A DNA stretch of 64,000 nt from Oscillospiraceae bacterium (GTDB taxonomy: Bacteria > Bacillota > Clostridia > Oscillospirales > Ruminococcaceae), in contig SVMR01000009.1 of the NCBI GenBank assembly GCA_015067315.1, positions 16,815 through 80,814 of the forward strand. Reading direction: 5' to 3'. Below the pieces are notes generated by a model. It was not told the DNA's origin, searched no databases, and worked only from the letters and a program-made list of their open reading frames with translations. The position numbers were made by a program, and so were the translations under genes. This document shows, in pieces, positions 1 through 64,000 of this stretch; position 1 is the stretch's first letter; each line of letters starts with the position of its first letter.

Positions 1-5
1 CTTTT

Positions 6-878
6 TTATTCCTTGCTCCAGATTGCGGAGGAACCGCAGGGAAGAGCCATTCCGCTTGCGGTTGCCGGAAGTCCGATTTCTTCCGCGGAAACTTTTCCGC
101 CGAATTTTTTCATCGCGCTTCCGAGAACGTATGCCATGGTTGAAGCGGAAAGTCCGGTTGTGTAGGAATTGAGAAGAACGAAAAGCGGTTCTTCGGTAAG
201 TACTTCAGAAACGAGGCTTACAAGTTCAAAAACATGTTCCTCAAGCTTCCATACTTCGCCGCCGGGACCTCTTCCATAGGAAGGCGGATCGAGGATTACG
301 GCGTCATATTTGCTTCCGCGGCGGATTTCCCTTTCAACAAATTTTTTGCAGTCGTCCACTATCCAGCGGACAGGTTTTCCCGAAAGTCCGGAAAGTTCGG
401 CGTTTTCCCTTGCCCAATGGACCATTCCTTTTGCCGCATCCACATGGCAGACGGAAGCTCCCGCGGAAGCCGCCGCAATGGTTGCGCCGCCGGTGTATGC
501 AAAAAGGTTGAGAACTCGGATTTCTCTGCCTTCGGATTTTGCTTCTTTTATTTTTTCAATCATCATATCCCAGTTGACGGCCTGTTCCGGAAAAAGTCCG
601 GTGTGCTTAAAACCTGTGGGGCTGATTTTGAAGGTAAGGTCTTTATAATTTATCTTCCAGAATTCCGGAAGTTCTCTGCGGTATTCCCAATGTCCGCCGC
701 CCTGGGATGAACGGACGTATCTTGCGTCCGCGTGTTTCCACATGGGATGTTCCTTCGGGGTGTTCCAAATAACCTGGGGGTCGGGTCTTATAAGAATGAC
801 TTTTCCCCAGCGTTCAAGTCTTTCGCCTTCGGAACAATCGAGGAGTTCATAATCTTTCCAGTCTTTTGTGTATCTCAT
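6..878 (-). CDS. class I SAM-dependent methyltransferase (RlmI-like catalytic domain, no PUA domain)
   Basis: 290-aa ORF. SAM-binding loop LNLFAYTGGATIAAA and catalytic-type motif ILDPPSYGRG. Same strand as glmM, 12-nt gap. Confidence 0.7.
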   Translation of the reverse strand: MRYTKDWKDYELLDCSEGERLERWGKVILIRPDPQVIWNTPKEHPMWKHADARYVRSSQGGGHWEYRRELPEFWKINYKDLTFKISPTGFKHTGLFPEQAVNWDMMIEKIKEAKSEGREIRVLNLFAYTGGATIAAASAGASVCHVDAAKGMVHWARENAELSGLSGKPVRWIVDDCKKFVEREIRRGSKYDAVILDPPSYGRGPGGEVWKLEEHVFELVSLVSEVLTEEPLFVLLNSYTTGLSASTMAYVLGSAMKKFGGKVSAEEIGLPATASGMALPCGSSAIWSKE

Positions 879-890
879 TTTTCAAAAACC

Positions 891-2234
891 TCAGTTCAAA
901 AGATTCTTAAGCGTTTCGGCGCATTCAAGAACAAGAGCGTTTATTTTTTCCTGTTCCCTGCCTTCAATCATAATTCTGATAAGCGGTTCCGTTCCGGAAG
1001 GACGGACAAGAATTCTTCCGTCGCCGTCAAGACGCGCCGTTTCAATATCAAGATAGCTTTTTACTTCGGCGTCGTTCAGTTTTGCCTTCATCTCCGGAGT
1101 TGCCTCAATGTTCACCATAACCTGGGGATAAACTGTCATTACTTTTTTGAGTTCGGAAGCTTTTTTTCCGGAAAGCTTCATGCTTTCGATAAGCATAAGG
1201 GCGGAAAGTTCGCCGTCGCCGGTTGTCATATATTCCGGAATAATGATATGTCCGCTCTGTTCGCCGCCAAGGGAAGCTTTGAGTTTAAGAAGCGTTTCAA
1301 GAACGTATCTGTCGCCGACTTTTGTTGGATAGCAGCTTATTCCGTTTTCTTCGGCGAATTTGAAAAGTCCCATATTGCTCATAATGGTCGGAATAAGGGT
1401 GTTTTTATTAAGTCTTCCCTCTTCCATGAATCTTTTTGCAAGAATCGCCATAAGCATATCGCCGTCGATAAGTTCGCCGTTTTCATCAACCGCAAGGCAT
1501 CTGTCCGCGTCGCCGTCGAAGGCAACTCCGATATCAAAACCGTTTTCTTTAACGTATTTTCCGAGAGCATCGATATGGAGGGAACCGCAGTTTTTGTTTA
1601 CGTTTGTTCCGTCCGGTTCGCAGTTGAGGAAAGTTGCTTCTGCGCCGGCTTTTTCAAAAATTTTCTTTGCGGTTTTATATGAAGCGCCGTTCGCGCAGTC
1701 AACGGCGATTTTTATTCCGGAAAGATTGCCCACCGTTGAAGCGATATGCTCCGTATAAAGTTCCGCCGCTTCGGTATTATGTCCGATTCTTCCGATTTCT
1801 TCGGCGGAGGCAAGGGCAATTTCCTCGCTTTTATCGAGGACAATGCTTTCGATTCTTTCTTCCTGTTCGTCGGTAAGCTTAAAGCCGGTGGAACCGAAAT
1901 ATTTGATTCCGTTATATTCAAAAGGGTTATGGCTTGCGGTTATCATAACGCCGCCGGAAACCCCGAGTTTTGTTACAAGATAGGCAACTGCCGGGGTAGG
2001 AATGATTCCGAGAAGTTCAACGTCGCATCCGACGGAGGAAAGTCCCGCGGCAACCGCCGATTCAAGCATTGTTCCGGAAAGGCGGGTATCCCTTCCGACA
2101 ATGACCTTCGGTTTTCCTTCCGTTTCGTTTTTTATAATCATTCCCGCGGCGCGGGAAATTGCAAGAGCAAGTTCCACATCAAGTTTTTCGTTCGCAATTC
2201 CACGAACACCGTCTGTTCCGAAAATTCTTCCCAT
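891..2234 (-). CDS. glmM: phosphoglucosamine mutase
   Basis: 447 aa. N-terminus MGRIFGTDGVRG, phosphoserine loop TASHNPFEYNGIK, Mg site FDGDADR. Confidence 0.95.
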   Translation of the reverse strand: MGRIFGTDGVRGIANEKLDVELALAISRAAGMIIKNETEGKPKVIVGRDTRLSGTMLESAVAAGLSSVGCDVELLGIIPTPAVAYLVTKLGVSGGVMITASHNPFEYNGIKYFGSTGFKLTDEQEERIESIVLDKSEEIALASAEEIGRIGHNTEAAELYTEHIASTVGNLSGIKIAVDCANGASYKTAKKIFEKAGAEATFLNCEPDGTNVNKNCGSLHIDALGKYVKENGFDIGVAFDGDADRCLAVDENGELIDGDMLMAILAKRFMEEGRLNKNTLIPTIMSNMGLFKFAEENGISCYPTKVGDRYVLETLLKLKASLGGEQSGHIIIPEYMTTGDGELSALMLIESMKLSGKKASELKKVMTVYPQVMVNIEATPEMKAKLNDAEVKSYLDIETARLDGDGRILVRPSGTEPLIRIMIEGREQEKINALVLECAETLKNLLN

Positions 2235-2238
2235 TGAA

Positions 2239-3297
2239 TCACTCTCCTATTCTCATTTGTTCACATTCGCCGCAGGGCTGTTCCGGCATCATCATTCCGA
2301 GATGTTCATAAGCCAAAGCCGTTGCACAGCGTCCTCTGGGCGTTCTGGTAAGGAAGCCTATCTGCATAAGATAGGGTTCGTAAACGTCTTCAATAGTAAC
2401 GGATTCTTCGCCGGTGGCTGCCGCAAGGGTTTCGAGCCCTACCGGACCTCCGTTATAATTTTTAATCATCATCATAAGAATTCTGCGGTCGATAGCATCA
2501 AGACCGAGTTCATCGACTTCAAGTCTTGAAAGAGCTTCCGCCGCGATTTCCTTTGTTACAATTCCGTTGCCGATAACCTGGGCAAAGTCGCGGATACGCT
2601 TAAGGAATCTGTTGGCGATTCGCGGAGTTCCGCGGCTTCTTCGCGCAAGTTCCATTGCGCCTTCGTGCTCAATTTCAATATTGAGTATTCCGGCGCTTCG
2701 CTCAACGATTCTGCAAAGTTCCTCCGGGGAATAAAGTTCAAGCCTTGCCACAACGCCGAAACGGTCCCGGAGCGGAGCGGAAAGCTGTCCCGCCCTTGTC
2801 GTTGCGCCAACAAGGGTGAAATGGGGAAGGTCAACCCTGATCGAGCGGGCGGAAGGTCCTTTTCCGACGATTATATCAAGGGCATAGTCCTCCATTGCCG
2901 GATAAAGAACTTCCTCAACGCTTCTGTTCATTCTATGAATTTCATCGATGAAAAGTATATCGTTTTCGTTAAGGTTAGTTAAAAGAGCCGCAAGGTCGCC
3001 GGGTCTTTCGATTGCGGGTCCGCTTGTTATACGGAAACCGACGCCCATTTCGTTGGCGATAATTTCGGAAAGGGTTGTTTTTCCAAGTCCGGGAGGACCA
3101 TAGAGAAGAACGTGGTCAAGAGCTTCGCCCCGGCGTTTTGCCGCTTCGATATAAACCGCCATGTTTTCCTTTGCTTTTGTCTGACCGATATATTCGTCAA
3201 GGGTTCGCGGGCGGAGGGAAACTTCGTTTTCCCTGTCCGTTTCCTCATATTCCGGAGCGACTATTCTGTTTTCAAAATCCATCTGGTTGGAAAGCAT
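2239..3297 (-). CDS. ruvB: Holliday junction branch migration DNA helicase RuvB
   Basis: 352 aa. Walker [10 protein letters not shown] and Walker B LFIDEIHR. Follows ruvA. Confidence 0.97.
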
Positions 3298-3312
3298 TTA
3301 AAAAATCACTCC

Positions 3313-3921
3313 TTATCTTTTCATTGCAATGGCTTTAAGCGCCGCTTTTATCATTTCATCAACGGGAAGGCTCTGGTCAAGTTTTCCGATAACCGCCGCG
3401 GCTTCGGAATTCGTATAGCCGAGGCTTACCATTGCGGCGATTGCTTCGCCGGCATTTCCGCCGATTCTTCCGACGGAAACGGAAGGCGCGGAAGAAAAAC
3501 CTTTTGAAACGGAATCATTGGATATTTTGTCGCGAAGTTCAAGAATAATTCTCTGGGCAGCCTTGGGGCCAATTCCTTTTGCCCTGGTGATCGCCTTTGC
3601 GTCGCCGGAAGCAACCGCAAGAGCGAAGGAATCCGGAGTGAATTCCGAAAGAACCGCAAGCGCCGCCTTCGGACCGATTCCGGAAATGGATGTGAGCATA
3701 CGGAAGCAATCCTGCTCGGCTCTGTCATAAAATCCATAGAGGTCGGAACCGGTTTCCTGGTTATATGTCATTGTTGTATAGATGAAAACTTCGCTTCCTT
3801 TCGGAGGAAGGCAGGAAAGGGTCGTTGCGGAAGCCTTGCAGAGATAGCCGACCCCGGCGCATTCCACAACAAAAAATCCTTCTTCAATATGCAAAAGTTT
3901 TCCGTTAAGGCTGTATATCAT
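3313..3921 (-). CDS. ruvA: Holliday junction branch migration protein RuvA
   Basis: 202 aa. Two helix-hairpin-helix motifs (ISGIGPKAALAVL, GIGPKAAQRIILEL). Gene order is ruvC-ruvA-ruvB. Confidence 0.95.
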   Translation of the reverse strand: MIYSLNGKLLHIEEGFFVVECAGVGYLCKASATTLSCLPPKGSEVFIYTTMTYNQETGSDLYGFYDRAEQDCFRMLTSISGIGPKAALAVLSEFTPDSFALAVASGDAKAITRAKGIGPKAAQRIILELRDKISNDSVSKGFSSAPSVSVGRIGGNAGEAIAAMVSLGYTNSEAAAVIGKLDQSLPVDEMIKAALKAIAMKR

Positions 3922-3937
3922 AAATTATCTTCCTTTC

Positions 3938-3985
3938 AGCCTTCCCATTGATGGGAAGGTGTCGCCCAAGGCGACGGATGAGGTT
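3938..3985 (-). repeat. hairpin-repeat family, solo B module (reverse orientation), ruvC-ruvA intercistronic
   Basis: The reverse complement reads aacCTCATCCGTCgcc-ttgg-ggcgaCACCttccc-atcaat-gggaaggct. This is the same layout as the B modules at 14207-14259 and 43878-43932. Confidence 0.8.
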
Positions 3986-4014
3986 TTGAATGCAAAAGCA
4001 TCCGTCATTCCTTT

Positions 4015-4515
4015 TTATAAATCTTTAATCGCTTTTGAAAGGCGCGAACCGTGGCTGTAACCGTGGCAAATCGCCGCCGCCAATGCGTCCGCGGTATCGT
4101 CCGGTTTCGGAACAGCTTCAAGGCGGAGGGTATCGCGCACCATTATCTGAACCTGGTGTTTTTCCGCCCTTCCGTAACCGACGAGGGACTGTTTTATCTG
4201 GAGCGGGGTATATTCAAAAATCGGGATTCCCGCCTGGATTGCCGCAAGAAGGATAACTCCCCTTGCTTCCGCAACGTCGATTGCGGTTTTCTGGTTGCTG
4301 TTGAAATAAAGCCGCTCGATGCTCATGCATTCGGGCTTTGTTTCCGCAATCACTTCTTTTACGGTGTCGTAAATTATCCGGAGCCTTTCTTCAAAAGGCG
4401 TTCCCGCCGGGGTATCAACCGCGCCGAATTTTACCGGATAGAACTTATTTTTAACGTAATCAACAACGCCGACGCCGACTATCGCATAGCCCGGGTCGAT
4501 TCCGATTATCCGCAA
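4015..4515 (-). CDS. ruvC: crossover junction endodeoxyribonuclease RuvC
   Basis: 166 aa. N-terminus MRIIGIDPGYAIVGVGVVD typical of RuvC. First gene of the ruv cluster. Confidence 0.93.
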   Translation of the reverse strand: MRIIGIDPGYAIVGVGVVDYVKNKFYPVKFGAVDTPAGTPFEERLRIIYDTVKEVIAETKPECMSIERLYFNSNQKTAIDVAEARGVILLAAIQAGIPIFEYTPLQIKQSLVGYGRAEKHQVQIMVRDTLRLEAVPKPDDTADALAAAICHGYSHGSRLSKAIKDL

Positions 4516-4688
4516 GCGGTTTCACCTTCTTTACATACTTATCCATTTTGACATTTTATTATATCATACATCTATATATAAGGCAATTATTTTTTATTAA
4601 TTTCCAACAAAAAACGATATGGACAAAAATTCCCTTTTGCGGTAAAATAAACCCGGATTTTATCGTAACAAAGGAGATTTTTTGTAAA

Positions 4689-5225
4689 ATGACCGACGAA
4701 ATGCTCGTTTTCCTCGCAAAAGAGGAAGGTTTTACCAATGCCGCGGTTATCGACACCGCCGAAATCGTTTTTGACGAATCTTTCCGCCCCTATTGCGCGG
4801 AAAATCTTTGCGGAAAATTTGCCGTTAACTATTCCTGCCCGCCGGATTGCGGAACTCCGGAGGAGATGAAAAGCCGCGTTCTTTCCCATAAACACGCCAT
4901 CGTTTTCCAAAGCATCTGGCCAATTTCCGATTACAAGGACGGCGAGGCGATTAAAAAAGCAAAGGGACAGCACAACGCCGCCGGCCTTCGCCTTATGAAG
5001 CGCCTTCGGAAGGAAGGTCACCCCGGTTTTATGATCGGTTCAAGCGGATGCAGCCTCTGCAATCCCTGCGCCATAACCGAAGGAAAACCCTGCAATTTTC
5101 CCGATTTGAAATTTTCCTGCATTTCCGCTTTCTGCATCCACGCAAGAAAGCTTGCGGAAAGCGCCGGAATGGAATATGACGGAAACGGAACCCTTGCACT
5201 TTTCGGACTTTACGTCTGCGATTAA
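4689..5225 (+). CDS. DUF2284-type Cys-rich metal-binding protein
   Basis: The ORF opens at 4548, but the first ATG with coding-like sequence is 4689 (MTDEMLVFLAKEEGF). Cys motif YCAENLCGKFAVNYSCPPDCG is characteristic of DUF2284. Confidence 0.6.
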   Translation: MTDEMLVFLAKEEGFTNAAVIDTAEIVFDESFRPYCAENLCGKFAVNYSCPPDCGTPEEMKSRVLSHKHAIVFQSIWPISDYKDGEAIKKAKGQHNAAGLRLMKRLRKEGHPGFMIGSSGCSLCNPCAITEGKPCNFPDLKFSCISAFCIHARKLAESAGMEYDGNGTLALFGLYVCD

Positions 5226-5268
5226 AAACAAAAAACGGCGGAAGAAATCTTCCGCCGTTTTTTTGTAT

Positions 5269-5673
5269 TCAGATTTTTACCGTGTAATATTTTGCGGTTA
5301 TTTTATCAATATCGAAAACAACGTCGCAGCATTGTTTTATTTTTCCGTTTCCGACGAAAAGTCTGAAACGGTCGTCGCCTTCCCATTCATAGGAAATTGC
5401 CGCATCCTTTTTTGCGAACAGAACAAGCCTGCAGTTTTCTTCGTTACGGTCGGTTTCCGCCTGGATTTTGATGCAGGTAAGACCTTTTGCGGTTTCGGAA
5501 GAACCTATCGAAACCTTCACCCAATTATCGCCGAAAGGAGAATCGAATTCCTCTTCGGCAAAACCGCTTTTCATTTCGCCGGAAATTTTATCAACCGCGG
5601 TTTTTACAGCAATCGCCGCCGCTGTTCCGAGGAAAATTCCCGCCGCAAGACCGAATATTGCTTTCTTTTTCAT
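5269..5673 (-). CDS. hypothetical membrane-anchored protein
   Basis: 134 aa. N-terminal hydrophobic helix MKKKAIFGLAAGIFLGTAAAIAV. No recognisable family. Flanked by a terminator. Confidence 0.5.
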   Translation of the reverse strand: MKKKAIFGLAAGIFLGTAAAIAVKTAVDKISGEMKSGFAEEEFDSPFGDNWVKVSIGSSETAKGLTCIKIQAETDRNEENCRLVLFAKKDAAISYEWEGDDRFRLFVGNGKIKQCCDVVFDIDKITAKYYTVKI

Positions 5674-5693
5674 AATTATCCTCCGTCCGTTTT

Positions 5694-6515
5694 TTATTTT
5701 TCCTTCGCGCAGTCCATATATCTTGCAACGGCGAAACCGCCGGCAAAACAGAGCATTGAAATTATCAGCACCCAGATTCCTTCAAAAGAAGAAGGCAGGA
5801 TTTTAAGCGAAGAAGCAATTACAAATCCGAGAATCACTTTTGACATAACGGGATAATGCTTTGTATAAAGCATTTCGACGACCCTTGCAAGGAGAAGCGC
5901 CGTCGCGCAGATTCCTATTCCGAAAGGAAGAAGAACCTTGAAATCAAGGGAGCCGATGCCGGCGGTCAAAGGTTCAAAAAGTCCGATTATAATAAGAATC
6001 GTTGACGAACTCAGTCCCGGAACAATAAGGCTCAGTCCCCAGAGAACGCCGCAGAGGATATAACTTCCGAAGGAAGGGGCAACCGTTATCGAAAGGCTGT
6101 TTTCAAGAACGTGAAAAAAGAGATATGCAAGGGAAAGAGTTATTACAAAAGGAGTCCAGCTGCTTTTCGGTTCGCTTGTTTCGGAAGATTTGAAAAGTTC
6201 CGGAAGCGTTCCGCAGATAAGTCCGAAGAAAAGCATAAGTGCAACTGTCGGCGAAAGTCCGAAAAGATATTCAACGCCTTTTGCAAGGAAAACAAAACCA
6301 AGCACCCAGCCGATTATGAACGGAACAAACATTTTGTAATGGGTTTTAAAGGTTTTTGCCGGATTCGTAAGAAGAGCCATCATCGGTTCATAAATTCCGA
6401 AAGCGACGCAGAGAACTCCCCCGCTTACTCCCGGAAGAATTGCGCCGACGCCGACTATCGCGCCCTGTATTGCGTACATTATATTTTTAAAAAGCGCGCT
6501 TTGGTTCGTTTTCAT
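5694..6515 (-). CDS. DUF368 family membrane protein
   Basis: 273 aa, polytopic. N-terminal motif GAILPGVSGGVLCVAFGIYE and second repeat IVPGLSSSTILIIIGLFE are typical of DUF368. Confidence 0.8.
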   Translation of the reverse strand: MKTNQSALFKNIMYAIQGAIVGVGAILPGVSGGVLCVAFGIYEPMMALLTNPAKTFKTHYKMFVPFIIGWVLGFVFLAKGVEYLFGLSPTVALMLFFGLICGTLPELFKSSETSEPKSSWTPFVITLSLAYLFFHVLENSLSITVAPSFGSYILCGVLWGLSLIVPGLSSSTILIIIGLFEPLTAGIGSLDFKVLLPFGIGICATALLLARVVEMLYTKHYPVMSKVILGFVIASSLKILPSSFEGIWVLIISMLCFAGGFAVARYMDCAKEK

Positions 6516-6660
6516 TTTTTCACTTCGCTTTCAGTTTTACTGCAAAACGCAATCCGCCTGCGGAATATTTGTATGTATTATATCACAATTTTTCCGATTA
6601 ATCTTTAACAAAAATTAAATTCCGGAAAAATATATTGATAAATTTATTTTTTGCGGTAAA

Positions 6661-6700
6661 AAGGAAAAAGCCCTTTGTCCGAAGGACAAAGGGCTTTTTC
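6661..6700 (-). terminator. rho-independent terminator after tRNA-Val (hairpin usable in both directions)
   Basis: Perfect hairpin agccctttgtcc-gaa-ggacaaagggct flanked by A and T runs. Confidence 0.8.
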
Positions 6701-6703
6701 AAA

Positions 6704-6779
6704 TGGTGGACGGTACAGGACTCGAACCTGTGACCTTCCGCACGTCAAGCGGAAGCTCTACCAGCTGAGCTAACCGTCC
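6704..6779 (-). tRNA. tRNA-Val (anticodon GAC)
   Basis: The reverse complement folds as a cloverleaf. Acceptor is GGACGGT/ACCGTCC. Anticodon stem is TCCGC/GCGGA with loop TTGACGT. T-loop is TTCGAGT. The CCA end is encoded. 76 nt. Confidence 0.92.
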
Positions 6780-6852
6780 ATAGCTGAGCAAGGGTTATTA
6801 TATCAAAATAAAAATAAAATTGCAAGCATTTTTTAAAAAATTTTTCAAAAAT

Positions 6853-7365
6853 TTATTTTCCGCCGGAAAACAAAAATTCCGAAAAGGCAAATTCCGTTTC
6901 ATAAGCCGGGAATTTTGCGCTGATTAAAGAAAAATCCTCCGCCGAAAGAACCGCGGAAAAGTCCTCGCCCTTTGCAAGAAGGTTTCCGTTTTCCGTGCTC
7001 AAAGTAAAATCTTCCGGGTCGGAAAGTTCATCGAAAAGCTTTTCAAGAAGCAGAAAAGGCGTTCCTTCCGGAAGGGAATCCGTTTTTATCTCCTGTTCCA
7101 TTCCGTCATAGCTTATCTTTGCGTGCTCATCAAAAATCTCGATTCCCATTCCTTCGAGCTCCGCGGGATAAGTTACAAAAATGCTGATGCTCATGCTGTT
7201 TTTTGCAATCGTTATTTCCGCTTCGCTGTCGCCGAAAACGGTTCTTGCTTCCGCCGTAAAATCCCCGTTAAAGGCTTTTGCTGCTTCCTGCGGAGTTGCT
7301 TCCGGCGCATTTGAGCACCCGGAAAGCAAAAGAATAAACGCAAAAACAAAAATAATTTTTCTCAT
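6853..7365 (-). CDS. putative lipoprotein
   Basis: 170 aa. Signal peptide with lipobox LLLSGCS. No recognisable family. Confidence 0.6.
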   Translation of the reverse strand: MRKIIFVFAFILLLSGCSNAPEATPQEAAKAFNGDFTAEARTVFGDSEAEITIAKNSMSISIFVTYPAELEGMGIEIFDEHAKISYDGMEQEIKTDSLPEGTPFLLLEKLFDELSDPEDFTLSTENGNLLAKGEDFSAVLSAEDFSLISAKFPAYETEFAFSEFLFSGGK

Positions 7366-7420
7366 TAAAAAACCTCCTTCCTCGGAATAATTTATATCCG
7401 CTTCGGGAGGTTTTTATTCA

Positions 7421-8959
7421 TCAAAGACCTTTTTCCGCAAGGATTTTGCAAAGATAATCCGGAATATCGCTTGGAAGCATTCCGTATTCGGAAAGTTCCT
7501 TTGCCGCTTTGTCCGCCGCAAGTCCGTGAAGATAAACTCCGCACACGGCGCAGGAAGTTCCGATAAATCCCTGTGCCGCAAAGGAAGCGATCATTCCCGC
7601 AAGGCAATCGCCGCTTCCGCCTTTCGAAAGTCCCGGATTTCCGGTGGAGTTGAAATAGATATCGCCGCCCGGTTCCGCAATAACCGTCGTCGCGTCTTTA
7701 AGAACAACGATTGCGCCGTATTTTTTTGCGGTTTCGGAAGCGGTTCCGATACGTTTTTTAACCGTTTCGGCAATGGAGATTCCGCAAAGCCGCGCCATTT
7801 CCCCCATATGCGGAGTTATAATCGGAGTGCGTTTCGCCTTCTTCAGAACTTCCGGGTTTTCGGAAATGCAGTTGAGTCCGTCTGCATCGATCACAACGGG
7901 GCAATCCGCGTTTTCAAGCACAAATTCAACTATTCCGCCGATATCTTTTCCTCTTCCGAGTCCGCATCCCACAAGAACCGAATCAACTTTTCCGAGCATC
8001 GGAAGAATTTTTTCCTTTGCCTCTTCGGAAATTCTTCCTTCTTCGTCCTCCGGAAGAGGAAGGAAAGTTGCTTCCGGAATCCGGGAAGCTATCATCGAAA
8101 CAACTTTTTCCGTTGTCGCAACGGTTGTGATTCCCGCTCCGGATTTCATTGCGCCAAGGGCGGAAAGAACCGCCGCTCCCGGAAAATTTGCCGAACCGGT
8201 TATGCAAAGGAGTTTTCCGTAGGTTCCCTTGTTCGAAAAACGGGGTCTTCTTCTTATCGAAGAAAAAACCATATCCTCGCTTGCAAGGAAGCAGTTTTTC
8301 AGAACCTGTTCCCGGACTTCATGGGGAATTCCGATATCAACAACCTCGGTTTTTCCGCAGAATTCCTTTCCGGGAAGAAGAAGATGTCCCGGTTTTGCCG
8401 CTTCAAAAGCAACGGTGAAATCCGCCCTGATGCTGTTTTTTGCGGCAAGACCCGTTTCCGCGTCAATTCCGCTTGGAATATCAAGGGAGATTTTCACCGC
8501 GATATCGGAATTTATCATCTTCGCGATTTCGTCATAGGGTGCCCGAAATTCACCGGTGAATCCCGTTCCGAAAAGCGCGTCGATTATTATATCCGCGCCG
8601 CCGAGGAATTCTTCGACTTTGCTCCTGTCAAGTTCGATATCAAGCATTGTTATCCCCGCCTGGATAACGCAGTTATACATATATTTTGCTTCGTCGCTTC
8701 GGGGCATTCCGCCGCAAAGAACGACTATTACGTTTGCGCCTTCCTCAAAAAGCTTCCGGGCAACAACCAATCCGTCGCCGCCGTTGTTTCCGCTTCCGCA
8801 AAAAATCATGAAGTTTCTTCCGACGATGTTCGAAAGGGTTCTTCTAATAAAAGCCGCCGCGGCGCAGCCGGCATTTTCCATAAGGCGCTGGTAAGTAACG
8901 CCCATTTCGTCCGAAAGGCGTTCTTCTGTTTTCATCTGTTCAACTGTAAGAATTTTCAT
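7421..8959 (-). CDS. nnr: bifunctional NAD(P)H-hydrate repair enzyme (epimerase / ADP-dependent dehydratase)
   Basis: 512 aa. N-terminal YjeF_N motif GSGNNGGDGLVVAR and C-terminal kinase-fold motif GGSGDCLAGMIA. RBS AAGGAGG. Confidence 0.9.
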   Translation of the reverse strand: MKILTVEQMKTEERLSDEMGVTYQRLMENAGCAAAAFIRRTLSNIVGRNFMIFCGSGNNGGDGLVVARKLFEEGANVIVVLCGGMPRSDEAKYMYNCVIQAGITMLDIELDRSKVEEFLGGADIIIDALFGTGFTGEFRAPYDEIAKMINSDIAVKISLDIPSGIDAETGLAAKNSIRADFTVAFEAAKPGHLLLPGKEFCGKTEVVDIGIPHEVREQVLKNCFLASEDMVFSSIRRRPRFSNKGTYGKLLCITGSANFPGAAVLSALGAMKSGAGITTVATTEKVVSMIASRIPEATFLPLPEDEEGRISEEAKEKILPMLGKVDSVLVGCGLGRGKDIGGIVEFVLENADCPVVIDADGLNCISENPEVLKKAKRTPIITPHMGEMARLCGISIAETVKKRIGTASETAKKYGAIVVLKDATTVIAEPGGDIYFNSTGNPGLSKGGSGDCLAGMIASFAAQGFIGTSCAVCGVYLHGLAADKAAKELSEYGMLPSDIPDYLCKILAEKGL

Positions 8960-8976
8960 GGAGTACCTCCTTATTG

Positions 8977-9087
8977 GCGCCCCTTGTTAAAGGGGAGAGG
9001 GCCACGAAGTGGCGAGGGGATTCTTTTACAAAAAATCCTCCGCCTTCGCCGCAAACGGCGAATCCACCTTTCTTTTGTAAGAGAGGC
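8977..9087 (+). repeat. hairpin-repeat family, short form (R1)
   Basis: Hairpins are cccctt/aagggg, gccac/gtggc, ggggatt/aatcctcc and ttcgccg/cggcgaa, plus a weak fifth. The first 47 nt are identical to 10980-11026. Confidence 0.85.
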
Positions 9088-9103
9088 TTATGGCTTTTTC
9101 TTC

Positions 9104-9131
9104 ATTATACCACCCATTCTTTATTTTTCAA
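9104..9131 (-). promoter_or_regulatory. putative sigma-A promoter for nnr
   Basis: On the minus strand: TTGAAA (9126-9131), 16-nt spacer, TATAAT (9104-9109) preceded by TGg (extended -10). Confidence 0.45.
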
Positions 9132-9143
9132 TCGAAAAAGGGG

Positions 9144-9172
9144 TTGAAAATTGCTTTTAATTATGTTATTAT
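9144..9172 (+). promoter_or_regulatory. putative sigma-A promoter for the pheS T-box leader
   Basis: TTGAAA (9144-9149), 17-nt spacer, TATTAT (9167-9172). Back to back with the nnr promoter. Confidence 0.5.
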
Positions 9173-9179
9173 CTCTTTT

Positions 9180-9475
9180 GTTGTTAATATATTATAACGC
9201 GTTGACCGGGAGAGTAGGTTTTATTTTTCCGAAAAGAGAGGAAAAGCCATCGGGCTGAAAGCTTTTCCGCGGATTAAAATTTTTCCGAAGTTCACCCGCG
9301 AGCGGTTTTGCTGAAAAGATTTTTCCCATTAGGCAAAAACGGGCTGCTCCGTTAAAAGCAATTTAAGTGCCCGGCGGTTTTTTATCGTCGGGAATGCGGG
9401 TGGTACCGCGGAGAATTTTTTTCGTTTATGAGTCTTCGTCCCAAATTTGCGGCTTTTGGGCGGAGCTTTTTTTAT
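9180..9475 (+). promoter_or_regulatory. T-box leader (Phe specifier)
   Basis: Conserved T-box sequence aatgcGGGTGGTACCGCGg at 9393-9411. Stem I elements (gggagagta, agagag). Candidate specifier TTC followed by A at 9291-9294. Terminator-like hairpin plus T run at 9437-9473, directly upstream of pheS. Confidence 0.8.
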
Positions 9476-9542
9476 ATCCGTTTTTGCCGCAGAACCAGCA
9501 AAACGTCATAAACAAATATCATATAAATGGAGTTGAAAAATC

Positions 9543-10562
9543 TTGAAAGAGCAGCTTGAACAGATCCGCCTTGAAGCAAAAAAAGCTCTTGAGCTTTGCG
9601 AAGATCCCAAAGCACTTGAAGAACTTCGCATCCGCTATCTCGGCAAAAAAGGCGAGCTCACCGCCATTCTCAAACAGATGGGCAAACTTTCCGCAGAGGA
9701 AAGACCCGTTATCGGCCAGCTTGCAAACCAGGTCCGCGCCGAAATTGAAAACGACCTTACCGAGGCCGCTGAACACATCCATCAGCATCTTCTTGAAAAG
9801 AAGCTTGCTTCCGAAACCATCGACGTAACTCTTCCCGGAACCCCCGCTCCCACCGGTAAGGAACATCCCCTCAACATCGTTCTCAACGAAGTTGAAGATA
9901 TCTTCCTCGGAATGGGTTTCTCTATCGCCGAAGGTCCCGAAGTTGAAACCGATTATTACAACTTCGAAGCACTCAACCTTCCGAAAGATCACCCCGCAAG
10001 AGATACTCAGGATACTTTCTATATCACCGAAAACGTTCTTCTTCGTACCCAGACCTCCCCTGTTCAGGTCCGTGTTATGGAAAAACAGCAGCCCCCGATC
10101 CGCATCATCGCACCCGGCCGCGTATATCGTTCCGATGCGGTTGACGCAACCCATTCCCCTCTTTTCCACCAGATCGAGGGTCTTGTTGTTGATAAAGGCA
10201 TCACCATGGCAGACCTTAAAGGAACTCTCGAAATCTTCATCAAACGTCTTTACGGCGAAGATTCCGTAGTCCGTTTCCGTCCCCACCACTTCCCCTTCAC
10301 CGAACCTTCCGCCGAAATGGATATCCAGTGCTTCAACTGCCACGGCGAAGGCTGCCCGATGTGCAAAAACGAAGGCTGGATCGAAATTCTCGGCTGCGGA
10401 ATGGTTCATCCGAAAGTTCTTTCCAACTGCAATATCGACCCGGAAGAATACAGCGGTTTTGCATTCGGAATCGGTCTTGAACGTATCGTTATGAGAAGAT
10501 TCGCAATAAACGATCTCCGTCTTCTTTACGAAAACGATCTTCGCTTCCTCGACCAGTTTTAA
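9543..10562 (+). CDS. pheS: phenylalanine--tRNA ligase alpha subunit
   Basis: 339 aa with a TTG start. Class II motifs [16 protein letters not shown] and [13 protein letters not shown]. Confidence 0.97.
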
Positions 10563-10582
10563 TTAAGGGAGGAGCTTCGAAA

Positions 10583-10978
10583 ATGACCAGCAGAAAAGAA
10601 CTTTCCGAGCTTACTCTCCGTTTCCAGGCAAGAACCCTTAATATTTACCGCAAGCTTTTCTTCGATCTTCAGGAAAGGGATTATTCCGTTGAACTCCGCG
10701 ACAGAGCCGCAAAGCTTGCAAAAGCAATCAAGGAAGAAAATTACACCGAAGCAAAAAGCCAGGCCGACAACATCACCTATCTTTTTAAGCTTGCTTTCCA
10801 GGCAAACCTCATCCTCCCGACAGTTTATCAGGGACTTGCGATTGACGGAATGACCCTTTCCGCAACCATTGAGGAAGCCATAAACGGTGAAATCGGTCCC
10901 GACCCGGAACCGGAAATCATCCCTGTTGAAAAAATCCCCGAGGCTGTAAGAAAATATATCCCCGGCGGCGAAAAATAA
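10583..10978 (+). CDS. hypothetical helical protein, possibly a degenerate four-helix-bundle (23S rRNA IVS protein-like) fold
   Basis: 131 aa. Strong RBS AGGGAGGAG 8 nt upstream. Helical heptad-like sequence and a Pro/Glu-rich tail. The fold assignment is only a pattern impression. Confidence 0.6.
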   Translation: MTSRKELSELTLRFQARTLNIYRKLFFDLQERDYSVELRDRAAKLAKAIKEENYTEAKSQADNITYLFKLAFQANLILPTVYQGLAIDGMTLSATIEEAINGEIGPDPEPEIIPVEKIPEAVRKYIPGGEK

Positions 10979-10979
10979 A

Positions 10980-11109
10980 GCGCCCCTTGTTAAAGGGGAG
11001 AGGGCCACGAAGTGGCGAGGGGATTCATTACATATCCCGAAATTTTAAAAAGAATCCCTCCGTCATCGTCGCTGCGCTCCGATGACACCTCCCTTTGACA
11101 AGGGAGGCA
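10980..11109 (+). repeat. hairpin-repeat family, short form (R2)
   Basis: Five hairpins: 10983-10998, 11004-11016, 11019-11026 with 11052-11059, 11062-11086, 11088-11107. Confidence 0.88.
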
Positions 11110-11134
11110 GAAATAATGTAAAGAAGGTTAAACA

Positions 11135-13516
11135 ATGGATTTATCTCTCAGATGGCTTGCGGACTATGTTGAAACCGGCGTCACCCCGAAACAGTTCTGT
11201 GACGCAATGACCATGTCCGGCTCCAAAGTCGAATGCTATAACGAAGAAGCCGACTATATCTCCAACGTTGTTGTCGGTAAAATTCTTAAAATTGAAAAAC
11301 ACCCCGACGCAGACAAACTCCAGATCTGCCAGATCGATATCGGCAAGGAAGAACCCATCCAGATCGTAACCGCCGCGCAGAACGTTTACGAAGGAATGCT
11401 TGTTCCCGCCGCTCTCGACAACTCCACCCTTGCGGGCGGAATCAAAATCAAAAAAGGCAAACTCCGCGGCGTTCCTTCCAACGGAATGATGTGCTCCGTT
11501 GCGGAACTCGGCGTTACCGTTCACGATTTCCCCTATGCAATCGAAGACGGAATTCTTGATATTCAGGAAGACTGCAAACCCGGCGACGATATCAGAACCG
11601 CTCTCGGAATCAACGACGTCTGCGTTGAATTCGAAATCACTTCCAACCGCCCGGACTGCCTTTCCGTTCTCGGTCTTGCAAGAGAAGCCGCCGCAACCTT
11701 CGGCAAGGAACTCCACATGCCCGAAGTCAAAATCGAAAACGAAACCGGCGACATAAGCGAACTTCTTTCCGTTGAAGTAAAGAACCCCACCCTTTGCCGC
11801 CGTTACGTTGCAAGAATGATCAAAAACATCAAAGTCGGTCCTTCCCCGAGATGGATGAGAGAAAGACTCCGCGCAAGCGGCGTCCGCCCCATCAACAACC
11901 TCGTCGATATCACCAACTTTGTAATGCTTGAATACGGCCAGCCAATGCACGCTTTCGACTACAAATATCTTGCCGGAAACAAAATCGTTGTCAGAAACGC
12001 AGAAGAAGGCGAAAGCATCATGACCCTCGACGGCGTTGAAAGAAAACTTTCTCCCGAAATGCTCTGCATCTGCGATGCGGAAAAACCCTCCTGCGTTGCC
12101 GGCGTTATGGGCGGCGAATATTCCGGAATTCAGGACGACACCAACATGGTCGTTTTCGAATCCGCTTCCTTCCTCGGTTCTTCCGTTAGAACCACCGCAA
12201 AAAAACTCGGCATGAGAACCGAATCTTCCGGACGCTTCGAGAAAAACCTTGATTCCAGAATGTGCATGGAAGCGGTTAACCGCGCCTGCCAGCTTGTTGA
12301 AATGCTCGGCGCCGGCGAAGTTATCGGCGGATATATCGACATCGACAACGAAGGCGACGAACCTTATACCGTTGAATTCTGCCCCGATTGGATCAACAGA
12401 TTCCTCGGAATCGATCTTCCCGCAGAAAAAATGATCGAGATCCTCGAAAAAATCGGCTATAAAGTTGAAAACGGCGTTATCACCGTTCCTTCCTTCCGCG
12501 CAGGCGACACCCGCCACAAAGCCGATATCGCCGAGGAAATCGCCCGTTTCTACGGCTATGACGTAATCCCGAACACCGCTGTCCAGGGCGCATCCCAGGG
12601 CGCTCTTACCCTTCGCCAGCAGTTCGAGAAAAAACTTTCCCGCCTTCTTATGGCAAACGGCTGCTATGAAGTACAGACCTATTCCTTCATCAGCCCCAAA
12701 TATTACGACAAAATCGCTCTTCCCGCAGATTCCGACCTTCGCAGAAGCGTTGTTATCACCAACCCCCTCGGCGAAGATACTTCCGTTATGAGAACAACCT
12801 GCGTTCCTTCAATGCTTGAAGTTATCGCAAGAAACTATAACAACCGCAACATCGCCGGACGCTTCTTCGAACTCGGCACAATCTATCTTCCCGCAGAATC
12901 CGCTGATATTCTTCCGGAAGAAAGAGGCGTTGCCGTAATCGGTTCCTACGGCGAAAAAGAAGACTTCTTCGCAATGAAAGGAATCATCCTCGAAGCTCTC
13001 GACAAACTCGGCGTATATGGCGTTGAATTCACCGCCAACAAAGAAAACCCCACCTTCCACCGCGGAAGATGCGCCGATATTTCCATCGGCGAAAAGAAAA
13101 TCGGCGTGATCGGTGAAATTGCTCCCGCAGTTCTCGACAACTACGGAATCGGAACCCGCGCTTACGTTGCAACTCTTGATATCGCGGATATCTTCGGCGC
13201 AAGAATCGTTGAAAAGAAATTCAAACCCACTCCCAAGTTCCCTGCTTCCACCCGCGACCTTGCAATCATTTGCGACGACGAACTTCCCGCAGCATCCCTT
13301 GAAAAAGCAATCCGCCAAGGCGCAGGCAAACTCCTTGAAAAGGTTGAACTCTTCGACGTTTACAAAGGTTCTTCCATTGCCGAAGGCAAAAAGAGCGTTG
13401 CTTACACCATGACTCTCCGCGCCGCAGACCGCACCCTTACCGTTGAGGAATGCGACAGAGCAGTCAACAAAGTTCTTAAAGAACTCGCAAACATCGGCGC
13501 AGAACTCAGAAGCTGA
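11135..13516 (+). CDS. pheT: phenylalanine--tRNA ligase beta subunit
   Basis: 793 aa. N-terminal tRNA-binding domain VVGKILKIEKHPDADKLQICQIDIG. B3/4, B5 and C-terminal anticodon-binding-like regions. Confidence 0.97.
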   Translation: MDLSLRWLADYVETGVTPKQFCDAMTMSGSKVECYNEEADYISNVVVGKILKIEKHPDADKLQICQIDIGKEEPIQIVTAAQNVYEGMLVPAALDNSTLAGGIKIKKGKLRGVPSNGMMCSVAELGVTVHDFPYAIEDGILDIQEDCKPGDDIRTALGINDVCVEFEITSNRPDCLSVLGLAREAAATFGKELHMPEVKIENETGDISELLSVEVKNPTLCRRYVARMIKNIKVGPSPRWMRERLRASGVRPINNLVDITNFVMLEYGQPMHAFDYKYLAGNKIVVRNAEEGESIMTLDGVERKLSPEMLCICDAEKPSCVAGVMGGEYSGIQDDTNMVVFESASFLGSSVRTTAKKLGMRTESSGRFEKNLDSRMCMEAVNRACQLVEMLGAGEVIGGYIDIDNEGDEPYTVEFCPDWINRFLGIDLPAEKMIEILEKIGYKVENGVITVPSFRAGDTRHKADIAEEIARFYGYDVIPNTAVQGASQGALTLRQQFEKKLSRLLMANGCYEVQTYSFISPKYYDKIALPADSDLRRSVVITNPLGEDTSVMRTTCVPSMLEVIARNYNNRNIAGRFFELGTIYLPAESADILPEERGVAVIGSYGEKEDFFAMKGIILEALDKLGVYGVEFTANKENPTFHRGRCADISIGEKKIGVIGEIAPAVLDNYGIGTRAYVATLDIADIFGARIVEKKFKPTPKFPASTRDLAIICDDELPAASLEKAIRQGAGKLLEKVELFDVYKGSSIAEGKKSVAYTMTLRAADRTLTVEECDRAVNKVLKELANIGAELRS

Positions 13517-13520
13517 TAAA

Positions 13521-13553
13521 CCAAAAGGCGGAGCTTTGCTCCGCCTTTTTTGG
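13521..13553 (+). terminator. rho-independent terminator of pheT
   Basis: Hairpin aaaggcggagc-tttg-ctccgccttt followed by a T run. Confidence 0.85.
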
Positions 13554-13563
13554 CTCTAAAAAC

Positions 13564-13588
13564 GGCGGGAGCAAGCCCCCGCCCTACA
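13564..13588 (+). repeat. solitary GC hairpin repeat GGCGGGAGCAAGCCCCCGCCCTACA
   Basis: Near-identical copy at 29508-29532 (1 mismatch). Related stems at 34299-34322, 35987-36007 and 39687-39707. Confidence 0.8.
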
Positions 13589-13608
13589 TTATTTCAGGAG
13601 GTAACTTT

Positions 13609-14118
13609 ATGGAAGCTATGGAAAATCTTCTTACAAGAAGAAGCTGCAGAAACTATAAACCCAAACAGGTTCCGGACGAACTTCTCGATAAGGTTCTTGA
13701 AGCGGGAACTTTTGCCGCAAGCGGAATGAACCGCCAGAACACTTTTCTCGTTGCGGTCCGCGAAAAAGAAACCCGCGACCTTCTTTCAAAAATCAATGCC
13801 GGAGTTATGGAAAGGGAAGGCGATCCTTTCTATGGCGCGCCTTGCGTAATCGTTGTTCTTGCGGCGCCGGATATGACCTATCTTGAAGACGGAAGTCTTG
13901 TTATGGGAAATCTTATGAACGCCGCCCATGCTCTCGGACTCGGTTCCTGCTGGATTCACAGAGCAAAACAGACCTTTGAACTCCCGGAGGGAAAAGAACT
14001 GCTTAAAAAATGGGGTCTTCCGGAAAACCTTATCGGAATCGGAAACTGCATCCTCGGTTTTGAAGCGGAAACCCCCGCGGAAAAACCCCGAAAAGAAGGA
14101 AGAATAATAAAAATTTAA
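13609..14118 (+). CDS. nitroreductase family protein
   Basis: 169 aa. N-terminus LLTRRSCRNYKPKQVPDELLDKVLEAG is typical of the family. Confidence 0.85.
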   Translation: MEAMENLLTRRSCRNYKPKQVPDELLDKVLEAGTFAASGMNRQNTFLVAVREKETRDLLSKINAGVMEREGDPFYGAPCVIVVLAAPDMTYLEDGSLVMGNLMNAAHALGLGSCWIHRAKQTFELPEGKELLKKWGLPENLIGIGNCILGFEAETPAEKPRKEGRIIKI

Positions 14119-14119
14119 C

Positions 14120-14259
14120 TGCTCCTCGGAGGAGGAGCTGTCACCGAAGGTGACTGAGGAGGGATATCCCCGATAAATTGTGATGAGCGCTCCGCGTTAC
14201 CTTATAATCCCTCATCCGTCATTTGCTTTGCAAATGCCACCTTCCCCTCTGGGAAGGCT
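14120..14259 (+). repeat. hairpin-repeat family, short form (R4)
   Basis: Hairpins: gctcctc/gaggagc, gtcacc/ggtgac, gaggagggat/atccctcatc, catttgc/gcaaatg, ccttccc/gggaagg. Confidence 0.85.
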
Positions 14260-14293
14260 TAAAAAAATCCCTGCCTTCCGGCAGGGATTTTTT
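14260..14293. terminator. bidirectional rho-independent terminator (nitroreductase / amidohydrolase, convergent)
   Basis: Hairpin aaatccctgcc-ttcc-ggcagggattt with an A run 5' and a T run 3'. Confidence 0.85.
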
Positions 14294-14295
14294 GT

Positions 14296-15858
14296 TCAGT
14301 TAAAAATTCCGCGGAGAACCTGCTTCACCGGGTTTTCCGAAAGCGGCTTATAGTCTTCTCCGCCGAGGATAAGTTTTTCAACTTTAAGATTGCAAAGCTC
14401 CCCGGTTTTCATTTCGTAAGGATTTTCGGAAAGAATCACCATATCGGCGATTTTTCCGACCTCAAGGCTGCCGCGCTCCTTTTCGTCAAAAGTCTGGTGA
14501 TATCCGTTATAGGTACACATTCTGAGCGCTTCTTCCACCGGAAGGGATTCCTCGCCGTTGTTGCAGATTTTGTAAATCCAGTTTATGGGGTCCGGGTCGG
14601 TGCAGGGTCCGTCGGAACCGACGCTCATAACGATTCCGTGCTCCCGGTATGTTTTAAAAGGATTGAGCTTCTTCGCCCTTTCGCCGAGGATTCTTTCAAG
14701 ATAATCATTCGGTTCCTGGGGCCAGTCGATAAAGGCGCTTTGAACCGCAAGACCGATTTTATATTCCCCGCAGATGCGGATTCCCTCCTCCGTCGGAAGG
14801 CAGGCATGGATTATGGTATGGCGGTGATCCTTCCTCGGAAAATCGTCAAGGGCGGCTTTAAGAGCCTTCGTTGCCTGTTCAAAAGCCGCGTCGCCGATGG
14901 CGTGCATTTCAATTTGCAGACCCGCGCGGTTTGCTTTTTTGCAGAAATCGATTACCTTTTCGTCGGAATAATAGATTACTCCCTTGTTTTCCGTTCCTTC
15001 ATAAGGCAAAAGCATTGCCGCGTCTTCGGAACCGAAACAGCCGTCAAGCGCCGTTGCAAAACAGCCGCCGATTCGGGGAAGCTTCATCTTTTTAACCTTG
15101 TTTACATCCATTGTCTGGAAGAAAACCCGAAGATTAAGACCGTTCGGAAGACCTTTTCCGAACCAGTTTTCCATGGATACGTCCATATCGAGCGGAAAAC
15201 CGACTCCGCTTACGGTATGTATCATTCCGATTCCTCTTGAAGCCATATGGTCCGCGGCTTTCTGCATATTTTTGAGAAGCTTCGGAATGGAAACGGAATT
15301 TGTGACGTAATCGGAAACCGCAAAAAACGCTTCCTGGTTCATTTCGCCGCTTTCCGGATGGAATCCCCGGAGATTTTCCGCCTTTTTGCGGACAAGATCA
15401 AGAAGCTTTGTGTTGATAACGCAGGTATGTCCGTCATATTTCACCATAAAAAGCGGTTTTTCCGGACAGACTTCGTCAAGCTGCTCCCGGGTCACAAAAT
15501 GCTTTTCCGCAACGGAATGGGGCGAAGCGCCGAAGGCGATTATAAGCTTATCGCCACAATTTTTGACGAATTCGCGGATGCTTTCAAGAATTTCGCCGTT
15601 GCTTTTCGCGTCCGCAACGTTGAGCCCCGCAAGAAAAGTTGCGTAGCTTGCAAAATGGATATGGCTGTCGGTGAAGGAAGGGATAAGCGCCCTTTTGCCG
15701 AGTTCGGTTTTTTCCGCCGAAGCGTATTTTTCCGGAAGCTCATCGCCGGTAAAAACGATTTTTCCGCCTTCCTCAACAAGATAGCGGAAAACTTTATCTT
15801 CCGCATTGCAGGTAAGAACCGCGCCTTCATAAATTTTCATAACTGCGCCCCTTTTCAT
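14296..15858 (-). CDS. amidohydrolase family (Amidohydro_3-like) metallohydrolase
   Basis: 520 aa. Metal-binding motif SFTDSHIHFASY (HxH) and later HAIGD. Alternative start at 15840 (MKIYEGAV). Confidence 0.85.
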   Translation of the reverse strand: MKRGAVMKIYEGAVLTCNAEDKVFRYLVEEGGKIVFTGDELPEKYASAEKTELGKRALIPSFTDSHIHFASYATFLAGLNVADAKSNGEILESIREFVKNCGDKLIIAFGASPHSVAEKHFVTREQLDEVCPEKPLFMVKYDGHTCVINTKLLDLVRKKAENLRGFHPESGEMNQEAFFAVSDYVTNSVSIPKLLKNMQKAADHMASRGIGMIHTVSGVGFPLDMDVSMENWFGKGLPNGLNLRVFFQTMDVNKVKKMKLPRIGGCFATALDGCFGSEDAAMLLPYEGTENKGVIYYSDEKVIDFCKKANRAGLQIEMHAIGDAAFEQATKALKAALDDFPRKDHRHTIIHACLPTEEGIRICGEYKIGLAVQSAFIDWPQEPNDYLERILGERAKKLNPFKTYREHGIVMSVGSDGPCTDPDPINWIYKICNNGEESLPVEEALRMCTYNGYHQTFDEKERGSLEVGKIADMVILSENPYEMKTGELCNLKVEKLILGGEDYKPLSENPVKQVLRGIFN

Positions 15859-15914
15859 AGTTTATAAAATTATTATAGCAAAAAATTTTCAATAAGAAAA
15901 GCCGTTTGTTCTTC

Positions 15915-15951
15915 TGACGAAAAAAGGAACGGAATTCATCCGTTCCTTTTT
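15915..15951 (-). terminator. rho-independent terminator of the EcsC-like gene
   Basis: Hairpin aaaggaacgg-aattcat-ccgttccttt. The stop codon lies in the loop. T run on the minus strand. Confidence 0.7.
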
Positions 15952-16733
15952 TTCATCCTGAGAAGCATTCGTTTGCGGTACTTTAAATTTGCAAATTCGT
16001 TTATTCTTTTCATATAAACCGCATCGTAAAATCCTCCAACAGCGCCGATTATCGGGATTCCCTGGACAAATTTCATATAAAGAAGCTCTTTTGAAAGATT
16101 TGATGCGGCGGATTTTATTGCTTCGGATTGGTCATAATCTTCCGGGAGTTTTCCGGTTTTTATAAAACGGTCGATTTTTTCGTTGGTTTCAAGGATATTT
16201 TCTCCGTAGGAAACGGCGCCTTCGATTACCCAAAGTATAAAAGCGCGTTCTTTTTCCGAATCGTAATCAAAACCATAGTCCAGCGCGATTTCATAAACGC
16301 TTTTTAAAAGCAGGGCGGTGAAAACCGGGATATCCGGAATTCCTATTCCGAGAACGCCCATTCCGATTCCCGCGGCGCCGGAAAACAAAAGATTCCTGTT
16401 CCCTGCGGCCTTTGCTTTTTTTGAAAAAGCCCGGAGAGTTTTTTTGCTTTCAAGAACTCCGTTGCGGTAATCGTTTTCGTAAAAATTTATTTCAAGACTT
16501 TTTCGGTTATATGTTTTTTCAATAACTTTCGTGCCTTTTTCAAAAACAAGACCGAAAGCTTTTGCAAAAGCGGCGTCAAGGGTTCCGCTGAGCTTTTTCG
16601 GAACAAAGCGGGCAATTTTGCGGTTTATAAAACTTTCCTTTTTATTTTCGCGTATTTTCAGGAAACGGCGCTCTTTTTTCAAAAGCGCCGCAAGTTCTTT
16701 TTCATATGGAGTTTTCCGCTTAAAGAAAAACAT
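15936..16733 (-). CDS. EcsC family protein
   Basis: 265 aa. Gly-rich membrane-associated core GAAGIGMGVLGIGIPDIPVFTALLLKSVYEIA as in EcsC. Confidence 0.75.
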   Translation of the reverse strand: MFFFKRKTPYEKELAALLKKERRFLKIRENKKESFINRKIARFVPKKLSGTLDAAFAKAFGLVFEKGTKVIEKTYNRKSLEINFYENDYRNGVLESKKTLRAFSKKAKAAGNRNLLFSGAAGIGMGVLGIGIPDIPVFTALLLKSVYEIALDYGFDYDSEKERAFILWVIEGAVSYGENILETNEKIDRFIKTGKLPEDYDQSEAIKSAASNLSKELLYMKFVQGIPIIGAVGGFYDAVYMKRINEFANLKYRKRMLLRMKKRNG

Positions 16734-16739
16734 CAGAAA

Positions 16740-17540
16740 TCAGCCTCCGTAAACTTCTTTCGAAGCCTGTTCAACGTCGGTAAGTCCGCCGGAAATATTT
16801 TTGAGCACCGGGTCGCCGTAATAGGTAAGGGTTCCGACCCCGTCAACGTCCGCAAGAAGTTCTTCGGTTACGGAAAGTTCCGCGGCGCCTGCTCCGCTTA
16901 TTTTAACTTCGGCTTTTTTTGAAACAAGGTTTTTTGCGTCGATTGAACCCGCGCCCGCAAGTTCAATTTCAAAAAGCTCCGCCGTTCCGAAAAGGTCGAT
17001 ATCCGCGGCGCCCGCAATATCTATCTCCACATCGGTCGCGGAGATATTGTAAACATAAACCTTTGCGCCGCCTTTTATGTCAAGGTCGATTCTTCTGGAT
17101 TTGAAGGCATCCATTTCAACTTCTATTCCGCCGGAAATTTCAATTTCCTCAATGTTGGCAAAAACGAGAACTTCAAATTTTTCTGCGGAAAAATTAGTCT
17201 GCTTCGGCGCGGAGATTTTAAGTTCGCCCTCCCGGAGCGAAACTTTAAAACCGTGGTTTTCCATATCCGAAGGATAGGTTATTTCGACCCTTGTTTCATC
17301 GGAAGGAACGATATAAATCTTCGCTTTATCCGTATTTGTAAAGCTGATGTTTTCAAAATCCAGCTTTGTTACAGGTAATCCGTCTGCGGAAAAGATTGTT
17401 TCGGTTTTTATGCTTCCAACAAGAGAAACCGGCTTTACCGCATCAACAACGTTGTTGATGCCGCTTATGTCAAAAGAACATCCGGCAAGCAAAAAAGCGC
17501 ATAAAATAAGGCAAAAAGCGGTTTTAAGCAATTTGTTCAA
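16740..17540 (-). CDS. lipoprotein with DUF2807 / GIN (adhesin-head-like) domain
   Basis: 266 aa. Lipobox LLAGCS. C-terminal repeated beta-helix-like pattern (VEIDIAGAADIDLFG, IELAGAGSIDAKN, VKISGAGAAELS, LTYYGDP). Confidence 0.7.
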   Translation of the reverse strand: MNKLLKTAFCLILCAFLLAGCSFDISGINNVVDAVKPVSLVGSIKTETIFSADGLPVTKLDFENISFTNTDKAKIYIVPSDETRVEITYPSDMENHGFKVSLREGELKISAPKQTNFSAEKFEVLVFANIEEIEISGGIEVEMDAFKSRRIDLDIKGGAKVYVYNISATDVEIDIAGAADIDLFGTAELFEIELAGAGSIDAKNLVSKKAEVKISGAGAAELSVTEELLADVDGVGTLTYYGDPVLKNISGGLTDVEQASKEVYGG

Positions 17541-17582
17541 AAAGGTCGCCTCCTATCTTTTATATAATTACAAGTATTATAA

Positions 17583-18758
17583 TCACATTTCAATTTCTTT
17601 CCAAAAGCTCTCTCCGGCGGTTTCGGAATCGGTTATTCCGAAGATTTCAAGGATTGTTTTGGACTGATCCGCATAGCATTTTCTTGTTCCGAGGTCGGTT
17701 CCGGCTTTGATTCCCGCTCCGTAAACAAGAAGCGGAATGTATTCGCGGGAATGGTCGGTGGAAGGGGTTGCCGGGTCGCATCCGTGGTCGGCGGTGATCA
17801 TAAGAACGTCGTCCTCTTTCATTTTTGCCATAAATCCGCCGAGCCATTCATCGAATTCATTAAGCGCGTTTGCATAGCCTTCCGCATCGTTTCTGTGTCC
17901 GTAAACCATATCAAAATCGACAAGGTTTATGAAGCAAAGACCTTCAAAATCCTTTTCAAAAAGTTCGTCGGTTTTTTCCATTCCGATTTTGTTGGGACCG
18001 GTGCGGTATGTTTCGGAAACGCCTTTTCCCGCAAAGATATCATAGATTTTTCCGACTCCGATGGTTGCGAATCCGTTTTTCATAAGAACGTCAAGAGCGG
18101 TATCCTTCGGGGGAACGAGGGAAAAATCGTGGCGTCCGGAAGTTCTGTAAAAATCCGGATATTCCCCGGCAAAAGGTCTTGCGATAACTCTTCCGACTCC
18201 GTGTTCGCCCTGGAGGAAGGCGCGGGATTTTTCACAGATTTCATAAAGTTTTTCAAGAGGGATTATATCTTCATGCGCCGCAACCTGGAAAACGCTGTCG
18301 GCGGAGGTATAAACAATCGGTTTTCCGGTTTCAACATGCTCTTTTCCGAAATCGGCAATAACCTTTGTTCCGCTGTAAGGCTTGTTGCAAAGGATATCAA
18401 GTCCGGTTGCTTCTTTGAACATATCAATCACTTCATCCGGGAAGCCTTCCGGATAGGTCGGGAACGCTTTTTCCGAAACAAGTCCCGCCAGTTCCCAATG
18501 TCCGGTTGTGGTGTCTTTTCCCATGCTTATTTCGTTAAGGCGGCAGAAAGCGCCGAGAGGTTTTTCCGCTTTTTCAAGACAGGAAACCCCTTCGATATTT
18601 CCAAGACCGAGTTTTATCATATTGGGAATATTGAGTTTTCCGCTTGCGGCGCAGGCAGCAAGGGTGTTGCTTCCCCCGTCGCCGAACAATGCGGCATCCG
18701 GAAGTTCACCAACTCCGAAAGAATCCAGTACAATCCAAAAAACGCGTTTTGTTTTCAT
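17583..18758 (-). CDS. deoB: phosphopentomutase
   Basis: Start chosen at MKTKRVFWIVLDSFGVGELPDA, which matches known DeoB N-termini. Metal site ITADHGCDP. Confidence 0.9.
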   Translation of the reverse strand: MKTKRVFWIVLDSFGVGELPDAALFGDGGSNTLAACAASGKLNIPNMIKLGLGNIEGVSCLEKAEKPLGAFCRLNEISMGKDTTTGHWELAGLVSEKAFPTYPEGFPDEVIDMFKEATGLDILCNKPYSGTKVIADFGKEHVETGKPIVYTSADSVFQVAAHEDIIPLEKLYEICEKSRAFLQGEHGVGRVIARPFAGEYPDFYRTSGRHDFSLVPPKDTALDVLMKNGFATIGVGKIYDIFAGKGVSETYRTGPNKIGMEKTDELFEKDFEGLCFINLVDFDMVYGHRNDAEGYANALNEFDEWLGGFMAKMKEDDVLMITADHGCDPATPSTDHSREYIPLLVYGAGIKAGTDLGTRKCYADQSKTILEIFGITDSETAGESFWKEIEM

Positions 18759-18759
18759 T

Positions 18760-19989
18760 TTATTCTGTCGCCCCTTTCTCGATATCATCAAAATCCTTCA
18801 ATCCTTTGATGACCTTGTAATTTTCCGTCTGCTGCGGAAGATTCTTCTTTTTAAGTTTGTTTTCAAGATATTCTTTTGTGAATTTATAAATTACCGCAAA
18901 GGCGGGAACGCCGATGAACATACCGATGATTCCGAAAATTCCGCCGCCGACGAGGATCGCGAACATTACCCAAAGGGCGGGAAGTCCGGTGCTGTCGCCG
19001 AGGATCTTCGGTCCGATCACGTTTCCGTCAAGCTGCTGGAGAACAAGAACAAAAATTGCGAACCAAAGCGCCTGCCAGGGATCCACCATGAGAAGAATCA
19101 GAACCGAAGGAATTGCGCCGAGGAAAGGTCCGAAGAACGGAATTACGTTTGTGCAGCCGACAATGAAGCTTATGAGCATTGTGAATTCAAGTCCGATAAG
19201 GCTCATTCCGATGAAGCAGAGGATTCCGATTATAAGGGAATCGAGGAGTTTTCCGTTAATGAATCCGCTGAAAATTTTATGGGTTTCCCTTGCGAATCTT
19301 ACAAGATTTGAGGCGGTTCCGGTTTTGAAAACCGCATAAAGTCCTTTTTTAAGCTGTGCAATAAGGGTTTCCTTGCTGTACATAATATAAATCGAAAGAA
19401 CGATTGCGATTACAATATCGAAAACGATATTGCCGATTCTTACGGAAAGGTTTGCAATATTTGCAATCTGGGGGATAAGGTCTTCGCCGTATTCTTTAAG
19501 AAGGGTTGCGAAAACTTCGGAACTAATTTCAAATTCAAGGAAATAGTCAACAAACGGCGCTTCGATTCCGTAAGTTTCGGTAACGTTTTTTACAAAATCC
19601 TGAAGGCTCGAAAGGTAATACGGAATGTTGTTTATGAGCACGTTTATACTTTCTGTAACGTCGGGCATTACGATATAGAAAAACGCGCTTAAAACCGCGA
19701 TTGCCGCAATCCAGCTTACTATAATCGCAAGAACCCTTTTAAGAACTCTCCGGGGCTTTTTCTTTTCCACAAAAGCGAGCTTTTTTTCAAAATACATAAG
19801 GGGACCGTTAAGGAGATACGCAAAAATAATTCCGAAAACAAAAGGACGGAGAATATCCATTGCGGAACCCCAGACCGTTTTTACCTGCCCGAAGTTCTTC
19901 ATCAAAAAATACGCAAAAATAATTCCCGCGCCGGAAATTGTATAAACCGCCGCTTTTTTCGTCATCGCTTTCGTCCATTCAAATTTCAT
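18760..19989 (-). CDS. AI-2E (PerM/YdbI) family transporter
   Basis: Polytopic membrane protein. Start at MKFEWTK with RBS GGGGGA 9 nt upstream. C-terminal family motif GLPALWVMFAILVGGGIFGIIGMFIGVP. Confidence 0.85.
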   Translation of the reverse strand: MKFEWTKAMTKKAAVYTISGAGIIFAYFLMKNFGQVKTVWGSAMDILRPFVFGIIFAYLLNGPLMYFEKKLAFVEKKKPRRVLKRVLAIIVSWIAAIAVLSAFFYIVMPDVTESINVLINNIPYYLSSLQDFVKNVTETYGIEAPFVDYFLEFEISSEVFATLLKEYGEDLIPQIANIANLSVRIGNIVFDIVIAIVLSIYIMYSKETLIAQLKKGLYAVFKTGTASNLVRFARETHKIFSGFINGKLLDSLIIGILCFIGMSLIGLEFTMLISFIVGCTNVIPFFGPFLGAIPSVLILLMVDPWQALWFAIFVLVLQQLDGNVIGPKILGDSTGLPALWVMFAILVGGGIFGIIGMFIGVPAFAVIYKFTKEYLENKLKKKNLPQQTENYKVIKGLKDFDDIEKGATE

Positions 19990-20154
19990 ATTGCTGCTTC
20001 CCCCTTTTTCAGCGTCTTTTCTATATAATAGCATAAGTTAATGTTAAAATCTATTAATTATTTTTTAATTATTGTATTTTACTGACATTTTTATACTTTT
20101 AAAAAAGGCATTTTTGTGCTATATTTTAAACTTGAAGAAGGTGAATTTTAAAAA

Positions 20155-21000
20155 ATGGAATTTCAGGCTGAAATAATAAGAACAATTCAATCCGCCGCAA
20201 CCCCGGCGCTTGATATGATTTTTGAGGGAATAACAATGCTCGGCGAAGATTTTTTCATAATCTTTGTCGCAACTTTGATCTATTGGTGCTTCAATAAGGA
20301 AACCGGATATTGGATCTGCTGGTGCCTTTCCTTCGGAAATCTTTTAATCAATACGGTAAAATGTATCTTTAAGGTTGACCGCCCCATCGGCTATGAAGGA
20401 ATCCGCACCCTTCGGGAACATACCGCCCCGGGATATTCTTTCCCAAGCGGACACACCCACGCTTCCTCGAACTTTTTCTTTTCAATGGCGAAAGCCTTTA
20501 ATAAAAAATGCCTTTGGGGAATTGCAATTATCGTTCCCCTTTTTGTCGGTCTTTCAAGGCTCTATCTTGGGGTTCATTGGCCGATGGATGTCGTCTGCGG
20601 ATACGCAATCGGTCTTCTTGTTCCGCTTCTGCTTTGGAAAATCTATAAAAAATTCAGCGAACGGAAGGCTTTTCTCTTCCTTGCAAGCACCCTTATCTAT
20701 CTTCCGTTTTTCTTTGTCTGCGGCGACGATAAAAGCTTCTGGAAAAGCTTCGGTTTCGCTCTCGGAATTGCGACAGGCGCATTCATCGAACAGAAATTCA
20801 TTAATTTTGAAACAAAAGGCATTTCGGTTAAGCAAAAAATCTTCCGCTATGTCGGAGGAATCGTCCTTGTTCTTGCGGTCTATTTCGGAATGAAGGCAAT
20901 CTGCCCCGAAGGACATATTTTCTCCTTCATCCGCTATTTTTGCATTCCCCTTGCCGCAACGGCAATCTGGCCGGCGGTTTTCAAAAAACTGAAATTCTGA
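20155..21000 (+). CDS. PAP2 family phosphatase (membrane)
   Basis: 281 aa. Three PAP2 motifs: KVDRP, FPSGHTHAS, SRLYLGVHWPMDV. Confidence 0.85.
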   Translation: MEFQAEIIRTIQSAATPALDMIFEGITMLGEDFFIIFVATLIYWCFNKETGYWICWCLSFGNLLINTVKCIFKVDRPIGYEGIRTLREHTAPGYSFPSGHTHASSNFFFSMAKAFNKKCLWGIAIIVPLFVGLSRLYLGVHWPMDVVCGYAIGLLVPLLLWKIYKKFSERKAFLFLASTLIYLPFFFVCGDDKSFWKSFGFALGIATGAFIEQKFINFETKGISVKQKIFRYVGGIVLVLAVYFGMKAICPEGHIFSFIRYFCIPLAATAIWPAVFKKLKF

Positions 21001-21004
21001 CATA

Positions 21005-21036
21005 AAAACGGCGGGCGGAAAGTTCGCCGTTTTTTC
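21005..21036 (+). terminator. rho-independent terminator of the PAP2 gene
   Basis: Hairpin acggcg...cgccgt followed by TTTTT. Confidence 0.7.
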
Positions 21037-21046
21037 GGAGATTTAT

Positions 21047-21688
21047 ATGCGATATTATATGCTCAACAAACCAGGCGGCGTTGTCACAGCAACCTGGGAT
21101 AAATATTCAAAAACGGTTATGGATTGTTTCCCGGGGGAAATCCGCGAAGGACTTTTCCCCGTCGGAAGGCTTGACCGGGATACGGAAGGGCTTCTTATCA
21201 TAACCGACGACGGAGATTTTGCCTTCCGGATGCTCCGTCCGGAATTCGGCATTGCAAAGCGGTATTTTTTCCGCGCCTTCGGCGAAATCGACAAAGAAAA
21301 AATAAAAAAACTTGAAGAAGGCGGCGCTCTTTACGGAAACGGCGAGGAAGCAAAACCGGCTTTTCTTTCGGATATAATTTTGAGCACCGTTGAGCATGAT
21401 TCCGGATTCATCCCGGAGGAATACCGTGCTCACACCCTTAAAAACCCGAAGGGGAAGACCTTTTCCGCGGTCATAACCGTTACCGAAGGAAAGCGCCACG
21501 AGGTAAAACTTCTGCTCAAATCCATCGGCTGCAGGATTTTTTATCTGCAAAGGATCGCCATGGGAAAATTCATGCTCGATACCGTGCTCAAACCCGGCGA
21601 ATTCAGAAAATTTACCCCGGAGGAAGTTTCCTTCGCGGAAGATTACCGGAAAATTTTCATCGATTTAACAAAAAAAGAGCAGGCGTAA
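21047..21688 (+). CDS. pseudouridine synthase (RsuA/RluE family, no S4 domain)
   Basis: 213 aa. Catalytic motif VGRLDRDTEGLLIITDDG. Confidence 0.85.
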   Translation: MRYYMLNKPGGVVTATWDKYSKTVMDCFPGEIREGLFPVGRLDRDTEGLLIITDDGDFAFRMLRPEFGIAKRYFFRAFGEIDKEKIKKLEEGGALYGNGEEAKPAFLSDIILSTVEHDSGFIPEEYRAHTLKNPKGKTFSAVITVTEGKRHEVKLLLKSIGCRIFYLQRIAMGKFMLDTVLKPGEFRKFTPEEVSFAEDYRKIFIDLTKKEQA

Positions 21689-21707
21689 AGCCTGCTCTTG
21701 TTTTTTA
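21670..21707. terminator. bidirectional terminator (pseudouridine synthase / asnA, convergent)
   Basis: Hairpin aagagcagg-cgtaaag-cctgctctt with flanking A and T runs. The stop codon lies in the loop. Confidence 0.85.
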
Positions 21708-21734
21708 GGAGATTTAATGCAAAACGAAAAATGC

Positions 21735-22742
21735 TTAAAGAATATGTATTCCTTCGTTTTCGCATTCAAGAAGCATCTCTTCCGACCAGATTGAGGATTG
21801 GACTTCGCCGATATGGCGTTTTCCGAGAAGGAGCATGCAGATCCTCGACTGACCGAGACCGCCGCCCATGGTCTGGGGAAGTTCGCCGTTAAGAAGCGCT
21901 TTATGGAAAGGAAAATCTGCCCTTTCGATGCAGCCGGAAACCTGGAGCTGGGCATCAAGAGCCTTTGCGTCAACGCGGATTCCCATGGATGAAATCTCGA
22001 AGGCTCTTTCAAGAACCGGGTTCCATACAAGGATATCGCCGTTGAGCATCCAGTCGTCATAGTCCGGCGCTCTTCCGTCATGGGGTTTTCCGCTTTTGAG
22101 CGGAAGACCTATCTGCATAAGGAAAACCGCTCCGGATTTTTTGCAGATTGCGTCTTCCCTTTCCTTCGGGGTCTTTTCAGGATACATATCCTCCAGTTCC
22201 TGGGTTGAAACAAAGGTTATTTCCTCCGGAAGGAAGGGGCGGAAACCCGGGAATCTTCCGCAGAGTTTAAACTGGGTTTCCCGAAGGGCTTCGTAAATAT
22301 CCTTCACCGCGTTTTTAAGGGTATGGAGGTTGCGTTCCTCCGGGTTGATAACTTTTTCCCAGTCCCACTGGTCAACGTAAATCGAATGGAGTTCATCAAG
22401 AGTTTCGTCCCGGCGGATTGCGTTCATATCGGTATAAAGACCGGTTCCGATGGTGAAGCCGTATTTTTTAAGGGCAAGCCTTTTCCATTTTGCAAGAGAT
22501 TGGACAACCTGGACTTTTCTTTTTCCGATATCGAGGATATCGAATTCAACCGGGCGTTCGACACCGCTTAAATTATCGTTAAGACCGGTTTCCGGAAAAA
22601 CAAAAAGGGGCGCGGAAACACGGGTCAGGTTAAGGGCATCCGCAAGTTCCCTTTCAAAGCTGTCTTTAATGAATTTTATCGCAACTTCTGTTTCAAGGAT
22701 ATTGAAATTACCGAAAGTTGCCTCTCTTTCTTCCTTTGTCAC
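21735..22742 (-). CDS. asnA: aspartate--ammonia ligase (asparagine synthetase A)
   Basis: 335 aa with a GTG start and RBS GGAGGG. Class II aaRS-like AsnA sequence along the whole length (LTRVSAPLFV, QSLAKWKR, GGGLGQSR). Confidence 0.9.
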   Translation of the reverse strand: MTKEEREATFGNFNILETEVAIKFIKDSFERELADALNLTRVSAPLFVFPETGLNDNLSGVERPVEFDILDIGKRKVQVVQSLAKWKRLALKKYGFTIGTGLYTDMNAIRRDETLDELHSIYVDQWDWEKVINPEERNLHTLKNAVKDIYEALRETQFKLCGRFPGFRPFLPEEITFVSTQELEDMYPEKTPKEREDAICKKSGAVFLMQIGLPLKSGKPHDGRAPDYDDWMLNGDILVWNPVLERAFEISSMGIRVDAKALDAQLQVSGCIERADFPFHKALLNGELPQTMGGGLGQSRICMLLLGKRHIGEVQSSIWSEEMLLECENEGIHIL

Positions 22743-22778
22743 GGAAAACCCTCCTTCTTTTTAAAAATCATGCTTAAT

Positions 22779-22807
22779 ATTTTAGCACATTAAAGCGATA
22801 TAATCAA
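22779..22807 (-). promoter_or_regulatory. putative sigma-A promoter for asnA
   Basis: On the minus strand: TTGATT (22802-22807), 17-nt spacer, TAAAAT (22779-22784) preceded by TGc. Confidence 0.45.
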
Positions 22808-22849
22808 TGATTTTTTTGCTACAAACAAAATTTCTTTTGCATAATATGC

Positions 22850-22886
22850 TGAAAATAAAAAGGAGGCTCTGCAGGAAGCCTCCTTC
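22850..22886 (-). terminator. rho-independent terminator of the SDR gene
   Basis: Hairpin aggaggct-ctgcagga-agcctcct followed on the minus strand by TTTTTATTTT. Confidence 0.75.
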
Positions 22887-22898
22887 GGATATTAAAAC

Positions 22899-23588
22899 TT
22901 ACGGCATATTGTCTTCGATAAAGGGTCTTATTACAATATCGTGAACACAGCCTTCCTCAATTTCAATGCAATTCTTTATCATTTTTGCAACCGTTTCCGG
23001 TCTTAAATAATTGCTGTTTGCGTTAGGTCTGAAATTTGTGTCAACGCCGCCGGGATATACGCTGCAAACTCCTATATTATCGGCTTTTGCTTCCTTGGTG
23101 AGGATTTTGCTGATTCCTTCCATGGCGTCTTTGGTTGCGCTGTAACTTCCGGTCATCGGGTTATTAAAAAGACAGCAGCTGCTTAATATATTGACAAACA
23201 AACCGCTCTTTTGTGCCGCCATAACGGGATAAATTTCCTGAATCATTCCAAGGGCGCTTACGCAGTTGAGTTCAAACATATACCGAAGGTCATCAAGATT
23301 GATATCCGCTATTTTATCTTTTTTCGTGTTTGCGCCGGCATTGTTGACCAATACATCCACCGTACCGAATTCATTTTTTACCTTTTCGCAAAAACCGCGG
23401 CGTTTTTCTTTATCGGTAATATCGAAACATTCCGCATAAAAATGACAATCATCCAGTTCATTTATCAATTTGCTCATTTTGTCTTCGTTTCTTCCGCAAA
23501 GAGCAAGATTATATTCTTTCGATAACAAAATTGCAAGAGCTTTTCCGATTCCGTCCGTCGCGCCGGTGATTATAACTGTTTTTTTCAT
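22899..23588 (-). CDS. SDR family oxidoreductase
   Basis: Start at MKKTVIITGATDGIGKA (Rossmann TGxxxGIG) with RBS GGGAGG. Catalytic YSATK. The ORF-track start at 23642 is an upstream extension. Confidence 0.85.
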   Translation of the reverse strand: MKKTVIITGATDGIGKALAILLSKEYNLALCGRNEDKMSKLINELDDCHFYAECFDITDKEKRRGFCEKVKNEFGTVDVLVNNAGANTKKDKIADINLDDLRYMFELNCVSALGMIQEIYPVMAAQKSGLFVNILSSCCLFNNPMTGSYSATKDAMEGISKILTKEAKADNIGVCSVYPGGVDTNFRPNANSNYLRPETVAKMIKNCIEIEEGCVHDIVIRPFIEDNMP

Positions 23589-23773
23589 ATACAAAACCTC
23601 CCGGATAAAAATGCGTTTTCGTCTGCCTATATTATAATCCAAAACCCCGTTTTTTCAACCCGCTCAATTTGCATTTTTTATTTTATTTAATTTGTTTAAT
23701 TTTATAATATAATGTGATATAATATTTATTTAGGTAAAAATCATTCTTCCGAAAAACGGAGGTTTTAAAAATT

Positions 23774-25204
23774 ATGACAAACGCAGAAAAATTCTTTGAA
23801 AAAATAAAGGATAAAAAGGTCGCCTTCATCGGAATCGGCGTTTCCCATACGGACGTTATCCGCCAGTTTGCGGAAAAAGGAATCGCAACCGAAGCAAGGG
23901 ACAAAGCCGACCGGGAAAAACTCGGCGAAACGGCTGAACTTCTCGAAAAATCCGGCGCGGTTTTAAAACTCGGCGAAGGATATCTTGACGATATCGATGC
24001 GGATATTGTTTTCAGAACTCCCGGAATGAACTGGTGGAACCCGACCCTTTGCGAACTTCGAAGAGAGGGCAAAGCGGTTACAAGCGAGATGGAAGTTTTC
24101 TTCGATCTCTGCCCCTGCAAAAAATACGCCGTTACCGGTTCCGACGGAAAAACCACCACAACGACCCTTATTTCCGAATTTCTCGCGGCGGAAGGAAAAA
24201 CCGTCCATAAAGGCGGAAACATCGGAAGAGCCCTCCTTCCGATAATCGAGGAAATCAATGACGATGACTGCGCCGTTGTGGAACTTTCCTCCTTCCAGCT
24301 TATCTCCATGAGAACTTCACCGGATGTTGCGGTTGTTACAAACGTTGCGCCGAACCATCTTGACGTTCATAAGGATATGGAGGAATATATTGAAGCGAAG
24401 CGCAACGTCCTCCGCCACCAGAACGCTTTTTCCGTTGCGGTTCTGAACGCGGATAACGTAATAACCAAAAGCATGGCGGAACTTGTTCGGGGCGAACTGC
24501 GCTGGTTCAGCCACCTGAACCCGGTTCAGAACGGCGCTTTCCTTCGGGAAGACGGAATGCTCTGCTATTCCGACCACGGAAAAATCACCGAACTTTTCCA
24601 CAGAAGCGAAATCAAGATTCCCGGACTTCACAACGTAGAAAACTATCTCACCGCAATCGCCGCGACATGGGGCGAGGTTTCCCTTGAAACAATGTATTCC
24701 GTAGCCAAAAACTTCGGCGGCGTTGAACACAGAATCGAACTCTGCCGGGAATTCGAGGGAGTCAAATGGTACAACGATTCCATCGCAACAAGCCCCACCA
24801 GAACCATCGCAGGTCTTTCCTGCTTCGACCAGAAGGTAATTCTTCTTGCGGGCGGTTATGATAAAAACATTCCCTATGCTCCTCTTGCCCCAAGCCTTAT
24901 CGAAAAGGTAAAACTCCTTATCCTTTGCGGAGCAACCGCGCCGAAAATTGCCGAAGCTCTCCGTAACCACCCGGATTATGACGGAAACCCCGAAATTATT
25001 TTCGTCGAGGATATGGAGGAAGCGGTTTCCACCGCCTATGCTTACGCAGAAGAGGGCGACATCGTAACCCTTTCCCCCGCTTCCGCAAGTTTTGACCGCT
25101 ATAAAAACTTCGAGATCCGCGGAAAACATTTTAAGGAACTTGTTTCAAAAATCGGTCAGATCGACGGACTTTCCGCCGATGAACTCTGGCCGGAATATAC
25201 CTGA
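23774..25204 (+). CDS. murD: UDP-N-acetylmuramoyl-L-alanine--D-glutamate ligase
   Basis: 476 aa. P-loop GSDGKTTTTTLI. Mur ligase middle and C-terminal domains. Confidence 0.93.
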   Translation: MTNAEKFFEKIKDKKVAFIGIGVSHTDVIRQFAEKGIATEARDKADREKLGETAELLEKSGAVLKLGEGYLDDIDADIVFRTPGMNWWNPTLCELRREGKAVTSEMEVFFDLCPCKKYAVTGSDGKTTTTTLISEFLAAEGKTVHKGGNIGRALLPIIEEINDDDCAVVELSSFQLISMRTSPDVAVVTNVAPNHLDVHKDMEEYIEAKRNVLRHQNAFSVAVLNADNVITKSMAELVRGELRWFSHLNPVQNGAFLREDGMLCYSDHGKITELFHRSEIKIPGLHNVENYLTAIAATWGEVSLETMYSVAKNFGGVEHRIELCREFEGVKWYNDSIATSPTRTIAGLSCFDQKVILLAGGYDKNIPYAPLAPSLIEKVKLLILCGATAPKIAEALRNHPDYDGNPEIIFVEDMEEAVSTAYAYAEEGDIVTLSPASASFDRYKNFEIRGKHFKELVSKIGQIDGLSADELWPEYT

Positions 25205-25207
25205 ATC

Positions 25208-25336
25208 GCCTCCCTTGCCTAAAGGGAGGGGGACCGTTGCCGTATGGCACGGTGGAGGGATTCTTTAAGCGGAATCCCCCCGTCTTTATTAAATGCAGGC
25301 GTTTAATAAATCCGGTTCCCTTGCCTAAAAGGAACC
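25208..25336 (+). repeat. hairpin-repeat family, short form (R5)
   Basis: Hairpins: cctccctt/aagggagg, accgttgcc/ggcacggt, gagggattc/gaatccc, tttattaaa/tttaataaa, ggttccctt/aaggaacc. Confidence 0.88.
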
Positions 25337-25353
25337 TGTAAAAGGAGAAAATT

Positions 25354-26376
25354 ATGGATACCAGAGATTTGCTTTTAAAATTTTCTTCCGTTGACGGAAA
25401 CTCCGGCGACGAAAAACTTGCCGCAAAAGCCGCCGTTGAACTTCTTTCCGTTTACGGAAAAACTTATATTGACAACCTCGGAAGCGTTATCTGCGAAGTT
25501 GCCCCGAAGAAAAACGGACGCCACGTTATGCTCGACGCACATCTTGACCAGATCGCTCTTCTTGTAATCAACGTTGAAGAAAACGGATTTTTAAGAACCT
25601 ATCCCTGCGGCGGAATCGACCGCAGAGGAATCCACGGAACAAAAGTCCGCGTTCTCGGAAAAGACGGTGAATATTCCGGAATCGTCTGCAGCGTTCCGCC
25701 CCATATCAAGGACGTTAATGACAAAAACCCCGAAAGGGACGAAATTTTCATCGATATCGGTTTCAGCAAGGAAGAAACCGCAAAAAGAGTCCGCATGGGC
25801 GACCGCGTTATGCTTTGCGGAAAATGGAGCGATATCGGAAACGGCTATGTCACCGGCCCGGCTCTTGATGACAGAAGCGGCTGCGTGACCATTCTTGAAG
25901 CTCTTGAAATTCTTAAAGATAAAGAACTCCCCTGCGGTCTTACCGCGGTTTTCTCCACCAGGGAAGAAACCGGCGGTCAGGGTGCCGGCGCCGCAGCTTT
26001 TGCTGTTGCTCCTACCGAAGCCATTGAAATCGACGTCGGTTTCGGAAAAACCCCGGACACCACCGAAATCAATTCAAAAGCAATGAAAAAAGGTCCGGTA
26101 ATCGCTTTCCATCCGACCCTTGATTTGGATATTTCCAAAAAACTCATCGCTCTTTCCGAAAAGAACGAAATTCCTTTCCAGGTCGAAGCCTACGGCGGTT
26201 CCTCAACCGGAACAAACGCGGACGAAATCGCTTCCGCCGGAGCGGGAGTCCGCAGCGGACTTATTTCCATTCCCCAGCAGTATATGCACAGCATTATTGA
26301 AAAAGTTTCCGTCGATGACGTAAAAAATGTCGGAAAACTTCTTGCCGCATTCGTAATGGAAGGAGGAGAAAATTAA
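25354..26376 (+). CDS. M42 family metallopeptidase
   Basis: 340 aa. M42 (FrvX/YsdC-like) pattern MLDAHLDQIA, GPALDDRSG, TREETGGQGA. Confidence 0.85.
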   Translation: MDTRDLLLKFSSVDGNSGDEKLAAKAAVELLSVYGKTYIDNLGSVICEVAPKKNGRHVMLDAHLDQIALLVINVEENGFLRTYPCGGIDRRGIHGTKVRVLGKDGEYSGIVCSVPPHIKDVNDKNPERDEIFIDIGFSKEETAKRVRMGDRVMLCGKWSDIGNGYVTGPALDDRSGCVTILEALEILKDKELPCGLTAVFSTREETGGQGAGAAAFAVAPTEAIEIDVGFGKTPDTTEINSKAMKKGPVIAFHPTLDLDISKKLIALSEKNEIPFQVEAYGGSSTGTNADEIASAGAGVRSGLISIPQQYMHSIIEKVSVDDVKNVGKLLAAFVMEGGEN

Positions 26377-26377
26377 G

Positions 26378-27412
26378 ATGAAAACGTTCCTTGAAAATCT
26401 CGAAGCTCTTTCCCTTGCCGCCGGAACTTCCGGCGACGAATCCGCAGTTAAAAAACTCATCTATGAGGAAGTAATCGGATATCCGGACTGCGTTGCAAAA
26501 ACCGACAACGCCGGAAATCTCATCGTTTCAAAAAAAGGCAAAAAAGAACCGAAAAACCGCCTTATGTTCTCCGCCCATATGGACGAAGTGGGCTTCATCA
26601 TCACCCATATCGACGAAAACGGATTCCTTAAATTCAGCAACGTCGGCGGAATCGACAGCCGCGTAATAGTAGGAAAACGTGTTCGGGTCGGCAAAGGCGG
26701 AATCCCCGGTCTTCTCGGAAGCAAGGCAATTCATCTTGTAAAAAAAGAGGAATTCGATAACCCCACAAAAACCGATTCGCTTTATATCGATATCGGCGCG
26801 GACAGCAAAGAGGAAGCGGAAAAGCTTGTTTCCCTCGGCGACAGAGCGGTTTTTGATTCCGATTTTGAAAAATTCGGCGACGGCTGCGTTATGGGAAAAG
26901 CCCTTGACGACAGAGCAGGCTGCGCCGTTCTTATGGAACTTCTTAAAGAAGAAGCGGAATATGACATCACCGTCTGCTTCACAACAAGGGAGGAAGTCGG
27001 CGGAAACGGCGCCGGAAACGCCGCATTCACCGTAAACCCCGATATTGCCGTTGTTGTTGAAGCAACAAGCGCAGGAGATTTTCCCTGCGTTCCCGGCGAA
27101 AAATTTGTCTGCAAACAGGGCGAAGGTCCCGTTGTTTCCTTCCGTGATAACGGAACTCTTTACGATATGGAACTTTACCGCCATATAATGGAGCTTTGCG
27201 GACAGAAAAACATTCCCGCCCAGACCAAACACGGAATCTGCGGCTTCAATGACGCAAAATTCATCCACCAGACAAGAGGAGGAATCCGCCCGGTTGCGGT
27301 TTCCCTTCCCGCAAGATATATCCACAGCCCCTACGCCAGCATTAAGCTTTCCGACGCTGAGCATACTGTTTCCCTCATCAAAATTCTGAGCAGGGAGCTT
27401 TGCGAAATATGA
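26378..27412 (+). CDS. M42 family metallopeptidase (paralog)
   Basis: 344 aa. MFSAHMDEVGFIITHI, GKALDDRAG, TTREEVGGNGA. Confidence 0.85.
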   Translation: MKTFLENLEALSLAAGTSGDESAVKKLIYEEVIGYPDCVAKTDNAGNLIVSKKGKKEPKNRLMFSAHMDEVGFIITHIDENGFLKFSNVGGIDSRVIVGKRVRVGKGGIPGLLGSKAIHLVKKEEFDNPTKTDSLYIDIGADSKEEAEKLVSLGDRAVFDSDFEKFGDGCVMGKALDDRAGCAVLMELLKEEAEYDITVCFTTREEVGGNGAGNAAFTVNPDIAVVVEATSAGDFPCVPGEKFVCKQGEGPVVSFRDNGTLYDMELYRHIMELCGQKNIPAQTKHGICGFNDAKFIHQTRGGIRPVAVSLPARYIHSPYASIKLSDAEHTVSLIKILSRELCEI

Positions 27413-28215
27413 TAAAGCTTATTGACGATTTAAGCCTTCTCGAAAAGTTTTCGGAAAAGGAACCTTATTTCGGAAGCCTTTTCAATGCGGCGGCGGTTTC
27501 GTTCATGGACGATCCGGAACTTCTGAGCATCTGGGTGGAAATTGATGAGCACGGAGATGCCCGTTCCTTTCTGAACGCAGGCACCGATTCCATTATGCTT
27601 TTTTCTCCCTATGGTTTGCCGGGATTTGAAACGGTTCTTTTCGTAACGAATCTTGTTTCCGGCGGAACGGTGAAGCATATCGAATGCGACGAAAATTCCT
27701 TCGGCGTGCTCAAAAATCTCTTTGATTTTGAAATTGAAAACGCTGTGCAGATGTTCGCCGAAAACCGCATTGATATGCCGGAAAACGGATTTGACTTCCA
27801 AACTTTTGAAAACTTTGACGAAGCCTGGGACGTTACAAAAATCCTTTTTGAAAATGAGGAAAATTCCGTAAAGGATTTTTGGAAACTTAAAATTGTCCGG
27901 GGCGTGCTCAAAAAGCAAAGCACCCTTTTCACTCTTCACGAAGACGGAAAAGCGGTTTCCACCGCCTGCATAAGAGGAAGAACCGGAAATTCCGGCGCAA
28001 TAACCTCCGTTGTAACCCTTCCGGATTCAAGGCATAAAGGCTACGCCTCATATCTCACCGCCCTTTGCGCCGATATGCTTCTTGAGGAGGGAAGAACCCC
28101 CTGGCTTGTTCCCGCAAATCCCGGCGTTCAAAAGATGTACGAAAAACTTGGCTTTAAAGCCGCAAAAACATATTATTATCTTTACAACATAAAAGAAAAG
28201 GAAGACAGAAAATGA
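27409..28215 (+). CDS. GNAT family N-acetyltransferase (C-terminal domain)
   Basis: The ATG at 27409 overlaps the upstream stop (ATGA). RBS cagGGAG. C-terminal acetyl-CoA motif region RHKGYASYLTALCADMLL...KMYEKLGFK. Confidence 0.7.
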   Translation: MIKLIDDLSLLEKFSEKEPYFGSLFNAAAVSFMDDPELLSIWVEIDEHGDARSFLNAGTDSIMLFSPYGLPGFETVLFVTNLVSGGTVKHIECDENSFGVLKNLFDFEIENAVQMFAENRIDMPENGFDFQTFENFDEAWDVTKILFENEENSVKDFWKLKIVRGVLKKQSTLFTLHEDGKAVSTACIRGRTGNSGAITSVVTLPDSRHKGYASYLTALCADMLLEEGRTPWLVPANPGVQKMYEKLGFKAAKTYYYLYNIKEKEDRK

Positions 28216-29471
28216 GCGATTTTTTCAGAATTGACAGCCGCCTTCTGGAACTTGCCGAAAAAGCAGAAGCGGATTGCCGGAAGCCTTTCGCAAGAATAAG
28301 CGAAATCGAAACTTACAATAACGAAAAAGTTCTCCGGGCTTTCATCGACAACAGAGTAAGCGAAAGCCTTTTTGCCGGTTCCTCCGGCTATGGCTACGAT
28401 GACCGCGGACGCGAAATTCTCGACCGGGTCTGGAGCCAGATTTTCGGAACCGAAGATTCCATGGTCCGCCATAACTTTATGAGCGGAACCCACGCCATTG
28501 CAACCGCTCTTTTCGGTGTTCTCCGCCCGGGCGACAAAATGGTTTCCCTCACCGGAACTCCTTACGACACCCTCAACGGCGTTATCCACGGCGAAGGGGT
28601 CGGCTCCCTTAAAGAATTCGGCGTAATATATGACGAACTCCCTCTTCTTCCGGACGGAAGCGTTGATTACGAAGGAATCCCGGAAGCTGTAAAAGGCGCA
28701 AAAATGGCTTATATCCAGCGTTCCCGCGGATATTCCACAAGGGCAAGCCTTAAAATCGAAGTTATCAAAAAGATTTTTGACATCGTTCACGAAGCAAACC
28801 CGGATGCGGTCTGCGTCTGCGACAACTGCTACGGCGAATTTGTTGACAAGGTCGAACCCACCCAGGTTGGCGCCGACCTTATAATCGGTTCCCTCATCAA
28901 AAACCCCGGCGCGGGAATTGCCCATACCGGCGGTTATATCACCGGAAAACACGAATACGTTGAACTTTGCGCCCACCGCCTTTCCGCTCCCGGAGTCGGC
29001 AGAGAAGTCGGCTGCACTCTTAATGAACTCCGCCCCATGTACCAGGGACTTTTCTTCTCCCCCACCGTAACCGCTTCCGCTGTAAAAACTGCCGTTTTCG
29101 CAAGCCGCTTTTTTGAACTTTGCGGATTCGAGGCGGACCCGGTTTATGATGACCCCAGAACCGACATTATCGAAACCATCGCCCTCAAAACTCCGGAAGC
29201 TCTCTGCGCTTTCTGCCGCGGAATCCAAAGCGGTTCGCCCATCGACGCTTTCGTAACTCCTGAACCCTGGGATATGCCCGGTTATGACAGCCAGGTTATC
29301 ATGGCCGCCGGCGCATTCAACCTTGGCGCTTCCGTTGAACTTTCCGCGGATGCTCCCCTTCGTGAACCTTATTCCGTATGGATGCAGGGCGGACTTACCT
29401 ATCCCACCGCAAAAATGGGCGTAATGCTTGCGGCCCAGTCCATGATGAACGAAGGACTTCTTAATCTTTAA
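28212..29471 (+). CDS. methionine gamma-lyase family / YnbB-like PLP-dependent protein
   Basis: 419 aa. ATGA overlap with the upstream gene. N-terminal pattern YNNEKVLRAFIDNRVSESLFAGSSGYGYDDRGRE is typical of the YnbB (aluminium-resistance) family. Confidence 0.8.
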   Translation: MSDFFRIDSRLLELAEKAEADCRKPFARISEIETYNNEKVLRAFIDNRVSESLFAGSSGYGYDDRGREILDRVWSQIFGTEDSMVRHNFMSGTHAIATALFGVLRPGDKMVSLTGTPYDTLNGVIHGEGVGSLKEFGVIYDELPLLPDGSVDYEGIPEAVKGAKMAYIQRSRGYSTRASLKIEVIKKIFDIVHEANPDAVCVCDNCYGEFVDKVEPTQVGADLIIGSLIKNPGAGIAHTGGYITGKHEYVELCAHRLSAPGVGREVGCTLNELRPMYQGLFFSPTVTASAVKTAVFASRFFELCGFEADPVYDDPRTDIIETIALKTPEALCAFCRGIQSGSPIDAFVTPEPWDMPGYDSQVIMAAGAFNLGASVELSADAPLREPYSVWMQGGLTYPTAKMGVMLAAQSMMNEGLLNL

Positions 29472-29507
29472 TTGACAGCAAATGCAATTTGATGTAAAAT
29501 GAATAGC

Positions 29508-29532
29508 GGCGGGAGCAAGCTCCCGCCCTACA
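29508..29532 (+). repeat. solitary GC hairpin repeat GGCGGGAGCAAGCTCCCGCCCTACA
   Basis: Copy of 13564-13588. Lies between ynbB-like gene and tRNA-Leu. Confidence 0.8.
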
Positions 29533-29545
29533 TTTTTAAAAATCC

Positions 29546-29628
29546 GCGGGTATGGCGGAATTGGCAGACGCGCCAGACTTAGGATCTGGTGTTCACACGT
29601 GCAGGTTCGACCCCTGTTACCCGCACCA
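29546..29628 (+). tRNA. tRNA-Leu (anticodon TAG)
   Basis: Acceptor GCGGGTA/TACCCGC. Anticodon stem CCAGA/TCTGG with loop CTTAGGA. Long variable arm. T-loop TTCGACC. Encoded CCA. 83 nt. Confidence 0.9.
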
Positions 29629-29629
29629 G

Positions 29630-29662
29630 AAACCGCCGCGTTTTTTTCGCGGCGGTTTTTTC
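29630..29662 (+). terminator. rho-independent terminator after tRNA-Leu
   Basis: Hairpin aaaccgccgcg-ttttttt-cgcggcggttt followed by a T run. Confidence 0.85.
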
Positions 29663-29686
29663 TTTCTGTTGAAAAGAGGTATTGTT

Positions 29687-30571
29687 TTGTCAAAAAATTC
29701 AAAGGCCGTTATTGCGGCTCTTCTCGGATACAGCATCTTCGGTTTCAGTTTTCTTTTTTCGAAAACCGCTCTTGAATTTGCTTCTCCGTTCGGTCTTTTG
29801 GGACTTCGTTTTCTCCTTGCGTTTCTTGCGCTGAATTTTGTTTTGCTTTTCGGAAAAACAAAAATCTCGCTCAAAGGAAAACCCATCGGAAGCCTTATTC
29901 TGCTTGGACTTATCCAGCCGGTTTGTTATTTTATCTTTGAAACTTACGGAATAAGCCTGACTTCCGCCGCCTTTTCCGGAATAATGATTGGAACCGTTCC
30001 CGTTGTGGGAGTTATCCTCGGAATCCTTTTCCTCGGCGAAAAATGCAGCTTTCTCCGGGGATTCTTCACCTTGTTTTCCGTTTTTGGCGTTTATCTTACA
30101 ACAACCGGCGGAATCGGAAGTTTTTCCGCAAAAGGATTTTTCCTTCTTTCAGGCGCGGTTTTCTCCGCCGCGTTTTTCACCGTTTTAAGCAGAAAAACCT
30201 CGGAACATTTTTCCGCCTTTGAACGTACTTACGTTATGTTCGCCCTTGGAACGGCGTTTTTCCTTCCTCTTTCGTTTTTTGAAAACGGCGGAAATATCGC
30301 AAAAGTTTTTCTTCCGCTTAAAAATCCGTTTTTTCTCGTTTCGGTTTTCTATCTTGCGGTAATTTCTTCCGTTTGCGCCTTTCTTTTAATAAATTTTTCT
30401 CTTAACCATATCCCCGCCGGAAAAGCTCTTGTTTTTTCAAATTTCACAACGGTGATTTCCGTCCTTGCTGGAATTTTTATAATGGGAGATTCTTTTTCCG
30501 TAACACAGCTTCTTGGAATCGCGGTTATAACTCTTTCCGTTTCGTTCATTACAATTTCGAAAAAACAATAA
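29687..30571 (+). CDS. DMT (EamA) family transporter
   Basis: TTG start at 29687 with RBS gaaaagAGG. Ten-helix hydrophobic protein with two EamA-like halves. The ORF-track start at 29552 runs through tRNA-Leu and is spurious. Confidence 0.8.
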   Translation: MSKNSKAVIAALLGYSIFGFSFLFSKTALEFASPFGLLGLRFLLAFLALNFVLLFGKTKISLKGKPIGSLILLGLIQPVCYFIFETYGISLTSAAFSGIMIGTVPVVGVILGILFLGEKCSFLRGFFTLFSVFGVYLTTTGGIGSFSAKGFFLLSGAVFSAAFFTVLSRKTSEHFSAFERTYVMFALGTAFFLPLSFFENGGNIAKVFLPLKNPFFLVSVFYLAVISSVCAFLLINFSLNHIPAGKALVFSNFTTVISVLAGIFIMGDSFSVTQLLGIAVITLSVSFITISKKQ

Positions 30572-30604
30572 AAAAAACGGACGCAAAAGCGTCCGTTTTT
30601 ATTT
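30571..30604. terminator. bidirectional terminator (EamA gene / nucleoside phosphorylase, convergent)
   Basis: Hairpin aaaacggacgc-aaaa-gcgtccgtttt. Confidence 0.85.
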
Positions 30605-30611
30605 TATTCAA

Positions 30612-31388
30612 TTATTCTTTATCCTCTTTGATAAGTTTTCTGATTGCTTCGACCGCAACGGAAATTGCGCATTCGGTATCGTGAACGATTGGGTTTTCCA
30701 TTCCGAGAGCATTGCGTTCCTGGTTTCCCATTACGAGGAAGCAGGAACCGCAGCGGACTCCGAGATGACTTGCCGCAACGAAAAGCGCGGCGGATTCCAT
30801 TTCGGAAGCTTTTGTTCCAAGGCGCTTCCAGGCTTCCCATTTGTTGAGAAGTTCATAGCTTACGGGCATTCTCTGGGGTTCGTGCTGGCCGTAAAAAGCA
30901 TCCTTGCACTGAACAACGCCCGCATGATAAGTATGACCGAGTTTTTTTGCCCCATAAACAAGAGCGTTTGCAACTTCAAGATTCGCAACCGCAGGGAATT
31001 CGATCGGAGCATATTCGCGGCTTGTTCCTTCCATTCGGATTGCGCCGGTTGCAACAACAACGTCGCCGCCTTTTACGTCAAGATCGATTCCGCCGCAGGT
31101 TCCGACGCGGATAAAAGTATCTGCGCCGCAAAGAACGAGTTCTTCCATTGCGATTGAAGCGGAGGGACCGCCTATTCCCGTGGAAGTAACGCTTACTTTT
31201 TCGCCGTCGATATATCCGGTGTATGTAACGTATTCCCTGCTGTCCGCAACAAGAACGGGATTGTCAAAATGCTTTGCGATTTTTTCACATCTTTTCGGGT
31301 CGCCGGGAAGGATCACGTAGCGTCCAACGTCGCCCGGTCTTATCTGTAAATGGTACTGAAGTCCTTCTTCGCCTGAATAGTTCTGCAT
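30612..31388 (-). CDS. udp: uridine phosphorylase-type nucleoside phosphorylase (PNP/UDP family)
   Basis: 258 aa. [17 protein letters not shown] and RVGTCGG motifs. Length and N-terminus fit Udp better than DeoD. Confidence 0.75.
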
Positions 31389-31430
31389 AATAAAAGCACC
31401 CTCCGTTTTCCTGATATTTGTTATAACTAT

Positions 31431-31459
31431 ATTATAATATCAAGGAACGCTATATTCAA
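31431..31459 (-). promoter_or_regulatory. putative sigma-A promoter for the nucleoside phosphorylase gene
   Basis: On the minus strand: TTGAAT (31454-31459), 17-nt spacer, TATAAT (31431-31436). Confidence 0.45.
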
Positions 31460-31792
31460 CATAAAAAATCACAATGTTGCCGAACTTTTTTCGGAATTCT
31501 CTTTAATTTTTTCAGCCGCGTTAAAAAAGCGCCGTTTTTTATCCGTTTATAATGTTTTATTAAATTTATTTACCGATTTAAATGTGTTTTTCGGTTAAAA
31601 TACGGCCGGATATTCCGTTTTTGTGTATTTATACATTTTTCTTTGTATATTCAAAAACGGCTTTTTCAGGTTAAATTCATCCTTAAACTCAATTATTTCG
31701 GCAAAATCATGTGCAATCTATACAAAACATATAAACAATTATTGATAATTGTGGTCAAATGGTAAAAACGAATAAATATTCACAAAAAGGTG

Positions 31793-31821
31793 TTGACAAT
31801 GTATAATTATGCGAGTATAAT
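31793..31821 (+). promoter_or_regulatory. consensus sigma-A promoter for the amino-acid ABC transporter operon
   Basis: TTGACA (31793-31798), exactly 17 nt, TATAAT (31816-31821). Confidence 0.6.
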
Positions 31822-31884
31822 ACAGCCATAGCCAATGATCAATGACTCAAGAAAATTATTTTTTAATTTAGTGAGGTAGTTAAA

Positions 31885-32724
31885 ATGAAAAAGATCGTAT
31901 CCCTTATCCTTGTTGCTTGCATGATGCTTGCATTCGCCGGCTGCGGCGCTTCCGACGAAAACGTACTTAAAGTTGCAATCTCTCCGGACTTCGCTCCGAT
32001 GGAATTTGTTGATGCAACCAAATCCGGTCAGGATTCCTACGTTGGTTTCGACGTAACCCTTGCAAAATATATCGCAGAAGGTCTTGGCAAAGAACTTGAA
32101 CTCGTTCCCCTTTCCTTCGATGCATGCCAGGTTGCAGTTCAGGTCGGTTCCGTTGATATGTCCATTTCCGGTTTCTCCTGGACCGAAGAACGTGCAGCAA
32201 ACTATAACCTTTCCGATTATTACTACGCAGGCGACAACGAAACCGAGCAGGTAATCATAACCACCAAAGCAAACGAAGGCAAATTTGCAACAGCAGAATC
32301 CTTCTCCGGACTTAAAGTTGCAGCACAGACCGCTTCCCTCCAGCTTGCACTTTGCCAGGAACAGCTTCCCGAAGATTGCGAAATCATCGAAGTTGTTGAC
32401 CTTACCACCGCATTCCTCCAGCTCCAGAGCGGCGAATTCGACGCAATGGCAGTTGCAACCGGCCAAGCCGAAGTTCTTATCGCAAACAACCCCGAAATCG
32501 CAGCACTTTCCGGTTTCCAGTTCGAAGTTTCCGCTGAATATGAAGCAAACGTAATCATGCTCCAGAAAGGCGCAGACGAACTTACCGCAAAAGTCAACGA
32601 ACTTCTTGCAGCAGCTTACGACGCAGGTTACTACGGCGTTTGGTACGAAGAAGCTCTTGCTCTTGCAGAAAGCGCAAACTCCCAGGAAGTAAGCTACGAC
32701 GACGAAGGTAACGTAGCAGGCTGA
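31885..32724 (+). CDS. amino acid ABC transporter substrate-binding lipoprotein
   Basis: 279 aa. Lipobox LAFAGCG. SBP_bac_3-like (DFAPMEF, GFDV, DMSISGFS). Confidence 0.88.
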   Translation: MKKIVSLILVACMMLAFAGCGASDENVLKVAISPDFAPMEFVDATKSGQDSYVGFDVTLAKYIAEGLGKELELVPLSFDACQVAVQVGSVDMSISGFSWTEERAANYNLSDYYYAGDNETEQVIITTKANEGKFATAESFSGLKVAAQTASLQLALCQEQLPEDCEIIEVVDLTTAFLQLQSGEFDAMAVATGQAEVLIANNPEIAALSGFQFEVSAEYEANVIMLQKGADELTAKVNELLAAAYDAGYYGVWYEEALALAESANSQEVSYDDEGNVAG

Positions 32725-32816
32725 TAAAAATCCCTTACAACAGAGATCTGGCAGGGCGGAAAATACTTTCGCCCTGCTTTTGCCGTAATAAATGACCCTT
32801 TTTTGGAGGACAGATA

Positions 32817-33566
32817 ATGTTCAGTTTAGCAACAATTTTTGAAAACATCAAAACGCTTCTCGAAAATTACTGGCAGGTATTTATTTTCGAAGGCGTTAAA
32901 TACACCCTTATTCTTTCCGCGATCGCGGTTTTCTTCGGTTCCATTTTCGGTATCGTAATCGCTCTCGGAAGAATGTCCAATTGGAGACCTTTTCATTCTC
33001 TTAACAAAAAGAAAGCAAAAAAAGGATTTATATATAAACTTTCCGAATTCAACCCCATAAGTTTCCTTTGCTCCGCATATACCGAAATCCTTCGTGACAC
33101 CCCTCTTCTTCTCCAGCTTTATTTCTTTGTAATTATCCTTCCTACAATAATTAAATTTGTGGATTTTTCCATGTTCACATGGACTTCGATCGCCCTTGCG
33201 CTCAACTCCGCCGCATACGTTTCCGAGCTTGTCCGTTCCGGTATCCAGGCAGTTGACAAAGGACAGACCGAAGCCGCCCGCTCCCTCGGTATGAACAAGA
33301 CCCAGACCATGGTAAAAGTTGTTCTTCCCCAGGCAGTCAAAAACATCCTTCCCGCAATCGGCAGCGAATTTGTTTCCATCATCAAGGAAACTTCCATGGC
33401 TTCCACTTTCTTCATCGGCGACCTCATGACTTCCTACCTCAAAGTCAAAGGTGCAACCTATCTTGCACTTGAAGCGCTTATCATCGTTGCAGTGATTTAT
33501 TTCATTCTTACATTCGTACTCAGCAAAATCATTCTTGCCTATGAAAGGAGACTCAACAGCAAATGA
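32817..33566 (+). CDS. amino acid ABC transporter permease
   Basis: 249 aa. EAA-type loop ([24 protein letters not shown]). HisM/GlnP-like. Confidence 0.88.
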
Positions 33567-34288
33567 TTCAGACTATCGATCTTTATAAAAGCTTCGGAGA
33601 CCTCCAGGTACTCAAAGGCATTAACGAACACGTAGCTCCAAGGGAAGTTATCTCCATAATCGGACCTTCCGGCGGCGGCAAATCAACTTTCCTCCGCTGC
33701 CTCAATATGCTTGAAACTCCCGATTCCGGACAAATTTTCTTCGAAGGCGTTGATATCACAAGCGAAAAAGTCGATATCGACCTCCACCGCCAGAAAATGG
33801 GAATGGTTTTCCAGCATTTCAATGTTTTCCCCCATCTTTCCGTTCTTGAAAACGTAACCCTTGCTCCCACCGTTGTTAAAAAGATTTCCAAAATCGAAGC
33901 AAACGAACAGGCAATGGAACTTCTCAACAGAGTAGGTCTTGCGGATAAAGCGAACGAAAGCGCAACAAGCCTTTCCGGCGGACAGAAACAGCGTCTTGCA
34001 ATCGTCCGCGCCCTTGCAATGGAACCGGACGTAATGCTTTTCGACGAACCCACTTCCGCCCTTGACCCGGAAATGGTCGGCGAGGTTCTTGACGTTATCA
34101 AGGGACTTGTTAAAGACGGAATGACCTCCGTAATCGTAACCCACGAAATGGGCTTTGCAAAAGAAGTCAGCGACAGAGTCGTTTTCATGGACGGCGGAAT
34201 TGTTGCCGAAGAAGGAACTCCGGACGAAATTTTCGGAAATCCCCAGAACCCCAGAACAAAGGACTTCCTCAGCAAAGTTTTGTATTGA
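33563..34288 (+). CDS. amino acid ABC transporter ATP-binding protein
   Basis: 241 aa. Walker [10 protein letters not shown], signature LSGGQKQR, Walker [12 protein letters not shown]. Confidence 0.93.
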
Positions 34289-34295
34289 TTTTCCC

Positions 34296-34328
34296 GTAAC
34301 GGGCGACCATTGCGGTCGCCCGTTTTTC
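34296..34328 (+). terminator. rho-independent terminator of the ABC operon (stem related to the GC hairpin repeat)
   Basis: Hairpin acgggcgacc-attgc-ggtcgcccgt followed by TTTTTCTTTTT. Confidence 0.8.
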
Positions 34329-34348
34329 TTTTTAAGGAGCGTTTTAAA

Positions 34349-35797
34349 ATGGATAAAAAAGAACTTTATACATATATTGACGAAAACAAGGGTATTTTTG
34401 AAGAACTTTCCGATAAAATCTGGGGATTTGCGGAAATTTCCCTTAAAGAACACGAATCCGCAAAGGCATATAAATCCCTTCTTGAAGAACTGGGTTTTAA
34501 GGTCGAAACCGGTCTTGCGGGGGTTGAAACCGCCTTTTCCGGAACTTACGGAAGCGGAAGACCCATAATCGGAATCCTCGGCGAATTTGACGCTCTTTCC
34601 GGTCTTTCCCAAAAAGCCGGACTTACCGTCCACGATGAACTTGTTTCCGGCGGAAGCGGTCACGGCTGCGGTCATAATCTTCTCGGCGCAGGTTCTCTTT
34701 CCGCCGCCTATGCGGTAAAAAAATATCTTGAAGAAAAAGGCGAAGGCAGCGGAACCGTTATTTTCTATGGCTGCCCCGGCGAAGAAGGCGGCGCAGGAAA
34801 AGCTTTTATGGCAAAGCAGGATCTGTTTTATAATCTTGATGCGGCTCTCACCTGGCATCCGGACGATTCCAACCAGGTCACAAGCGGTTCCTATCTTGCC
34901 TGCGTACAGGTTGAATATAAATTCGAAGGCGTTGCCGCCCATGCGGCAGGCTGTCCTCATATGGGAAGAAGCGCTCTTGACGCAGTTGAACTTATGAACA
35001 TCGGCGTTCAGTTCCTGCGGGAACATATGCCCATAAGCGACAGAATCCATTATTCCATAACCGATGCGGGCGGCATTTCCCCGAACGTTGTTCAGCCCAC
35101 CGCCCAGGTTCTTTATATGGTCCGTTCCGACACCGTTGCAAAGGTGAAAAATCTTCTTGCAAGGGTCGAGGATATTGCAAAAGGCGCCGCGCTTATGACC
35201 GGAACAACCCTTAAACGCCGCTTTATTGACGGAACCGCGGATGTTGTTCCGAACTCCGTCCTCGAAAAAGCGATGTATAAGAACTTCAGCGAAACCCAGC
35301 TTCCGGAATATACCGAAGAGGAACTTGCCTTTGCCGAGGAACTTAAAAAGACCTATCTCACCGAAGGACTTCCGGGTTTTGCTTCAAATTTCAGTCCCGA
35401 AATCGCCGCTTATACCGCTGAAAAAACCAATAACGGCGAAAAGGCGCAGAACGATTTTCTTATGCCCCTTTACCATTCCGAAGTCACCCTTCCCGGTTCA
35501 ACCGACGTCGGCGACGTAAGCTGGCAGACCCCCACGGCGCAGATCAACACCGCAACCTGGACAAGCGGAATTCCCGGTCACAGCTGGCAGGTCGTTTCCA
35601 TGGGAAAATCCACCATTGCCAAAAAAGGCATGAATCTTGCGGCAAAGGTAATCGCCGCAACGGCGGTTGATCTTTTCGAAAACCCCGAACTTCTTTCCGC
35701 CGCAAAAGCCGAATTCCTCGAAAAAACGAAATCCGGCTTCGTAAGTCCCATTGAGGACGGCGCAGTTCCCGCCATTGCAGGAGAAAAAATTCTTTAA
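34349..35797 (+). CDS. M20 family amidohydrolase (AbgB-like)
   Basis: Start at MDKKELYTYIDENK with RBS AAGGAG. Motif GSGHGCGHNLLGAG is typical of the AbgB/aminobenzoyl-glutamate utilisation subfamily. Confidence 0.8.
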   Translation: MDKKELYTYIDENKGIFEELSDKIWGFAEISLKEHESAKAYKSLLEELGFKVETGLAGVETAFSGTYGSGRPIIGILGEFDALSGLSQKAGLTVHDELVSGGSGHGCGHNLLGAGSLSAAYAVKKYLEEKGEGSGTVIFYGCPGEEGGAGKAFMAKQDLFYNLDAALTWHPDDSNQVTSGSYLACVQVEYKFEGVAAHAAGCPHMGRSALDAVELMNIGVQFLREHMPISDRIHYSITDAGGISPNVVQPTAQVLYMVRSDTVAKVKNLLARVEDIAKGAALMTGTTLKRRFIDGTADVVPNSVLEKAMYKNFSETQLPEYTEEELAFAEELKKTYLTEGLPGFASNFSPEIAAYTAEKTNNGEKAQNDFLMPLYHSEVTLPGSTDVGDVSWQTPTAQINTATWTSGIPGHSWQVVSMGKSTIAKKGMNLAAKVIAATAVDLFENPELLSAAKAEFLEKTKSGFVSPIEDGAVPAIAGEKIL

Positions 35798-35802
35798 AAA
35801 AT

Positions 35803-36206
35803 GCCCCCTTGCCTAAAGGGGGCTGTCACGCTTTTAAGAACAGGTGCGTGACTGGGGGATTCTTGTATAGATTACCGGTTGTTTTTAAATTGGACGGGGT
35901 TAACACCTCATCCGTCACGCTTTATTCTTGCGGCGCGACACCCTCCCCTCAAGGGGAAGGCTAACCCTCCGGGAATCCTTTTTTGCGGGCGACCACAAGG
36001 GTCGCCCCTACGGAGTTCTAATTAACTTTCTGCTTTACATTTAAAAGAATCCCTCCACCATCTTCGATGGTCCCCCCAACTCTTGCGGTACCCAAAATAT
36101 TCTGCGGCATACGCCTTGAATATTTTGACCGCGGCGCGCCAAACCCTGCTCGCTTCATCGTCCACAGGACGCGCTTCACAGGCTTTACTCTTTAGGCAAG
36201 GGAGCC
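35803..36206 (+). repeat. hairpin-repeat family, long foldback form (R8)
   Basis: Left end H1-H2-tgggggattc (35803-35862). Internal modules follow, including cctcatccgtc..., cctcccct/ggggaagg and gggcgacc/gggtcgccc. The right end is the left end inverted: gaatccctcc-accatc/gatggt (36047-36071), then a 130-nt arm (36077-36206) ending in an inverted H1. Confidence 0.85.
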
Positions 36207-36214
36207 TTGATATG

Positions 36215-36252
36215 GAAAAATCCCGTGCTCATTTTGAGCACGGGATTTTTTG
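36215..36252. terminator. bidirectional terminator (serves pckA on the minus strand)
   Basis: Hairpin aaaaatcccgtgctc-atttt-gagcacgggattttt. Confidence 0.85.
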
Positions 36253-36270
36253 TTTGAGCATGGAGGAATT

Positions 36271-38034
36271 TTATTCAAGATTTTTTTCTAGTTTTTCAAG
36301 TTCCGCCATGAGTTCCTTCGGGAGCTTTTCTCCGAATTTTTTATAGAACTCACGGATACCTTCCGCTTCCGTTTTCCAAAGCTCCTTATCAACGGAAAGA
36401 AGGCCGGCAAGAGTTTCCCTGTCAATATCAAGACCTTCGATATTGATATCTTCCGGTTTCGGTTCAAAGCCGATTGCGGTTTCTTCCGCTTCCGCGGTTC
36501 CGTCACAGCGTCCGAGAATCCACATTAGAACTCTCATATTATCGCCGAATCCGGGCCAGATGAATTTTCCTTCGTCATCGGTTCTGAACCAGTTTACGTT
36601 AAAAATCTTCGGCGCTTTGTCGCCGAGTTTTTCGCCCATATCAAGCCAATGCCGGAAATAATCCGCCATATGGTAACCGCAGAAAGGAAGCATTGCCATA
36701 GGGTCCCGGCGGACAACGCCGACCGCGCCGGCGGCTGCTGCGGTTGTTTCGGAAGCCATTGTTGAACCTACGAAAACGCCGTGTTTCCAATCCCGGGACT
36801 GATATACAAGCGGAGCGGTTTTTGCTCTTCTTCCGCCGAAAATCATCGCAGAAATCGGAACGCCTTCCGGATCATCGAATTTCGGGCTTACGCAGGGGCA
36901 GTTTTTCGCCGGAGCGGTGAAGCGGCTGTTGGGATGGGCGGCTTTTTCCGTTGCGGTGGAACCGCTCCAGGGGTTGCCTTTCCAGTCGATTGCGTTTTCC
37001 GGCGGATTTTTATCAAGACCTTCCCACCAGACGGTGTTGTCGTCAAGGTTATGGGCAACGTTGGTGAAAATGGTGTTTTTCATGGTCGCCGCAAGGGCGT
37101 TGGGGTTCGATTTTTTGTTGGTGCCGGGGGCAACTCCGAAGAAACCGTTTTCCGGGTTGACCGCCCAAAGTCTGCCGTCTTTTCCGATTCGGAGCCAGGC
37201 GATATCGTCGCCCACGCACCAGACTTTATAGCCTTTTTCCCTGTAAAGTTCCGGCGGAATAAGCATTGCAAGGTTTGTTTTTCCGCAGGCGGAGGGGAAA
37301 GCGGCGGTTACGTATTTTATTTCGCCTTCCGGGTTTTCAATTCCGAGGATGAGCATATGTTCCGCCATCCAGCCTTCCTTCCAGCCCTGCCAGGAAGCGA
37401 TTCGGAGAGCGAAGCATTTTTTGCCCTGGAGAACGTTTCCGCCGTAGTTGGAGTTGAGGGACCAGATTGCATTGTCCTCCGGGAACTGGACTATATATCT
37501 CTGTTCTTCGTCAACGTCAAGGGAACAATGAAGACCCTTTACAAAATCGGAGGAATCACCGAGCTGATCAAGAGCGGCTTTTCCCATTCTTGTCATGATT
37601 TCCATATTGAGAACAACGTAGATGCTGTCGGTAAGTTCAATGCCGATTTTTGCAAAAGGAGAACCGAGCTGACCCATGGAATATGGAACAACGTACATGG
37701 TTCTATCTTTCATCGCGCCGTCCGCAAGAGGACTCAGACGCGCATACATTTCATCTTTTTCGACCCAGTTGTTTGTGGGGCCGGCCATTTCCTTTTTGGT
37801 GGTGCAGATGAAAGTTCTCGCTTCAACTCTTGCAACGTCGTTGGGTTTTGTTCTGTGAAGAAGACATCCGGGGAGTTTTTCCGGGTTAAGTTCTTCCATA
37901 AGTCCCGTTGCAACAGCTTCCGCTTTAAGAGCTTTCATCTGTTCCTCGTCGCCGCTTATCCAGACTACCTTATCCGGTTTTACAAGCGCTTTCATTTCTT
38001 CGATCCAGTTAAGTACGTAAGAGTTGTTGGTCAT
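36271..38034 (-). CDS. pckA: phosphoenolpyruvate carboxykinase (GTP)
   Basis: Start at MTNNSYVLNWIEEMK with RBS AGGAG. Kinase-1a loop FPSACGKTN. Full-length GTP-type PEPCK. The ORF-track start at 38166 is an extension. Confidence 0.93.
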   Translation of the reverse strand: MTNNSYVLNWIEEMKALVKPDKVVWISGDEEQMKALKAEAVATGLMEELNPEKLPGCLLHRTKPNDVARVEARTFICTTKKEMAGPTNNWVEKDEMYARLSPLADGAMKDRTMYVVPYSMGQLGSPFAKIGIELTDSIYVVLNMEIMTRMGKAALDQLGDSSDFVKGLHCSLDVDEEQRYIVQFPEDNAIWSLNSNYGGNVLQGKKCFALRIASWQGWKEGWMAEHMLILGIENPEGEIKYVTAAFPSACGKTNLAMLIPPELYREKGYKVWCVGDDIAWLRIGKDGRLWAVNPENGFFGVAPGTNKKSNPNALAATMKNTIFTNVAHNLDDNTVWWEGLDKNPPENAIDWKGNPWSGSTATEKAAHPNSRFTAPAKNCPCVSPKFDDPEGVPISAMIFGGRRAKTAPLVYQSRDWKHGVFVGSTMASETTAAAAGAVGVVRRDPMAMLPFCGYHMADYFRHWLDMGEKLGDKAPKIFNVNWFRTDDEGKFIWPGFGDNMRVLMWILGRCDGTAEAEETAIGFEPKPEDINIEGLDIDRETLAGLLSVDKELWKTEAEGIREFYKKFGEKLPKELMAELEKLEKNLE

Positions 38035-38076
38035 TGGCTGACAGCTCCTTTCCGAAAAAGAAATACCGTTTGGTCT

Positions 38077-38104
38077 ATTATACATCAAAAGAAAAATTTT
38101 GCAA
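38077..38104 (-). promoter_or_regulatory. putative sigma-A promoter for pckA
   Basis: On the minus strand: TTGCAA (38099-38104), 16-nt spacer, TATAAT (38077-38082). Confidence 0.45.
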
Positions 38105-38142
38105 GGCTTTATTTTTAAAATTGCAAAAATTTTCCGAATTTT

Positions 38143-38197
38143 ATTTTCAAAAAAGGATATTTGCAATATTTTGAATTTAAAACTGCAAATATCCTTT
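38143..38197 (-). terminator. terminator-like long hairpin after tsaD
   Basis: Perfect 14-bp inverted repeat aaaggatatttgca (38152-38165) / tgcaaatatccttt (38184-38197) with an 18-nt loop. T run on the minus strand. Confidence 0.6.
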
Positions 38198-38210
38198 CAA
38201 AAAACATATT

Positions 38211-39227
38211 TTATTCAAAATCCTCGTCAATGGGCATAGTGGGTCTTGCGTTAAGCGAAAGATCCGCAAAATGTCCCGCAAGGGCTTCGTAATAAGCCTG
38301 GGAACCGATCATTGCCGCATTATCCCCGCAAAGTTCAAGGGGCGGAACAAAAAGTTCAAGATGTCGGCGCTTGCATTCTCTTTCAAGCAGGGCGCGAAGA
38401 CCGCTGTTTGCGGAAACTCCGCCGGCGGCAACGATTGTTTTATATCCGCCTTCCTTCGCCGCAAGCATTGTTCTGTCAACAAGGGCATGGCAGATAACGT
38501 CCTGATAGGAAGCGCAGAGATCGGGAATATTGATTTCTTCGCCGCGCTGCTCCGCGTTATGAAGAATGTTCACAACTGCGGTTTTAAGTCCGGAAAAGCT
38601 CATATCAAGGGGGCAGCCTTCGACTTTCGGCTTTGGAAGATTGAAAGCCTTCGAGTTGCCTTCTTTTGAAACTCTGTCGAGATGAACGCCGCCGGGATAG
38701 GGAAGTCCCATTGCTCTTGCGGCTTTATCAAAAGCTTCTCCCGCGGCATCGTCCCTTGTTTTTCCGAGAATCCGGAATTTTGTATAATCGGAAACCTCGA
38801 CAATATGGCTGTGTCCGCCGGAAACAACAAGGCAAAGGAAGGGCGGTTTAAGTTCCGGATGGGCAAGATAGTTCGCCGCAATATGACCTTTCAGATGATG
38901 CACGGGAATAAGTTTTTTTCCTGTTGCAAGGGAAAGGCCTTTTGCAAAGTTCACTCCCACAAGGAGCGCGCCGATAAGTCCCGGCGCCGCCGTTACCGCA
39001 ATATGATCCACCTCTTCGAGGGTCATATCGGCGTCCGCAAGGGCTTTTTCCGCGACGGCAACGATATTTTCCGTATGTCTGCGGGAGGCTATTTCGGGCA
39101 CTACGCCGCCGTAAAGACCGTGTTCAGCAACCTGGGTGTTTATCACCGAGGAAAGGATTTTTCTTCCGTCCTCGATTATTGCGGCGGCGGTTTCGTCGCA
39201 GGAAGATTCAATTGCTAAAATTCTCAT
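38211..39227 (-). CDS. tsaD: tRNA N6-adenosine threonylcarbamoyltransferase
   Basis: 338 aa. N-terminus MRILAIESSCDETAAAI, SGGHSH motif, C-terminal GDNAAMIG. Confidence 0.95.
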   Translation of the reverse strand: MRILAIESSCDETAAAIIEDGRKILSSVINTQVAEHGLYGGVVPEIASRRHTENIVAVAEKALADADMTLEEVDHIAVTAAPGLIGALLVGVNFAKGLSLATGKKLIPVHHLKGHIAANYLAHPELKPPFLCLVVSGGHSHIVEVSDYTKFRILGKTRDDAAGEAFDKAARAMGLPYPGGVHLDRVSKEGNSKAFNLPKPKVEGCPLDMSFSGLKTAVVNILHNAEQRGEEINIPDLCASYQDVICHALVDRTMLAAKEGGYKTIVAAGGVSANSGLRALLERECKRRHLELFVPPLELCGDNAAMIGSQAYYEALAGHFADLSLNARPTMPIDEDFE

Positions 39228-39264
39228 ATATTCATCGCCTTACAATACATTATATTCTATGATG

Positions 39265-39294
39265 ATTATAACATAAGGCGAAGGTTTTTTACAA
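39265..39294 (-). promoter_or_regulatory. putative sigma-A promoter for tsaD
   Basis: On the minus strand: TTGTAA (39289-39294), 18-nt spacer, TATAAT (39265-39270). Confidence 0.4.
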
Positions 39295-39302
39295 TATTTT
39301 GT

Positions 39303-39470
39303 TTAATTTTCTGTTTTGATGTTTTCAAGAACCGCTTTTACCGAAAGTTCCCCCGCAAAGCGAAAAAGCGTTTCCGCCATTAATTTTTCCGCCGTTGTTC
39401 CCGTTCTTCTCGCGATTTTTTCGTAAAAATCCGATGCTGCCGAATCCATAAAAATCGTATATCTTTTCAA
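39303..39470 (-). CDS. small ribbon-helix-helix (CopG/antitoxin-like) protein, 55 aa, below the ORF-track size cutoff
   Basis: Hand translation gives (TTG)KRYTIFMDSAASDFYEKIARRTGTTAEKLMAETLFRFAGELSVKAVLENIKTEN. RBS AAGGAGAG is 11 nt upstream of the TTG. The strand-helix-helix pattern is typical of RHH proteins. An alternative ATG lies at 39449. Confidence 0.4.
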   Translation of the reverse strand: MKRYTIFMDSAASDFYEKIARRTGTTAEKLMAETLFRFAGELSVKAVLENIKTEN

Positions 39471-39544
39471 AAAATACTGCTCTCCTTTTTCCGTTTTTAA
39501 ATTAGTTTTTGAATTTTTTTCGGAAATATTAATTTTTTAAAAAG

Positions 39545-39876
39545 GCCCCCTTGCCTAAAGGGGGCTGGATTTTTTAACCGCTTGCGGTTAAAAAAGACTG
39601 GGGGATTCTGTATGGATTACCGGCTGTTTTAAATTGGACGGGGTTGACACCTCATCCGTCACGCCCTCCGGGTTCCTTTTTTGCGGGCGACCACATAGGG
39701 TCGCCCCTACTGCATTTAAATGAATCCCCCCGCCACTTCGTGGCCCTCCCAACTCTTGCGGTACCCAAAATATTCTGCGGCATACGCCTTGAATATTTTG
39801 ACCGCGGCGCCAAACCCTGCTCGCTTCATCGTCCACAGGACGCGCTTCACAGGCTTTGCTCTTTAGGCAAGGGGGG
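39545..39876 (+). repeat. hairpin-repeat family, long foldback form (R9)
   Basis: Same module order as 35803-36206. Terminal 15-nt inverted repeat cccccttgcctaaag. The right arm 39750-39876 is nearly identical to 36077-36206. Confidence 0.88.
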
Positions 39877-39904
39877 CTTTCCTGCAACATTTTGCATTCT
39901 GCAT

Positions 39905-39936
39905 TAAAAAAAGCACCCCGAAGGGTGCTTTTTTAA
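39905..39936. terminator. bidirectional terminator (serves htrA)
   Basis: Hairpin aaaagcaccc-cgaa-gggtgctttt. Confidence 0.85.
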
Positions 39937-39944
39937 AATTTATC

Positions 39945-41501
39945 TTATCCTCTGTTTTCGGCAAGTTTTACGGTTACGGTAAAGGTTTTATCATTCATTC
40001 CGGTTGCGGAATAGCGATAGAGAACAATTTCCACTTCCTCGCCGGGGGAGCTTTTTGCAAGCAAACCCTGGAGATCTTCCATTCCGGTAATTTCCTCGCC
40101 CTTGAATCCGATTATGATATCGCCGACTTTTGCTTCGGTTCCGTAAAGACAGCCGTCCGGTTCAATAGTGATGATCTGTACGCCCTCCGGAACATTGTAA
40201 TATCTGGAAGTTACTGAATCAACAGTCGTTCCGGTGATTCCGAGTTTTGCTCTTCCGGAAACATAGCCTTTTGTGATGATTTCTTCAATAATGGGTTTTG
40301 CGGTCTGGGTGGGAATTGCAAATCCGATTCCTTCGTAATCGGTGGAAATGATTTTTGCGCTTGTGATTCCGATTACCTGACCGTATTCGTTGATAAGCGC
40401 GCCGCCGGAGTTGCCCGGGTTGATTGCGGCGCTTGTCTGGAGAACGGTCATTGAATAGATGCTGTCATCGGTTGTGATAACGCGGTTGAGTCCGCTTATC
40501 ATTCCGTCGGTGAAGCTGGACTGAAGGCTGAGACCGCCGGGGTTTCCGAGAGCATAGACCGTTTCGCCGATTTCAACCTGGGAAGAATCGCCGAGTTCCG
40601 CTTCAACAAGGTTTTTTGCATCAATTTTAAGAACGGCGATATCGGTCTGGCTGTCCGCGCCGATAATAACCGCTTCGTATTCCTCTTCATTATAAAGAAC
40701 GACCTTAACGGTTTCCGCTCCCTCAATAACGTGGGCGTTTGTTACGATATATCCGTCGTCGCTGAGGATGATTCCGGAACCGGAACCCGCGGGTTCAAAG
40801 GAATAGCTGTATTGGTACTGAACGATTCCCACAACGGAAGGACTTGTCATTTTATAAACTTCGGTTGCGGAAAGTTTTCCGTCGGTGGAAACGGTGTTTT
40901 CCTTCGGAATATCCTGAAGATCTATTTCCGGAGTATCTTCCGGAGGAATATCGTTTTCTTCACCGATAATAGGATAGGAATGTTCGTATTCGCCCGGGTT
41001 GTTCGTTCTGTTTTCGCCGGAAAGGAAGCGGTAAATCTCAATGGAAGAAATTGAAATCACGCAAACTCCGATAAGGGCGGCGATTATTCCGAGGAATACC
41101 TTGAATCCTTTTCCGGAAGATTTTTTCGGTTTCTGTGCGGAAGAATTTTCCGCGCTTTCATATTTGTTGAAATCCCACTGATAGTTTCCGTTATTGCTGT
41201 AATAATTGGTCTGCTGGGGTCCGCCGTAATAACCGTATTGGGTTCCGTATTCCCTTTTCGGCGGCTGCTGTTCCGCTCTCTGGAAGTTCGGATTCCATTG
41301 GGCGTTGTTCACATCGGAACTTCCGTCCCAGGAAACGTATTGATTGGTGTTTGCGGAATAGGTCCAGCCGGAAGGAGCGTTCGTATTTCTTGCGGAAGCG
41401 TCTTCCGTTTTCGGGGCTTCTTCGGTTACCGGTTCTTCCCTTGCTTCATCAATGGGGTTTTCGTTTTTTTCGTTCATTTCGTTTCTTTCAAATTCATCCA
41501 T
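39945..41501 (-). CDS. htrA: HtrA/DegP family serine protease with PDZ domain
   Basis: 518 aa. Catalytic triad contexts TNAHV, DIAVLK, GNSGGAL. C-terminal PDZ domain. About 130-aa N/Q/Y-rich N-terminal region followed by one TM helix. Confidence 0.9.
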   Translation of the reverse strand: MDEFERNEMNEKNENPIDEAREEPVTEEAPKTEDASARNTNAPSGWTYSANTNQYVSWDGSSDVNNAQWNPNFQRAEQQPPKREYGTQYGYYGGPQQTNYYSNNGNYQWDFNKYESAENSSAQKPKKSSGKGFKVFLGIIAALIGVCVISISSIEIYRFLSGENRTNNPGEYEHSYPIIGEENDIPPEDTPEIDLQDIPKENTVSTDGKLSATEVYKMTSPSVVGIVQYQYSYSFEPAGSGSGIILSDDGYIVTNAHVIEGAETVKVVLYNEEEYEAVIIGADSQTDIAVLKIDAKNLVEAELGDSSQVEIGETVYALGNPGGLSLQSSFTDGMISGLNRVITTDDSIYSMTVLQTSAAINPGNSGGALINEYGQVIGITSAKIISTDYEGIGFAIPTQTAKPIIEEIITKGYVSGRAKLGITGTTVDSVTSRYYNVPEGVQIITIEPDGCLYGTEAKVGDIIIGFKGEEITGMEDLQGLLAKSSPGEEVEIVLYRYSATGMNDKTFTVTVKLAENRG

Positions 41502-41625
41502 ATTGAAAAATACCTCTCTTGGGGGTCAAAAATTTCTTACGTATATTATATCCTTAAATTGTTAAATAAAAATAAACAACAGCTGAATTTTTTGAGTTTT
41601 TTTGCCGCTGAAGCTTAAAATTCTT

Positions 41626-43113
41626 TCAGCTTTCTTCCGGAATTCTCCGTTTGTTCTTTTCTTTTACAATTTTCGGCGCGGATTCGGGAACGGAGAAGGT
41701 GAATTCGGTATATTCCCCTTCGACGCTTTTTACAAGAAGGTCGCCTTTATGCTGGTTGACTATTGTCTGGACAATATAAAGTCCAAGACCGACCCCGGTT
41801 TTATCAAGGCTTCTTGATTTATCGGTTTTATAGAACCTGTCGAAAAGCCTCGGAAGTTCCTGCTGGGCAATTCCCGCTCCGGTGTTCTTTACGGAAACAA
41901 AAACCTTTCCGTCCTTCTGCGCATAGGAAAAGGATATGCATCCGCCTTCGTTTACGAACTTTACCGCGTTGTCAATAAGGTTATAAACAACCTGGTGGAT
42001 AAGGTCGTTGTCCGCGTTTACAAAAACTTCGTCGGATTCAAGCCCCATTATTTCAAGTTTCTTTTCTTCGATTTTTTGTTCGAAGGCAAAAACCGTCCTG
42101 CATACAAGTTCGTTTATATCAAAATCTTCCGGATTCAGCTTCATATCCCCGGCTTCGATCCTCGCGATGCTGAGCATTGATTTTACAAGGCGGGAAAGGC
42201 GCTTTACCTCTTCGGAAACAATAAGCAGATATTGCTTCCGCTTTTCTTCCGGAACGGTTCCGTCAAGAATTCCGTCAATAAATCCGCCAATCGTCATCAT
42301 CGGGGTTTTCAGTTCATGGGAAACGTTTGCAATAAAGCTTCGCCTTACGGATTCAAGATCCGCCATGGAATCCGCCATGTGGTTGAAGGAACGGGCAAGC
42401 TGGGCAATTTCGTCCTCTCCTTCCGCCGGAACACGAACGGTGAAATCCCCGGTGGAAAAGCTTTTTGCCGCGGCGGCCATTCCGCGAAGAGGTCTTGTCA
42501 TGCTGTTCGTTACAAAATAAATCGCAACGGAAGAAACGGCTGTTGCAATAAGCGCGCAGAAGAAGATTATATCCATAAGGTCCATTATGAAGAACCAGAC
42601 GTCCGTTGCTTCCGTTGATGCAAAAAGCACCGCAACGGTTTCTTCCCCGTGCATAATCGGAATTCCCACAGTGTAATGGGAACTTTCGTAAATTCCGTCA
42701 AGGGTTCCCGTTCCGTCATATTTTCCGGAAAGAGTCGCTTCCATAACGTCTTCGGGAATGCTGTATGTTCTGTGGTTGCAGTTTTCCCCTTCCGAACAGA
42801 TAAGGGTTTTTCCATCAAGGTTTACAAGAAAAACAATGGTTTCCGTTGTTGAGGAAATAATTCTGTAACCGTTTTGCACCGTTGAAACCGGAACTTTCTG
42901 GAACCCGTATTCCTCCATTCCGGCAACTGTTATGCTTGCGGCCTGCTCCGCGTTTTTCAAAAGGGTTTCCCTTGCGGATTCGCTGAAATATCTTGCGGAA
43001 AATCCGATTACAAGCCCGCCCATAAGGGTTATTGTCGCAAGAATTACAATCGAGCAGATTGCAAAATACCGGTTGAACAGCGATTTTTTAAGGCTCTGTT
43101 TGATCTTCGACAT
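41626..43113 (-). CDS. sensor histidine kinase (two TM helices, HAMP, HisKA, HATPase_c)
   Basis: 495 aa. H-box FIANVSHELKTPMMTI, N-box NLIDNAVKF, G-boxes KNTGAGI and GVGLGL. Confidence 0.9.
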   Translation of the reverse strand: MSKIKQSLKKSLFNRYFAICSIVILATITLMGGLVIGFSARYFSESARETLLKNAEQAASITVAGMEEYGFQKVPVSTVQNGYRIISSTTETIVFLVNLDGKTLICSEGENCNHRTYSIPEDVMEATLSGKYDGTGTLDGIYESSHYTVGIPIMHGEETVAVLFASTEATDVWFFIMDLMDIIFFCALIATAVSSVAIYFVTNSMTRPLRGMAAAAKSFSTGDFTVRVPAEGEDEIAQLARSFNHMADSMADLESVRRSFIANVSHELKTPMMTIGGFIDGILDGTVPEEKRKQYLLIVSEEVKRLSRLVKSMLSIARIEAGDMKLNPEDFDINELVCRTVFAFEQKIEEKKLEIMGLESDEVFVNADNDLIHQVVYNLIDNAVKFVNEGGCISFSYAQKDGKVFVSVKNTGAGIAQQELPRLFDRFYKTDKSRSLDKTGVGLGLYIVQTIVNQHKGDLLVKSVEGEYTEFTFSVPESAPKIVKEKNKRRIPEES

Positions 43114-43115
43114 AA

Positions 43116-43811
43116 TTATTCGTCTTTCGTTTCAAATTTATATCCGACGCCCCAGACTGTTTTAAGGCTCCATTTTTCGGAAACGCCTTCGAGTTTTTCG
43201 CGGAGGCGTTTTATATGGACGTCAACGGTTCTCGAATCGCCGTAATATTCAAATCCCCATACTTCGTCAAGAAGCTGGTCGCGGGTATAAACTCTGTTGG
43301 GGTTGGAAGCAAGATGGAAAAGAAGTTCAAGTTCCTTCGGAGGAGTATCGACAACTTTTCCGTCAACCTTGAGTTCATATTTTGTCATGTTTACGGTGAG
43401 TTTATCGAAGCTTACTTCTTTTTTATCGTTTTCGGCGTTTGTTTTTCCGGTTCTTCTGAGAACGGCCTTTACCCTTGCAACAATTTCCTTCGGTTCAAAA
43501 GGCTTTACAACGTAATCGTCCGCGCCGAGTTCAAGACCGAGAACCTTATCGAAGGTTTCGCCTTTTGCGGTGATCATGATTATCGGAACTTCGGATTTCT
43601 TGCGGAGTTCGCGGCAAACCTGCCAACCGTCAAGCCGGGGCATCATTACATCAAGAAGAAGGATATCCGGTTCTTCCTCGTCGAATTTTGAAAGAGCTTC
43701 CTCGCCGTTTCCCGCAAGAACAACGCTGCAGCCTTCCTTTTCAAGATAAATTTTCAAAAGTTCGCAGATGTTTCTGTCGTCATCCGCAATAAGTATTTTT
43801 GCGTTTGTCAT
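43116..43811 (-). CDS. OmpR family response regulator
   Basis: 231 aa. Receiver domain (ILIADDD, LLLDVMMP, ITAKG). Winged-helix C-terminus (VWGFEYYGDSRTVDVHIKRLREKL). Confidence 0.92.
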   Translation of the reverse strand: MTNAKILIADDDRNICELLKIYLEKEGCSVVLAGNGEEALSKFDEEEPDILLLDVMMPRLDGWQVCRELRKKSEVPIIMITAKGETFDKVLGLELGADDYVVKPFEPKEIVARVKAVLRRTGKTNAENDKKEVSFDKLTVNMTKYELKVDGKVVDTPPKELELLFHLASNPNRVYTRDQLLDEVWGFEYYGDSRTVDVHIKRLREKLEGVSEKWSLKTVWGVGYKFETKDE

Positions 43812-43877
43812 TTATTTTGTCCCCCTCTTTATCACAGGATTCGTATGCAGTAAAAATATAACGCCGCTTTGCGGCTA

Positions 43878-43932
43878 CATCTCATCCGTCATTTCCTTAC
43901 GGAAACGACACCTTCCCCTCAAGGGGAAGGCT
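43878..43932 (+). repeat. hairpin-repeat family, solo B module (R10)
   Basis: catCTCATCCGTCatttcc-ttac-ggaaacgaCACCttcccct-caa-ggggaaggct. Confidence 0.8.
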
Positions 43933-44011
43933 ATTATATATATTATAGCGCATTTTTCGGCGGAATAGTTAACACATCTTGAACATTTTTCGGATTTTTT
44001 CATAATTTCTC

Positions 44012-44039
44012 TTGTTAATTCCGCAAATTGCTGTATAAT
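44012..44039 (+). promoter_or_regulatory. putative sigma-A promoter for ychF
   Basis: TTGTTA (44012-44017), 16-nt spacer, TATAAT (44034-44039). Confidence 0.45.
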
Positions 44040-44108
44040 GTATGATGTTATATTATCGAAAATTGTTTTCGATAGACCAAAATCTAAATGAAAAGGACGT
44101 TTTAAGTT

Positions 44109-45203
44109 ATGAAACTCGGAATGATAGGACTTCCTAACGTAGGAAAATCCACCCTTTTTAACGCAATCACAAATGCAGGCGCCCAGGCGGCAAACTATCC
44201 TTTCTGCACCATTGAACCCAACGTCGGAATTGTTGCCGTTCCGGAACCCCGCCTTGATAAACTTGCGGAAATTTACCAGCCGGAAAAATACACCCCCGCA
44301 ACCGTTGAATTCGTCGATATCGCCGGTCTTGTAAAAGGCGCGGCAAAAGGCGAAGGTCTTGGCAACAAATTCCTTGCAAACATCCGCGAAGTTGACGCTC
44401 TCATCCACGTTGTACGCTGCTTCAATGACGACAACGTAATCCACGTTGACGGCAGCGTTAACGCAGGCCGCGACATCGAAGTTATCAACCTTGAACTCAT
44501 CTTCTCCGATATCGAAATCCTCGACAGAAGAATCGCAAGAGTTGAAAAGGATATGAAAGGCGACCGCAGTCTTGCGGATGAACTTGCGCTCCTCAAACAG
44601 CTTAAAGCGCATCTTGAGGAAGGAAAATCCGCCCGCGCATTTTCCTGCGACGAAGACGAAAAGGAAATCATCAACGTCCTCCCCCTTCTTTCCAACAAAC
44701 CCATCATCTATGCCGCAAACATGAGCGAAGACGATTTTGTTGAAGGCGTTGAAAACAACGAAAACTACAAAGCCGTTGAGGAAATCGCAAAATCCGAAAA
44801 CTCCGCTGTAATGCCCGTTTGCGCAAGATTCGAAGAAGAAATTTCCGATATGGAACCGGACGAAAAGAAGGAATTCCTTGCGGAAATCAATCTTGAGGAA
44901 TCCGGTCTTGACAGAATGATCAAAGCAAGCTATGACCTTCTCGGTCTTATGAGCTATCTTACCGCAGGAAAAAAAGAAGTCCGCGCATGGACCATCAAAA
45001 AAGGCACCAAAGCTCCCAAAGCCGCCGGCGCAATCCATTCCGACTTTGAAAAAGGCTTTATCCGTGCCGAAATCGTTAAATATGACGATCTTATCGCTCT
45101 CGGTTCCTGGAACGCCGCAAAGGAAAAAGGTCTTATGAAGAGCGAAGGAAAAGAATATGTTATGCAGGACGGCGATATCGTCGAATTCCTCTTTAACGTA
45201 TAA
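44109..45203 (+). CDS. ychF: redox-regulated ATPase YchF
   Basis: 364 aa. G1 motif [16 protein letters not shown]-terminal TGS-like domain ([15 protein letters not shown]). Confidence 0.95.
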
Positions 45204-45240
45204 AAAATCCAATACTGCAACTTAAGGAGGCGCAGATACC

Positions 45241-45870
45241 ATGAAACCGAAACGCCTTGTTACCAACGCAATGCTCATAGCAATGTATGTGGTGCTAAGC
45301 CTTGTTGCCACAATTAACCTCGGCAACATGAAATTTACCCTCGACAGCCTTCCGATAATCGTCGGAGCCGCTTTGTTCGGTCCGGTTGACGGAATGCTGA
45401 TCGGACTTCTCGGAAGCTTCACAAACCAAATGCTCACCTACGGATTTTCCGCAACCACCCTGCTTTGGATAATTCCTGCGGGAGTCCGGGGACTTCTTAT
45501 CGGACTTTATGCAAAGCATCATAACTTTGATATGAGTTTTAAGCAGACCCAGTTTATCACAATTTCCTCGGCTCTTGCCGTAACCGCAATCAACACCCTT
45601 GTGATGTATATCGACGCGAAGATATACGGATATTATTCTTTCGCCTATGTTTTCGGAGGAATTGTTCCGAGAATCATCGCCGGAATTATAATCGCTTTCA
45701 TCTTCGGCGCGATTCTTCCCAACATTCTCAAACCGCTTCGGAGAATTGTTCTTGAACCGAAAAAACAAACGGCAAAAAAAGAAGAACCGAAAGAACGCAG
45801 ATGTCCCTATTGCGGCGCTCCCATTAAGGAAGACGCAAAAAAATGCGATTATTGCGGCGCAGAATTTTAA
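45241..45870 (+). CDS. ECF transporter S component (FolT-like) with C-terminal zinc-ribbon tail
   Basis: 209 aa. Six-helix S-component-like core (LIAMYVVLSLV, LPIIVGAALFGPVDGMLIGLLGS). Tail RRCPYCGAPIKEDAKKCDYCGAEF carries CxxC-x10-CxxC. Confidence 0.65.
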   Translation: MKPKRLVTNAMLIAMYVVLSLVATINLGNMKFTLDSLPIIVGAALFGPVDGMLIGLLGSFTNQMLTYGFSATTLLWIIPAGVRGLLIGLYAKHHNFDMSFKQTQFITISSALAVTAINTLVMYIDAKIYGYYSFAYVFGGIVPRIIAGIIIAFIFGAILPNILKPLRRIVLEPKKQTAKKEEPKERRCPYCGAPIKEDAKKCDYCGAEF

Positions 45871-45882
45871 TTTAAACAGAAT

Positions 45883-45921
45883 AAAAACGGTGTGTTTCAA
45901 ACGAAACACACCGTTTTTTTG
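45883..45921. terminator. bidirectional terminator (ECF-S gene / dCMP deaminase, convergent)
   Basis: Hairpin aaaaacggtgtgtttc-aaac-gaaacacaccgttttt. Confidence 0.88.
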
Positions 45922-45924
45922 TTT

Positions 45925-46419
45925 TCAGTATCCGAGTTCATCCTCAAGGGAATCGTCGTTGTAAATCCAATCGTTGACGTTTATTATGCGGAATTTTTTG
46001 CTGTCGTCCCGGACAACAACCGTATCTATTCCAGCGTTTATAACAAGCCTTTTGCACATGCTGCAGCAGCTTCCGTTTTTGACGTAATCGCCGCTTCCGC
46101 ATTCCCTTCCGACAAGATAGAGCGTCGCGCCGATCATATTTTCCCTTGCGGCGCTTATAATTGCGTTTGCTTCCGCATGAACGCTTCTGCAAAGTTCATA
46201 TCTTTCGCCCCGGGGAACGTTCATTTTTTCTCTTCTGCACCAACCGAGGTCGCTGCAGTTTTTGCGTCCTCTCGGCGCGCCGGCATATCCGGTGGATATA
46301 ATCTGGTCGTTTTTTACTATTATCGCGCCGTATTTTCTCCGAAGGCAGGTTCCCCTTTCAAGAACGATTTCGGCAATATCAAGATAATAGTTATGTTTAT
46401 CTCTTCTTTCTTCAAACAT
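45925..46419 (-). CDS. dCMP deaminase (ComEB family)
   Basis: Start at MFEERRDKHNYYLDIA with RBS GGAGGG. Zinc motifs VHAEANAI and CCSMCKRLV. Confidence 0.85.
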   Translation of the reverse strand: MFEERRDKHNYYLDIAEIVLERGTCLRRKYGAIIVKNDQIISTGYAGAPRGRKNCSDLGWCRREKMNVPRGERYELCRSVHAEANAIISAARENMIGATLYLVGRECGSGDYVKNGSCCSMCKRLVINAGIDTVVVRDDSKKFRIINVNDWIYNDDSLEDELGY

Positions 46420-46432
46420 CGGTTTCCCTCCG

Positions 46433-47242
46433 TTATTCCGCAATTTCCGCGGAAGAATTTTTGCGGACGGATTCAATTCCGTTTTCGCAGGAAGCTTTTG
46501 TTTTATAACCTTCGGAAGCAAGGATTATTTCGCCGTTGCGCGCTTTAAGGCGGAAGCGGAATTCGCCTGCTTTATCGTTATAAATTTCGAATTTCGGGTT
46601 TGTCACCTCTTCAAAATTCTCTTCGGTTCGGTCTTCAATTTTCGCTTCCGGAGCGTTTTTGCGGACGGATTCGATTCCTTTTTCCATTGCGGCTTTTCCG
46701 GAATAAACTTCGGAAACTCCGATAACCTTGTTGTTTCCGGCAAGAAGGCGGAAGCTCCAGCCGCTTTCGGTTTCTTTTACGGAATATTTTCCGCTGCAAA
46801 GCGGTTTTTCTTTCTCCGTGAGTCCGGAATAAACCGCTTTGAAAAATTCCGCAGCTTCGGCGGCTTTTTCCGCTGTGGGTTCTTCCATCTCCTCACAGGC
46901 TGCGGCGGTTATCTTCGCGGCGCATTTGAAAACATCTTCGTCAAGTTCTTCATTTGCGGCAAGGGGAGCGATTTCTTCATAAACGGTTTTGAAAAATTCG
47001 GCGGCGGTTTTTCCGTCCCTTTCTTCCATTTCCTCGCAGGCCGCGGCGGTTATTTTTCCGGCGGCTTTAAAAGCGGCTTTTTCAAAATCTTCCCGCTCTT
47101 TTATTCCGCTTATTTCATCATAAACGGTCTTTACAAACAGAACCGTTTTCTTTGCGTTTTCTTTTCCGAAATCTCCGCTTTCGGAAAGGGATGCGGCGGC
47201 AATTTTTGCGGCAATTTTAAGAGATTTTTCATCGTATTCCAT
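46433..47242 (-). CDS. YegP (DUF1508) tandem-domain protein with a repeat-containing N-terminal extension
   Basis: 269 aa. Two C-terminal DUF1508 units (WSFRLLAGNNKVIGVSEVYSGKAAMEKGIESVRKNA; FRFRLKARNGEIILASEGYKTKASCENGIESVRKNS). The N-terminal half holds three helical repeats of about 45 aa (AAKITAAACEEMEE...FFKxVYxEI). Confidence 0.75.
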   Translation of the reverse strand: MEYDEKSLKIAAKIAAASLSESGDFGKENAKKTVLFVKTVYDEISGIKEREDFEKAAFKAAGKITAAACEEMEERDGKTAAEFFKTVYEEIAPLAANEELDEDVFKCAAKITAAACEEMEEPTAEKAAEAAEFFKAVYSGLTEKEKPLCSGKYSVKETESGWSFRLLAGNNKVIGVSEVYSGKAAMEKGIESVRKNAPEAKIEDRTEENFEEVTNPKFEIYNDKAGEFRFRLKARNGEIILASEGYKTKASCENGIESVRKNSSAEIAE

Positions 47243-47323
47243 TTTTTCAAGACCTCCTGTTTTTTCTTTTTTCGGTAATTTGATTATAACCTTTTACACA
47301 AATTATGTAAAGAATATTTCATC

Positions 47324-47362
47324 AAAAAAGCGGCGCATTCCTTCAAATGCACCGCTTTTATC
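47324..47362. terminator. terminator hairpin after the surface-protein gene
   Basis: Hairpin gcggcgcatt-ccttca-aatgcaccgc (one mismatch) with flanking A and T runs. Confidence 0.6.
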
Positions 47363-47382
47363 TTTTTTTAAGTTTTGTTCAA

Positions 47383-48630
47383 TCAGTCGTCAATGCGTTT
47401 TCTGCCGATGATGAAAAGACCCACAGCAGCGCCAACAAGAACGATGAGAAGAACGATGATGATCCATGCCCAGATCGGAACGCCGCCTTTTTCTTCGGGT
47501 TCTTCAACTTCTCCGCCTATTACGATAATTTCTTCTTCGGAAGAAGATTCGGAAGAATCGGTAATTTCTTCCTCAGAAGAGGATTCGGAAGAAATGGGGA
47601 GTTCTTCCTCGGAAGAAGAATCGGAAGAAACGGGGAGTTCTTCTTCGGAAGAGGATTCGGAAGAAACGGGAGGTTCCGGTTCGGAAGAAGAGGAAGAGCT
47701 GGAAACCGGTTCTTCAACCTTTTCGTTTACTGTTACGTCAAAAGTCGCGGTTTTTGCTTTTTCGCCTTCGCCGTAAGTTACGGTTACGGTCTGGGTTCCC
47801 GCTTCGTCGAATTTTGTAACGTCGGTTTTAAAACCTTCGGTAATGTCTTCTGCGCTTCCGTCGCCTTTATGAAGGCGGACGGTCATTCCGGTTGTATCAA
47901 GATTTTCGCCCACGGTATAGGTGAGTTTTTCCGGTTTTTTGAAAATTTCGATTCTGAGAATGTCATTGGGATTTGCGTATTCGAATTTTACGCGGAAGTG
48001 ATCCTCGAAAAGCTTGAGATCGCCGTTCTGGTTATAGGGCGCTTTGAGATATACAACAACGTTCTGCGCTTCGTCGGAAGTGAAAACCGCGGGTTCGACC
48101 CAGCATAATTCGGTTACGTCAATATCCTTCGGCTCGTACATATCGGTTTCTTTGTTGAACTTATAGACTGTTGCAATTACTTTAAGTCCGGTGAGGTCAA
48201 CGGTATCGCCGAGATAATAAACAAGTTTATCGGGCCATTTGTAAATACTCATGGAATGAACGTAATCAAAGGGAGATTCTTCGCCCACAACCACGGTGTA
48301 ATCGATTTTTTCAACAACGGTTCCGTCTTCTTTTTTATAAGTTACAGAAAAATTATAGGTTCCGGCTTTTGTGGGGGTTCCGGAAAGGGTCATTTTGAAA
48401 ACATAATCGCCGAAGGTGTTTTTATATGCCCAGGTTCCGGAAAGTTTCATTCCTTCCGGAACGTTTCCGCTTTTGGAAAAGGTTTTTGCGCCGAGAACGG
48501 TTTCGATTACGCTGTCAAATTCAAGACCAACATATGCGCCTTTTATTTCTGTTGCAGCCATTGCCTGTACCGGAACAAGCAATACTATCATAAGAACAGC
48601 AAGAAAAGCGCTGAAAATTCTTTTTTTCAT
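47383..48630 (-). CDS. cell-surface protein with Ig-like (Big_3-type) domains, Ser/Glu-rich stalk and C-terminal membrane anchor
   Basis: 415 aa. Signal peptide ending VQAMAA. Repeated pattern P(D/E)KLxYxxG(D/E)xxDxxG(L/M). Stalk of four SSESSSEEE units. C-terminal TM helix plus GRKRIDD. No LPXTG motif. Confidence 0.75.
   Translation of the reverse strand: MKKRIFSAFLAVLMIVLLVPVQAMAATEIKGAYVGLEFDSVIETVLGAKTFSKSGNVPEGMKLSGTWAYKNTFGDYVFKMTLSGTPTKAGTYNFSVTYKKEDGTVVEKIDYTVVVGEESPFDYVHSMSIYKWPDKLVYYLGDTVDLTGLKVIATVYKFNKETDMYEPKDIDVTELCWVEPAVFTSDEAQNVVVYLKAPYNQNGDLKLFEDHFRVKFEYANPNDILRIEIFKKPEKLTYTVGENLDTTGMTVRLHKGDGSAEDITEGFKTDVTKFDEAGTQTVTVTYGEGEKAKTATFDVTVNEKVEEPVSSSSSSSEPEPPVSSESSSEEELPVSSDSSSEEELPISSESSSEEEITDSSESSSEEEIIVIGGEVEEPEEKGGVPIWAWIIIVLLIVLVGAAVGLFIIGRKRIDD
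47529..47672 (-). repeat. in-frame 36-bp tandem repeat, about 4 units, inside the surface-protein gene
   Basis: The DNA period of 36 nt encodes PPVSSESSSEEE / LPVSSDSSSEEE / LPISSESSSEEE / ITDSSESSSEEE. Boundaries are approximate. Confidence 0.8.
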
Positions 48631-48845
48631 TTAATATCCTCCTTAATAAAATTAAAAGGCATAATTTTATACTTTAATATTTTATTACAAATCACAAAAT
48701 ACTGCAAGATGTTTTTTCCAATTATAATGTAATATTAAGTCTTTTTTGGAATAAAAAAGGTAAATTTTTTGTTAACAGCATAAAAAACAAGGCGTACATT
48801 ATTAAAAACGTACGCTTTGCAGTAATCTTTTCGGTTTTTATTTTC

Positions 48846-50195
48846 TCAGTTTTTTTCTCTAAGAAGCTGGTTAACAATAATACCTACGATAAGGGAAGCG
48901 GCGATGTTGGTGATCTGAAAAGCGCCGAAATCGAGAACGAATCCGCCTATGCCGAGAACAAGGATGGAACTTACAACAAAGAGGTTATGTTCCTTGTTAA
49001 GGTCAACGGTCTGGATCATTTTAAGACCGGAAACGGCGATGAAGCCGTAAAGAGCTGTGCAGATTCCGCCGAGAACGCAGCTTGGAATGGTGTTGACAAA
49101 AGCCACGAAGGGGCTGAAGAACGCAAGGCAGACGGAAAGGAGCGCCGCGGTTCTGATAGTTACGATGGAAGCGTTTTTGGTAAGCGCAACACATCCGACG
49201 GATTCGCCGTAGGTGGTGTTGGGGCAGCAGCCGAAGAATGCGCCTGCCATGGAACCCACTCCGTCGCCGAGAAGGGTTTTATCAAGACCGGGTTCTTCAA
49301 GAAGGTCGCGTTCGATGATGGAGGAAATGTTTTTGTGGTCGGCAACGTGCTCCGCAAAAACAACGAACGCAACGGGAGCATAGAGAAGCATAAGAGTTCC
49401 GAAGTCCGCAAGTTTCATTGCAAAGCCGCCGCCCGAAAGTTCTCTGAATGCCTCAACGAAAGCGAATTTGGGAAGATGGAAGAAGCTTCCGAGGTTGATG
49501 GTGCTGAAGTTGTTAACAAGGGCGGAATAGTCGATAACTTTAAGGGCATCAATTCCCGCGGCGTTTCCGATGAGGGTGAAAACGGAAGCAAGAGCATAGC
49601 CTGCAAGAACGCCTACGATAAAGGGGATGAGCTTAACAAAACCTTTGCCTTTTGCGCAAACCCAGATTGTTACCGCAAAAGTGAAAAGACCGCAGACGAT
49701 TGCCGCAAGGCTGTAAGCTTCTCCGGTTGCGGAAGCTTTTGTAAGGTCGCCGACTGCGTTTCCCGCAAGGGAAAGTCCGATAAGCGCAACGGTGGGTCCG
49801 ATTACAACGGTGGGCATGAGTTTGTTGAGCCATCCGGAACCCACAGCTTTAACAAGAAGAGCGATAACTACGTAAACAGCGCCCGCAAAAACCGCGCCGA
49901 GGATTATTCCGAAGAAGCCGAAAACGGTTGCGGAATACATGGAAGAAAGAAAAGCGAAGGAGCTTCCGAGGAAAACAGGGCTTTTCTTTTTGGTGAAGAA
50001 CTGGTAAACAAGAGTTCCGACACCCGCGCCGAAAAGCGCCGCCGCAGGGTCCATTTCAAGGTTAACTGCGCCGTATGCGTTGACAAGGATCGGAACTACG
50101 ATGGTTGCGGTTATAATCGCAAGAAGCTGCTGAAGAGCAAATACGATAAGCTGGCTGAATTTAGGTTTGTCCTCAATGTTGTAGATGAGTTTCAT
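48846..50195 (-). CDS. uracil/xanthine (NCS2 family) permease
   Basis: Start at MKLIYNIEDKPKF with RBS GAGGAG 10 nt upstream. Polytopic NCS2-like protein. Immediately downstream of pyrR. Confidence 0.85.
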   Translation of the reverse strand: MKLIYNIEDKPKFSQLIVFALQQLLAIITATIVVPILVNAYGAVNLEMDPAAALFGAGVGTLVYQFFTKKKSPVFLGSSFAFLSSMYSATVFGFFGIILGAVFAGAVYVVIALLVKAVGSGWLNKLMPTVVIGPTVALIGLSLAGNAVGDLTKASATGEAYSLAAIVCGLFTFAVTIWVCAKGKGFVKLIPFIVGVLAGYALASVFTLIGNAAGIDALKVIDYSALVNNFSTINLGSFFHLPKFAFVEAFRELSGGGFAMKLADFGTLMLLYAPVAFVVFAEHVADHKNISSIIERDLLEEPGLDKTLLGDGVGSMAGAFFGCCPNTTYGESVGCVALTKNASIVTIRTAALLSVCLAFFSPFVAFVNTIPSCVLGGICTALYGFIAVSGLKMIQTVDLNKEHNLFVVSSILVLGIGGFVLDFGAFQITNIAASLIVGIIVNQLLREKN

Positions 50196-50226
50196 CTGTT
50201 GTTTTCTCCTCAATAAATCAAGGTTT

Positions 50227-50763
50227 TTATTTTGTATAAAGCTTCACTCCGAACTCCCCGTCAACGGAAGGAACCCGAACGGAAATAAGCTCCTCGCGCG
50301 AGGTCGGAATGTTTTTGCCCACAAAATCCGGGCGGATCGGAAGTTCCCGGTGACCTCTGTCAATAACCGCCGCAAGCTGAATAAAGGCCGGCCTTCCCTG
50401 CTTCAAAAGACAGTCGATGGCGGCTCTTGTTGTTCTTCCGGTGTGTATTACGTCGTCAACAAGAACTATCGTTTTTCCCGTTACGTCAAAAGGAAGATCC
50501 GCCCCGGTTATTTTCGGATCGACGGAGCTGTGGTCTATGTCGTCGCGGTAAAAACTGATGTCGATCGTTCCGACGGGAACTTCTTTCCCTTCAATCGCAA
50601 GAATATTTTCCCGGATTATTTCCGCAATCGGAACGCCGCGGGTTTTTATTCCCACAAGGCAAAGATTTTCCGTTCCGCCGTTGCGTTCAAGAATCTGGTG
50701 GGAAATCCTTATCAGGCAGCGTTTTACTGCGTCGGAATCCATAAGGTCGGATTTGAATTCCAT
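50227..50763 (-). CDS. pyrR: bifunctional pyrimidine operon regulator / uracil phosphoribosyltransferase PyrR
   Basis: 178 aa from MEFKSDLMDSD with RBS GAAAGGTGG. PRPP motif VLVDDVIHTGRT. The ORF-track start at 50895 is a spurious extension through the leader. Confidence 0.92.
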   Translation of the reverse strand: MEFKSDLMDSDAVKRCLIRISHQILERNGGTENLCLVGIKTRGVPIAEIIRENILAIEGKEVPVGTIDISFYRDDIDHSSVDPKITGADLPFDVTGKTIVLVDDVIHTGRTTRAAIDCLLKQGRPAFIQLAAVIDRGHRELPIRPDFVGKNIPTSREELISVRVPSVDGEFGVKLYTK

Positions 50764-50897
50764 TTTATAACCACCTTTCCGAAAAACAAAAAAGGTTCCG
50801 CCGATTAACCGGCAGAACCTTAAAACTCCAGTTTTGACATAAATTTTCGGGGTTTCGATCTTGCCGGTCTCTCTGTACCAATCTTTAAAGATCATTT
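50764..50897 (-). promoter_or_regulatory. PyrR-binding transcription attenuator (pyr leader)
   Basis: The minus strand reads gguaCAGAGAGaccgGCAAGa (50860-50880), close to the PyrR binding-loop consensus UCCAGAGAGGCUUGCAAG. It is followed by terminator hairpin ggttctgccg-gttaat-cggcggaacc plus a T run (50783-50819). Confidence 0.8.
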
Positions 50898-50903
50898 TTT
50901 ATA

Positions 50904-50932
50904 ATAATACCACCAAAACTTGAAAAATTCAA
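50904..50932 (-). promoter_or_regulatory. putative sigma-A promoter for the pyrR leader
   Basis: On the minus strand: TTGAAT (50927-50932), 17-nt spacer, TATTAT (50904-50909). Confidence 0.45.
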
Positions 50933-50954
50933 TATTTTATTTCAAAAATAAACG

Positions 50955-51845
50955 TCAGTCTTTCTTAAAAAGCGGTTTGTCGCCCGAAGAAAGAAAAGCG
51001 CCGAAAATCATCAGTAAAAGCGCCGCAAAATATTGCTTTTCCGGAACTTCCCGGAAAATTACAAGCGAAAGCGCCGCCGCAGCAAAAGGGGTTGCCGCGG
51101 AATAAACGCTTGTTCTTGCCGCGCCGAGATATCTTTGGGCATATACAAAAACAAAAATGCTCAGTCCGTAGGAAACCGCCCCGAGAAGAAGCGCAAAAAC
51201 AACCGCGGAAATATTTTCCGCTTTTTCGCCGGCAAAAACCGCAATCAGAAAACTTGTTCCGCCGCAAAAAACGCCTTTCAGAATAACAATTTTCATCGGG
51301 TCCTTTTCCGAAAGAGCCTTAGTGCAGTTGTTTTCGATTCCCCAAAGCACCGCGGAAAGCAGAACAAGGGCGGAACCTTTTGAAAAATCAAAAGCCGCCG
51401 TTCCTTCAAAAGAAAGAATCATACAGGCGAGAACGGTTGCGGATATTCCAAGCCAAAGCCTTTTGCTTATTTTTTCGCCGAAGATAAAAAAGGCAATAAG
51501 CGCCGTCGCCGCATATTCAAAATTGTTGAGAAGCGAAGCGTTTGCGGCGGAAGTCATCCGAAGCCCGAACATAAGGCAGACCGGAGCCGCAATATCGAGA
51601 AGAATCATTCCGAAAACGTAAGGAAATTCCGCTTTTGTAAATTTTCCGTCCTCGGGTTTTCTGTTGGTTTTCTTCCGGAAAAGCGCAACAAAACCCATCC
51701 CGATTCCGGCGCCGATATAAAGAAGCCCCGCCATCATCGTTGAAGGGACGGATTCAAGAAGGATTTTTGAAAAAGGGGTGCTGAGCGCATAAAGCACCGC
51801 GGAAAAAAGCGCAAGAAAAATCCCGTATTTTTCCGTTTTTTTCAT
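50955..51845 (-). CDS. DMT (EamA) family transporter
   Basis: 296 aa. Ten hydrophobic helices in two EamA-like halves. Confidence 0.8.
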   Translation of the reverse strand: MKKTEKYGIFLALFSAVLYALSTPFSKILLESVPSTMMAGLLYIGAGIGMGFVALFRKKTNRKPEDGKFTKAEFPYVFGMILLDIAAPVCLMFGLRMTSAANASLLNNFEYAATALIAFFIFGEKISKRLWLGISATVLACMILSFEGTAAFDFSKGSALVLLSAVLWGIENNCTKALSEKDPMKIVILKGVFCGGTSFLIAVFAGEKAENISAVVFALLLGAVSYGLSIFVFVYAQRYLGAARTSVYSAATPFAAAALSLVIFREVPEKQYFAALLLMIFGAFLSSGDKPLFKKD

Positions 51846-52309
51846 TATTTTTCACCTTTTAAATATTCAAGAATTTCCGCGGCGTTCGTATCCGGCTTAA
51901 CCTTCGGCATAACTTTTTCGATAATTCCGTTTTCGTCGATTACAAAAGTTGAACGGACCGTTCCGAAATATGTTTTTCCGTAATTTTTCTTTTCGCCCCA
52001 AGCGCCGAAAGCTTCGATAACTTTATGTTCCGGGTCGGAAAGAAGAATGAACGGAAGGTTATATTTTTCGGCAAATTTAACGTGGGAGAAAACGGAATCC
52101 TTGCTGATTCCGATTACAGCCGCATCAATATTTTTGAATTCCTCAAAAGCTTCCGCAAAGGCGCAGGCCTGGCGGGTGCAGCCGGGAGTGTTGTCCTTCG
52201 GATAAAAATAAACGACAACTTTCTTTCCAAGGAATCCGGAAAGGGAAACTTCGTTTCCGTCCTTATCAAAAAGACTGAAATCCGGGGCTTTTGTTCCAAT
52301 TTCGAGCAT
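51845..52309 (-). CDS. bcp: thioredoxin-dependent thiol peroxidase (Bcp-type peroxiredoxin)
   Basis: 154 aa. Active-site motif YFYPKDNTPGCTRQACAF. Confidence 0.9.
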   Translation of the reverse strand: MLEIGTKAPDFSLFDKDGNEVSLSGFLGKKVVVYFYPKDNTPGCTRQACAFAEAFEEFKNIDAAVIGISKDSVFSHVKFAEKYNLPFILLSDPEHKVIEAFGAWGEKKNYGKTYFGTVRSTFVIDENGIIEKVMPKVKPDTNAAEILEYLKGEK

Positions 52310-52311
52310 AT

Positions 52312-53208
52312 TTACAACTCCTTTTCGCAGGATTTTTTAAATTTTGTTTCGCTTATAAAAGCGCTTCCGAGTATCAGAACCGCGCCGCAAAAAACGGAAA
52401 GGGTTATTTCCTCGCCGAGCATGACGGCCGAAAGCAAAATTGCCGAAAGCGGGTCGATATAACTGAAAATTGCAGCGGTCTGGGAAGGAAGACGGCTTAT
52501 GCTTCCGAAATACATAACATAGGCAATTCCCGTATGAACGATTCCCACAGCCGCAAGCATTATAACGCCGAGGGGTTCAAAATCAATGCTGCCGAAGTCC
52601 TCCGCAAAAAGGGTATAAGGGAGCAGAACAGCGGCGGCGGTTCCAAGCTGAATCGCCGTTTTTTCAAAATGCGGAACATCCGGGATTTTTTTGTTGAGAA
52701 TCACAACGGAAGCATAAAGCAAAGCCGCGCCGATTCCAAGAAGGATTCCCTTCGCCTCCCCTTTTCCGGAAAAGCCGTTTTCCAAAATTCCGGAAACAAG
52801 AACCATTCCCGAAACCGCCGATATGATGCAGATTATCTTTTTGGCTCCAAGCTTTTCGCCGAACAAAAAAGGCGAGGCAACCATCACAAAAACCGGCGCC
52901 ATATAATAGCAAAGGGTCGCCTCCGCAACTCCTGTGTAATTATATGCTTCAAAAAGCAGTATCCAGTTGAACCCCATCAGCGCGCCGGAAACGCAAAGGG
53001 GCAAAAAACTCTTTTTACATTCTTGGAAAGAAAAACCTTTTTTCCGAACCGCCAGAAACAGCAGAATAAAGCAAAAACCGATTGCGCCTCTTGAAAAAGC
53101 AATGAATCCGGAGGGAAAAGGGATATATTTTCTGAAAATCCCGATGGTTCCGAAAATCAGCATTGATATTCCGAGGGAAAGCAAAGCCTTGTTTTTCAAA
53201 AAAATCAC
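52312..53208 (-). CDS. DMT (EamA) family transporter
   Basis: 298 aa. Ten hydrophobic helices in two EamA-like halves. Confidence 0.8.
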   Translation of the reverse strand: MIFLKNKALLSLGISMLIFGTIGIFRKYIPFPSGFIAFSRGAIGFCFILLFLAVRKKGFSFQECKKSFLPLCVSGALMGFNWILLFEAYNYTGVAEATLCYYMAPVFVMVASPFLFGEKLGAKKIICIISAVSGMVLVSGILENGFSGKGEAKGILLGIGAALLYASVVILNKKIPDVPHFEKTAIQLGTAAAVLLPYTLFAEDFGSIDFEPLGVIMLAAVGIVHTGIAYVMYFGSISRLPSQTAAIFSYIDPLSAILLSAVMLGEEITLSVFCGAVLILGSAFISETKFKKSCEKEL

Positions 53209-53220
53209 TCCGTGCTCAAA

Positions 53221-54051
53221 TCAGAATTTAACCGCGGTGACAACTCTGTCGCGTCCTTCATAATCCTTCCGGACAGCGGCGTTTTTATAACCGTTTTCAA
53301 GAAGAATGCTCACAACCGCTTCTCCCTGGGTGTCGCCGATTTCAAAAGCAATAAGTCCGCCTTCGTTAAGATGCTCGAACCAGTTTTTTGAAATCGCCCG
53401 GTAAAAATCGAGCCCGTCCGAACCGCCGAAAAGCGCCGTTTCCGGTTCAAAAGTGACCTCCGTCTGAAGTTCCTTCATCTCGTTTTCGTCGATATAGGGC
53501 GGATTTGACACGATGCAGTCGAATTTTCCGAAAGGAACAAGGGCATCCGCCTTTATTGCCCTGACGCAGTTTCCGTGGAAGGCATTGTTCCTTTCAAGAT
53601 GCTCAAAAGCGCCGTCATAGAGTTCAACGGCGGTTACATCCGCGCCGGAAAGCTCCTTCGCAACGGTAATGGCGATGCATCCGGAACCGGAACAAAGGTC
53701 AGCGACCTTTGGCGGAAGGCTTCTTGAAAAATATTTGAGCACCGTTTCGCAAAGGAGTTCCGTTTCCGGTCTTGGAATGAGCACCCCTTCGCCTACGAAG
53801 AATTTTCTTCCGAAAAATTCCCAGTTTCCGATTAAATACTGGAGCGGATAGCCGGAAATTCTTTTTTTCGCCGCGGCAAAAATCTTTTCCTCCTGCTCAA
53901 AACCGAGCTCTTTTTCCGGAACGTTAATTTCCGGATTCCTCGGAAGTTCAAGAAGATCCTCCATGAGCACGGATGCTTCAAAGGCAGGGGAATCAACCCC
54001 TGCCTTCAAGAAAGTTTTTTCAATTTTTTCAAAAACTTCTTTAACCTTCAT
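53221..54051 (-). CDS. prmC: peptide chain release factor N5-glutamine methyltransferase
   Basis: 276 aa. SAM loop VADLCSGSGCIAI and catalytic NPPYI. Confidence 0.9.
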   Translation of the reverse strand: MKVKEVFEKIEKTFLKAGVDSPAFEASVLMEDLLELPRNPEINVPEKELGFEQEEKIFAAAKKRISGYPLQYLIGNWEFFGRKFFVGEGVLIPRPETELLCETVLKYFSRSLPPKVADLCSGSGCIAITVAKELSGADVTAVELYDGAFEHLERNNAFHGNCVRAIKADALVPFGKFDCIVSNPPYIDENEMKELQTEVTFEPETALFGGSDGLDFYRAISKNWFEHLNEGGLIAFEIGDTQGEAVVSILLENGYKNAAVRKDYEGRDRVVTAVKF

Positions 54052-54986
54052 CAGAATTTTGCGTCCTCCGGGTTTTCGGGCAAAACGGGCGTTACCGCCG
54101 CGATTGCAACTTCTATCATGCTGTCGTCCGGTTCCTGAGTGGTAAAATTCTGGAACCAGAGTCCCGGGGCGGAAATTATTCTTGTGAACCAGTTATCATG
54201 TCTTCCGGCAAATTTTATGATTTCGTAGGAAATTCCGACGGTTACCGGAAGAAGAAGGATTTTAAGCGCAACACGCACAAGAACGTTTTCCCATGTTACA
54301 ACGGAAGAAACGAGTATGCTTATAACAAGAACGATTAAAAGGAAACTTGTTCCGCATCTGGGGTGGAAGCGTTTTTGTTTTCTTACGTTTTCAACGGTGA
54401 GTTCAAGTCCCTGTTCATAGCAGAAAATCGTTTTGTGTTCGGCGCCGTGATACATAAAAGTGCGGTGAATATCGCTCATTTTTGAAACGCCGATTATATA
54501 TGCAAGGAACATCGCGATTTTGATAACGCCTTCGATTGCGGAAAGAAGAACGGGGCTTTCGACATAGTTTCCGACAAAACCGGCAATAAGCGCCGGAACG
54601 CCGAAGAAAAGACCGATTGCAAGAACCGCGGCAAGAACGGTTATCACCGTTCCGAAAACCGCTCCGGCGGCTTTTCCAAAAACCTTGTTGAGCCAAAGTT
54701 CAAATTTGTCCGGTTCTTCCTCCTGTCCGGAAATTTCGGCGGATTTCATAAGGCAGTCGTAACCCTGGATAAGGGTATCGATAAAATTGAAAGTTCCGCG
54801 GATAAAGGGAACCTTACGGATTCCGGTGAGTTTTTTTGTATCCCAGACGGAAAGATCTATTTCGCCGTTCGGTTTTCTTACAGCCATTGCGCTTTTGAAA
54901 GGGCCTTTCATCATAATTCCTTCAAGAAGAGCCTGACCGCCGACGGAAGTTTTTATTGCGCAGGATTGTTTTTCGTTATTTTCCAT
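54051..54986 (-). CDS. DUF1385 family membrane protein (commonly linked to prmC)
   Basis: 311 aa. N-terminus VGGQALLEGIMMKGP and motif YHGAEHKTI are typical of DUF1385. Overlaps the prmC start by 1 nt. Confidence 0.8.
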   Translation of the reverse strand: MENNEKQSCAIKTSVGGQALLEGIMMKGPFKSAMAVRKPNGEIDLSVWDTKKLTGIRKVPFIRGTFNFIDTLIQGYDCLMKSAEISGQEEEPDKFELWLNKVFGKAAGAVFGTVITVLAAVLAIGLFFGVPALIAGFVGNYVESPVLLSAIEGVIKIAMFLAYIIGVSKMSDIHRTFMYHGAEHKTIFCYEQGLELTVENVRKQKRFHPRCGTSFLLIVLVISILVSSVVTWENVLVRVALKILLLPVTVGISYEIIKFAGRHDNWFTRIISAPGLWFQNFTTQEPDDSMIEVAIAAVTPVLPENPEDAKF

Positions 54987-55002
54987 TATTATCTCCTTTT
55001 TA

Positions 55003-56415
55003 TTATTTATCTATCGGAAGGCGGATCGTTACTGTTGTTCCTTCTCCCTCAATGCTGTCGAGAAGGATTTCGCCGCCGTGCATTCTTATTATTTCGTCCG
55101 CAACCGCAAGTCCGATTCCGCTTCCGCGGCGGGTTGCGTTGCCTTTAAAGAATTTTGTCTTTACTTTTTCAAGCTGATCCGCGGGAATTCCGATTCCGGT
55201 ATCCTTTACGGAAATATCAACAAAACCGTCCTCCGCGCGGATTGCGGAAATTGTTACGCTGCCGCCCTCGTCGCTGTATTTAAGGGCGTTGTCGATTATG
55301 TTTACAAAAACCTGGCGGAGCCTGTTTTTGTCGCCGGTAACGGCGATTATGTCGTCGTTTTCGGTATAGTTAAGCGCTTTCTTTTCGCGGATCGCCCTTT
55401 GTTCAAAAGTAAGAACCGCTTCGGAAAGTTCCGCGATTATATCGAGTTTCATGGGCTGGAGAATCATTCTTCCGCTTTGGAGGCGGGAAAAATCGAGAAG
55501 TTCTTCAACCATTACGGAAAGGCGTTCCGTTTCGCCGATTATAACGCCCATTCCCCTTTCAAGGGTTTTTCCGTCGATGCTTTGATCCTTTGCGGAATCT
55601 TCAAGCATTTCCGCCCAGCCTTTTATCGCGGTGAGCGGAGTTCGCAGTTCATGGGAAACGGAGGAGATAAAATCGTTTTTCATTCTTTCCGTTGCGCCGA
55701 GCTCATCCGCCATATAGTTTATTGTTTCGCAAAGTTCGCCGATTTCGTCATCGGTTTTCTTTTCGATTTTTGCGTTGAAGTCGCCTTCGGCGATTTTTTT
55801 CGCCGTTTCGCTTATCTGTCCGACCGGGTTTACAATGGAGTTGATGAAATAGGAACCGGAAAGAACAACGAAGAAAATTATCGCAATTCCGATAAGGCTT
55901 GCGCCTATTATCACAGTCATTATCTGATAATCGACATCTTCAAGGGAAGTTACAAGCCGGAAGGAAAAATAATCTTCCGTGCTTCCTTCGGGAATAACCG
56001 TTACGGACATTATTTTTTCGCCGTTGGATTCGCCGATGAATTCCGCGTTTTTTTCAATATTTTCCGAAGCTTCGGCAAAATCCGGAGTGAGGAAGCCTTC
56101 CTCCGGAATGAATCCGCTTGAAGTGAGAAGAACTTTTCCCTCGCTGTTGATTATCATAAGCTCCATTATATTGCGCTTTTCAAAAGAAGTTACTATTCCC
56201 CGGAAATAATCCTCATAGTTTCCTCTTCCTTCGGAATGGTTTTTTGAAAGAAGTCCGGAAACCGTTTCCGCCTGGGAATAAACAACTCTTTCAACGCTTC
56301 CGTAATAATAATCCTTTACGGAAAACGCAATTACAACTTCAAGCGCAATAAGAATTACAAGGATAACGCCGAGGCTGTTGAAAAGCCAGCGTTTTGTAAT
56401 CTTTTTAACTGCCAT
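55003..56415 (-). CDS. sensor histidine kinase (two TM helices, HAMP, HisKA, HATPase_c)
   Basis: 470 aa. H-box FISSVSHELRTPLTAIKGW, N-box NIIDNALKY, G-boxes KDTGIGI and GSGIGL. Confidence 0.9.
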   Translation of the reverse strand: MAVKKITKRWLFNSLGVILVILIALEVVIAFSVKDYYYGSVERVVYSQAETVSGLLSKNHSEGRGNYEDYFRGIVTSFEKRNIMELMIINSEGKVLLTSSGFIPEEGFLTPDFAEASENIEKNAEFIGESNGEKIMSVTVIPEGSTEDYFSFRLVTSLEDVDYQIMTVIIGASLIGIAIIFFVVLSGSYFINSIVNPVGQISETAKKIAEGDFNAKIEKKTDDEIGELCETINYMADELGATERMKNDFISSVSHELRTPLTAIKGWAEMLEDSAKDQSIDGKTLERGMGVIIGETERLSVMVEELLDFSRLQSGRMILQPMKLDIIAELSEAVLTFEQRAIREKKALNYTENDDIIAVTGDKNRLRQVFVNIIDNALKYSDEGGSVTISAIRAEDGFVDISVKDTGIGIPADQLEKVKTKFFKGNATRRGSGIGLAVADEIIRMHGGEILLDSIEGEGTTVTIRLPIDK

Positions 56416-56454
56416 TCCGGCGTCCTCCTTTCGGATAAAATCAATCTGCGGATG

Positions 56455-57147
56455 TTATGCCATCCATTTGTATCCGAATCCCCAGACGGTCTGGAGATGG
56501 GCGGGGTTTGAAGGTTCCTCCTCGATTTTCATTCTGAGCCTTCTGATGTTCACGTCAACAATTTTATCGTCGCCGTTATAGCTTTCGCCCCAGATTCTTT
56601 CAAGAATGTTCTTTCTTTCAAGAGCCATTCCCTCGTTTCCCATAAAGAGTTCCATAAGCTGGAATTCAACCTGGGTAAGGTCGATTGGGGTTCCGTTTTT
56701 TGTAAGGGTCCTGCTGAGGATATTGAGCTTGAAAGGTCCGGAAACAAGTTCGTCGTTATGGGTGTTTTCCGGGGTTACGGAAATTCTTCTGCAAATTGCG
56801 TCAACCCTTGCGGTAAGTTCGCTTGGGGAAAAAGGCTTTGTTACATAATCGTCCGCGCCGAGCATAAGTCCGTTGACCTTGTCCATTTCCTGGGATTTTG
56901 CGGAAAGCATGATGATTCCGACCGTGCTGCTCTTTTTTCTGATTCTTTGGCAAACCGCAAAACCGTCGATTCCGGGCATCATTATATCGAGAAGAACAAC
57001 GCTGAAATCGTTGGGCGCAGCTTCAAAAAATTTAATTGCGTCCTCTCCGCAGGAGGCATCCACAACTTCATAACCCGCGCGGCGAAGAGTTATAACCTCG
57101 AATTCACGGATAGCGTCTTCGTCTTCGCAAATAAGAATTTTTTTCAT
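56455..57147 (-). CDS. OmpR family response regulator
   Basis: 230 aa. Receiver domain (ILICEDED, VLLDIMMP, LSAKS). Winged-helix C-terminus. Confidence 0.92.
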   Translation of the reverse strand: MKKILICEDEDAIREFEVITLRRAGYEVVDASCGEDAIKFFEAAPNDFSVVLLDIMMPGIDGFAVCQRIRKKSSTVGIIMLSAKSQEMDKVNGLMLGADDYVTKPFSPSELTARVDAICRRISVTPENTHNDELVSGPFKLNILSRTLTKNGTPIDLTQVEFQLMELFMGNEGMALERKNILERIWGESYNGDDKIVDVNIRRLRMKIEEEPSNPAHLQTVWGFGYKWMA

Positions 57148-57165
57148 TGAATCTTTCCTCCTTTT

Positions 57166-58491
57166 TTATCCGATGAATATAAATCTTTCCCCGAAGGTTT
57201 CCGGTTCGATATAAAAATCGCTTTCCGGTTCAAGGTAGGATTTTATATAATAATTTTTCGTTTCGTTTTCCGCGGCAAAAACACAATCCTCGTATTTATC
57301 CTGATAATCGTTTTTGCTTACGGCAAAAATCACAAAAACGGTTTCGCCCGTTCCTTTTTCCGCAAAAAGGAATTCATCGGCGGAAGAACCGAATTTTATT
57401 TCAAATTTTTCGTTCCAGCTTTCCGGAACTTCAAAAAGATATCCGCCTTCGGGGTTTGCGGCGCCGTTCCATACCGGCTTTGATTCTTCCCCATCAAACT
57501 GCATATATTGGAGGAAGAATTTTTCCTCGCTTGCTTCGTGGGCATAATCTTCCCTGTATTCAACGGGCATTTCGGTTATTCCGTCATGGTTTGTATCGAG
57601 GCAGAAAGCTTTTGTGTTGCGGAGGAAAATTCTTCTTTTTCCGTAGGCACCGACCGAAACAAGTCCTTCGTTGTCAACTCTTTCCTCCGGTTCGGATTCG
57701 ACAAAATCCGCAATAAAATATCTTTTTGCCGTTCCTTCTTCAAGAGCTATCATCTCCGTGAGATAAACCCCGTCATAAATTTCGGAATCCAGGAAATACA
57801 TTGTTCTTCCGTCTTCGATTTTTCCGGTGGTTTTCGCAAAAATCCTGTCATATACCGCATGCACGGAAATATCTTCCGTTACGGCAACGGTATTTTCGAC
57901 GGAATAAACAATGCTTACAATGCTTCTTCCGGTTGCGCTTCCGCTGAAAATAACAATTTCGGAAAATCCGTTTCCGTCAATATCGGCAATATCCGCCCCT
58001 TCGCAGGGGGCTTTATGTATTGTTCCGAGTCTTTCTTCGGAATAGCTGTAAATTCCGATTTCCTGTTCCCATTTTATTACGATAAGGCATTGGTTTTTTT
58101 CCGTTTCGGCAAAATCAACGCTTTTTATCTCGCCGTAAAAACCCGGCGCTTCGCAAACGGAGATCCAGCCGTCTTCCTCTTTTTTGAGGATGTTGATTCT
58201 TGTGTTATCGTCAAAAAGCGAATAAAAAGCCATCGCTTCCTCGGTTCCGTCGCCGTCAAGATCACGGAAAACAAAGGCGGAGTTTGTTTCGCCGTTTTCC
58301 GGATATTTGAGAACGTAGCTTTCGCCGAGGATGTTCGCAAGAGCGGAATTGAGTTTTTCCTGTTCTTCGGTAAAAACCGGCGGCTTCATAAGCGCTTCCG
58401 TATCCGTTTCAAAAACCGTACATCCGGAAAAAGCAAGGCAGAAAAACATTGCCGCAAGAACCGATAAAATCTTTTTCAAAACAAAACCCAA
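57166..58491 (-). CDS. lipoprotein with FG-GAP/VCBS-like Ca-binding loop motifs
   Basis: 441 aa. Lipobox LAFSGCT. Three DxDxDG-type motifs (FRDLDGDGTEEAMAF, ADIDGNGFSEIVIF, DTNHDGITEMPV). First gene of the operon containing the RR and HK. Confidence 0.65.
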   Translation of the reverse strand: MGFVLKKILSVLAAMFFCLAFSGCTVFETDTEALMKPPVFTEEQEKLNSALANILGESYVLKYPENGETNSAFVFRDLDGDGTEEAMAFYSLFDDNTRINILKKEEDGWISVCEAPGFYGEIKSVDFAETEKNQCLIVIKWEQEIGIYSYSEERLGTIHKAPCEGADIADIDGNGFSEIVIFSGSATGRSIVSIVYSVENTVAVTEDISVHAVYDRIFAKTTGKIEDGRTMYFLDSEIYDGVYLTEMIALEEGTAKRYFIADFVESEPEERVDNEGLVSVGAYGKRRIFLRNTKAFCLDTNHDGITEMPVEYREDYAHEASEEKFFLQYMQFDGEESKPVWNGAANPEGGYLFEVPESWNEKFEIKFGSSADEFLFAEKGTGETVFVIFAVSKNDYQDKYEDCVFAAENETKNYYIKSYLEPESDFYIEPETFGERFIFIG

Positions 58492-58698
58492 CTCCTTTCG
58501 CCGAAGATGATAATATTCTAACTTATAATATAATACAAATTCGCCTTTCTTGTCAATTAATTAAAAGAAAACATTGTTTTAATTTTAAAAATCCGGATTT
58601 TAAAGCCTTTCCTTTCCGACATTCTTCTTGATTTTAAGTTTCCGTTTCGCTATTATATAAAGTGTATATCCGAATTTTTTCGAAAGGTTTTAAAGAAA

Positions 58699-59481
58699 AT
58701 GTTTTCAATAAAAAGAGCTGTTTCAAAATTCAGAAGAATCTATGAAGGGAAATTTCTTTTCCGCTGTTTTGCATTGATATCAACCGTTTGTCTTTTGGTT
58801 TTTGTTCCGGAAGAATTCGAAGTTATGAGCGGCTGGAATTTTTTTAAGGAATTTTCCGTTTTCCATATCCTTTGGGCAATATGGGTATATGATATGCTGC
58901 TCCAGATTTTCCCGAGCAGAAAATATCTTCCCCTCGGTTCCTCAAAATTCAGCATCAAAGATTTTATTCCGAGAGAAATCAAAAACATCCGCAATCTTGA
59001 AAATCTTCTTGCATATATAAAAAAATGCAATATGGATACCCTTAAAATCGGTCTTGTCTGGTTTGCGCTTATCGCCGCAATCGGAATTCTTTATTTCACC
59101 GGGATAATCGGAAGAAACATGCTTCTTGTTTTTTCCGTCGCGTTTTATGTCTGCGATTTGATCTGCGTTCTTTTCTGGTGTCCTTTCCGGGTATGGTTTA
59201 TGAAAAACCGCTGCTGCACAACCTGCAGAATTTTCAACTGGGACCACATGATGATGTTTTCCCCCATCGTTTTCGTTCCCGGATTTTTCACCTGGAGCCT
59301 TTGCGCCGGCGCATTAATCGTTCTTGCCGTCTGGGAAATTTCCTTTGCGCTCCATCCGGAAAGATTTTATGAAGGAACCAACGAAGCCCTTAAATGCTCC
59401 AACTGCACCGACGTTCTTTGCGGAAAGCGAAACTGCGCCGCGGATATTCCGGATTTGGACAACATAACGAAAGGTATCTGA
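58699..59481 (+). CDS. hypothetical Cys-rich integral membrane protein
   Basis: 260 aa, about five hydrophobic helices. Cys clusters WCPFRVWFMKNRCCTTCRIFNWDH and KCSNCTDVLCGKRNC. No family recognised. Confidence 0.55.
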   Translation: MFSIKRAVSKFRRIYEGKFLFRCFALISTVCLLVFVPEEFEVMSGWNFFKEFSVFHILWAIWVYDMLLQIFPSRKYLPLGSSKFSIKDFIPREIKNIRNLENLLAYIKKCNMDTLKIGLVWFALIAAIGILYFTGIIGRNMLLVFSVAFYVCDLICVLFWCPFRVWFMKNRCCTTCRIFNWDHMMMFSPIVFVPGFFTWSLCAGALIVLAVWEISFALHPERFYEGTNEALKCSNCTDVLCGKRNCAADIPDLDNITKGI

Positions 59482-59483
59482 AC

Positions 59484-60200
59484 ATGGCAATAAAAGCAAT
59501 TTTATGGGATTATGACGGAACGCTTATGGATTCATCAAAAAAATCCATCGAGGTAAGCCTCGAAGTTCTTTCACATTTCATTCCCGACATTTATGAAAAT
59601 ATTCCGGAACCCCTTTCTTCAAGGGAAAATTTCCAGGAAACCTACGGAAGAATTTCCGATTGGGTGGAACTTTACCATGTCTGCTACGGTCTTGACGATG
59701 AACAGACCAGAACGGCTGTCCGGATGTGGGGCGAAGTTCAGCTCAAAAACAAAACCGAAGCGGAACTTTATTCCGGAATCCCGGAAATTCTTGAACATTT
59801 CAAAGAAACAAAAATGGGCGTCTGTTCCCAAAACGGCGCCGGAATTATCAAAAGATCTCTTGAGCACCATTCCGTGCTCAAATATTTCTGCGCGGTGATC
59901 GGGGTTGACGACGTTCTTTTTGATGAACAGAAACCCCATCCTTCCGCGTTTATAAAAGCCCTTGAAAAACTCGGAATCGAGGACAGGAACAAAACCTTTG
60001 TCTATATCGGCGACCACAGCGTGGACGTTGCCTTCGGCCGGAACGCCGAAGCCATGCTCAAAAAGGATTTTCCCGAAGCAAAGGTCGTCTGCGTCGCAAT
60101 GCATCATCCCGGCGATTATTGCGAAGAGGACGAAAACTTCCTTCCGGATTATATTGCACATGATTCTTCCGAGCTTTTTGAGATACTGAACGGAATTTAA
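59484..60200 (+). CDS. HAD family hydrolase
   Basis: Start at MAIKAILWDYDGTLMDS (DxDxT motif I), 2 nt after the upstream stop. Motif IV YIGDHSVD. Confidence 0.85.
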   Translation: MAIKAILWDYDGTLMDSSKKSIEVSLEVLSHFIPDIYENIPEPLSSRENFQETYGRISDWVELYHVCYGLDDEQTRTAVRMWGEVQLKNKTEAELYSGIPEILEHFKETKMGVCSQNGAGIIKRSLEHHSVLKYFCAVIGVDDVLFDEQKPHPSAFIKALEKLGIEDRNKTFVYIGDHSVDVAFGRNAEAMLKKDFPEAKVVCVAMHHPGDYCEEDENFLPDYIAHDSSELFEILNGI

Positions 60201-60273
60201 ACCTTCTTTGCCGTGAAGGAAGATTTAAGTTCTTGATTTGGCGGGTTTTCCGCCGGAAAGGACTTTGATTCTT

Positions 60274-61758
60274 ATGAATACCGATTACAGTAAATTAAAC
60301 GAAAAAATTCTTGAACTTGCCGAAAAATTCGGTGAAAACGGCGCTTTTCTTGCAAACCACAAAGGCGAAACCGTTTTGAGCACCGTTTTCGGCAAAAACC
60401 TTAAAACCGAAGAACCCATCGGGGCAGAAAGCCGTTACCTCATGCCTCTTTGCTGTTCTTCAATGCTCGTCCTCTGCGCGTTCATCCTTATTGATGCAGG
60501 AAAGCTCCGGCTTTCGGACAAAATTTCAAAATTCATTCCCGAATTTGAGCACGGGGATAAAATCACCGTTAAGCATCTTCTTGCGGGAAAAAGCGGAATC
60601 CGCGATTTTTATTTCGGAGAAATCCGCCGGAACCTTAACGAAGACGAAGAATATTCCTCTCTTTCCGAAATCGACCGCCGCAAAAGGGATATGGAACTCT
60701 ATCTCCGGGATTATCCCTTCGAAACGGTGCTCAGCGCGATAAAGAGAAAGGAACTTGAGCACGAACCCGGTCTTTCCGGAGATTATTCCGCAAGCGGCGC
60801 CGCTTTTCTTCGGGAAATAATCGAAAGGGTTGCAAAAATTCCCGTTTCCGGATTCATTGAAAAGGAGATTTTTGAAAAACTCGGAATGACCGAAACAAAA
60901 ATCGGGGCGGACGAAAATGCTCTTCCGCTTTTTGCGCTTTTCCGCAACGCGGAATATATTGAATTCAAAACCGAAAACACCGATTATCCGTTCTTTACAA
61001 CAACTGTTTCCGACCTTGAAAAACTCATGCTCGGAATTTTTGAGCACAGCCTTTTTTCCGAAAAGCTTTGGAAAATCGCAAACAGATTCGATTCCGACAA
61101 CGAAGGACTCGGTTTTGAAGGTCTTAACGGATTTTCCATTCTTTCCCTCGATTTTGAAGAATTCGGCTCGGCATCTTTTTATTTCGACAAAGAAAACGAT
61201 TTTTGCTGGCTTCGGGCAACAAACTGCTCTTCAAAATATATTCAGGAAGACGACAGCAAAATCCTTTTCTTCCCGAAGGAAGTAAGAATGGAGCTCGGAC
61301 CGATTTTCACCGTTCCGAAGAACACGAAAATGATTCCATACGGAAGCAAAAACTGGCGCCAGGCGGCGAATCTTGAAATCCGCCCGGATCAGCGCGAATT
61401 TGTTTCCGGCGCGCTTGATACCATTGCATATTCCGCCGCCTATAAAAACCATAAGCTCTTTGTGGAAATGGAGGGCGAAAGGGCAATCGGACTTCTCGAT
61501 CTTTCCGTCGATAAAAAGAAAGGCGATTACAACATCGAAATCGTTCTCATCGACCGCCGCTATCAGGGCAGAGGCTTCGGAAAATTCATGCTCCGCTTTG
61601 CCGTTGATTATCTTAAAAAAGCCGGCGCAAAAAAGCTTTCCATCGGCGTAAACCGCTTCAATATTCCGGCACAGAAACTTTATAAATCCGTCGGATTCAA
61701 AGAGGACTGCGTTTATGACGAGGGAATCTGGATGACCCAGGTTCTTTCCGAAGAATAA
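60274..61758 (+). CDS. beta-lactamase-fold (serine hydrolase-like) domain fused to a C-terminal GNAT acetyltransferase domain
   Basis: Start at MNTDYSKLNEK. The N-terminal about 300 aa resemble the class C/esterase fold (LIDAGKLRLSDKISKFIPEF). The C-terminus carries GNAT motif A RRYQGRGFGKFMLRFAVDY. Confidence 0.65.
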   Translation: MNTDYSKLNEKILELAEKFGENGAFLANHKGETVLSTVFGKNLKTEEPIGAESRYLMPLCCSSMLVLCAFILIDAGKLRLSDKISKFIPEFEHGDKITVKHLLAGKSGIRDFYFGEIRRNLNEDEEYSSLSEIDRRKRDMELYLRDYPFETVLSAIKRKELEHEPGLSGDYSASGAAFLREIIERVAKIPVSGFIEKEIFEKLGMTETKIGADENALPLFALFRNAEYIEFKTENTDYPFFTTTVSDLEKLMLGIFEHSLFSEKLWKIANRFDSDNEGLGFEGLNGFSILSLDFEEFGSASFYFDKENDFCWLRATNCSSKYIQEDDSKILFFPKEVRMELGPIFTVPKNTKMIPYGSKNWRQAANLEIRPDQREFVSGALDTIAYSAAYKNHKLFVEMEGERAIGLLDLSVDKKKGDYNIEIVLIDRRYQGRGFGKFMLRFAVDYLKKAGAKKLSIGVNRFNIPAQKLYKSVGFKEDCVYDEGIWMTQVLSEE

Positions 61759-61767
61759 GAAAAAAAG

Positions 61768-61802
61768 AAAAATCCGCCGTTTTTTAAAACGGCGGATTTT
61801 TT
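61768..61802 (+). terminator. rho-independent terminator of the hydrolase-GNAT gene
   Basis: Hairpin aaaaatccgccgtt-tttaa-aacggcggattttt. Confidence 0.88.
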
Positions 61803-61824
61803 ATGTTCTGCGGTTAAAATGTTG

Positions 61825-62005
61825 GGGGATTCTTTTGAAATTGCCGCTCGATTTTTACCTCCCCTCAAGGGGAGGTAAAGCCGCCCGTTTTGTAATCGGA
61901 CGGGGTTTTCTCTCCCTCAGTCACGGCAAAGCCGCGACAGCTCCCTCGTCAGAGGGAGCTTGCCCTCCGGGGAGCCTTTTTGCGGAACGGTCAGAAAAAT
62001 CCCCT
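61825..62005 (+). repeat. hairpin-repeat family, intermediate form (R11)
   Basis: gggggattctttt (left) pairs with agaaaaatcccc (right). This helix encloses hairpins cctcccct/aggggagg, cccgt/acggg, gtcacggc/gccgcgac and agctccct/agggagct, plus the ccctccgggg motif shared with the long forms. Confidence 0.8.
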
Positions 62006-62018
62006 TCTTTTTCGGGTT

Positions 62019-62984
62019 TTAATACCAAAAGAATTTATAAAGATTCGGGAACGAAGCAAAAAACTGGCTCAGTTTTTTGTTGGAGGAAGAACCCGGGTCG
62101 TTGATTATGAATCCGGAAGGGGAAAGATTCTCTCCCCCGGAATAACCGGTTATAACAACCCAATGCTGTGAACCGGAGGAGGTTTTTCCGCCGATCAGAA
62201 CGGGTTTTCCCTCCCGGAGCTTGTTATAAATTTTTTCAAGATAATTTTCGCTCCAGTAATTCACCGTAAAATCCTCCGGCCAATAGACGTTTCCGCTTCG
62301 GTCATAGGAAAGATTTTTCATCATTTCATCCGGATATATCGTTCTTCCGGTTCTGTAGGATTCCATCATCGCAATTCCGGTTGTGACGCAGCCGATTTTT
62401 CCGATTGTTTTTCCGGAGGAACCGATTTTCACGTTTGCCCAGCGGGAATCGGTCTGTTTAAAATCCGGAACATCAAGCAGAACCGTGGAAAAACCTTTTT
62501 CGAAAAGGGAAAGATATTCCGAACTCACAACACCGGTTTTGTTTCCGTCATAAAGAATCCTGCTCCAGTATCCGTTTGTTGAAAGAACGATCACGTTTTC
62601 GTCTTTTGAAACGGTTCCAATTACAGGATAGCTTTTTCCCGCGCCGCTCCGGACGTTGAGATTCCCGCTTTTTGTTGCAACTTTTGCGGAATCTTCCGAA
62701 ACGATTTCGATATAATCCGAATGGCAGTAGCCAAATTTTCCTTCGGAATATTCAACTTTCCACCAATCTCCGGATTTTTCGATAAGGGCAACGTAGCTTC
62801 CTTTCGGAATCGAAGTCAGTATGTAACCGCCCGAAGAGGCGGAATTTCGCACATTGAGTCTTCCGCTTTCCGTCGAAACGATTCCCGCCGCGGAATCGGA
62901 ATTTATTGCATAAACCGGCGGATTTCCCGCGGAAATTCCCGCTGCAAAAACCGCCGCAAGAGCCATTGAAAGGATTTTTTTCAT
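62019..62984 (-). CDS. secreted SH3b-SH3b-C39-like (papain-fold) peptidase, probable cell-wall hydrolase
   Basis: Start at MKKILSMALAAVFAAG (signal peptide) with RBS GAGGTG. Two SH3b units (GRLNVRNSASSGG..., GNLNVRSGAGKSY...). C-terminal Cys/His contexts GKIGCVTTG and QHWVVITGY. Confidence 0.7.
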   Translation of the reverse strand: MKKILSMALAAVFAAGISAGNPPVYAINSDSAAGIVSTESGRLNVRNSASSGGYILTSIPKGSYVALIEKSGDWWKVEYSEGKFGYCHSDYIEIVSEDSAKVATKSGNLNVRSGAGKSYPVIGTVSKDENVIVLSTNGYWSRILYDGNKTGVVSSEYLSLFEKGFSTVLLDVPDFKQTDSRWANVKIGSSGKTIGKIGCVTTGIAMMESYRTGRTIYPDEMMKNLSYDRSGNVYWPEDFTVNYWSENYLEKIYNKLREGKPVLIGGKTSSGSQHWVVITGYSGGENLSPSGFIINDPGSSSNKKLSQFFASFPNLYKFFWY

Positions 62985-63103
62985 TTGTTCACCTCGGTTT
63001 TTTGTTTTTTTGATTTCGGGTTCGATTATAACACAGGTTTTTTTGAAGGTGAACAGTCCAAATCCTGCCAAAAGCCGTTTTTCCGCTTTCCAAAGCGGAA
63101 AAT

Positions 63104-63997
63104 TCACATTGCAAGAGCCTTCGCAAGGGCAGGTTTCAGTTTTTGATAAATCTCCTCAAAATCCGAAAGCGGAAGGGGATTTTTTCCTTTTCCGATTTCA
63201 ACGGTGAACCCCGGGCGTCCGAATCTTTCAATATACCAATCCTTTAAACCGCCTTTTGATGCCATTCCGGAGGGAAAAGCGGTTTTATATCCGCAGGCTT
63301 TTGCAAATTCCTCCGCAATATCCCTGCTTATAATCGGCGTTTTCCGCCCGTAATACCAATAAACCTCCTCCCCCTGGGAATGGAAGGAATAAAGGCGCTT
63401 TATGTCAAAAGTGCTGCAAAAACCGCAGACCGCCCTTGTTTCCGGTTCGGAAAAAGCCCGGGGACCGCCGTATTTCCCCGGCGCAGGACCGAAAATCCTG
63501 TTTTTCCGCTCCTCTTCCCGAAGCTCTTCCCAACCCGCCCCGAAATTGTGATTTATGTCAACTCCCCTTGCGTTTGCGTTCCAATGGGCAAAATCCCCTT
63601 TCGCAAGTCTTTCAATATGTCCCGCGGAGGAAAAAGCGCCCCTGCTCCCGATAAGATTTATTTCGACCCCGTCCGGATTGAGAACCGGAATCACCGAAAA
63701 ACCTCTTTTTCCGATCGCTTCGGCAATATTTATTCCGCAGAGTTTTTCGCCTTTTTCAAACGCCCCGCAAACTTCGTCAAAAAACCGGAAAAGAACAAGC
63801 CCCGTCAGCCATTCGCTTCCGTGGGTTGCCCCGGCAAAAAGCACCGAACCCACAGGATTTCCGATTGTCAAAACGGAAATTTTTCTTCCGAGAACGCTTT
63901 TTCCGATAAAAAAGCTTTTTGCAAAAGGATATCTTTTCAAAATTGCGTTAACGTATTTTGCCGCCTTTTCCCCGGTCGGCGGATTTTTAAAATCCAA
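63104..63997 (-). CDS. M14 family zinc carboxypeptidase (gamma-D-glutamyl-meso-diaminopimelate peptidase-like)
   Basis: 297 aa. Zinc motif GATHGSEWLTG (HxxE) and later FHSQGEEVYW. The start lies 3 nt from the window edge, so the N-terminus is not fully certain. Confidence 0.75.
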   Translation of the reverse strand: MDFKNPPTGEKAAKYVNAILKRYPFAKSFFIGKSVLGRKISVLTIGNPVGSVLFAGATHGSEWLTGLVLFRFFDEVCGAFEKGEKLCGINIAEAIGKRGFSVIPVLNPDGVEINLIGSRGAFSSAGHIERLAKGDFAHWNANARGVDINHNFGAGWEELREEERKNRIFGPAPGKYGGPRAFSEPETRAVCGFCSTFDIKRLYSFHSQGEEVYWYYGRKTPIISRDIAEEFAKACGYKTAFPSGMASKGGLKDWYIERFGRPGFTVEIGKGKNPLPLSDFEEIYQKLKPALAKALAM

Positions 63998-64000
63998 AAA

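Follow-up and report, generated by a model that had tools for sequence, protein, structure and literature searches.

A REP/BIME-type mosaic repeat built of two-hairpin units in uncultured Oscillospiraceae

REP-type repeats are textbook features of Proteobacteria, and nucleoid, gyrase or IHF sites have been proposed for the BIMEs. Correia elements have terminal inverted repeats and a TA duplication, and attC is a structure-specific recombination site. The described group that comes closest to the repeat analysed here is the CGTC-tagged REP superfamily, which includes dRS3 of Neisseria and RPE-4/6 of Rickettsia (Di Nocera, De Gregorio and Rocco 2013, PMC3733652). Its members carry an unpaired tag, CGTC (or TGTC/CCTC), at one palindrome end, a stem of 8-9 bp that starts with A-T, a loop of 4-5 nt and a short CCA-like 3' tail, and no transposase is known to flank them (PMC3733652). 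The 2013 survey of both tagged superfamilies names eight phyla, with no mention of Firmicutes or Clostridia (PMC3733652).

The spacer studied here lies between orf131 and pheT at 10980-11109 (plus strand) of a 64-kb stretch of DNA from an uncultured Oscillospiraceae bacterium, which is called the window in what follows. An earlier note on this DNA had described the spacer as five hairpins of a modular intergenic repeat family, had likened the family to REP/BIME or BOX elements and had thought that it might be uncharacterised. The analysis places the family among the mosaic repeats of REP/BIME type, nearest to the CGTC-tagged REPs and in a clostridial host. Its unit is palindromic, is present in many extragenic copies and forms inverted and mosaic clusters, and the likeness proposed in the earlier note is supported by structure, mosaicism and turnover. 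The suspicion that the family is uncharacterised also holds so far, since it matches neither Rfam nor any description that we found. With Rfam 15, nothing covers the repeats in the window (gathering score; E <= 5) or in contigs rich in canonical copies (gathering score; E <= 1). The near matches, Acido-Lenti-1 and Whalefall-1, are single hairpins below threshold, and the REP-derived models naRNA4 and STnc490 match, likewise below threshold, at other positions on two related contigs. A full-text literature search gave no description of the family; many subscription papers lay outside its scope, and an earlier description is possible.

Like the CGTC REPs, the family has a short palindrome with a (C)GTC tag and, in about 60% of the units, a CCA-containing tail GCCACC. 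Head-to-head dimers predominate in both, and their spacers are structured and end in complementary sequences; among the 84 adjacent unit pairs on metagenome contigs, 44 are head-to-head, 19 tail-to-tail and 21 tandem. In both cases the copies are located between unidirectional or convergent genes and coexist with GTAG REPs, without a known flanking transposase. The differences are also clear: the stems of our units are shorter and far more variable, with 3-9 inner pairs instead of 8-9, the loops are mostly of 3 nt instead of 4-5, the G and C of the tag can pair with a 3' G(A/C)C, and a second, conserved hairpin and a conserved 5' arm of 8 nt are obligatory parts of every unit. Moreover, the host belongs to the Clostridia, which find no mention in PMC3733652.

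With the REP/BIME of E. coli the family shares the mosaic clusters of inverted palindromic units and other motifs, the extragenic and transcribed location, and the fact of being a major source of intergenic strain polymorphism. It differs from them in its two-hairpin units and in a palindrome stem that is hypervariable rather than family-specific, and no sequence similarity was detected. BOX and the Correia/NIME elements of Neisseria are also modular intergenic repeats with few module types in variable number, co-transcribed with their neighbours, but they live in different hosts, and the likeness to BOX is one of architecture only. We know of no sequence that BOX or Correia/NIME have in common with the units and, unlike in Correia elements, neither terminal inverted repeats nor a TA duplication was seen at the L333/L334 alleles described below. 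As in the REPIN-RAYT systems (Bertels and Rainey 2011; PMC3116915, PMC5581495), inverted doublets are the common unit, and a candidate single-copy Y1 transposase is found among housekeeping genes, with hairpins that match the GTAG hairpins of the genome. In contrast to those systems, the five-hairpin elements lack GTAG and no RAYT is flanked by units. Since the variable hairpin of one arm of a dimer differs from that of the other, no single long REPIN hairpin is formed.

The two-hairpin unit and its copies in the window

All five helices that the earlier note had placed in the focal spacer are present: H1 at 10983-10998, H2 at 11004-11016, a closing helix GGGGATTC/GAATCCCT that pairs 11019-11026 with 11052-11059 around a variable centre (11027-11051), H4 at 11062-11086 and H5 at 11088-11107. 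When the sequence 10976-11112 is folded as single-stranded DNA, the MFE structure consists of exactly these helices (-29.1 kcal/mol, z = -4.4), and none of 200 shuffles folds equally well. In the RNA fold (-57.6 kcal/mol, z = -5.4), H2, the closing helix and H4 are retained, whereas H1 and H5 are joined in one long outer helix because they are near reverse complements. Thus, the description as five consecutive hairpins corresponds to one of two competing folds. No plus-strand terminator-like site was found within 10980-11109.

The five helices are not equivalent modules, as had been supposed. Comparison with copies from other contigs gives as the repeating entity a two-hairpin unit of about 55 nt, not a five-hairpin block, and the five-hairpin element is made of two such units placed head to head, with their 5' arms pairing around the variable centre. 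The covariance model used for detecting units, R1, was trained on 12 of them: ten IMG/VR copies, the window copy at 43872 and one hand-edited sequence. It recognises the right-hand focal unit (GAATCCC-TCC-GTC tag, H4, A, H5) at 11046-11111 on the plus strand with 28.1 bits (E = 7.6e-6) and, weakly, the diverged left-hand unit at 10977-11028 on the minus strand with 5.4 bits. The left halves match R1 on the opposite strand, and the five-hairpin element is therefore a pair of inverted units. A stretch of 47 nt, 10980-11026, recurs without change at 8977-9023 in another element of the window, and the right halves of both elements differ.

Each unit consists, in this order, of a conserved 5' arm, a (C/A)GTC tag, the variable hairpin, one unpaired A and a conserved C-run/G-run hairpin at its end. 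In the canonical subtype, U1, the 5' arm is ACCTCATC and the consensus reads (G/C)ACC-TCATC-CGTC-(variable hairpin)-G(A/C)C-A-CCTTCCCC-loop-GGGGAAGG-C(T/A). Subtype U2, to which the dimers of this window belong, has the 5' arm (G)AATCCCTC and the consensus (G)AC-AATCCCTC-AGTC-(hairpin)-GAC-AGCTCCCTTTACACAAGGGAGC; the window dimers have the arms GGGGATTC/GAATCCCC and often the tag AGTC. In U1 dimers, the facing TCATC arms pair as CTGATGAGG/CCTCATC. Outside the variable stem, CCTCATCCGTC and CCACCTTCCCC are invariant, and the alignment of 59 U1 units shows little or no variation in C-C-G-T-C. An 11-nt invariant arm is common to contigs of 45-66% G+C, and exact variable hairpins are common to U1 and U2. 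Head-to-head pairs are separated by a median gap of 42 nt, and many of them have a common centre of about 50 nt with a small conserved hairpin. Mixed clusters are also formed, as on the unrelated high-GC contig L222, where U1, U2 and GTAG hairpins occur together, and at 35803-36206 of the window, where units are combined with a GTAG hairpin.

The succession CTGATGAGG...GAAAC...GTC, present in some dimers (CTGATGAGG itself in many), suggested a hammerhead ribozyme, a motif defined by CUGAUGA and GAAA cores with a cleavage triplet at a three-way junction. This candidate was rejected, because CTGATGAGG pairs with CCTCATC as an arm of the closing helix; the hammerhead models gave no match at E <= 5 in the window or at E <= 1 on canonical dimers.

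The variable hairpin is conserved as a structure. In 147 distinct units it is 91% paired, with changes on both sides in six of the eight pairs and all four Watson-Crick types at the inner positions. Its covariation score is 0.282, compared with 0.063 for shuffles and at most 0.027 for slid-register controls. The alignment behind these values follows the model and is thus inclined towards pairing, and the raw sequences lead to the same result. The G and C of the tag are complementary to the 3' G.C in 145 of the 147 units, 97 have A-T or T-A as their first inner pair, and in 80 the T of the tag faces an unpaired C at the second pair. The terminal hairpin is almost invariant and 99.7% paired in the same set. 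Among 270 units there are 198 distinct variable stems, and 226 units (84%) have at most one mismatch in this hairpin, the T·C of the second pair being the only mismatch that is common. The length of the hairpin goes from 11 to 33 nt, mostly 15-23, with modes at 15, 17, 19 and 21, and the three bases at its centre read TTC or TGC in 132 of the 270 units. The tail that follows the stem is GCCACC in the 161 units with C opposite the tag T and GACACC in the remainder, and after the terminal hairpin comes CTT or CAA. One orthologous copy displays a compensatory double change, gtcaccgaaggtgac in the window versus gtcgccgaaggcgac in L129, which shows selection on the hairpin after insertion.

The earlier note had listed eight further loci in the window, and the same parts are present in all of them. 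The right-half pattern TCATCCGTC..ACCYTCCC..GGGARGG has four matches in the window and none in shuffles, and R1 matches at E <= 8e-6 are located at 43872-43934, 35898-35964, 3936-3991 (minus strand), 14202-14261, 61907-61963 and 11046-11111. The model gives 28-61 bits for the right halves in the window and for the solitary units at 43872 and 3936, and is weaker on the left halves, which lie on the opposite strand, and on 9026-9090.

Two of the loci are solitary canonical units: 3936-3991 on the minus strand, which according to the gene calls is sense to the ruvC-ruvA operon in which it lies (54.8 bits), and 43872-43934 on the plus strand (61.4 bits, E = 1e-14), which is preceded by the small hairpin GCCGCTTTGCGGC and then TAC. 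Head-to-head dimers, given in plus-strand coordinates, are found at three loci. That at 8977-9087 (12.8 bits at 9026-9090) is in the 5' UTR of the minus-strand gene yjeF, between its predicted promoter, with a minus-strand promoter-like site at 9131-9104, and the ribosome-binding site. Another one, at 14120-14259, is situated between the nitroreductase stop codon and the terminator (47 bits at 14202-14261 on the plus strand, 19.4 bits at 14114-14170 on the minus strand), and the dimer at 25208-25336 occupies the Mur ligase/peptidase M42 spacer (10 bits at 25205-25266, minus strand). The composite element at 35803-36206 (plus strand) contains a left unit, a canonical unit at 35898-35964 (57 bits), a GTAG-type hairpin at 35975-36011 and a right arm at 36047-36073, and ends in a 140-nt tail that finishes with the reverse complement of H1. 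Its sister at 39545-39876 (plus strand) lacks 45 nt of the inner unit. The tail of the former is 95% identical to 39741-39879, and the two composites differ by whole modules; no relatives of the tail were found in any other locus compared. An ORF of 100 aa is called across 39588-39890 in one assembly and is absent from another. The variant composite at 61825-62005 (plus strand) matches R1 with 16.4 bits at 61854-61913 on the minus strand and with 32.3 bits at 61907-61963 on the plus strand.

The nine loci hold about 18 units in 64 kb and their summed length is about 1.5 kb, which is 2.4% of the window; no regular spacing was seen along it. The frequency of one locus per 5 kb stated in the earlier note is reached only when GTAG hairpins are counted, whereas the nine loci alone amount to about one per 7 kb. 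Gene calls place all nine between genes, in agreement with the claim that every copy is intergenic. The genes of the window are housekeeping ones (ruvCAB, yjeF, pheST, Mur ligase, peptidases, PEPCK, tsaD and others), with no transposase or integrase Pfam domains among them, which agrees with the reported lack of transposase, integrase and RAYT-like genes in the window. Some elements follow a stop codon and precede the terminator, others are internal to operons, and one separates the predicted promoter of yjeF from its ribosome-binding site; they must therefore be transcribed. A copy in a divergent promoter region is also present. An intrinsic terminator was considered as well and discarded, as the terminal hairpin is followed by CTT/CAA with no T-run, and the true terminators are further downstream of the elements.

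Distribution and turnover at orthologous sites

The host of the window is an uncultured Oscillospiraceae from ruminant hindgut assemblies. An identical PheT is encoded on ENA and JGI metagenome contigs; where PheT is 93-98% identical, the genomes that represent the species are MAGs of cattle, sheep, goat, deer and buffalo origin. The surroundings of pheT were compared in 78 related genomes (1.26 Mb), and there the units are confined to the closest clade (PheT >= 82% identical). The exact pattern of U1 has at least 120 matches in IMG/VR and at least 120 in the metagenome collection, and those listed from the latter include many human-gut assemblies. At least 120 matches to the exact U2 pattern are present in IMG/VR, so that, on such sequence matches, U2 appears as widespread as U1. 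R1 detects 229 units in 569 kb of metagenome contigs, and the contigs that bear units are mostly of 58-62% G+C. BLAST of the unit against GenBank phages gave three weak matches, in unannotated human-faecal phage records. The lack of further copies elsewhere would have spoken against the repeat family according to the earlier note; on the contrary, copies are abundant in relatives, metagenomes and viral contigs.

The copies behave as blocks of intergenic DNA that are gained or lost, exchanged for one another or inserted into one another. In sister species (PheT 93-98% identical), the orf131/pheT spacer is occupied by three different variants or by a solo hairpin: the variant of the window in five genomes, a CTGATGAGG-type dimer in four, a third variant in four and only a single small C-run/G-run hairpin in three, while in more distant species there is nothing. 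The left half of the third variant, in L128, consists of 56 nt that are identical to the window at 25209, a different locus. The ruvC/ruvA, yjeF/T-box and nitroreductase/amidohydrolase spacers are each filled, empty or replaced among relatives. The site orthologous to 3936-3991 is empty in L125 and L133 and has a GTAG hairpin in L128, L155 and L184; that of 8977-9087 is empty in L133, L135 and L184, and that of 14120-14259 in L125 and L126. In addition, L155 has a 60-nt nested insertion inside H1, and L130 a deletion between GAGGAGG repeats. The family is modular, as had been proposed, and shows gain, loss and replacement at orthologous sites.

The contigs L333 and L334, which are not relatives of the window, are 98.7-99.1% identical over 7.3 kb and differ in one indel: one allele has a composite of 276 nt with a five-hairpin element in it where the other has a single base. 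The right edge of the 276-nt block is the foot of the hairpin CCCCCCTCATAAATGAGGGGGG, which is present in both alleles, and the terminal hairpin found at the block edge also occurs alone at empty sites. No target-site duplication is seen at the junctions (ctctcg/ggggg... and ...ggggca/cccccc). Identification as a MITE was rejected, given the lack of target-site duplication at these borders.

GTAG hairpins and RAYT transposases

The solitary hairpins at 13564-13588 and 29508-29532, which the earlier note had called related to the focal element, belong instead to a separate family tagged with GTAG, the R family. Its members in the window include GTAGGGCGGGGGCTTGCTCCCGCC at 13558-13589 (minus strand) and a module at 29502-29533 (minus strand) just upstream of a tRNA gene. 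In the R hairpins at 13587, 29531, 36011 and 39710, the GC hairpin is followed by CTAC, which is GTAG on the other strand. The relation claimed for a third hairpin, at 34299-34322 (plus strand), must be corrected in the same sense: its stem GGGCGAC/GTCGCCC is that of the R modules at 36011 and 39710, but it is followed by a T-run and is terminator-like. The tetranucleotide GTAG is absent from the units and present only in the separate R hairpins, and these GTAG-type REPs are interleaved with the units.

The search for Y1 RAYT-like transposases beyond the window, which had been suggested in the earlier note, was successful in related Oscillospiraceae contigs, where the genes found are linked to GTAG hairpins. 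A motif search of all the DNA compared yielded one RAYT-type gene, on contig L209, which scores 72.8 bits against NCBIfam REP_Tyr_transpos, just below the cut-off of 80, and lies 2.3 kb away from a cluster in which GTAG hairpins and units are mixed. No relatives of this gene were found in the viral contigs. Its homologues are single-copy genes in housekeeping operons, as ybeY-era in Intestinimonas massiliensis and between uvrB and uvrA in Ca. Onthomonas; a reading of the flanking sequence points to the same situation in L209.

In most of the six RAYT genes inspected, the coding sequence contains the GTAG hairpin in forward and in reverse orientation: the pair was detected in L209, L329 and L330, and a single copy in L328, L333 and L334. 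Dispersed copies elsewhere on the contig have exactly the sequence of this hairpin. Its forward copy encodes the N-terminal motif VGAxxxRP or RRGAHCAP and its reverse copy encodes GRxxxAPT, after the HUH histidines, and the motif pairs checked, among 120 homologues, co-vary as reverse-complement translations of one hairpin. The type-1 GTAG hairpin of the window (GTAGGGGCGACC...GGTCGCCC) belongs to the type that is also present in L330 and L333. In the related contigs, RAYT genes carry GTAG hairpins or are flanked by them, not by units. This establishes that a GTAG-REP/RAYT system exists in this bacterial group, and it is conceivable that the same enzyme might move the units too.

Probable spread as DNA and possible selection as RNA

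We think that the family is probably a REP/BIME-type mosaic repeat that spreads at the DNA level and is tolerated in transcribed spacers. The elements would spread and reshuffle as folded single strands, and the likeliest agents would be a HUH/Y1 tyrosine transposase with its gene at another place in the genome, or else template switching/gene conversion guided by the hairpins. Copies would persist where they are tolerated, that is, in 3' UTRs, intercistronic spacers and some 5' UTRs, being co-transcribed there, and their stable hairpins may be neutral to mildly stabilising for the mRNA. We can only infer an enzyme that moves the units and any role that these may have as RNA. Some observations count against this account: the RAYT genes are linked to GTAG hairpins and not to units, the CGTC REPs likewise lack a known transposase, neither a target-site duplication nor a clean insertion signature was seen at L333/L334, deletion or gene conversion instead of transposition may lie behind the differences between blocks, the great diversity of variable stems argues against recent copy-and-paste of whole units, and the compensatory change in L129 points to selection once a copy is in place.

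The orientation of the units with respect to genes was counted with a codon-usage gene caller after masking the units, and for the viral contigs also with an independent RBS test. On the metagenome contigs there is no bias, with 11 sense and 15 antisense units overall and 11 versus 10 when only true singletons are considered; gene 3' ends are favoured, since 12 units lie between convergent genes and 2 between divergent ones. On the viral contigs, single U1 units between co-directional genes are sense in 72 cases versus 10 antisense after de-duplication, U1 singletons in 113 versus 8 and single U2 units in 33 versus 3, and the RBS test gives 71 versus 14. In the un-deduplicated run, the sense units of the viral contigs lie at a median of 33 nt past the stop codon and 49 nt ahead of the next start.

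This viral sense bias is not predicted by a purely DNA-level selfish element and counts against the DNA-level account. Together with the placement shortly after stop codons and ahead of the next start, it speaks for regarding the units as cis-acting RNA elements under selection, whose two stacked hairpins and conserved pyrimidine-rich arm, transcribed in operons and 3' UTRs, would serve as an exonuclease barrier, a processing site or a translation insulator, their spread being secondary. The strong covariation, the compensatory change at the orthologous copy and the location of all window copies in transcribed spacers upstream of true terminators point the same way. Nevertheless, we consider this explanation unlikely: the bias is lacking on the metagenome contigs, symmetric head-to-head dimers are the form met most often in chromosomes, sister species and strains can do without particular copies, some of them are in a 5' UTR or a divergent promoter region, and no Rfam family matches. 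The phage orientation data favour some selection at the RNA level, which is compatible with the DNA-level account. The units might also be protein-binding or recombination sites in double-stranded or cruciform DNA, comparable to the nucleoid, gyrase and IHF sites of BIMEs or to attC. The invariant CCTCATCCGTC and CCACCTTCCCC outside the variable stem would fit such a function, and so would the conserved T·C mismatch at the second pair (80/147), an irregularity of the type used by structure-reading proteins. We regard it as quite improbable, as there is no integrase or recombinase nearby, the flanks are syntenic housekeeping genes instead of cassettes, presence varies among close relatives and the copies have no regular spacing along the window. 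Finally, it is hard to believe that there is no mobility at all and that the hairpins arise and decay in place from terminator-like sequences, their motifs being convergent, even if the solo C-run/G-run hairpin is kept at empty sites and one GC hairpin exists in both terminator and tagged versions. Such an origin is already disfavoured by the identical 47- and 56-nt halves at unrelated loci and in different species, the 11-nt invariant arm across contigs of 45-66% G+C, the 276-nt block present or absent between strains that are about 99% identical, and the exact variable hairpins common to both subtypes. Spread at the DNA level with tolerance in transcribed spacers is thus the reading that we prefer.

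What is new here is a CGTC-like two-hairpin repeat, together with a GTAG type that has its transposase, both abundant in the Oscillospiraceae of the gut of humans and ruminants as well as in the phages of these bacteria. There are practical consequences as well. The units lack stop codons in several frames and therefore seed spurious or extended ORFs, and they probably also break or confuse short-read assemblies. A more far-reaching proposal, which in our opinion is doubtful for the moment, is that of an undescribed repeat system across gut Clostridia, in which the modules reassort, insertion is guided to the foot of the terminal hairpin, unusual domesticated RAYTs with an in-frame pair of GTAG hairpins service the units or co-evolve with them, and the units of phages are co-opted as oriented RNA elements. 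If it were true, three parts of the unit would reassort as separate modules, namely its 5' arm, the variable hairpin with the tag and the hairpin at the end. Since the units are dense, strain-polymorphic and interleaved with RAYT-linked GTAG REPs, this is a good lineage in which to seek a mobilising enzyme of the CGTC type, and the orientation bias specific to phages gives a practical way to find out whether repeats of this kind have a function as RNA.

In-frame hairpins of the transposase genes

Genes for Y1 tyrosine transposases of the REP-associated type (RAYT-type) in Oscillospiraceae carry, within the reading frame, their own copy of the GTAG hairpin, i.e., of the separate GTAG-tagged REP family that is interleaved with the two-hairpin units. 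Both orientations of the hairpin lie in frame in the genes on contigs L209 (7761-8343, minus strand), L329 (10001-10513), and L330 (10001-10501), and one orientation was detected in those on L328 (10001-10486), L333 (1137-1631), and L334. The forward copy is translated as VGAxxxRP or RRGAHCAP and the reverse copy as GRxxxAPT, the latter directly after the HUH motif of the transposase. In the pairs checked, among 120 homologues, these motifs are reverse-complement translations of one hairpin and co-vary. Copies identical to the hairpin inside the gene are dispersed over the contig that carries it. The genes are present in single copy and are located within housekeeping operons (ybeY-era, uvrB-uvrA). 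No description of in-frame GTAG hairpins in RAYT genes was found in the literature consulted.

Composite elements and neighbouring genes in the window

Two large composites, at 35803-36206 and 39545-39876, have in common a 140-nt module (36068-36208 and 39741-39879, 95% identity) that is found only in them and ends in the reverse complement of H1, the first hairpin of the five-hairpin element in the spacer upstream of pheT; no relatives of this module were present in any fetched locus. Over its second copy, a 100-aa ORF (39588-39890, minus strand) is called in one assembly and left uncalled in another.

The 131-aa ORF between pheS and pheT (10583-10978) has no Pfam match. Inspection of the DNA upstream of pheT suggests that it is limited to closer relatives, with about 70% PheT identity and above, and in species farther removed pheS directly adjoins pheT. 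An ordinary T-box leader (9193-9446, 110 bits) is located 5' of pheS. A promoter-like site of the divergent yjeF gene lies at 9131-9104, so that the element at 8977-9087 falls in the yjeF 5' UTR.

A tRNA gene (29546-29625, 56 bits) directly follows a GTAG hairpin. The EamA protein downstream is called with 339 aa in one assembly rather than 300 aa, and since the longer call overruns the tRNA gene, its start is probably wrong. A match to the PyrR binding site (50786-50895, minus strand; 46.2 bits, below the threshold of 54) overlaps the beginning of the gene for a phosphoribosyltransferase (50227-50895, minus strand), downstream of which lies a xanthine/uracil permease gene; the match may be a genuine pyrimidine attenuator. 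A tandem repeat with a 36-nt period (TTCTTCCTCGGAAGAAGA...) occupies 47494-47709, within the gene of a Big_3/He_PIG-domain protein.

Orientation, strain differences, and reassortment of units

Single units on viral contigs (L005-L124 and L336-L452, from IMG/VR) are nearly all in sense orientation (72 versus 10 and 113 versus 8), as are those of subtype U2 (33 versus 3), whereas ordinary metagenome contigs (L208-L327) display no orientation bias (11 versus 15 and 11 versus 10). One contig, L258, holds at 1356-1665 five units in tandem with a 63-nt period, immediately 5' of a gene; the RBS-like CTATAAGGAAGGAG closes each unit and an ATG comes after the final one.

One 276-nt composite element distinguishes two strains that are about 99% identical, those of L333 (6760-7035) and L334 (5694). 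The block adjoins a hairpin found in both alleles, and no target duplication was seen at the junctions. Among all fetched loci, 18 of the 62 distinct variable hairpins of U2 recur base for base in U1 units. These exact matches indicate that a unit consists of modules that reassort separately, namely its arm, its variable hairpin, and its terminal hairpin.

What the first reader, a model, noticed from the sequence alone, without database searches (positions are those of the whole stretch)
25208..25336. Homologous hairpins keep pairing while changing sequence
The copy between murD and the first M42 peptidase gene has the same five-hairpin order as 10980-11109 and 14120-14259, but the stems differ and remain complementary. 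H2 is gccac/gtggc (R1, R2), gtcacc/ggtgac (R4), accgttgcc/ggcacggt (R5), gtcacgc/gcgtgac (R8) and ttttttaaccg/cggttaaaaaa (R9). H4 is gtcatcg/cgatgac, catttgc/gcaaatg, tttattaaa/tttaataaa or ttcgccg/cggcgaa. The linkers stay conserved (GGGGATTC, GAATCCCTC, TCCGTC, CACC). This pattern fits selection for, or generation of, structure rather than primary sequence. This copy has no T run after any hairpin and sits between co-oriented genes 150 nt apart, so it is probably part of an mRNA.
Basis: seen in the sequence. Interest (0 to 1): 0.65.

Follow-up and report, generated by a model that had tools for sequence, protein, structure and literature searches.

The report
Hairpin repeat element inserted after murD
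The 129-base spacer between murD and the peptidase gene is one inserted copy of an abundant REP/REPIN-like hairpin repeat of gut Oscillospiraceae; its stems really do change by matched base-pair swaps, which is a known hallmark of such repeats and not a sign of a dedicated regulatory RNA.

Summary

The element is two inverted arms of about 55 nt around an 8-nt spacer. Each arm reads end hairpin CCCTTG..AAAGGG, then a variable "slot" hairpin, then GGGATTC. The genome holds about 100-120 such arms. Counts in congeners run from 0 to 153, and the arms also occur in gut metagenomes and 31 viral contigs.

Covariation is real. One slot hairpin (TGTCNNCGAAGNNGACTG) has 146 of 150 listed copies fully Watson-Crick, in four states linked by single pair swaps. 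All four non-paired variants are singletons. Thirteen of 17 two-change steps between near-identical hairpins are compensated, against 0.44 expected.

It is not a conserved murD-peptidase RNA. The site is empty in at least 7 sister species and in two metagenomes, and other relatives carry different element forms there.

The best reading is a REPIN/BIME-like mobile DNA repeat with CGTC-tagged hairpins. It shares the genome with about 150 GTAG REPs and one RAYT transposase gene. It is probably co-transcribed, and any RNA effect is secondary.

Arms are also constrained at orthologous sites: 27 of 311 columns vary, against 50 of 115 in the spacer. This is a new variant of a known kind, of moderate interest.

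The parts
25208..25336 (+). Whole element (R5): two inverted arms around an 8-nt spacer, inserted 3 nt after the murD stop codon and 5-8 nt before the M42 ribosome-binding site.
   Evidence: Sequence; folds; empty or differently filled site in relatives and metagenomes.
25208..25263 (+). Left arm. It comprises H1 (25209-25229), slot hairpin H2 accgttgcc/ggcacggt (25233-25253) and core GAGGGATTC (25255-25263).
   Evidence: An identical arm occurs at C32:25352-25406, with near-identical arms in C35 and C36. The same arm sits at the R1 site of five congeners. Word depth is about 5000-6000 in gut metagenomes against about 18 for the flanks.
25264..25271 (.). Central spacer tttaagcg (the H3 loop), unusually short.
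   Evidence: Spacer lengths across the paired elements of the genome are 8-348 nt, with a mode of 28. The spacer is the fast-evolving part at orthologous loci.
25272..25336 (-). Right arm, in inverted orientation. It comprises core GAATCCCC (25272-25279), CGTC tag (25281-25284), slot hairpin H4 tttattaaa/tttaataaa (25285-25310) and H5 ggttcc/ggaacc (25314-25336).
   Evidence: H4 is a private derivative of the common ggattttttaaccgc class with two compensated pair changes and one mismatch. It has one copy in the genome and none within 3 mismatches in 24 congeners. Metagenome depth is like the flanks.
25202..25204 (+). murD stop codon TGA. The last sense codon differs from that of relatives (T instead of K).
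25344..25356 (+). GGAG ribosome-binding site and ATG of the first M42 peptidase gene.
8977..9087 (+). Family copy R2 (H2 gccac/gtggc, H4 ttcgccg/cggcgaa).
10980..11109 (+). Family copy R1. Orthologous copies exist in three congeners; other congeners carry other element types or a solo hairpin at this site.
14120..14259 (+). Family copy R4 (CTCCTC..GAGGAG end hairpin, GGGATAT core). Orthologous copies exist in five congeners; the element is absent in three others, two of which carry a different short hairpin there.
35802..36210 (+). Long-form family copy R8, with extra modules including a GTAG-type REP between the arms.
39545..39880 (+). Long-form family copy R9.

Best explanation
The element is one copy of a REPIN/BIME-like mosaic DNA repeat family of an uncultured ruminant-gut Oscillospiraceae genus.

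The unit is two inverted arms of about 55 nt around a variable spacer. Each arm has an end hairpin (CCCTTG..AAAGGG), a 'slot' hairpin whose foot carries a CGTC/TGTC-type tag, and the core GGGATTC. The two cores can pair across the spacer.

Shown: the family spreads by insertion, and the murD-M42, R1 and R4 sites are each empty, filled, or filled differently among sister species.

Inferred: hairpin formation, most likely in single-stranded DNA read by a hairpin-specific enzyme, is needed for a variant to amplify. The resident HUH/Y1 RAYT transposase is the obvious candidate. Under this reading only paired variants become multi-copy subfamilies, and unpaired variants stay singletons and decay. 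That filter produces the appearance of homologous hairpins that keep pairing while changing sequence. Whole-hairpin exchange between copies adds further differences.

Shown: arms are also held constant at orthologous loci. Inferred: the cause is purifying selection or gene conversion.

In this copy the element is passively co-transcribed with murD and the peptidase gene. Like E. coli REPs, it may tune upstream versus downstream expression, but it is not a conserved regulator of this operon.
For: Family and architecture:
- About 120 arms lie in the 1.9-Mb genome, in roughly 15-20 discrete slot classes, and left and right arms are reverse complements of shared types.
- The arm pattern occurs 101 times and 0 times in the reversed control. 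Counts in 24 congeners run from 0 to 153, and only 2 of 16 other genera have it.

Insertion polymorphism:
- The murD-M42 spacer is about 15-20 nt, with no element, in L002, L006, L009, L011, L015, L029 and L031. L003, L005, L013, L034, L004, L007 and L008 carry other element forms, and L012 carries a five-hairpin form with other stems.
- Metagenome contigs in X8 and X10 join 25199 to 25354 with only 19 other letters. X7 carries the GTAG-REP form.
- The R1 and R4 sites behave the same way.

Covariation:
- Over 163 distinct slot hairpins there are 1039 Watson-Crick, 41 G-T and 20 mismatched pairs. Thirteen of 17 two-change steps are compensated, against 0.44 expected (P about 2e-15).
- For TGTCNNCGAAGNNGACTG, 146 of 150 listed copies are fully paired, against 42 expected. 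They fall into four states: AG/CT 53, AC/GT 48, TG/CA 24, GC/GC 21. The states are joined by single pair swaps and amplified to different degrees in different genomes. The four unpaired variants are all singletons.

DNA-level hints:
- 48 of about 55 triloops are cGNAg (GAA in 31). From memory, this is the classic very stable DNA mini-hairpin.
- There is no G-T over A-C excess (9 against 4, p 0.27).

REP/RAYT context:
- One RAYT gene scores 75 bits on NF047646 against a cut-off of 80, and 26 bits on PF01797 against 23. It is flanked by inverted GTAGGGAACGGTC..GACCGTTCC REPs.
- The genome has about 150 GTAG REPs in 5 classes. 34% of GTAG hairpins lie within 300 nt of an arm, against 3.4% of the genome.
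- RAYT is present in 10 of 13 genomes with at least 10 arms and in 4 of 28 with fewer (p 2e-4; within the genus 9/12 against 2/13, p 0.005).

In-situ constraint:
- Arms vary at 27 of 311 columns and the central spacer at 50 of 115 (p 6e-15).

Known hallmarks:
- Conserved inverted REPs, a less conserved spacer and common compensatory changes are described for REPINs (PMC3116915).
- A CGTC head, A/T at the first stem positions and a CCA tail are described for CGTC REPs (PMC3733652). They match ccGTCATTTCC..GGAAATgCCAcc in the commonest arm class.
Against: - No transposition event or enzyme-DNA contact is shown. The RAYT's flanking REPs are GTAG type, not arms, and R5 itself has no GTAG.
- Three arm-rich genomes (G004, G014, G023) show no RAYT, and G007, G022 and G036 have RAYT but 0-1 arms. 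The association is not corrected for phylogeny.
- No target-site rule or duplication could be read from filled versus empty sites.
- Strong in-situ conservation of arms is not predicted by a purely selfish repeat. It needs host-level function or gene conversion.
- R5's H4 is a private variant with two compensated pairs. In this copy, pairing was therefore kept without amplification.
- Di Nocera et al. state that CGTC REPs lack a dedicated transposase.
Confidence: 0.72

Rival explanations
1. The hairpins are maintained mainly because they work as RNA. On this reading they are generic 3'-UTR or intercistronic modules that block 3'-5' decay, attenuate readthrough or stall terminating ribosomes, as shown for E. 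coli REPs. Selection at each locus keeps the stems. This is compatible with a mobile origin.
For: - Arms are constrained at orthologous loci.
- R5's private H4 kept pairing through two compensated swaps.
- Arms are densest between convergent genes (0.68 per kb), against 0.39 for tandem and 0.26 for divergent gaps.
- 24 of 76 arms that face a gene's 3' end start within 15 nt of the stop codon.
- An RNA contig crosses an element-bearing murD-M42 spacer in a relative.
- E. coli REP325 acts as both terminator and stabiliser in a tandem operon (bioRxiv 10.64898/2026.03.23.713779).
Against: - There is no G-U excess among internal mismatches (9 G-T, 4 A-C, 9 other of 752 pairs).
- Unpaired linkers (GGGATTC, CGTC) are as conserved as the stems, which RNA stability alone does not require.
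- Each transcript carries both orientations of the arm.
- cGNAg triloops dominate.
- Sister species do without the element at all three sites examined.
Confidence: 0.25
2. Pairing is generated by mutation rather than selection. Intra-hairpin template switching during replication (quasi-palindrome correction) copies a change from one arm of a stem onto the other. Stems then stay perfect while drifting.
For: - Compensated swaps include transversion flips (C-G to G-C, A-T to T-A) in one step.
- G-T or mismatch intermediates are rare.
- Some hairpins look like apical extensions of shorter ones, for example gccac-gaa-gtggc against gccac-at-gcc-gtaa-ggc-gtggc.
- The mechanism is documented for RNA hairpins (PMC8794818).
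Against: - It predicts near-neutral sequence turnover in stems. At orthologous loci the arms change about five times less often than the spacer, and unpaired linkers are conserved too.
- Uncompensated decay is seen in situ, for example three single changes in H1 of L084.
- Only four states exist among 150 copies of one hairpin.
Confidence: 0.1
3. The murD-M42 copy is a dedicated structured cis-regulatory or small RNA of this operon.
For: It lies between co-oriented genes without a terminator, and it folds well.
Against: - The site is empty in at least 7 sister species and in two metagenome populations, and it holds unrelated element forms in others.
- Its left arm is a multi-copy repeat.
- There is no Rfam match even at E 10.
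Confidence: 0.04
4. The stems are unrelated palindromes dropped into a common scaffold (pure cassette exchange), so the apparent covariation is trivial.
For: - Whole-hairpin replacement does occur at fixed flanks (L096 against L083, L004 against L034).
- The same hairpin occurs in either slot in either orientation.
Against: Many variants differ by exactly one pair in an otherwise identical hairpin and loop. Thirteen of 17 such steps are compensated, and one hairpin shows a chain of four states.
Confidence: 0.05

Closest known systems
REPINs (REP doublets forming hairpins) with RAYT transposases (Bertels and Rainey 2011, PMC3116915; Nunvar et al. 2010, PMC2817692)
   Same: - Two highly conserved inverted arms separated by a less conserved spacer.
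- Predicted hairpin in ssDNA or mRNA.
- Compensatory changes are common.
- Extragenic, with about a hundred or more copies.
- A single RAYT gene flanked by inverted REPs in the same genome.
- Patchy, lineage-specific abundance.
   Different: - Each arm here is about 55 nt with two local hairpins plus a conserved unpaired core, not one 20-25-nt REP.
- The arms carry CGTC/TGTC-type tags rather than GTAG tags.
- The RAYT's own flanking REPs are a different (GTAG) class.
- The host is a Bacillota (Oscillospiraceae), not a proteobacterium.
CGTC-tagged REP superfamily, including Neisseria dRS3/NIME and Rickettsia RPE-4/6 (Di Nocera et al. 2013, PMC3733652)
   Same: - The hairpin is preceded by CGTC (or TGTC).
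- The first stem positions are A/T.
- The tail is CCA.
- Head-to-head dimers.
- Sub-families have alternative complementary stem residues.
- No obviously dedicated transposase.
   Different: - Stems here are 5-11 bp with mostly 3-4-nt loops, against 8-9 bp with 4-5-nt loops.
- The hairpin is embedded in a larger arm with an extra end hairpin and a GGGATTC core.
- The text of that survey never mentions Firmicutes or Clostridia.
BIMEs of E. coli (mosaics of REP/PU units in alternating orientation with conserved linker motifs)
   Same: - Mosaic build from a small repertoire of palindromic units and conserved linkers.
- Long forms with extra modules.
- Location after genes and between convergent genes.
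- Possible roles as mRNA stabiliser or attenuator.
   Different: The sequences, unit repertoire and host are unrelated. Binding of gyrase, IHF or Pol I is untested here.
Integron attC sites
   Same: Structure is conserved while sequence varies, and the sites are recognised as folded single-stranded DNA.
   Different: There is no integrase, no R/L core sites (GTTRRRY) and no cassette array. The elements lie among housekeeping genes. The resemblance is recalled from memory only.

Membership tests
REP/REPIN-RAYT system | Short palindromic units at high copy number, overwhelmingly extragenic. | tested here: met
   The arm pattern has 101 matches and 0 in the reversed control. Arms lie in intergenic gaps or at the ends of crude ORF calls.
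REP/REPIN-RAYT system | Inverted doublet with a less conserved spacer that can fold into a hairpin. | tested here: met
   23 paired elements with spacers of 8-348 nt. Arms vary at 27 of 311 columns against 50 of 115 for the spacer. Folds.
REP/REPIN-RAYT system | Compensatory changes keep the stems. | tested here: met
REP/REPIN-RAYT system | A RAYT (Y1 HUH) gene flanked by the cognate repeat. | tested here: inconclusive
   A RAYT is present (75 bits against a cut-off of 80 on NF047646; over the cut-off on PF01797). It is flanked by GTAG REPs, not by arms. RAYT presence correlates with arm abundance (p 2e-4, uncorrected for phylogeny). GTAG REPs cluster with arms.
REP/REPIN-RAYT system | Mobility: presence/absence polymorphism at orthologous sites. 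| tested here: met
   Three sites examined: murD-M42, R1 and R4.
REP/REPIN-RAYT system | Cleavage or binding by the transposase. | not testable with these tools
   Needs biochemistry.
CGTC-tagged REPs (Di Nocera 2013) | Unpaired CGTC (or TGTC/CCTC) head next to the stem. | tested here: met
   R5 has CGTC at 25281-25284, directly before H4. R1 and R4 have ccgtc before H4. L-type arms have tgtc. H2 of R5 has no such head.
CGTC-tagged REPs (Di Nocera 2013) | Stem of 8-9 bp starting with A/T pairs, loop of 4-5 nt, CCA tail. | tested here: inconclusive
   The A/T start and CCA tail fit the commonest class (gtc-atttcc-tgc-ggaaat-g-cca). Stem lengths are 5-11 bp and triloops dominate.
Described RNA family (Rfam 15) | Match to a covariance model. 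| tested here: not met
   The only gathering-score hits in the window are a T-box and two tRNAs. Nothing better than E 3 at 25100-25450.
Intrinsic terminator | GC-rich hairpin followed by a T run. | tested here: not met
   No T run follows any of the five hairpins.

The most novel reading that the evidence does not exclude
The arms may be a host-retained structural module rather than decaying selfish repeats. They are kept nearly invariant at orthologous loci across species, and their slot hairpin evolves only along a network of paired states.

If a RAYT-like enzyme reads these CGTC-tagged hairpins, this would be the first candidate mobilising or maintaining enzyme for the CGTC REP superfamily. 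The slot stem could then act as a specificity code matching hairpin classes to RAYT paralogues, since arm-rich congeners carry up to four.
Probability: 0.15. Interest if true: 0.65.

Novelty: new variant of a known kind. Interest (0 to 1): 0.4.

Why it matters
- It shows that the murD-peptidase spacer should not be annotated as a riboswitch-like or small-RNA locus.
- It documents a REP/REPIN-type system in gut Oscillospiraceae (Bacillota), a group barely covered by the REP literature. RAYT group 1 is noted in Clostridia, but the CGTC/GTAG survey never mentions Firmicutes or Clostridia.
- The family gives an unusually clean natural data set on how hairpins move through sequence space. One hairpin has four paired states, each amplified in different species, with unpaired variants confined to singletons.
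- These repeats break metagenome assemblies. Depth jumps from about 20 to about 6000 inside the left arm. They also create strain-level differences next to stop codons and ribosome-binding sites of housekeeping genes.

Tried and rejected
- **Rfam.** Searches at gathering score and at E 10 found nothing relevant.
- **Mirror-image pairing test.** Pairing column i with column n-1-i across slots of equal length was uninformative, because the hairpins are not centred in the slot. It was dropped in favour of step counting between near-identical hairpins and the fixed-frame pattern count.
- **G-T versus A-C asymmetry** as an RNA/DNA discriminator: only 22 internal mismatches, no signal.
- **Orientation of asymmetric elements relative to flanking genes:** 6 co-oriented against 2 opposed in tandem contexts, too few to use.
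- **Target site or duplication.** Comparing filled and empty sites showed no consistent duplication or tetranucleotide.
- **RNA evidence.** Metatranscriptome contigs cover the multi-copy left arm and one relative's spacer, but not this organism's locus. Transcription of this copy is therefore inferred, not shown.
- **Gene calls** were crude longest-ORF calls. 29 arms fell 'inside' ORFs, mostly at ORF ends or in short spurious ORFs. The context figures are therefore approximate.
- **Integron attC, terminator and riboswitch readings** were considered and rejected (see membership tests).

Full report
**1. What is at 25208-25336**

The sequence lies between the murD stop codon (TGA, 25202-25204; ORF 23774-25204) and the GGAG/ATG of the first M42 peptidase gene (ATG at 25354).

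Both RNA and DNA energy models give the same five local hairpins. MFE is -59.1 kcal/mol as RNA (z -4.39) and -31.8 kcal/mol as DNA (z -5.11). None of 200 shuffles folds as well.

No T run follows any hairpin. The linkers in this copy are only approximate: GAGGGATTC, GAATCCCCC, CCGTC, and no CACC.

**2. Anatomy: two inverted arms, not five independent hairpins**

A genome-wide collection shows that the right half of the element is the reverse complement of a left-half type.

The unit, or 'arm', is about 45-65 nt. It reads: end hairpin (G/C)CCCCTTG..AAAGGG(G/A)G, then a variable slot hairpin, then (G)GRGGGATTC. H2 and H4 are therefore the same slot, and so are H1 and H5. H3 is simply the two cores pairing across the spacer.

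The same slot hairpin can be found in either position. R5's H2, accgttgccgtatggcacggt, occurs reverse-complemented in the H4 position of a copy on C36.

The genome (1.92 Mb, 37 contigs, 44% G+C) has about 120 arms in roughly 15-20 discrete slot classes, most of them multi-copy. A strict arm pattern matches 101 times and never in the reversed control. Spacers between paired arms are 8-348 nt, with a mode of 28. R5 has one of the shortest.

R5's left arm is identical to one on C32, whose element also has an 8-nt spacer but a different right arm.

**3. It is an insertion, not a conserved feature of the operon**

MurD homologues identify the organism as an uncultured Oscillospiraceae from ruminant gut and give 80 orthologous loci. 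Downstream of murD:
- Seven sister species (L002, L006, L009, L011, L015, L029, L031) have only a 15-20-nt spacer holding the ribosome-binding site.
- L003, L005, L013 and L034 carry a GTAG-type REP plus a one-arm module.
- L004, L007 and L008 carry yet other forms.
- L012 carries a five-hairpin element with different H2 and H4 stems and a 29-nt spacer.

Metagenome contigs agree. X1 holds the window's form. X8 and X10 hold a close relative whose contig joins 25199 to 25354 through 19 letters (AAATCTAAGGAGACAAAAA). X7 has the GTAG-REP form.

Word depth rises from about 18 to about 5000-6000 inside the left arm, but stays near the flank level in the right arm.

The R1 and R4 sites of the window behave the same way among congeners: the same element, different elements, a solo end hairpin, or nothing.

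Across 24 congeners the arm count runs from 0 (ten genomes) to 137 and 153. Only 2 of 16 other genera in the order have any.

31 IMG/VR contigs also carry the arm.

**4. Is the covariation real?**

Three tests were run.

(a) Pairing overall. Over 163 distinct slot hairpins from this genome, relatives and metagenomes, 1039 pairs are Watson-Crick, 41 are G-T and 20 are mismatched.

(b) Steps between near-identical hairpins. Only hairpins of equal stem and loop length differing at 3 positions or fewer were linked in a minimum spanning tree, so homology is not in doubt.
- The tree has 13 compensated pair swaps, 17 single stem changes (10 to G-T, 7 to mismatch) and 56 loop changes.
- Of 17 steps with exactly two stem changes, 13 are a compensated pair, against 0.44 expected if sites changed independently (P about 2e-15).
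- A smaller first pass gave the same picture.

(c) A fixed frame. The pattern TGTCNNCGAAGNNGACTG has 259 copies in the 25 genomes searched (24 congeners plus this genome).
- Of the 150 listed, 146 have both variable pairs Watson-Crick, against 42 expected from the marginals.
- They fall into four states: AG/CT 53, AC/GT 48, TG/CA 24 and GC/GC 21.
- The states form a chain of single pair swaps: GC/GC, AC/GT, AG/CT, TG/CA.
- The four unpaired variants (AT/CT, AC/TT, CC/GT, GC/GT) are each single copies, one mutation away from a common state.
- The states are amplified differently by genome. G010 has 18 GC/GC, G003 has 14 AC/GT, and G014 has only AG/CT.

The covariation is therefore genuine. In terms of events, however, it consists of a few compensated swaps, each followed by amplification. 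Paired variants proliferate and unpaired variants do not.

Whole-hairpin replacement between conserved flanks also occurs, for example L096 against L083 at the R1 site and L004 against L034 at the murD site.

**5. What happens at a fixed locus**

Where the same element sits at an orthologous site in several species (flanking DNA 87-89% identical), the arms are almost invariant, linkers included, while the central spacer drifts. Variable columns number 27 of 311 in arms against 50 of 115 in spacers (Fisher p 6e-15).

In-situ changes include uncompensated decay: three single changes in H1 of L084, and changes in the GTAG REP of L003 and L005. They also include three compensated swaps:
- L084, R4-H2: gtcAcc/ggTgac to gtcGcc/ggCgac.
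- L093, H5: C-G to T-A.
- L096, inner H2: C-G to G-C.

R5's own H4 is a private derivative of the common ggattttttaaccgc..gcggttaaaaaagac class. Pairs 4 and 9 are swapped with compensation (T-A to A-T, C-G to A-T), and pair 10 is broken. The variant has a single copy in this genome and no match within 3 mismatches in 24 congeners.

L012, which shares the rare GGTTCC end hairpin and so is probably the same insertion, has T-A at pair 9 and one other mismatch.

Pairing is thus also retained at loci, not only during amplification. Either purifying selection or gene conversion from paralogous copies can explain that. Pure template switching cannot, because it would not slow stem turnover or protect unpaired linkers.

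**6. RNA or DNA?**

*For DNA.* The unpaired cores and tags are as conserved as the stems. Each transcript would contain both orientations of the arm. 48 of about 55 triloops are cGNAg (GAA in 31), which from memory is the classic hyperstable DNA mini-hairpin. Internal mismatches show no G-T excess (9 G-T, 4 A-C, 9 other of 752 pairs; p 0.27).

*For some RNA-level consequence.*
- Arms are enriched between convergent genes (0.68 per kb) relative to tandem (0.39) and divergent (0.26) gaps (crude ORF calls).
- 24 of 76 arms that face a gene's 3' end begin within 15 nt of the stop codon, as R5, R1 and R4 do.
- A bovine gut metatranscriptome contig runs from the murD end through a 95-nt insert into the M42 gene of a relative.

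In E. coli, an intercistronic REP acts as a partial terminator and upstream mRNA stabiliser (bioRxiv 10.64898/2026.03.23.713779). From memory, REPs close to stop codons have been reported to provoke trans-translation (Liang, Rudd and Deutscher 2015). That paper did not come up in my library search, so the point is uncited.

Transcription of this particular copy is inferred, not shown.

**7. The REP/RAYT context**

The genome has one RAYT gene (C4:97153-97554, 152 aa, with an HUH motif MPNHIHAII and a C-terminal YIYDNP). It scores 75 bits on NF047646, just under the cut-off of 80, and 26 bits on PF01797, above the cut-off of 23.

The gene is flanked by inverted GTAGGGAACGGTCTTGACCGTTCC hairpins, and a third copy lies inside the ORF.

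About 150 GTAG-headed hairpins fall into five classes with different but always complementary stems. 34% of GTAG hairpins lie within 300 nt of an arm, although only 3.4% of the genome does. One RNA contig shows an arm core followed directly by the RAYT-type REP (loose end in X27).

RAYT is found in 10 of 13 genomes with at least 10 arms and in 4 of 28 with fewer (p 2e-4; within the genus p 0.005). This is not corrected for shared ancestry, and there are exceptions in both directions.

The link between RAYT and the arms is therefore suggestive only.

**8. Comparison with what is known**

REPINs are described as two highly conserved inverted REPs with a less conserved spacer. They are predicted to form hairpins in ssDNA or mRNA, with common compensatory changes, and are associated with a single-copy RAYT (PMC3116915).

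CGTC-tagged REPs have a CGTC/TGTC head, A/T first stem pairs, a CCA tail, head-to-head dimers, sub-families with alternative complementary stem residues, and no dedicated transposase. Firmicutes and Clostridia are not mentioned in the text (PMC3733652).

The commonest arm class here, ccGTC-ATTTCC-tgc-GGAAAT-g-CCA-cc, fits that description. RAYT group 1 is noted in Clostridia (PMC5581495).

What differs is the compound arm (end hairpin, slot hairpin and GGGATTC core), the very wide repertoire of slot stems, the coexistence with GTAG REPs in one mosaic, and the host group.

I therefore file it as a new variant of a known kind.

**9. Verdict**

The best mechanism is that hairpin formation, probably in single-stranded DNA read by a hairpin-specific enzyme, is required for amplification, with additional constraint or gene conversion at resident loci. 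Confidence is about 0.7.

Interest is 0.4. The data set on paired-state networks and in-situ conservation is cleaner than usual, and the CGTC-REP/RAYT question becomes testable, but nothing here is categorically new.

Noticed in passing
G000 C4:97153-97554 (L001 1444-1902); REPs at L001 1404-1430, about 1700-1725 and 1912-1938: The single RAYT gene is flanked by inverted GTAGGGAACGGTC..GACCGTTCC REPs. A third copy of the same REP lies inside its reading frame, encoding ..ERSRPFPT.. without breaking it.
   Followed up: partly
L088, L089, L095 (R1 site in G011, G022, G015), against window 10980-11109: 'Empty' alleles of the R1 site keep a single end-type hairpin, for example gcctccctttccaaaagggaaccc. 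It looks like the left half of H1 joined to the right half of H5. It could be a solo-LTR-like deletion footprint or a pre-existing target hairpin.
   Followed up: partly
genome-wide (G000): Of 76 arms whose outer end faces a gene's 3' end, 24 start between -15 and +11 nt of the stop codon. Arms facing a 5' end cluster 15-28 nt upstream of the start codon. The elements therefore abut stop codons and ribosome-binding sites.
   Followed up: partly
genome-wide (G000), e.g. window 13558-13593 and 29502-29537: About 150 classical GTAG-headed REPs fall into five stem classes: GGGCGACC, GGCGGGGGC, GGAACGGTC, GGAACGTCG and GGGCGGATA. They are often nested in the long mosaic forms and are ten-fold enriched near arms.
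   Followed up: partly
slot hairpins, all sources: The triloops are overwhelmingly cGNAg (GAA 31, GCA 10, GTA 5, GGA 2 of about 55). A frequent metagenome class, gccGAgc-gcaa-gcGAggc, has a symmetric tandem G-A internal loop.
   Followed up: no
L012 about 4416-4600 (murD end in a 93%-identical relative): In L012 the murD alignment runs to residue 476 without an obvious in-frame stop before the element. The reading frame may continue into the repeat, giving a repeat-encoded C-terminal extension.
   Followed up: no
L085 (G008), R4 site: The orthologous R4 copy in G008 has cleanly lost the slot hairpin H2 and part of H1 (ggctcctcagaggag|ggatat). This is an internal deletion between the GAGGAG repeats.
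   Followed up: no
window 47494-47709: Five tandem copies of a 36-nt unit (72-nt register), ttcttc..ggaaga-rich, presumably coding repeats on the minus strand. Unrelated to the hairpin family.
   Followed up: no
window 9193-9446: A T-box leader (110 bits) lies upstream of the pheS-like gene, bracketed by family copies R2 and R1.
   Followed up: no
IMG/VR contigs L220-L250: 31 viral or proviral contigs carry an exact R-type arm. Whether these are true phage genomes or host fragments was not checked.
   Followed up: no

What the first reader, a model, noticed from the sequence alone, without database searches (positions are those of the whole stretch)
35803..36206. Long foldback form of the repeat with inverted module ends and a structured 130-nt arm
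This 404-nt element lies between the convergent M20 amidohydrolase and pckA genes. It starts with H1-H2-tgggggattc (35803-35862) and carries several internal modules. Those include a cctcatccgtc... unit, cctcccct/ggggaagg at 35942-35960 and gggcgacc/gggtcgccc at 35987-36007. It then repeats the first module inverted: gaatccctcc, accatc/gatggt (36047-36071), and finally ctctttaggcaagggag (36188-36204), the inverse of the left-end cccttgcctaaag. This gives a MITE-like or foldback architecture. Between the inverted H2 and H1 sits a 110-130-nt segment (36077-36206). It contains a long hairpin: gcggt + caaaatattc, loop tgcggcatacgcctt, gaatattttg + accgc. A second stem cgtcc/ggacg is flanked by a direct gcttca repeat. 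No ORF here looks coding.
Basis: seen in the sequence. Interest (0 to 1): 0.65.

Follow-up and report, generated by a model that had tools for sequence, protein, structure and literature searches.

The report
Nested hairpin repeat with tRNA-linked module
This 404-base non-coding insert is a stack of small mobile hairpin repeats, and its 112-base "arm" belongs to an undescribed, strongly folded element family that in related gut bacteria sits beside tRNA genes carrying copies of the tRNA's ends.

Summary
The element (35803-36206) is an insertion: seven sister species have only 75-81 nt between the M20 stop codon and the shared terminator.

It is not one simple MITE. It is a nested composite with two layers.
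- Backbone, about 290 nt, REP/BIME-like foldback: two inverted H1-H2 modules enclose a CGTC-headed module and a GTAG-tagged REP. A RAYT-like gene flanked by such REPs lies elsewhere in the genome. The backbone recurs without the arm at two other loci.
- Arm, 112 nt (36078-36193), inserted between H2' and H1'.

The arm is a separate family:
- This genome has 3 copies; sister species have up to more than 30.
- A covariance model finds it in 90 of 401 genomes of the order (40 of 179 genera).
- All helices show compensatory changes: 27 of 34 pairs, 94.7% paired against 68% in shuffles.
- Rfam has no match.

Outside this genus, 28 of 52 copies lie within 300 nt of a tRNA gene, and 26 of those 28 have the reverse strand co-oriented with the tRNA. 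They carry copies of the tRNA's 5' or 3' end, the same build as E. coli's tRNA-linked repeats.

I read it as mobile non-coding DNA moved in trans. Whether the fold acts as DNA or RNA is unresolved.

The parts
35803..35823 (+). H1 hairpin (gcccccttgcctaaagggggc), left terminal inverted repeat. On the minus strand it reads as an intrinsic-terminator-like hairpin followed by TTTTTT.
   Evidence: Sequence. Terminator-like call on the minus strand at 35823-35803. About 55 genomic matches to positions 1-62.
35825..35862 (+). H2 hairpin with a variable stem (gtcacgc...gcgtgac), followed by the conserved tgggggattc.
   Evidence: The stem differs between copies while the flanks are kept.
35906..35961 (+). 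B module: cctcatccGTC head, hairpin gtcacgc/gcgcgac, ACC, then hairpin cctcccct/aggggaagg. This is the CGTC-headed hairpin type.
   Evidence: The same module hosts the arm in other species.
35987..36011 (+). Module E: perfect hairpin gggcgacc-acaa-gggtcgccc followed by CTAC, that is, a GTAG-tagged REP read on the other strand.
   Evidence: The genome has 72 perfect hairpin+CTAC sites against 1 in a shuffled genome. The same type flanks the RAYT-like gene at G000 C4:97081-97560 in inverted orientation.
36047..36077 (+). Inverted H2 module: gaatccctcc, hairpin accatc-ttc-gatggt, then cccccc.
36078..36193 (+). The arm, an inserted 112-116-nt structured element. P1 domain 36085-36132: gcggt/accgc, caaaatattc/gaatattttg, ggc/gcc. 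Junction ggcgcgcc. P2 36141-36149 with 36178-36186. P3 36152-36153 with 36173-36174. P4 36159-36163 with 36167-36171.
   Evidence: Covariance model R1 scores 128 bits here. Covariation is shown.
36188..36204 (+). H1' (ctctttaggcaagggag), right terminal inverted repeat. It is a diverged H1 whose 5' half abuts the arm.
36216..36251 (.). Bidirectional terminator shared by the M20 and PEPCK genes. It is not part of the element. It is conserved in all sister species and marks the right edge of the empty site.
   Evidence: Alignment of orthologous spacers.
39547..39880 (+). Second long-form copy with the same module order, other hairpin stems, no B module, and a near-identical arm (39751-39864).

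Best explanation
The 404 bases are a nested pile of non-autonomous, hairpin-forming mobile DNA modules. They have settled between the M20 stop codon and the terminator it shares with pckA.

Layer 1 is a foldback backbone of about 290 nt, of the REP/BIME (REPIN-like) kind. Two H1-H2 modules in inverted orientation enclose a CGTC-headed B module and a GTAG-tagged REP. For the GTAG REPs, the likely mover is the genome's RAYT-like Y1 (HUH) transposase. Its gene is flanked by the same REP type in inverted orientation.

Layer 2 is the 112-nt arm, a separate element inserted between H2' and H1' of the right-hand module.

The arm belongs to a family spread through the order. Its two-domain fold is kept by Watson-Crick compensatory changes. 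It enters DNA next to or inside hairpin loops. In this genus the hosts are REP-like hairpins. In other genera they are the D-loop side or the T-loop/anticodon-loop side of tRNA genes, where it leaves a copy of the tRNA's 5' or 3' end. That is the same build as E. coli's tRNA-linked repeats.

Shown:
- Insertion and absence at orthologous sites.
- Nesting of the arm in host modules.
- The conserved fold.
- The tRNA linkage.
- The RAYT-REP pairing.

Inferred:
- The arm is moved in trans by an enzyme that reads the folded single strand. That enzyme is unknown.
- At this locus the element has no host function beyond lengthening a read-through or 3' untranslated region.
For: **Insertion**
- The orthologous M20-pckA spacer is 75-81 nt in seven sister species and 473 nt here.
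- Two other species carry different module sets at the same spot.

**Composite nature**
- blastn resolves modules with separate copy numbers.
- The backbone without the arm sits at C9:6248-6566 and C33:22332-22653. It reads ...gatggtccccc|tccctttaggcaagggaggc, and the window copy has the arm exactly there.

**Arm as a discrete unit**
- It occurs in at least 6 flank contexts, each inside another module.
- The single-copy X locus lacks the arm in this genome (C2:92494-92678) but holds it in 9 sister genomes.
- In a further genus, tRNA-Glu and tRNA-Asn are 5 nt apart in one species. In another they are 206 nt apart, with Asn(1-22) plus the arm between them.

**Fold**
- 68 copies from the genus: 96.7% paired; covariation 0.137 against 0.053 shuffled; 0 of 500 shuffles reach it.
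- 31 order-level copies: 94.7% paired against 68.1%; 27 of 34 pairs changed on both sides; 0 of 500.

**Distribution**
- 16 of 151 genomes sampled one per genus in the family.
- 90 of 401 genomes in the order.

**tRNA linkage**
- 28 of 52 copies lie within 300 nt of a tRNA gene; 26 of 28 have the reverse strand co-oriented with the tRNA.
- They carry tRNA-end copies.

**DNA-level hint**
- Changes are almost all Watson-Crick to Watson-Crick. Only 4 one-sided cells occur among 1025.
- G.U is 21 cells against A.C 38 cells over three alignments.
- Neighbouring hairpins carry C-GNA-G triloops on one strand. These are known as very stable DNA mini-hairpins (own knowledge).

**RAYT**
- G000 C4:97081-97560 scores 75 bits to NF047646, REP-associated tyrosine transposase, and 26 bits to PF01797.
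- It is flanked by GTAGGGAACGGTCTTGACCGTTCC and GGAACGGTCAAGACCGTTCCCTAC.
- The genome has 72 hairpin+CTAC REPs against 1 in a shuffled genome.
Against: - No target-site duplication and no defined cleavage motif could be read at the arm's ends.
- No enzyme is linked to the arm. Canonical IS200 TnpA genes of sister species are not next to arms. Some arm-bearing genomes (G004, G014, G015) show no Y1 transposase at all, though these are incomplete MAGs.
- The RAYT score is just under NCBIfam's cut-off (75 against 80 bits).
- Conserved unpaired nucleotides, co-orientation with tRNA genes, and a depth-95 contig of tandem arms in a pig-gut metatranscriptome fit an RNA role as well.
- The order-level alignments were fitted to the model's structure, which favours pairing counts.
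- Copies compared for the arm-less backbone are paralogues, not orthologues.
Confidence: 0.55

Rival explanations
1. The arm is first of all a small structured RNA of the tRNA-linked-repeat kind. It would be made by read-through or co-transcription with the gene or tRNA upstream on the reverse strand. The fold would serve an RNA function such as protein binding or processing. Its dispersal and nesting in repeats would be secondary.
For: - The fold and the unpaired motifs are conserved across an order.
- The reverse strand is co-oriented with the tRNA in 26 of 28 cases. It often sits inside tRNA operons or directly behind the tRNA's own promoter copy.
- On the minus strand, both window copies lie between a gene's terminator and the terminator-like H1. 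E. coli rrA/rrB/rrF tRNA-linked repeats lie between dual terminators in the same way (PMC8144298).
- A.C exceeds G.U on the model strand, 38 against 21, which means G.U pairs on the reverse strand.
- A metatranscriptome contig of tandem arms has depth 95.
Against: - G.U pairs are only about 0.3-1.3% of helix cells on either strand, low for an RNA family.
- In one flank context a terminator-like hairpin with a T-run follows the arm on the opposite (model) strand.
- There is no orientation bias relative to protein genes in the genus, 34 against 27 by crude ORF calling.
- Presence/absence at orthologous sites shows recent movement.
- The RNA runs are unstranded contigs and may hold DNA.
Confidence: 0.27
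2. The arm and its tRNA-end copies are scars of integrase-mediated site-specific integration, that is, att remnants or CIME-like integrase-less elements. The REP-embedded copies would be secondary recombination products.
For: - Direct repeats run from the T-loop or anticodon loop to the CCA end. Examples are 23 nt in L175, 29 nt in L197 and 42 nt in L171. These match the classic tRNA sublocations used by tyrosine integrases (own knowledge of Williams 2002).
- Tandem stacking of units occurs (L170, L172).
Against: - Units are only 170-250 nt and no integrase is nearby.
- Many different tRNAs (Leu, Pro, Met, Trp, Ser, Asn) and both gene ends are used by one conserved element.
- An att arm would not keep a four-helix fold by compensatory changes across an order.
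- In this genome the copies have no tRNA sequence at all.
Confidence: 0.08
3. The whole 404 nt is a single classical MITE, a deletion derivative of an IS with terminal inverted repeats, moved as one piece by a DDE transposase.
For: - Inverted ends of 13-16 nt.
- A second copy with the same module order lies 3.7 kb away.
- The insertion is absent from sister species.
Against: - No target-site duplication.
- The full 404-nt unit occurs only twice, at 73% identity, while its modules occur by the dozen on their own.
- The ends are themselves copies of a 50-60-nt stand-alone module.
- The arm is absent from two otherwise collinear copies.
Confidence: 0.05
4. A decayed gene or chance structure.
For: Small ORFs of 42-87 codons overlap the region.
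Against: - Hundreds of related copies exist.
- Variation is compensatory in helices.
- Sister species have clean empty sites.
Confidence: 0.01

Closest known systems
REP / BIME / REPIN elements with their RAYT transposase (Nunvar 2010, PMC2817692; Bertels & Rainey 2011, PMC3116915; Di Nocera 2013, PMC3733652)
   Same: - Short GC-rich palindromes with a GTAG tag (here hairpin+CTAC) and CGTC-headed hairpins.
- High copy number and intergenic position, often behind genes.
- Clustering into mosaics with inverted pairs.
- A single RAYT-like gene flanked by its REPs in inverted orientation.
   Different: - The host is a Firmicute (Oscillospiraceae). The survey in PMC3733652 names no Firmicutes or Clostridia.
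- Hairpin stems are hypervariable between copies while the flanks are conserved.
- The mosaics are long, 400-700 nt, with many module types.
- They carry a nested 112-nt multi-helix element that REP/BIME systems are not known to hold.
E. coli tRNA-linked repeats (TLRs; Egan & Landy 1978; Rudd 1999; Stenum et al. 2021, PMC8144298), including rtT and RrA/RrB/RrF
   Same: Outside this genus:
- The arm family sits in tRNA operons on the tRNA's strand.
- It is often in tandem.
- It ends with a copy of the neighbouring tRNA's 3' end.

The window copies lie between two terminators on the minus strand, as rrA/rrB/rrF do.
   Different: - No sequence or Rfam match (rtT RF00391 was not hit).
- The arm family also occurs upstream of tRNAs with a copy of the tRNA's first 20-26 nt.
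- It has a fold supported by covariation across an order.
- In this genus it is not tRNA-linked at all but nested in REP-like modules.
- TLRs have not been shown to be mobile.
IS200/IS605-derived palindrome-associated elements and other HUH/Y1-mobilised single-strand elements
   Same: - No terminal inverted repeats within the arm itself.
- No target duplication.
- Asymmetric ends with a hairpin near each end.
- Watson-Crick-only conservation, compatible with folded single-stranded DNA.
   Different: - The two hairpin domains of the arm are unlike each other.
- No conserved 4-5-nt target was found next to the left end.
- No TnpA gene is linked.
Integrase-less att-flanked elements at tRNA genes (CIMEs) and tRNA-targeting genomic islands
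   Same: Direct repeats of the tRNA 3' part starting in the T-loop or anticodon loop, and tandem accretion.
   Different: - The element is 170-250 nt without genes.
- Many tRNA species and also their 5' ends are used.
- It has a conserved multi-helix core.

Membership tests
REP/BIME with RAYT (applies to the backbone) | Short imperfect or perfect palindrome with a conserved GTAG (or CGTC) tetranucleotide at one foot | tested here: met
   35987-36011 is gggcgacc-acaa-gggtcgccc+CTAC. The genome has 72 such sites against 1 in a shuffled genome. The B and F modules begin with ccGTC plus a hairpin.
REP/BIME with RAYT (applies to the backbone) | High copy number, extragenic | tested here: met
   174 blastn segments from this one element. 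About 300 repeat loci cover 3.7% of the genome. The window copies are intergenic.
REP/BIME with RAYT (applies to the backbone) | A RAYT (Y1 HUH transposase) gene flanked by its cognate REPs in inverted orientation | tested here: met
   C4:97081-97560 has an HIH motif and a C-terminal Y motif. It scores 75 bits to NF047646 (cut-off 80) and 26.3 bits to PF01797 (cut-off 23). Inverted GGAACGGTC..GACCGTTCC+CTAC hairpins lie on both sides. The NCBIfam score is slightly under its cut-off.
REP/BIME with RAYT (applies to the backbone) | RAYT binds and cleaves the REP single strand | not testable with these tools
   Needs biochemistry.
Classical MITE | Terminal inverted repeats | tested here: met
   gcccccttgcctaaag at the left pairs with ctttaggcaaggg at the right, 13-16 nt.
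Classical MITE | Target-site duplication of fixed length | tested here: not met
   Flanks of four collinear copies and the empty sites of seven species show none.
Classical MITE | A parent IS sharing the ends | tested here: inconclusive
   None appeared among own-genome matches or near Y1 genes. No exhaustive search was made.
tRNA-linked repeats (applies to the arm) | Located in a tRNA or rRNA operon, on its strand | tested here: not met
   For this copy and the other two copies in this genome: not met. They lie behind pckA, behind another protein gene, and behind the 6S RNA gene. For the family outside the genus: met. 28 of 52 copies lie within 300 nt of a tRNA and 26 of 28 are co-oriented.
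tRNA-linked repeats (applies to the arm) | 3' end identical to the last 18-19 nt of the upstream tRNA/rRNA | tested here: not met
   This copy has no tRNA-derived sequence. In other genera the unit ends with 20-42 nt of the tRNA 3' end (L171, L172, L175, L197, L199). Upstream forms instead begin with tRNA nt 1-20..26.
tRNA-linked repeats (applies to the arm) | Sequence relation to E. coli TLRs (rtT, RF00391) | tested here: not met
   No Rfam family matches the arm at E <= 1 or in 25 further loci.
Structured non-coding element (RNA or single-stranded DNA) | Helices kept by compensatory changes in independent lineages | tested here: met
   27 of 34 pairs show changes on both sides. Controls with the partner slid by 1-3 columns drop to 37-47% paired.
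Structured non-coding element (RNA or single-stranded DNA) | Transcribed as a discrete RNA from a defined strand | tested here: inconclusive
   Only unstranded metatranscriptome contigs are available. One contig of tandem arms has depth 95. The G.U against A.C counts are weak.

The most novel reading that the evidence does not exclude
The arm may represent a class of mobile elements that carry no protein gene and are defined by their structure. These would home to hairpin loops: tRNA D-, anticodon- and T-loops in most Oscillospirales, and REP-type hairpins in this genus. One still unknown mechanism would then underlie both tRNA-linked repeats and part of the growth of REP/BIME mosaics. The folded strand itself would be the recognition or guide part.
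Probability: 0.2. Interest if true: 0.85.

Novelty: new variant of a known kind. Interest (0 to 1): 0.62.

Why it matters
Two old puzzles of bacterial genomes meet in one 404-nt element.
- How do REP/BIME mosaics grow?
- What are tRNA-linked repeats? They have been known since 1978 and most still have no function.

Here the same conserved, folded 112-nt unit is found in two settings. It is nested in REP-like hairpin modules, and it is lodged at tRNA genes with copies of their ends. Clean empty sites exist in both settings. That makes the mobility of tRNA-linked-repeat-like units directly testable.

The finding also extends REP-RAYT systems to gut Firmicutes, where repeats fill about 3-4% of a 1.9-Mb genome. 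It adds a strong candidate family, present in 22% of sampled genomes of an order, that Rfam lacks.

In practice such repeats break short-read assemblies of gut MAGs. Many copies sit at contig ends.

Tried and rejected
- **Rfam:** scans of the region and of 25 related loci found no family for the arm. The only hits were a weak chance match at the terminator, 6S RNA, tRNAs, Gut-1 and a fluoride riboswitch nearby.
- **Viral contigs:** four exact-pattern hits were chance matches, and the model found nothing.
- **IS200/IS605 TnpA as the arm's mover:** the strong TnpA genes of sister species are not flanked by arm-like ends.
- **Integron attC reading:** no RYYYAAC/GTTRRRY boxes are at the right places. 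Rejected on sequence.
- **Plus-strand RNA inferred from G.U wobble in H1':** rejected after counting. G.U is not enriched on that strand.
- **'Inverted tRNA piece' after upstream-type units:** mostly explained by the self-complementarity of the anticodon stem, that is, a direct degenerate remainder of the tRNA. The inverted T-arm piece in downstream-type units is real.
- **Orientation relative to protein genes:** no bias, but gene calls were crude.
- **Population empty site in metagenome contigs:** one weak joint only, 35810 to 36216 in X7 at depth 3.2. Not used as evidence.
- **MFE-based G.U control with tRNAs:** uninformative.
- **Orthologue search in the genus of G154:** that genus holds only one genome.

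Full report
**1. The observation**

The stretch lies between an M20 peptidase gene (34310-35797, +) and a GTP-type PEP carboxykinase gene (36271-38166, -). Folded as one DNA strand, the region is far more stable than shuffles (z = -5.8).

The genome is a 1.92-Mb, 37-contig assembly with 44% G+C. Its relatives are uncultured Oscillospiraceae from ruminant guts.

**2. It is an insertion**

I fetched the orthologous pckA 3' ends of the genus and extracted the M20-pckA spacers.
- Seven sister species have 75-81 nt there: the stop codon, about 20 AT-rich bases, and the same bidirectional terminator.
- This genome has 473 nt.
- Two further species carry other, different module sets at the same spot.

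The place is therefore a repeated landing site. No target-site duplication can be read.

**3. It is a composite**

blastn of the element against its own genome gives 174 segments. They resolve into modules with separate copy numbers:

| Module | Element positions | Copies |
|---|---|---|
| H1+H2+tgggggattc | 1-62 | about 55 |
| B module | about 100-162 | many |
| REP-like hairpin | 184-209 | many |
| Inverted H2 module | 232-274 | many |
| Arm | 276-404 | 3 |

Repeated loci cover about 70.9 kb, or 3.7% of the genome. A few long ones are coding tandem repeats and unrelated.

An alignment of the four collinear long copies is decisive. At C9:6248-6566 and C33:22332-22653 the backbone reads ...gaatccctccaccatcttcgatggtccccc|tccctttaggcaagggaggc. 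That is an intact inverted H1-H2 module. The two window copies have the arm inserted exactly between H2' and H1'.

The foldback backbone thus exists on its own, and the arm is a later guest.

**4. The backbone is of the REP/BIME kind**

The module at 35987-36011 is a perfect hairpin followed by CTAC, that is, a GTAG-tagged REP on the other strand. The genome holds 72 perfect hairpin+CTAC sites (66 with CCCTAC) against 1 in a shuffled genome. Their stems are diverse.

A Y1 transposase search found one gene in this genome, at C4:97081-97560.
- It has the HUH motif (HIH) and a C-terminal tyrosine motif.
- It scores 75 bits to NCBIfam 'REP-associated tyrosine transposase' (cut-off 80) and 26 bits to PF01797.
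- It is flanked by GTAGGGAACGGTCTTGACCGTTCC and GGAACGGTCAAGACCGTTCCCTAC in inverted orientation.

This is the REPtron arrangement described for RAYTs (PMC2817692, PMC3733652). Other modules begin with ccGTC plus a hairpin, the CGTC-tagged type of PMC3733652. That survey names no Firmicutes.

An earlier agent's note on another copy in this window reached the same filing. I re-derived it independently from the RAYT locus.

**5. The arm is a family of its own**

Sister species hold many more copies; one has more than 30, often at contig ends. From genome contigs I collected 68 copies. The fold has six helices:
- P1: three stacked helices with a 3-nt bulge.
- P2 enclosing P3 and P4.

In the genus, P1 is invariant in sequence. 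P2, P3 and P4 show compensatory changes from at least five independent variants. Cells are 96.7% paired; covariation is 0.137 against 0.053 shuffled; 0 of 500 shuffles reach it.

A covariance model finds full-length matches in:
- 16 of 151 genomes sampled one per genus in the family;
- 90 of 401 genomes, 40 of 179 genera, in the order.

Most genomes have 1-3 copies, and some have up to 24. In these diverged copies every helix covaries, including P1. Cells are 94.7% paired against 68.1% shuffled, 27 of 34 pairs changed on both sides, and slid controls fall to 37-47%. This alignment is fitted to the model, which favours pairing.

Conserved unpaired motifs are the 5' CUCUUG, the RCC bulge, the junction GACCGC-KGC-GCC-A and the P4 loop. 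Rfam has no match.

**6. The arm moves as a unit and sits inside other modules**

In the genus it occurs in at least six flank contexts, each time inside another repeat module next to a hairpin.

A conserved single-copy structured locus, X, lacks the arm in this genome (C2:92494-92678) but carries it at one fixed point in nine sister genomes. In three others the arm lies at a different point of X in the opposite orientation.

The composite 'inverted H2 module + arm + H1'' also occurs in another genus (L166).

**7. Elsewhere the arm is tRNA-linked**

Among 52 copies in 48 loci from other genera, 28 lie within 300 nt of a tRNA gene. In 26 of those 28 the reverse strand of the model runs with the tRNA. 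Chance would give a few per cent.

Two builds recur:
- **Upstream build:** a copy of tRNA nucleotides 1 to 20-26, ending at the 3' side of the D-loop, is fused to the reverse-strand arm. A degenerate remainder or an AT-rich spacer follows, then the intact tRNA. Seen with Leu, Pro, Ser, Asn and Met.
- **Downstream build:** tRNA, terminator, an inverted copy of the variable-loop/T-arm region, the arm, a small hairpin, then a direct copy from the T-loop (or anticodon loop) to CCA. Seen with Trp, Met and Pro.

Tandem units occur with periods of 168-225 nt.

An empty site exists here too. In one species tRNA-Glu and tRNA-Asn are 5 nt apart. In a congener they are 206 nt apart, with Asn(1-22) plus the arm between them. 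The first species instead has an arm unit behind tRNA-Asn.

Earlier notes of this scan describe like-built families at tRNA genes in other phyla. A later check named E. coli's tRNA-linked repeats as the nearest thing in print. I read that paper. E. coli K-12 has 22 TLRs, each ending in 18-19 nt of the upstream tRNA or rRNA 3' end. Most have no known function, and three lie between dual terminators and make small RNAs (PMC8144298).

**8. DNA or RNA?**

This is not settled.

For DNA:
- Changes are almost only Watson-Crick to Watson-Crick. Only 4 one-sided cells occur among 1025.
- G.U is rare and not above A.C on the model strand, 21 against 38 cells.
- Neighbouring hairpins have C-GNA-G triloops on one strand.
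- There is no orientation bias relative to protein genes.

For RNA:
- The arm is co-oriented with tRNAs.
- Unpaired bases are conserved.
- The slight excess of A.C on the model strand equals G.U on the reverse strand.
- On the minus strand, both window copies lie between a gene's terminator and the terminator-like H1 with a T-run.
- A pig-gut metatranscriptome contig of tandem arms has depth 95, against 3-10 for other pieces.

The RNA data are unstranded contigs.

**9. Verdict**

The finding is real and richer than a MITE. It is a REP/BIME-like foldback, in a Firmicute, with a RAYT-like gene in the genome. It hosts one copy of an undescribed, order-wide structured element that is tRNA-linked in other genera.

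The best-supported reading is nested mobile non-coding DNA moved in trans (0.55). The main rival is a tRNA-linked-repeat-like small RNA (0.27). The two are not exclusive.

The mover of the arm and its insertion chemistry are unknown.

Noticed in passing
G000 C4:97081-97560 (outside the window; locus L165:1082-1561): The RAYT-like gene carries a copy of its own REP hairpin (acggaacggtcaagaccgttccctacg) in frame inside the coding sequence, giving ...KTERSRPFPTL... This may explain why it scores just under the NCBIfam cut-off.
   Followed up: partly
G000 C2:92494-92680, minus strand (locus L163): Locus 'X' is a conserved, apparently single-copy region of about 190 nt with several hairpins (ccgccgtcggcctgaacgatggcgg ... 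cttttctttcagg ... ggtttcttttggttacaaaagaaatgggg). Rfam has no match. It is orthologous across the genus and is a repeated target of arm insertion at two different points.
   Followed up: partly
G000 C2:59057-59247, minus strand (locus L164:1258-1448): A 6S RNA gene (Rfam 65 bits) is followed on the same strand by a REP mosaic that holds the genome's third arm copy (C2:58858-58971). No copy of the 6S 3' end was seen.
   Followed up: partly
L191 (G486:C17:9918-10031): A genome placed in a different family of the order holds an arm almost identical to this genus's copies (134 bits). It sits inside the same B-module/REP mosaic. This is either recent horizontal transfer or a mis-binned contig.
   Followed up: no
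L168:1251-1426 and L169:2597-2674: Gut-1 RNA motifs (RF01706, 44-60 bits) lie within 100-150 nt of arm copies in another genus. Gut-1 may be a further module of such repeat clusters.
   Followed up: no
L082 and L089 (other species of the genus): These arm copies carry a further insert of about 115 nt between the GGCGCC junction and P3, replacing the 5' strand of P2. This is nesting one level deeper.
   Followed up: no
window 47494-47709: A tandem 36-nt repeat (5 overlapping 72-nt copies, TTCTTC..GGAAGA-rich). It is probably a coding low-complexity repeat and is unrelated to the finding.
   Followed up: no
G000 C3:21246-22469 and C35:90184-91271: Long coding tandem repeats encoding Cys-rich units of about 40 aa (..CTETGLTEGKHCSVCG..) in large open frames. 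They inflate the repeat census but are unrelated.
   Followed up: partly
window 36207-39544: The two long-form elements lie in direct orientation 3.3 kb apart around pckA and tsaD. Their arms are about 97% identical, which makes them a substrate for deletion or duplication by homologous recombination.
   Followed up: no
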